Below are positions 1 to 13,915 of a DNA stretch of 13,915 bases, piece by piece. The position numbers were made by a program, and so were the translations under genes. The stretch's first letter is position 1, and every line of letters begins with the position of its first letter. Source of the stretch: Candidatus Heimdallarchaeota archaeon (GTDB lineage Archaea > Asgardarchaeota > Heimdallarchaeia > JABLTI01); the NCBI GenBank assembly GCA_019056785.1, contig DXJV01000043.1, positions 1 through 13,915 of the forward strand, read 5' to 3'. The notes below the pieces were generated by a model. It searched no databases and was not told the origin of the DNA. It saw nothing but the letters and a program-made list of their open reading frames with translations.

Positions 1-1
1 A

Positions 2-427
2 TCTAGTAACAACAGGGACCGCCGGTTTTCCTGGTTGAGTAAAGTGCTTTGCTCCTGGAATGTTTACATAGTCAAATACTTTTCCGGTGGCATTCACTGT
101 GATACGGTACATGCCGTAAAAATCTGTATCAACACAGAATCCCATTGTATCTCTCGATTTTGCCATAGTTTTTAGTCTCTCGCCAACAGCACTTTGTTTA
201 AAAGAAACCCATACCCCACCATTTGCAATAGGAGTTTCTGTTGGCTTGAAATCTGAGGACTTCCCTAAAAAATCCTCTTTTAATTTTACTTTTAGTAAGT
301 AATCTAGACTTGGTTTATTTTCGACTCTAGGATTACTAGTTACTAAAAGTATGGAAGGAAAAAAACAAGAAAAGATTAAGGTTAATTTGATAGCATGCAT
401 AATCTTGTTTTTATTAACAAGAAACAT
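2..427 (-). CDS. Secreted C25 (gingipain-like) cysteine peptidase precursor, N-terminal part (signal peptide + propeptide); runs off the window start
   Basis: Hand translation, not in ORF track: ATG at 427 preceded by AGGTG, open for 142 codons to the edge: MFLVNKNKIMHAIKLTLIFSCFFPSILLVTS...GKVFDYVNIPGAKHFTQPGKPAVPVVTR. Hydrophobic N-terminus. The F-x-x-V-x-I-P-G...P-G-x-P-x-(L/V)-P-V motif resembles the C25 propeptide. Catalytic domain is outside the window. Confidence 0.65.
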   Translation of the reverse strand, partial: MFLVNKNKIMHAIKLTLIFSCFFPSILLVTSNPRVENKPSLDYLLKVKLKEDFLGKSSDFKPTETPIANGGVWVSFKQSAVGERLKTMAKSRDTMGFCVDTDFYGMYRITVNATGKVFDYVNIPGAKHFTQPGKPAVPVVTR

Positions 428-566
428 AAAAAAAACACCTTTGCAAAAAACTATGTTTAATGTTTGATTTATTTTTTTTGTTCAGAAAATCACAAGTAAA
501 CTATTCTTAATTTACTTTTTTTATTGTGCTTGTTCTTTTTTTGTATAAAGAAGAAAAGAGAATAGG

Positions 567-3233
567 TTATTTTCTCTTTTTTCTCAATGATAGAAATAAC
601 AAAACTATTACAAAAGATGGAAGCATGAATCCTATTGGTGTTTTGCCTGTTGACTGGGGCGGTGTTGTTGGGGGTGGTGATGGCGTATATACAGTGAAAG
701 AATAATAAAGATTATTATTATTATTCGTGGCAATATTTTGATTTGGGGAGGCATCAAAAGCGCATACATAATATTCGATGAAGCTATTATTGCTGAATGT
801 TCCGATTGTTGCTGAATAAGTGTTGTTTGTGCTTAAAAACATGATGAGACTAACCCAAGATCCGCCATTTTTTCTGTAAAAGAGTGTTACGTTATTAATG
901 CCATTCTCGTCAATGGCAATACAGCTTATAGTGATGCTTTGTGTGGAGTTTGGAGTATCAGGAGTATGTGTTACTGAATGAATTGTCGGAGCAGATATAT
1001 CACTTGAGCTGATGATAAAGTTGTAATAAGTTCCACTATTGTTATTTACTGCAAAATTATGATTGGGCGAGCTGTCAAATGTTACAAAGTAATAGTCAAT
1101 AAAGTCATTATAAGCGAATATTCCTATTTCAATTTCATATGTGAACCCTGTCATGTGTGTCATGCTTAAATTGTTCCAAGAATTCTTATTAACCCTATAA
1201 ATTAGAAAGACAGCTTGAACACCATTTTCATCTGTGACGTTACAATAGATGGTTATACTTTCATTGTCAGTTGGGTTTATCGGCTCGTTGGAAATTGCAG
1301 TAATATCCGGTCCAATAATATCACTTGAAACAACAGTGAATTGATAATTTAATCCTTCATTATTGTTTATTCCTTTATTATGATCGATAGCGCTATCTAA
1401 TGCTACAAAGTAATAGGCAATTGAAGTATTATAAGCAAATGGCCCCAAACTCGCTTGAAATGTTTTGCCGGCGATTAAAGCCATGGTAATATTATTCCAG
1501 CTGCCATTGTCGATTTTGTAAAATAAACTTACAGAAGTTATCCCATTGAGGTCCTCAACATCACAATTGAAGACTATTATTTCGACATCAGTAGGTATTG
1601 TAGGAATTTGGTTAATGTTGGTTATGGTAGGAGCAATTGTATCGACAGTGAAATTCCAAATTATACTCCAGTTGCCCCAATTGCCAACGGCATCTCTCGA
1701 ACGAACATGCCAATAATAAATGCCATCTGGTAAGTTCGAAACAAAATTGTACACCGAGTTAATCAACGTAAGATTGATTATCGTACTTGAGAAGTCTATG
1801 GTATTATCTACTTGCAATTGGTAGAGTACTGAACTAGAGTCCCATACCCAGCATAAACGTGGCGTAGGATCGTTCATAATTGAATTATTGTTAGGTGATA
1901 TGAGCATTAATGTTGGTGGTGGTGTGGTATCTATTTGGAAGCTCCATGTTTCGCTCCAATCCCCCCAATTGCCAACGTTATCTTTTGCTTGTACATGCCA
2001 ATAATAGTTCCCGTCAGATAGAGAAACACAAGTGTAGCTATTACTGGAAATTAACTCACTAATAAACGGTGAGGTCATATCAGCATGATTTGAGACCTCT
2101 AATTTATAGAGTGTCGCTGTGGGTGTAGGCAACCAATGCAAGTATGGTGTTGGATCATTTGTCGTGGTTCCATTAGGTGGGGAGTTTAGTGATGGAGCAT
2201 TTGGGGGTGTCGTATTGACAATAAAATTCCGTGCTGAACTCCAGCGCCCCCAATTACCGGCTGCATCTTTTGCCCTGACTCGCCAATAATAGCAGCCATC
2301 ATCTACTAGATGAACAGTAGCTATAGAGGCTGTAGTGTAATGGCTTATAACAGGAGAGCTAAAATCACTATTGTCATCTACTTGCAGATGATATTGTGAT
2401 ATATGTTCAAACATAATCCAATCTAGTGACACATCCTTACTACTAATCTCGAAGCCACTGGGAGGTAAATATAAGCTCGGTGCTGGTGGTGGGACAGTAT
2501 CAATTGTGAAATACCAGACTGTACTCCAACCTCCCCAATTGCCGGCTGCATCTCTTGCCCTGACATGCCAATAATATTTATTATCAACAAAATTATGGCC
2601 GGTATAATAACTATTTGAGGTTTGTACATTTAACTCTGGGGAAGTAAAATCAGCATTATTATCCACTACCAATTGATATCGTGTTGCTGTTGGAACTGTA
2701 TTCCAATCAAAAAAGGGCGAGGGATCATTTGTAAGTCCGTTATTTGTTGGCTGGATTTTCGTCGGAATGCCTGGAGGAACTGTATCAACAGTAAAATGCC
2801 AAACTAAACTCCAGTCACCCCAGACTCCAAGAAAATTGTAAGCACGCACTCGCCAAAAATAAAATCCATCAACTAAGTGATTACTAACAATATCTGTATC
2901 TGAACCAGTAAAGCTGCTTGTTAATACATTAAATTCAGGGCTAGAAAAATCGTTATTATTATCCATTTGAATTCTCCAATGATCTGCGCCTGAAACCGGA
3001 TTCCAATGAAGTAATGGTGTGTCATCATTTATTATCGCCCCATTCGAAGGGCTATTAAGTGATGGAGCATCAATCATCGGTTTAAATATAAAATAGTCCA
3101 TTCTTGGTTGGGGTAATGCTTGAGGATTATTATATGCTATTTGTTCATTCATTAAAGCCATTACATTAGAGAACAACATAAAAGAACAAATTGCAATAAT
3201 TATAAATTTTAAAGGGACAACTTTTTTGTGCAA
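567..3233 (-). CDS. Large cell-surface protein: signal peptide, 5 Fn3-like repeats, 3 Ig-like repeats, Pro/Thr linker, C-terminal TM anchor with basic tail
   Basis: 901-aa ORF (567..3272). TTG at 3233 preferred as start because GGAGA lies 7 nt upstream and it gives MHKKVVPLKFIIIAICSFMLFSNVMA, a typical signal peptide. Ends PSPPPTTPPQSTGKTPIGFMLPSFVIVLLFLSLRKKRK. No catalytic domain recognised. Confidence 0.85.
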   Translation of the reverse strand: MHKKVVPLKFIIIAICSFMLFSNVMALMNEQIAYNNPQALPQPRMDYFIFKPMIDAPSLNSPSNGAIINDDTPLLHWNPVSGADHWRIQMDNNNDFSSPEFNVLTSSFTGSDTDIVSNHLVDGFYFWRVRAYNFLGVWGDWSLVWHFTVDTVPPGIPTKIQPTNNGLTNDPSPFFDWNTVPTATRYQLVVDNNADFTSPELNVQTSNSYYTGHNFVDNKYYWHVRARDAAGNWGGWSTVWYFTIDTVPPPAPSLYLPPSGFEISSKDVSLDWIMFEHISQYHLQVDDNSDFSSPVISHYTTASIATVHLVDDGCYYWRVRAKDAAGNWGRWSSARNFIVNTTPPNAPSLNSPPNGTTTNDPTPYLHWLPTPTATLYKLEVSNHADMTSPFISELISSNSYTCVSLSDGNYYWHVQAKDNVGNWGDWSETWSFQIDTTPPPTLMLISPNNNSIMNDPTPRLCWVWDSSSVLYQLQVDNTIDFSSTIINLTLINSVYNFVSNLPDGIYYWHVRSRDAVGNWGNWSIIWNFTVDTIAPTITNINQIPTIPTDVEIIVFNCDVEDLNGITSVSLFYKIDNGSWNNITMALIAGKTFQASLGPFAYNTSIAYYFVALDSAIDHNKGINNNEGLNYQFTVVSSDIIGPDITAISNEPINPTDNESITIYCNVTDENGVQAVFLIYRVNKNSWNNLSMTHMTGFTYEIEIGIFAYNDFIDYYFVTFDSSPNHNFAVNNNSGTYYNFIISSSDISAPTIHSVTHTPDTPNSTQSITISCIAIDENGINNVTLFYRKNGGSWVSLIMFLSTNNTYSATIGTFSNNSFIEYYVCAFDASPNQNIATNNNNNLYYSFTVYTPSPPPTTPPQSTGKTPIGFMLPSFVIVLLFLSLRKKRK
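684..1628 (-). repeat. Three tandem ~105-aa Ig-like coding repeats
   Basis: Recurrent consensus I...P..P......I.C...DxNG(I/V)..V.L.Y......W....M......(Y/F)...(I/L)G.F..N..I.YY....D....N...NNN....Y.F. Confidence 0.85.
1629..3068 (-). repeat. Five tandem ~95-aa Fn3-like coding repeats
   Basis: Recurrent consensus P-x-L-x-x-P...D-x-T-P-x-x-x-W...Y-x-L-x-V-D...DF(S/T)SP...DGxYYW(R/H)VRAxDxxGNWGxWS..W.F.(V/I)DT.PP at about 285-nt spacing. Confidence 0.9.
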
Positions 3234-3277
3234 AATTCTTTCTCCATAAAATACTTTTTTCCCAATTATCAAATTTA

Positions 3278-3290
3278 CTTTTATAATAAA
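3278..3290 (-). promoter_or_regulatory. Putative TATA box for the surface protein gene
   Basis: Minus strand reads CTTTATTATAAAA about 45 nt upstream of the preferred start at 3233. The region is very AT-rich, so placement is uncertain. Confidence 0.35.
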
Positions 3291-3485
3291 GAATTAACTA
3301 TAAAAACATTCTTAAAAAAAATCAAATGTTTATTTTTTTAAAAAAAAACAATTCAAAAATTTTTGCCTAATAATTTACATTTGCAATCGAATTTCTTGAA
3401 AAGCGTCTTAAAAAGAGCTTGAAAAAATGTCAAGAACCCATCCCAGATGCGCATAAACTTGGCTTTTTCTTTTACTGTTAAATGA

Positions 3486-3505
3486 GAAAAAATCTTTTAA
3501 AGATT
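3486..3505 (+). promoter_or_regulatory. Putative BRE/TATA promoter of degV, overlapped by a 15-bp inverted repeat
   Basis: GAAAAAATCTTTTAAAGATT: purine-rich BRE then TTTTAAA. AATCTTT-T-AAAGATT (3491-3505) is a perfect 7-bp inverted repeat around one base. Confidence 0.45.
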
Positions 3506-3569
3506 GAAAAATCAAAATAAAAAGAAATCATTGTCGAAGAGCAACTTGCTCACAGGAGATAGAAAAACA

Positions 3570-4454
3570 TTGCCTAAAATAAAAGTGATTACTGATTCTA
3601 CAAGTGACATTCCGGAAGAACTTGTGAAAAAATATGATATTGATGTTGTTCCTCTAAACATTTTCTTTGGAGAAGAGCGATATAAAGATGGGATAAATAT
3701 CACAGCCAAAGAAGTTTATGAACGATTAAAAACCCAGAAGAATCCCTGGCCAAAGACTTCCCAACCATCTGCACGAGAATTTCTGGAATATTACAATCGT
3801 ACCTTTGATCAAGGTTATGAAACAGTCTTTTCAATTCATATCAGCTCCAACCTTAGTGGCACTTTAAATTCTGTTAATTTGGCTAAACAGATGCTCCCTG
3901 ATAAGGACATTATTGCTATTGATAGTATCTCAGTCACTCACCCACTTGGATTACTAGCTTGTGAAGTTGCCAAACTCGTCAAAGAAGACAAGAGCCGTGA
4001 TGAGATTCTAAACATCATTGAAAACCGCTTCAGAAATAATAACCATATTTGTGGTATAGTTGATACCTTGGAGTACTTGCATCGAGGCGGGAGAATTGGT
4101 CGAGCAAAAAAATTGCTTGGGAACTTATTAAATATGAAACCGGTCTTGGAAGTTGCTGATGGCTTAGTCACCAGCTTCGGAAAAACGAAAGGGTTTGAAG
4201 AAGGTTTTAACAATATGGTTCGCATGGCTTCCAAGATCTTCGAGAAATGTTTTACCGAGGAAATTTGGCTTGGTTTTGCCGGTGATAACAAATACACTCA
4301 AAAATATTATAAAGCTATTAAAGAACTACCCAATGCACCAAAGGAGATCCGTGTTGTTGAAATTGGTCCTACTGTTGGTGTTCACCTTGGTCCAGGTGTA
4401 ATGACAATTTCTTGGATAGGCGACTGGAACAACAAATGGTTTTTTGAGAAATAA
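3570..4454 (+). CDS. degV: DegV family (FakB-like) fatty-acid-binding protein
   Basis: Family motifs ITDSTSDI, KTSQPS, ISSNLSGT, LEYLHRGGRIG, LNMKPVL, GVHLGPG. TTG at 3570 (MPKIKVITDS) preferred over 3504: AGGAG at 3554-3558, it matches the usual DegV N-terminus, and 3504 abuts the TATA box. Confidence 0.95.
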   Translation: MPKIKVITDSTSDIPEELVKKYDIDVVPLNIFFGEERYKDGINITAKEVYERLKTQKNPWPKTSQPSAREFLEYYNRTFDQGYETVFSIHISSNLSGTLNSVNLAKQMLPDKDIIAIDSISVTHPLGLLACEVAKLVKEDKSRDEILNIIENRFRNNNHICGIVDTLEYLHRGGRIGRAKKLLGNLLNMKPVLEVADGLVTSFGKTKGFEEGFNNMVRMASKIFEKCFTEEIWLGFAGDNKYTQKYYKAIKELPNAPKEIRVVEIGPTVGVHLGPGVMTISWIGDWNNKWFFEK

Positions 4455-4482
4455 CTTTTTTTCTCTTTCTTTAATCTTATTT
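4455..4482 (+). terminator. Oligo-T archaeal-type terminator region between convergent degV and TPR genes
   Basis: T/C-rich tract directly after the degV stop codon. Confidence 0.5.
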
Positions 4483-6690
4483 TTACTTGATATTCCCGAG
4501 AAAAGTTTGTTCCGCTATTTGACCAATTCCTTCTTTATCCACAGAATTGATCTGTTCCCCATGGTTTTTTGTTAAAACGTTCCACAAGCTTTCTGTGTTT
4601 TTAAGCCGTTGAATTAATTGGTTTAATTTCTGGACTGCTATAAATGATTGCCCTTTATATACATAACAAAAGAGGAGTGGATTTTCAATCTTCAAGAGCA
4701 AAGTGTATTCCTGGTGTTGTATTTTTTCGATTGACCCTCTAGTTGCAAATGTTTGGTGCATAAAAGCATCGATCGCAGTTAAGAACCCTCCAACAAACAT
4801 TTCGTCTATCATTTCTTTGGAGGAGAATTTTTTCGAAAAAACTGTTACTCCGCCTTCATAAACTATTATAAGTAACACCGGTTCTTCTTTCTGAATTTTT
4901 TCAATTTTAATTGTTTGTTTGTCGATCATTTTTACGATTTCTGATTCGAAGTCTTTTTCTGTTTGGTTAAGTGCATGGTCATTTTCCAATGTTGTTGATA
5001 ATGGTTGTTCCGGCAGATTGTTTTTAAGAACTGTAATTGCTCGAGTAAATTTCAATCCAAGTCGTTGTAATCCTGTTTCTTCTGAAAGGTTTTCTCCTTC
5101 TTCAAATAACAATTGGGCTTCTTTTACATTATATTGTAATAAAGCAGCATTTGCTTTTAACCATATATTCTCTACGATTTCCAATTTGGAGTCGATTTCT
5201 TGTGCTCTTTGGAAGTGTTTCGCAATTAATCGATTGATTTCCGGGAACAATTGCTCATTTCTTGCGCTTTGACTTTCTTTTAGCAGGACTTCTACGAGGT
5301 TAAAATAGGCTATTGATTTGAGATGATAATCGACTATTTCACTTTTAACTATTTCAGTCAAAATTTTTCTCGCTTTTGCTAATATCTCTTTATTATTACT
5401 TTTTTTCAGAATTAATGCTGATGCTAATTGGCTTTGGAGAAGAGTTATCTGATTACTTTTTCTATCGATATTTTTTTGGAGTGAATCTAAGTAACTTTTC
5501 GCTTCAGCGATACGGTTTTCTTCTAACGCAAGAATAATTAACCTGAAGAGTGTTTCATTATAATCTTTGTAATCTTTTTGTGCGTCAAGTTCTGTAAAAC
5601 TTTTCATTAACAAGTCTCTACTTGTCTTAAAGTCTCCTTTATGATATGCAAGAATCCCTTTTAAGCGATAGACAACAAATTGCCCCATTTTGTAGTTAGA
5701 ATGATTGAAAATCGTTTCAGCTTTTTCTAGAGTGTTCATTGCTTCAGCTATTTGTCCCTTAATAATTAAGATATTCGTGAGAAGGCACATGGTTAGAGCA
5801 TAGTCAAGAGTAAGGTTCTTTTCTTGAGTCAAACTGAGAGAGCGGTTTAGGAATGAAAATGCTCTGTCGAATTCTCCCAAGCGTAAGTAAATAGTGCTCA
5901 AACTATGTAATGCTTTGACAATTACCTCTTCGTTTGGAATTTCTTCAGCAATAGCTAAACTTTGCAAACAATTCTCAAGAGCCGGTCCATAGTCCCCTTT
6001 CCAGAGATAAATCTTCCCTATTTCATTATAAATATAGGCAATATTAACTTCATCATTTAATTCTTGAAACATTTCAAGGCTTTGTTTGAAAATGATCAAT
6101 GCTCGAACAATATCCCCTAGCCGTAGATACAGCTCAGCAATTTTTGTGTTAGATTCTGCTAATCCGGGTAAATCATTAATTTCTCTTCGAAGCGATTGGC
6201 TTTGTAAATAATTTTCAAGTGAGCTTTTCAATTCTTCTTCTTGTTCAAAGACAAATCCTTTTTCAAAAAGTATCGCTGCTTTTCGGAAATACAGGTCATT
6301 TTTCGGGACATTTAATCCCTTTGCGATGATTTTCTCAGCCATTTTTAAATAGGCCAGCCCTTTTCCCAATTCTCCAAGGCGATTTAAGGCTTTTGCTTTA
6401 TAAAAAAGAGCATCTAATAAGCTCAAGGAATCGCTTATACTTTGAGTGTTATTTAACAATTCCTCTGTAAGTTTTAACATTTCTTGGAATTTTTCTTCAT
6501 GTTCAAAAATTTTGAGTTTTAATAATTTGAGTTCAATTTGTTTTCCTAGTGAGAGTGAAGAATGTTCTCTTTCGAATACCTCAACTTCAGCTAAAGCCTT
6601 TTTAAAATCACCTTTCTTTACTAGCTCATTAATGATTGTTAATTTATCTGGCTTTTGCTCTGGAAACATTCTATAACTCATCACTTTCAA
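4483..6690 (-). CDS. Tetratricopeptide-repeat protein with C-terminal longin-like alpha/beta domain (Asgard-type)
   Basis: 735-aa ORF with ~40-aa helical repeats (e.g. IAYIYNEIGKIYLWKGDYGPALENCLQSLAIAEE), then EEPVLLIIVYEGGVTVFSKKF...FVGGFLTAIDAFM...IEKIQHQEYTLLL...LFCYVYKG. True start may be the ATG at 6681 or 6669. Confidence 0.85.
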   Translation of the reverse strand: MKVMSYRMFPEQKPDKLTIINELVKKGDFKKALAEVEVFEREHSSLSLGKQIELKLLKLKIFEHEEKFQEMLKLTEELLNNTQSISDSLSLLDALFYKAKALNRLGELGKGLAYLKMAEKIIAKGLNVPKNDLYFRKAAILFEKGFVFEQEEELKSSLENYLQSQSLRREINDLPGLAESNTKIAELYLRLGDIVRALIIFKQSLEMFQELNDEVNIAYIYNEIGKIYLWKGDYGPALENCLQSLAIAEEIPNEEVIVKALHSLSTIYLRLGEFDRAFSFLNRSLSLTQEKNLTLDYALTMCLLTNILIIKGQIAEAMNTLEKAETIFNHSNYKMGQFVVYRLKGILAYHKGDFKTSRDLLMKSFTELDAQKDYKDYNETLFRLIILALEENRIAEAKSYLDSLQKNIDRKSNQITLLQSQLASALILKKSNNKEILAKARKILTEIVKSEIVDYHLKSIAYFNLVEVLLKESQSARNEQLFPEINRLIAKHFQRAQEIDSKLEIVENIWLKANAALLQYNVKEAQLLFEEGENLSEETGLQRLGLKFTRAITVLKNNLPEQPLSTTLENDHALNQTEKDFESEIVKMIDKQTIKIEKIQKEEPVLLIIVYEGGVTVFSKKFSSKEMIDEMFVGGFLTAIDAFMHQTFATRGSIEKIQHQEYTLLLKIENPLLFCYVYKGQSFIAVQKLNQLIQRLKNTESLWNVLTKNHGEQINSVDKEGIGQIAEQTFLGNIK

Positions 6691-6774
6691 ATTGATTTAC
6701 AATTGATTGCTAAAACTACTTTACTCGGATTGTCTGAGTTAATACTTGCTTAATCCTAAATATATTTGTTGTTT

Positions 6775-6815
6775 TTTAAGGAAAAGAAAAATAGAAAAAG
6801 AAAAGAGAAAGATTT
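6775..6815 (-). terminator. Oligo-T terminator downstream of the S9 peptidase
   Basis: Minus strand reads TCTTTCTCTTTTCTTTTTCTATTTTTCTTTTCC shortly after the stop at 6831. Confidence 0.5.
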
Positions 6816-6830
6816 TCTCGGCTTTTTTGT

Positions 6831-8669
6831 TTAGAGTACTCGTTTGAAGAAATCTGTCATTGTTCTTATTGTCTTTTTCCGGGTTTCTATGTCGCCGAAG
6901 CCACCATGCCCTGTTTGTTGATATTCTACATATTCGAAATCTTTGCCTTCTTTTTTACCTAATTCCAATAATTTCTCTTTAAAGATTCTCGCTTGTGAGA
7001 TTGGGCAGCGCGGGTCATTGACACCATGCATTATCAATAATTTTGCTTTCATTTTATCGGCGAAATTTACTGCGCTGCGGTCGTACCACAAGTCTTTGTC
7101 ATCAACCGGATTTCCCATTTGTCGATTCAAAAAATACTTGAAATGTGGCATTGATTCTTCGTACATTTTGAACAGCTCTGTTATGCCGATCCAGGCAAAC
7201 CCTGCTTTCCAGTATTCTGGCGCTTTTGTAACTGCGATATATGTCATAAAGCCGCCGTAACTTCCACCGCCAACAGCAATTCGTTTTTTATCTACAAAGG
7301 GTAAACTTTGCAAATATTTTGCTGCGTGGACAACATCTTCAAGGTCTTTTCCACCCCAATCTTTGATACATGCATCACGAAATTCGACGCCATAGCCTGT
7401 TGACCCACGAATATTAGGCAAGATTACTACGAAGCCTTCAGACGCAACATATTGCATAAAAGCACTAAACATAAGGAAATATTGTGCCGTTGGACCACCA
7501 TGCACATTAACTATTGCTGGTAATTTCACTCCTTCTGGAATATCTTTTGGTACATATAGTATAGCCGGGATTTCGACACCATCAGTTGATTTGTAACGAA
7601 TGTATTGTGGCTTTATGAAATCTTTTTTATTTATTGAGCCATATTCAGCCTCTAGAAGCACTTCGTAACTGTCAGAGTTAAGATCATAAATCCATACTTC
7701 TGGTCGTGTAAGAGAGCTTGTGTAAAAGAATAGAATTTTGTCATTTGCCAACCATTGGATGTTAAAGGCAAGTCCTTCTGGGATTTGTAGTTCGCGTTTT
7801 TCACCTGTTTCTACATTATAAATTAACGGCTGGATTTTTGCTTCCTTGTTTCGCAAGACAGCCAAATATTTGCCGTCAGGAGAGAATTCGCCTGCATATT
7901 CCTCCGCTGTGCCATCACTAAACCAGCGTATTTCTTTTGTTTCCAAATAATAAATGCCTGCTTGATTTAGCCCGGAAGCATCAGATGTTAATGAAAAACT
8001 TTTACTGTCGGGTGCCCAGTTGCCAAAATTGTCATGCGAGCCTTTTTCGGTTATTCGAACCACTCGCTGCATGTCTCCGGTTTTATTGTCATATAAATAA
8101 ATGTCATTGTTCTCCAAATTGGTTTTCATTTCATTTGTGCCCATAGCAAGATACCGGTCATCTGGGCTCCATTGCCCACCCCTAACCGGCACATCTGAAG
8201 CCGTTAGCTGTGTGACTTCCGAGCCATCCAACTTCATTTTATGGACATTCATTTGTCCGGAACGTGTGCTTAAAAATGTCAGCCATTGATTATCGTGGCT
8301 TACTTCAACAACATGCTCCTGGAATTTAGGAGTTTCTGTCAAAGCTTTCGCATTTCCCTCGAGGTCAATGACCCAGATATCGTTCTGTTCATTTCCTCCA
8401 ACATCTTTTCCAAAGAATATCTGTTCGGTTTTTCGATCCCATGCATACCCTGTTCTGGGTGCTCGTGGTAATTGCCCGTCAGATATTTTGACGATCTCTC
8501 GACTGGCAATATCGATAGTATATAGCTCTATTCTCCCCGTCTTATCCCAGTAAAAAGCTAACTTCTTCTTATCATACGATAAGTTTGGTAATGAATAAGT
8601 GGGAAGACTTAGCAATTCATCAAAAGGTAAAGGTTTTGGGATATATTTTTTCATAAACATACAAAGCAT
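6831..8669 (-). CDS. S9 family peptidase (dipeptidyl aminopeptidase/acylaminoacyl peptidase type), cytoplasmic
   Basis: N-terminal beta-propeller repeats (WSPD, WAPD, FSPDG), VHGGP, NIRGSTGYG, nucleophile GGSYGG, acid HGVNDPRC, His in TGHGG. No signal peptide. Start may be a slightly downstream ATG (MKKY). Confidence 0.95.
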   Translation of the reverse strand: MLCMFMKKYIPKPLPFDELLSLPTYSLPNLSYDKKKLAFYWDKTGRIELYTIDIASREIVKISDGQLPRAPRTGYAWDRKTEQIFFGKDVGGNEQNDIWVIDLEGNAKALTETPKFQEHVVEVSHDNQWLTFLSTRSGQMNVHKMKLDGSEVTQLTASDVPVRGGQWSPDDRYLAMGTNEMKTNLENNDIYLYDNKTGDMQRVVRITEKGSHDNFGNWAPDSKSFSLTSDASGLNQAGIYYLETKEIRWFSDGTAEEYAGEFSPDGKYLAVLRNKEAKIQPLIYNVETGEKRELQIPEGLAFNIQWLANDKILFFYTSSLTRPEVWIYDLNSDSYEVLLEAEYGSINKKDFIKPQYIRYKSTDGVEIPAILYVPKDIPEGVKLPAIVNVHGGPTAQYFLMFSAFMQYVASEGFVVILPNIRGSTGYGVEFRDACIKDWGGKDLEDVVHAAKYLQSLPFVDKKRIAVGGGSYGGFMTYIAVTKAPEYWKAGFAWIGITELFKMYEESMPHFKYFLNRQMGNPVDDKDLWYDRSAVNFADKMKAKLLIMHGVNDPRCPISQARIFKEKLLELGKKEGKDFEYVEYQQTGHGGFGDIETRKKTIRTMTDFFKRVL

Positions 8670-8761
8670 TCAATAATAATTAAATGTTCTGTGCTATTTG
8701 AATACTCCTATCCTTCGTTTTTTCCTCTTTCTGGAAAGGTCATTGTTTTCATCATAAATTT

Positions 8762-8779
8762 CTGAAAAAAAATATAAAG
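8762..8779 (+). promoter_or_regulatory. BRE/TATA promoter, probably leaderless transcript
   Basis: CTGAAAAAAAATATAAAG. TATAAA ends 23 nt before ATG 8802 and there is no SD motif. Confidence 0.55.
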
Positions 8780-8801
8780 GATAATTCAACTGTCTTTTTC
8801 C

Positions 8802-9590
8802 ATGACACAAATTGTCGGTAGAACTTTTGGAATCGATTTCATCTATTTGGATTTAATTTTGGTGAGTATTTGGATTATTTTGCTGTTAGTACGCAAAAGA
8901 TTCAAGGAATTGCTGATCGGCATTTTTGGTTATGTTGTTGTTATGTTTACTGATGCGGTGATCTGGTATACCATTAAAAAGACCAGGCATATTGAGATAG
9001 CCGGCAATGTCATTGGTCCTTATCTTTTCTTGGCGTATTTTTCCTTTACTTACGGAGTCATTATGTTTTCTTTTGCCGTAATGATGTTTAACCGGCAGGT
9101 TTCACCTCTTGAAAAAATTCTCTGGTCGGCCTTTTTGTTTTTAGGTTGGTTGGCGATTGGGCTGATTTCGCAACACATTCATTGGAATGATACTGAAATC
9201 TACATTTATCGTGACATGACTTCCTCCCGATTAGGGCAAATATTAATGGCGATAATTGGTTATGCTCTTATTCTTGCATGGAAAATTATCTCAGAATTCA
9301 CTGATAAATTTCCCTTCAACCTTATGAAGACTGTTCCTTATTGGTATTTCGCTGTGCTTATTATTACGGGCATCTTTATTCACTTCTCTATGGAATCTAC
9401 TCTCTGGATTGCTCAAATCCGCCCTTCTGATTGGGAAGTTCTTCTAACTAATAGTTTACTCGAGTTCAATACTGGCATACCAATTCTTTTCGCTCTCTGG
9501 GTAACAATTAATCAAAAAGACTACAAATACACTCCGGCTGTTGAACCAGCAGAAGTTGATGTTGCACTAGCACCACCCGTCCAACATTAA
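8802..9590 (+). CDS. Uncharacterised integral membrane protein (~7 TM)
   Basis: 262-aa ORF with about seven hydrophobic segments and polar residues in or next to them (D17, D51, H194, E198, E221). No family confidently recognised. Confidence 0.8.
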   Translation: MTQIVGRTFGIDFIYLDLILVSIWIILLLVRKRFKELLIGIFGYVVVMFTDAVIWYTIKKTRHIEIAGNVIGPYLFLAYFSFTYGVIMFSFAVMMFNRQVSPLEKILWSAFLFLGWLAIGLISQHIHWNDTEIYIYRDMTSSRLGQILMAIIGYALILAWKIISEFTDKFPFNLMKTVPYWYFAVLIITGIFIHFSMESTLWIAQIRPSDWEVLLTNSLLEFNTGIPILFALWVTINQKDYKYTPAVEPAEVDVALAPPVQH

Positions 9591-9607
9591 TTTTGTTCAT
9601 CCAGAGA

Positions 9608-9653
9608 TCTTTTTTCATTCTTTCACTCTTTTTTCCTTCTTTTTTATATTTTT
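9608..9653 (+). terminator. Oligo-T terminator region
   Basis: Long T/C tract after the stop at 9590 and before the next TATA box. Confidence 0.5.
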
Positions 9654-9654
9654 A

Positions 9655-9703
9655 CTGAAAAATTATAAAGTAATAAGTGCAACATAGAATTATTAAAAGG
9701 AGA
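9655..9703 (+). promoter_or_regulatory. BRE/TATA promoter and SD site of the plsY-like gene
   Basis: CTGAAAAATTATAAAG at 9655-9670. GGAGA at 9699-9703, 8 nt before ATG 9712. Confidence 0.6.
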
Positions 9704-9711
9704 TAACAATC

Positions 9712-10485
9712 ATGGCTCTTCAAGTTTTGTGGCTTATCTTAGCTCTTCTGGGATCATTCTTAAGTGGTTCAATACCCTTTGCGGTTTTAATTGGGAAAAT
9801 GGCAACAGGCAAAGATCTCCGCAATTATAATGTTGGTAATCCTGGCGGCTTTAATGCTGTAATGACCTATGGTTTGGCAATTGGTTTGTCTGTTATTTTC
9901 ATCGACATTTTGAAAGGCTTTCTCCCTATGATGGCTATTGACTTGATTTTCAAACAAGCTGCTTGGGGTTTTGGCATTGATACTGTTTGGTATAAATTGG
10001 CTGTTATCCTCGGACCGGCCTTTTGTATTCTCGGGCACAATCATTCTCCTTGGTTGAAATTTAAAGGCGGTCGTGGGAGCGCTGTTTTTATTGGTACTCT
10101 TATTTGGGTGAACCCTCTGGTATTGATTTGTTACTTTTTCCCCTTTGGCATTATGATTGGCCTTTTCAAAGTTCCCACTCGAGTTTCTACTGTTCTTTCT
10201 GCAATTTTCTACCTACCAGCAGCCCTTTTCCTTCCCATTGCGCCTCTCTGGTCAAGGCACATGCTGACAACGATGGTATACCCTGCAACCGGGCAGTTCA
10301 TTTACTTACTACCGTTCTTAATTGCCTTAGAGATGTGGCTAGCCCAATTACCACGCCATATACCTAGCCTTATTGCAGCTCTTCGCGGAGAAGAATGGAC
10401 TTTAAAAGTTGGTGAGGGGCAACAGTTCTCAGAAAAACTGGATACAATCAAAGCCAAAGCAACAAAAGAAGAAAAAGAGGAGTAA
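9712..10485 (+). CDS. plsY: PlsY-family acyl-phosphate-dependent acyltransferase, divergent active site
   Basis: GSIPFA, DLR...GNPGGFN (motif 1), DILKG, LGHNHSPWLKFKGGRG (motif 2), RH...GEE (motif 3); multi-TM. Family is secure, substrate is not. Confidence 0.9.
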   Translation: MALQVLWLILALLGSFLSGSIPFAVLIGKMATGKDLRNYNVGNPGGFNAVMTYGLAIGLSVIFIDILKGFLPMMAIDLIFKQAAWGFGIDTVWYKLAVILGPAFCILGHNHSPWLKFKGGRGSAVFIGTLIWVNPLVLICYFFPFGIMIGLFKVPTRVSTVLSAIFYLPAALFLPIAPLWSRHMLTTMVYPATGQFIYLLPFLIALEMWLAQLPRHIPSLIAALRGEEWTLKVGEGQQFSEKLDTIKAKATKEEKEE

Positions 10486-10632
10486 TAATAACTGGAAAAA
10501 TACTTTTTTTATTTTTCCTTTTTTTTATTGCAACAAACTTTCTTACTTGTTTTTTCAAGACCACTTAATCTGGGGGCCACAATTTCTTGGAAAAAAAGAG
10601 AAAAGAAGGAAAGTGCGAAGAGCTATTTCCTC

Positions 10633-11517
10633 TTATATTGCTTTCACTTTCTTTTTAACGAGAAGCATTATTGTGAATGTGGTTATAATTCCTACCCCAA
10701 GATAAATCCATGACAAACCTAATGGTCTGGTATAATTTTCTTCTGCTATTTGAACACTCATGCTGAAAGTTGTGTCTTCTCCTTTATATGTCCCACTGAT
10801 TGTTGTTTGGAGATTATAGCCTTGCAAAGTGTAAGAAGTAACATTGTAATCAAATCGTAATGTATGAATAATTATCAAATCCGTTGATTCGTTACTAATA
10901 ATATACCTGCCCATAACACTTACAAGGAACGAAATTGTTTCTCCTGCATCATACCATTTTGCATAAGAGCTGCCGGTGACATTACTTTCTGCAGTATCGA
11001 AGGAATTGTAGAGGTCTTCCCAATTTGTCGAGTCATTATAATAGTCATAAACGTTATTCCAATCTGTCGAGGGAGGTGCAAAATAGAAATTGTCACTTAA
11101 GCTTACACCAATAGTAGGATCGATAGGATTTACTGTTCCACTGGAGATCCCCATAACAATGAAAGGAAAGAAGGAATAATAGATGAGCCCAAGTGCAAAG
11201 TTAAAGCCGTTAGAAGTCACATCGGTAAGTTTCGCATCACTTGAATCGTAAATAGAGTAAGAGACATCACCACTTGAAATTGAATTCACATGTGCTCTAA
11301 TTTGTGCATTGACCGGTATGGAATGCGTTCCCACTCGAAAGCTGGACGTGTTCCCGCTAGTGGTAGTTCCACCATTAGTATAATTGAAACTTCCTTTCGC
11401 ACGTTTTACATTAAAATAATAGTTATCTCCTGCTTGTAATCCTTGAACAGAAAGTGAAGGGATTACAAGAAGCATAAAAATGACAAGAACAGATAAAACG
11501 GAAAATACTTTTTTCAT
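10633..11517 (-). CDS. Secreted, C-terminally anchored surface glycoprotein (resembles Asgard choice-of-anchor S type proteins)
   Basis: Signal peptide MKKVFSVLSVLVIFMLLVIPSLSVQG. Beta-rich S/T/Y/N body with about 7 N-x-S/T sequons. Ends PLGLSWIYLGVGIITTFTIMLLVKKKVKAI. GGAG SD at 11531-11528. Family resemblance is from recall only. Confidence 0.7.
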   Translation of the reverse strand: MKKVFSVLSVLVIFMLLVIPSLSVQGLQAGDNYYFNVKRAKGSFNYTNGGTTTSGNTSSFRVGTHSIPVNAQIRAHVNSISSGDVSYSIYDSSDAKLTDVTSNGFNFALGLIYYSFFPFIVMGISSGTVNPIDPTIGVSLSDNFYFAPPSTDWNNVYDYYNDSTNWEDLYNSFDTAESNVTGSSYAKWYDAGETISFLVSVMGRYIISNESTDLIIIHTLRFDYNVTSYTLQGYNLQTTISGTYKGEDTTFSMSVQIAEENYTRPLGLSWIYLGVGIITTFTIMLLVKKKVKAI

Positions 11518-11710
11518 TATTTAAATACTCCTAAATAGTTAATTAATTATTTAATAAAAAATTAAAATTCATCAAATATTTAAAGGCAATTTTTCTGGCA
11601 ATAAATTCTTATGATTTTTTAAAAAAAGAAACAAATTTTTCTTATTTTCATTCGCATAAACCATTTGTCGGAGCTCTTCTTTTCTTCCTGCTTGGATTAT
11701 AAAGCGCTAT

Positions 11711-13000
11711 TCAATTAGTCTCATCGATTGAAGAGCTTCTATTGTCAAGTGCCAAATCTTCACATTCATATTCCGTTTTTACCGACTTTCTTTTATCTCT
11801 AAATACCAGGCGTAAACCAATGGGCGTTATGATGATTGTTATAAAGACCAAGAGCACAGCCATTGAATAAATGCTCTGATCAAAAATCCCTTCCATTAGA
11901 CCAATTTCTGCAATGACAAGTACAATTTCTGCGCGCGGCATCATTCCAATTGAAATTTTGAATGCTTGTTTCGGTGTAAATTTCATTATTGATGCGCCAG
12001 AAAAAGTTCCGAGTGCTTTGGACAAGATAGCAATTGGGATTATTACGAGAATAATTGGCGGGAAGGTTGAGAAATCAATCAGGAATGTTGCCCCAACACC
12101 GAAAAAGAATAGCGGTAAAAAGAGCCCTTCACCCATTTTAATGAAAATATCCTTAATTTGCCCGACAAGGACATTATTTCTTTGAAGAAAAAGGCCAAAA
12201 AGGAAGGCGATAATTGCTCCTGAAATGCCAAAAATTTCTGCAAAATAGACCAGCAAAGCAAGCATACCAAAAATCATTCCCAACGAGAAATAACTTGTAG
12301 CTGAATTTGTGAAAATTCGAAGATGTTTTTCGAGGAATCGGAGAATCAATGGAAGGAGGAAAATTGCAACAAAAAGAAATGCAAGAAGGATCCCTATATC
12401 AATCAAAAGAGAATAATACCAAGCGTGATTGGGGTCAGGAAAAAGGGCACTGGAAAAAATGAGAATTAAGAGGAGAGCAATGAAGTCATCTAAAACTGCA
12501 GTTGAAAGCAGAATTTCTCCTTCTTCTGAATTTAATTTGCCAATATCATTAAGGGTTCGAACAGTAACACCAATACTTGTTGCAGTGAAGAGCGTTCCAA
12601 AAAAGAGTGCTCGTGGAACAGAGAGTTTGATGATAAACAGGCCACTAAGAAAACCCGCAAGCAAAGCAATAGAGACCTCGAAAAGTGAGATGACACTACT
12701 CTTTTTCCCACTTCTCCGAAAGCTTTTCGGGTTTACTTCTAAACCAATGATGAACATAAGAATTATTATTCCAATCTGAGAAAACTGTTTCAACACATCA
12801 ATGTCAATAAAGAGCTTTGGATCTGCGCCGATCATTCCTAGAAGGGGTCCACCTAGCATTATGCCTGCAAGTAATTCACCAATGATGGAAGAAAGTTTGA
12901 TTCGCTCGAAAATCTCCCCTAAAAGTCGTGCAGAGATCAAGGCAATGCCAAGATACAGGAAGACTTTGACTGACTCAGAGACATTTCCCGCAATACTCAT
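11711..13000 (-). CDS. Cation:proton antiporter, CPA2 (NapA/KefB-like) family
   Basis: About 12-13 TM segments. Motifs GELLAGIMLG, MFIIGLE, ATSIGVTVRTL, TAVLDD, FLPLFF, GMMPRAE. Confidence 0.93.
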   Translation of the reverse strand: MSIAGNVSESVKVFLYLGIALISARLLGEIFERIKLSSIIGELLAGIMLGGPLLGMIGADPKLFIDIDVLKQFSQIGIIILMFIIGLEVNPKSFRRSGKKSSVISLFEVSIALLAGFLSGLFIIKLSVPRALFFGTLFTATSIGVTVRTLNDIGKLNSEEGEILLSTAVLDDFIALLLILIFSSALFPDPNHAWYYSLLIDIGILLAFLFVAIFLLPLILRFLEKHLRIFTNSATSYFSLGMIFGMLALLVYFAEIFGISGAIIAFLFGLFLQRNNVLVGQIKDIFIKMGEGLFLPLFFFGVGATFLIDFSTFPPIILVIIPIAILSKALGTFSGASIMKFTPKQAFKISIGMMPRAEIVLVIAEIGLMEGIFDQSIYSMAVLLVFITIIITPIGLRLVFRDKRKSVKTEYECEDLALDNRSSSIDETN

Positions 13001-13512
13001 TTCTCGGGTTCACACTCCTCCACCTGCTTCTCTGTTTCTCTTTCTGCGACAAGCTTACGGATAATATTCCGGATTTCTGTGAAAATATCCGCTAAATAAA
13101 TCAACCCGGTAATTTGTTCTTTCTGGTTCTTGGCTCTTGGCAATACTGATGATTGGTATTTTGACATGCATTCCATTACTCGTTCGAGTGAATCATTGTC
13201 ATAAATTACCGGTAAATTGATGTTAATGAGCTCTCCTGCCGTATATTTTGTGAAGACATGTTGATGTGAAAATACCTCATGAAGAGAAGTATGCTTTTTC
13301 TGGAAAAGAAAAAGTAAATCGCGTAAAGTAATAATGCCAATATATTGTCCTTTTTTATTTATTACCGGAATAATTGGCAAGTCAGAAGTGCCAATACGGT
13401 TGAAAATTTCCAACAGAGTCTGATCATCATAAATTGGTGTGATTTTTCGCAATTTGAAATCTGCTGCCTTTATTTTACGTAACTCTTGAAATAATTTAGC
13501 CATGTCGAACAT
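12997..13512 (-). CDS. CBS-pair (Bateman module) protein
   Basis: Two CBS repeats (IPVINKKGQYIGIITLRDLL; LPRAKNQKEQITGLIYLADIF). Its stop overlaps the antiporter start as ATGA (13000-12997). Confidence 0.88.
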   Translation of the reverse strand: MFDMAKLFQELRKIKAADFKLRKITPIYDDQTLLEIFNRIGTSDLPIIPVINKKGQYIGIITLRDLLFLFQKKHTSLHEVFSHQHVFTKYTAGELININLPVIYDNDSLERVMECMSKYQSSVLPRAKNQKEQITGLIYLADIFTEIRNIIRKLVAERETEKQVEECEPEK

Positions 13513-13702
13513 TTTTCAGTTTTCCTTTTGTTTTTGAGTAATATTAAAACCTTATGTTAATTAATAATAATTTTATTATTTGAAATATTAACTGTTTGTT
13601 TAATTCATTTATTTAAGATTGCTATTTACTTTGTGGTTTCTCCTATTGCACGCAAGTCTTTACTGCTTATTTAAGATTGTGGAAAAAGAGTGGGATTTTG
13701 TT

Positions 13703-13717
13703 CGAAACATTTATAAT
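13703..13717 (+). promoter_or_regulatory. Putative BRE/TATA promoter
   Basis: CGAAACATTTATAAT about 46 nt upstream of ATG 13764. Confidence 0.5.
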
Positions 13718-13763
13718 AAATAGGAATTTTATTAATGTGATTACTAGCTTTTAAGTGGTTCTT

Positions 13764-13915
13764 ATGAAATTTAAAAAGTCAATAATCCTATTAGGCTTGT
13801 TATTGACTTCTACGTTTATTTTAGCAAACCAAATAACATTAACAAAAGTGACGAGCACAGAATATGTTGATGTAGTGGTTTTGTTAAAACCTGGTGTAGA
13901 AGTGAACTTCCCGAA
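13764..13915 (+). CDS. Secreted protein, N-terminal fragment; possibly an S8 (subtilase) precursor
   Basis: Hand translation: MKFKKSIILLGLLLTSTFILANQITLTKVTSTEYVDVVVLLKPGVEVNFP, open to the edge. Clear signal peptide. VDVVVLLK resembles the first strand of an I9-type subtilase propeptide (weak). Confidence 0.6.
   Translation, partial: MKFKKSIILLGLLLTSTFILANQITLTKVTSTEYVDVVVLLKPGVEVNFP

Follow-up and report, generated by a model that had tools for sequence, protein, structure and literature searches.

What does a protein of the PlsY family do once its glycerol-phosphate site has been rewritten? The question is raised by P0001, an intact open reading frame on a contig of Candidatus Heimdallarchaeota archaeon, of which we analyzed a stretch of 13,915 nucleotides (the window; features in Table 1). 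Bacterial PlsY is the acyl-phosphate:glycerol-3-phosphate (G3P) acyltransferase (EC 2.3.1.275; PF02660/TIGR00023), with structures from Aquifex (5XJ5-5XJ9), and its homologs in Asgard archaea have long been quoted as a possible sign that eukaryotes arose from archaea able to make bacterial-type ester lipids. That such homologs exist in Asgard archaea, a Heimdallarchaeote included, is already known: they have been published in Loki-, Thor- and Heimdallarchaeota MAGs (Villanueva 2017, via Coleman 2019, PMC6431249; Manoharan 2019, PMC6737245). In the portions of these two papers that were searched, the homologs are taken as PlsY on the basis of presence/absence and trees, with function left open, and residue-level analysis, a paralog radiation and DegV/FakA linkage do not appear. 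Our literature search, which was of partial coverage, likewise found no residue analysis of Asgard PlsY, no radiation and no fakA-degV-plsY cassette. According to PMC9385802, biochemical data for archaeal PlsY homologs are absent, and what they do "remains to be elucidated". What is added here is the detail of the P0001 orthogroup, tests of selection on it, and the fakA-degV-plsY cassette.

Membership of P0001 in the PlsY family in the broad sense is clear: the Pfam profile PF02660 (G3P_acyltransf) scores 106.9 bits (E = 1.5e-30; profile positions 2-142 of 164), above its gathering score of 24.1 bits. Membership in PlsY in the strict sense is another matter: the NCBIfam PlsY equivalog TIGR00023 gives 84 bits, below its cut-off of 137.2, and the remaining NCBIfam PlsY equivalog models all score far under theirs. 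Among solved structures there is a single relative, Aquifex aeolicus PlsY (E = 6e-13 with phmmer, 2.5e-18 with a profile). An AlphaFold2 model computed from 32 relatives (pLDDT 84.6, pTM 0.82) retrieved PlsY entries only in Foldseek (TM 0.72 by target). With VIA-align the model superposes on 5xj8_A with Z 20.1 and an rmsd of 3.0 Å (193 of 196 residues), and on 5xj5-5xj8 with Z 19.6-20.1 (193-197 residues covered); the next chain, an unrelated one, reaches Z 5.8. The modeled fold of P0001 is the seven-helix PlsY fold over the whole length.

Table 1. Features of P0001 and its surroundings in the window (residue numbers are those of P0001; aa, Aquifex PlsY where it precedes a residue)
Feature	Position	Strand	Remarks
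P0001 coding sequence, PlsY-family paralog	9712..10485	+	257 aa; stop codon counted in
Candidate promoter and ribosome-binding region of P0001	9642..9702	+	read off the sequence
DegV/FakB-family fatty-acid-binding protein gene	3504..4454	+	PF02645, E = 3.9e-79; 5.3 kb upstream of P0001
Motif 1, D35-T52	9814..9867	+	N43 (oxyanion Asn) and N48 kept; V41, F47 and M51 changed
GH...FKGGRG, G108-G122	10033..10077	+	H109 = aaH92; clamp Lys replaced by R121
K153-T160	10168..10191	+	R157 = inserted clade-specific Arg; T160 on Ser142
Motif 3, R215-E228	10354..10395	+	H216 = aaH177; S219 and A222 changed; G226-E228 kept
Clade-specific C-terminal extension, W229 onward	10396..10482	+	conserved sequence, low-confidence model

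The roles of the residues in question are known from the Aquifex enzyme, aaPlsY (Li et al. 2017, PMC5700162). The phosphate of G3P is held by a "phosphate clamp" of Ser35, Arg45, Lys104 and Asn180, each 89-95% conserved among 7,288 homologs, and its 2-OH by Ser142 and His177. The phosphate of the acyl-phosphate occupies a "phosphate hole" to which His92, two helix dipoles and the amides in the backbone of residues 104-107 contribute; the acyl-phosphate carbonyl is bound by Thr41 and two backbone amides, and Asn37 is the probable oxyanion stabilizer. Catalysis is substrate-assisted. Residual activities of aaPlsY mutants are 4.8% for S35A, 1.1% for R45A, 4.6% for N180A, 4.8% for T41A and 25% for K104R, and at His177 every substitution fails to be tolerated (PMC5700162).

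We transferred these roles to P0001 with phmmer, HHalign and MAFFT, the structure tools supplying scores and ranges; chain numbering in the 5xj5 entry equals that of Li 2017 plus one, as checked on S35, T41, R45, H92 and K104. The phmmer alignment to 5xj5 runs without gaps across motifs 1 and 2 and places (Aquifex residue first) S35 on V41, N37 on N43, T41 on F47, N42 on N48, R45 on M51, H92 on H109 and K104 on R121. HHalign, comparing the P0001 clade profile with 25 bacterial PlsY at a probability of 100%, puts N180 on S219, the motif-3 Arg on A222 and the motif-3 Glu on E228, and at the two G3P 2-OH ligands S142 on T160 and H177 on H216; MAFFT alignments made independently on 75 and on 142 sequences concur with this placement. 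The outcome is that P0001 retains the residues for donor and chemistry, with the exception of Thr41, and has lost those for the acceptor. Not one of the four clamp residues is identical in P0001, and of the replacements K to R alone is conservative; the canonical S-R-K-N clamp is present in 112 of the best 140 full-length representatives of the family. In the acyl-phosphate site, as far as sequence correspondence goes, H109, G119-G122 and N43 are kept and the Thr41 position is F47. P0001 thus shares with bacterial PlsY the fold, the order of the motifs, His92, the GGxG loop, Asn37, Asn42 and the Gly-x-Glu of motif 3. It differs, in addition to the substitutions, by the insertion of R157, by an insertion of ~20 residues before the last helix, and by a conserved 30-residue C-terminal tail. 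R157 is a one-residue insertion, opposite which 135 of 140 other PlsY-family representatives have a gap, and position 160 is Ser or Thr in 121 of the 140.

An earlier note on this DNA, made from the sequence, had listed the same residues, and every position that it gave, including S219, A222, H216 and E228 of motif 3, is correct. Its central claim, that all four phosphate ligands are changed (V41, M51, R121 and S219), was reproduced by phmmer, HHalign and MAFFT alike; the scaffold, N43 and the glycine loop that it described as persisting are indeed there, with the PlsY fold at Z 20 and the residues invariant in 32 clade members, and the extra R157 that it pointed out is real. The note went astray over the motif-3 His, which it called catalytic: His177 positions the 2-OH of G3P and is not a base (PMC5700162). 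It also counted this His among the residues retained, which applies to P0001 itself (H216) but not to 7 of its 18 orthologs, where the residue is Leu.

To what extent are these features a property of a lineage and not of one sequence? A search of 5.8 billion proteins returned 167 relatives, the close ones labelled Heimdallarchaeota or Asgard group. The P0001 orthogroup (SH-aLRT 99) has 18 members. Throughout this orthogroup the departures from bacterial PlsY are nearly uniform: position 47 is Phe, 121 Arg, 157 Arg and 219 Ser in 18/18, position 41 is Ile (14) or Val (4), 51 is Met (16) or Leu (2), and 222 is Ala in all but one member, which has Leu. Residues 226-228 are GEE in every member. 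Elsewhere there is variation: position 160 changes among T, S, N and M, and position 216, on the His177 that bacterial PlsY requires, is His in 11 and Leu in 7, the Leu occurring in two separate subclades. In the 32 clade members of a wider alignment (A1), N43, N48, H109, G119, G120 and G122 are invariant, as is K153, and over the whole Asgard PlsY radiation there is no variation in N43, H109 or the GGxG loop. The C-terminal tail is also conserved: W229 is kept in at least 90% of the rows of A1 and is followed by a conserved acidic stretch. Residues 229-257 have pLDDT below 50 in the model, and a tail that is conserved yet predicted to be disordered suggests a protein partner.

The gene is maintained by selection. 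The Nei-Gojobori dN/dS of the least saturated ortholog pair is 0.068 (dN 0.052, dS 0.77), and the remaining pairs give 0.06-0.23, a range in which dS is mostly saturated (pS mostly above 0.63) and from which the frameshifted ortholog L023 was left out; the usable estimates of selection are L022-L024 and the metagenome variants. P0001 is intact in metagenome contigs from four studies (marine sediment, hydrothermal vents), where its variants comprise 12 synonymous and 7 nonsynonymous changes, with none at the key sites, and one in-frame 3-nt deletion at 10466, in the C-terminal tail. Of 11 genomes of the same family, 9 have a single ortholog each; orthologs also lie on Heimdall contigs as long as 447 kb. 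The search of other families in the class found none. The clade profile, run against 1.84 billion cluster representatives, matched 15,399 family members at E≤1e-3 and 9 at E≤1e-30. The P0001 clade is a small, rare subfamily under selection, and its divergence is not decay. Because the clamp changes are fixed in the clade and purifying selection acts on the genes (dN/dS about 0.07-0.2), we prefer an altered acceptor site over decay; on this point the earlier note, which had proposed to look for a conserved clade under purifying selection, has held up.

This leaves a puzzle: How can a protein that has kept most of the residues for the donor have given up those for the acceptor? The answer that we favor, with a probability of about 0.55, is that P0001 is a functional, neofunctionalized acyl-phosphate-dependent acyltransferase whose acceptor has changed. 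P0001 would be a seven-helix integral membrane acyltransferase with a phosphate hole made of His109 and the GGRG loop, and with Asn43 to stabilize the oxyanion; since this donor machinery is kept, the protein should still take its acyl group from acyl-phosphate by the substrate-assisted PlsY mechanism. The replacement of Thr41 by Phe may mean that donor binding differs as well. On the acceptor side the clamp has given way to hydrophobic or small residues, V/I41, M51 and S219, together with two arginines, R121 and the inserted R157. With the clamp replaced, an acceptor could not be held in the way that bacterial PlsY holds G3P, and because H177 is intolerant of substitution whereas its counterpart H216 is Leu in many orthologs, the acceptor is probably positioned unlike G3P. 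The former phosphate site is predicted to be more hydrophobic in the orthogroup (I/V41, F47, M51), with Arg at 121 and 157 gained or kept, and such a pocket would suit an amphiphilic acceptor, possibly still an anionic one. R157 could contribute to a shifted anion site, if it, R121 and the hydrophobic replacements line the pocket as their place in the sequence suggests. Amphiphilic alcohols would be the most likely acceptors, and a lyso-lipid, say 1-acyl- or 1-O-prenyl-glycerol phosphate, would be one of them.

The genome around P0001 offers a setting for such an enzyme. It is a MAG of 2.87 Mb in 102 contigs, 82.5% complete with 4% estimated contamination and with archaeal 16S fragments, and it encodes eight PF02660 paralogs, P0001 included, a radiation linked to DegV/FakB and FakA that had escaped the earlier note. 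Two of these (on contigs C57 and C42) keep the clamp Ser, Arg and Lys. The other six, P0001 among them, fall into an Asgard-only superclade (SH-aLRT 99) that is separate in the tree from bacterial PlsY and from the cassette PlsY described below; of the four clamp residues no subclade in it has more than two, and its common hallmark is the inserted Arg157, present in five further paralogs of the P0001 genome.

In 8 of 10 genomes of the same genus there is a fakA-degV-plsY cassette, whose FakA-like protein (330 aa) consists of Dak2 and FakA-like_M and is short of the C-terminal domain of FakA. The PlsY of the cassette is the best-scoring PlsY of its genome, has all of S, R, K, N and H, and clusters with bacterial sequences in the tree. 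A cassette PlsY (e.g., L094:4778-5515) comes from the same lineage and the same Pfam family as P0001, and the two would presumably draw on one common acyl-phosphate pool; it differs from P0001 in its intact set of residues and in its score on PF02660 (160 bits, full model), and the identity between P0001 and cassette PlsY is about 29% or less (~29% for sister paralogs). Because the cassette PlsY keeps the canonical clamp, the lineage already has a canonical glycerol-phosphate enzyme. The bacterial route starts with a fatty acid bound by FakB and phosphorylated by FakA, and the resulting acyl-phosphate enters the membrane and is used by PlsY (PMC10146087). A fatty-acid kinase of this FakA/FakB(DegV) type would be the source of acyl-phosphate here, with the many DegV paralogs presenting fatty acids, and since the genus has FakA, FakB (DegV) and PlsY, we read the radiation as one of acyl-phosphate-dependent acyltransferases whose acceptor specificity has diverged.

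DegV (FakB-family) genes are indeed abundant: the P0001 genome has 10, and on contigs C92 and C93 a DegV gene directly adjoins PlsY paralogs. Counts of PlsY-like and DegV genes co-vary over 41 relatives, a descriptive relation among kin that are not independent. Genomes of the genus of P0001 have 4-13 PlsY-like genes with 6-24 DegV and those of family f2 have 2-3 with 9-15; in genus g4 the figures are 0-2 and 0-1, seven genomes having neither family and six having one copy of each. Within the window the linkage of DegV and P0001 is loose. The window DegV is the best match in its own genome to the cassette DegV (35% identity). At eight loci of P0001 orthologs DegV adjacency is absent, and synteny at the ortholog loci revealed no consistent functional partner. 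Neighbors that do recur there look unrelated: a PFL-like glycyl-radical enzyme and its activase, a choice-of-anchor S protein, a weak APH-like gene and a gene of the EXPERA/EBP family.

Other parts of a phosphatidic-acid pathway were also sought. The cassette and its flanking genes were not found in the assembly that holds P0001, where absence and an assembly gap are both possible, nor in two more genomes of the genus that each have a P0001 ortholog (G007 and G008). PlsX (PF02504), FakA (PF02734) and PlsC (PF01553) gave zero matches in the 82.5%-complete P0001 genome; five relatives, of which two are single-contig genomes, likewise yielded neither PlsX nor PlsC. Hence, unlike the PlsX/PlsY/PlsC or FakAB/PlsY pathway to phosphatidic acid, P0001 was found without FakA/PlsX and PlsC partners in its incomplete genome. 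As a candidate source of fatty acids, ketosynthase matches lie in a 3612-aa open frame on contig C70, and a search for G1P dehydrogenase gave weak Fe-ADH_2 matches only (33 bits). PlsC is the 1-acylglycerol-3-phosphate acyltransferase (PF01553), with an HX4D motif, a thioester donor and a fold unrelated to that of PlsY; as a hypothesis, it would be the functional analogue of P0001 if the acceptor were a lyso-phospholipid. That PlsC was not found makes such an acceptor attractive, as a matter of speculation. The most specific scenario that can be drawn from this is a doubtful one, for which we would give long odds: a Heimdall FakA/DegV kinase feeds an acceptor-diversified PlsY radiation, within which P0001 takes the place of PlsC by acylating a lyso-lipid. 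The substrate envisaged is 1-acyl- or 1-O-geranylgeranyl-glycerol phosphate, and the products are diacyl or hybrid ether/ester phospholipids.

Two other functions for a conserved P0001 have to be set against a change of acceptor. P0001 might still be a G1P and/or G3P acyltransferase, with its clamp rebuilt from R121, the inserted R157 and perhaps K153. The uniform arginines at 121 and 157 and the invariance of K153 speak for such a clamp, T160 and H216 of P0001 occupy the positions of both 2-OH ligands, and a quarter of the activity of aaPlsY survives K104R; moreover, the cassette PlsY was not found in this genome, so that some paralog might fill its role. Yet three of the four clamp residues are now non-polar or small, with the replacements fixed, and H216 is dispensable in the orthogroup while H177 tolerates no substitution. 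The two paralogs that keep S, R and K are in this very genome, and a PlsC to act on the lyso-PA product was not found. The earlier note had listed the archaeal enantiomer G1P among the possible causes of the rewritten pocket. As a motive this finds no support: G1P and G3P are both substrates of the canonical PlsY from B. subtilis and E. coli (Rieche 2026, PMC13400652), so use of the archaeal enantiomer needs no new pocket, and the genus has a PlsY with the canonical clamp in any case. With no obvious pressure to rebuild the site, we regard a rebuilt clamp as possible but unlikely. We are similarly skeptical that P0001 has retained the PlsY fold, with a hole that binds anions or lipid phosphates, while losing acyl transfer. 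It might then hydrolyze acyl-phosphate or lipid phosphates, bind or transport lipids, or serve as a regulatory or scaffold subunit. Such roles would account for the Phe at the position of the carbonyl ligand Thr41 in all 18 orthologs (T41A is among the severely impaired aaPlsY mutants), for the change of all acceptor-positioning residues and for the conserved disordered tail with its suggestion of a protein partner, and would agree with the failure to find an acyl-phosphate source in this genome. However, N43, H109 and GGxG are held invariant across the Asgard radiation, which an active transferase requires but simple binding would not; two of the three carbonyl hydrogen bonds in PlsY come from backbone amides (PMC5700162), and the co-expansion and adjacency of DegV point to fatty-acyl traffic.

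That P0001 is functionless, whether as a PlsY copy in decay or diverged by chance or as a contaminant of bacterial origin, is highly improbable. There are damaged copies among its relatives, namely the frameshifted L023 ortholog and a copy in G005 with a stop inside the domain match, and a MAG with some estimated contamination invites the suspicion. But this reading is contradicted by selection and conservation: the frame is intact here and in four independent metagenome studies, dN/dS is low and the variants are biased to synonymous changes. In addition, GC in the gene region (0.37-0.40) matches that of the genome (0.386), and the single orthologs in genomes of the family and the orthologs on long Heimdall contigs speak against it.

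The Asgard PlsY homologs are thus of more than one kind: the lineage has a cassette PlsY with the canonical clamp, and a conserved and selected radiation with a rewritten glycerol-phosphate site. Tables of the presence and absence of "PlsY" therefore overstate what is known of Asgard lipid synthesis. The work provides a concrete, clonable enzyme set and a residue set (41, 47, 51, 121, 157 and 219) with which one can ask whether Heimdall archaea esterify fatty acids, and onto what. Were the doubtful PlsC-replacing scenario true, diacyl or hybrid ether/ester phospholipids would be made in the closest archaeal relatives of eukaryotes.

A last observation concerns expression of the gene. In automated scans at P0001, sigma-70 sites were no more numerous than in shuffled sequence and terminators were at background level, and an Rfam search of the window gave zero matches. 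No RNA data set was listed for 9000-11000 of the window, which counts neither for nor against expression. By eye, A/T-rich TATA-like boxes can be made out at 9642-9669 (43-70 nt 5' of P0001), preceded immediately by T-rich tracts at the end of the upstream gene, and a GGAG lies at 9699-9702, 9 nt 5' of the ATG. These putative signals would fit P0001 as its own transcription unit.

The fatty-acid-binding family DegV/FakB accompanies PlsY paralogs at several loci (Table). The DegV gene of the window is one of 10 copies in its genome, and on two other contigs of that genome, C92 and C93, a DegV gene lies convergent with a further diverged PlsY paralog, 30-85 nt apart. A short-chain dehydrogenase gene stands immediately upstream of DegV on C93. 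In 7 same-genus Heimdall genomes we observed a fakA-like - degV - plsY cassette with all genes on one strand; an eighth (G002) carries the degV-plsY pair on one contig and the fakA-like gene on another. The fakA-like product of the cassette (330 aa) has Dak2 and FakA-like_M domains and lacks the FakA C-terminal domain, and in the cassette PlsY the canonical G3P clamp is retained in full. Both the cassette and the genes flanking it are missing from the window's genome, where the nearest relative of the cassette DegV is the window DegV gene, at 35% identity.

Coordinates of the features discussed (G000, the window's own genome; other G, relatives; C, contigs; L, loci)
Feature	Location	Strand	Remarks
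DegV/FakB-family gene	window 3504-4454	+	intact; PF02645, E=3.9e-79
TPR proteins, about 730 aa	window 4483-6690	-	large
	G000:C94:29598-31781
	L026:1590-3770
Multi-pass membrane protein, 262 aa	window 8802-9590	+	directly upstream of window PlsY paralog
'Choice-of-anchor S' family protein	window 10633-11517	-	NF041737, E=3e-48
Diverged PlsY paralogs with adjoining DegV	G000:C92:5371-7068
	G000:C93:9041-10770
fakA-like - degV - plsY cassette	L094:4778-7560 (G010:C6)	one strand
Same cassette, other contigs	G005:C69, G003:C192, G004:C408, G006:C106, G001:C88, G009:C47	one strand
EXPERA/EBP-family (emopamil-binding-protein-like) membrane protein gene	L020:5492-6079	as PlsY ortholog
	L021:6288-6881	as PlsY ortholog
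APH-family phosphotransferase gene	G000:C98:135070-136119 (L012:8071-9120)
Ortholog with frame change near residue 35	L023:7001-7761		MAG 12R2_15
Copy with TAA inside domain match	G005:C34:5479-6222
Open frame, 511 aa	G011:C288:5452-6588		two PF02660 matches; same-family genome
Open frame, 3612 aa	G000:C70:15477-19649	-	ketoacyl-synthase matches; PF00109, E=1.3e-65

Within the window, the choice-of-anchor S gene and the PlsY paralog are oriented convergently; at 4 of the 8 ortholog loci (L020, L022, L024, L025) the choice-of-anchor S gene is kept near the ortholog. Its product has a signal-like segment at the N-terminus and, at the C-terminus, a hydrophobic stretch with lysines after it. The 262-aa membrane protein gave zero Pfam or NCBIfam matches; a 72%-identical ortholog lies upstream of the L021 PlsY ortholog, at a distance of 3.3 kb. 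Large TPR proteins are encoded repeatedly near PlsY paralogs or orthologs, no more than a few kb away, the window and L026 copies being 35% identical.

The EXPERA/EBP family is unusual among archaea. In two Heimdall MAGs a gene of this family precedes the PlsY ortholog, directly at L021 and with a weak APH-like kinase gene intervening at L020. On C98, an APH-family phosphotransferase gene begins 10 nt past the most diverged PlsY paralog, in which GGKG has become GGNG.

The two disrupted copies (L023 and G005:C34) reflect either assembly errors or occasional pseudogenisation, and the 511-aa frame is possibly a tandem-fused PlsY-like protein. The ketoacyl-synthase matches of the 3612-aa frame are consistent with a type I fatty-acid/polyketide synthase encoded by an archaeon, and this frame may be an internal fatty-acid source.
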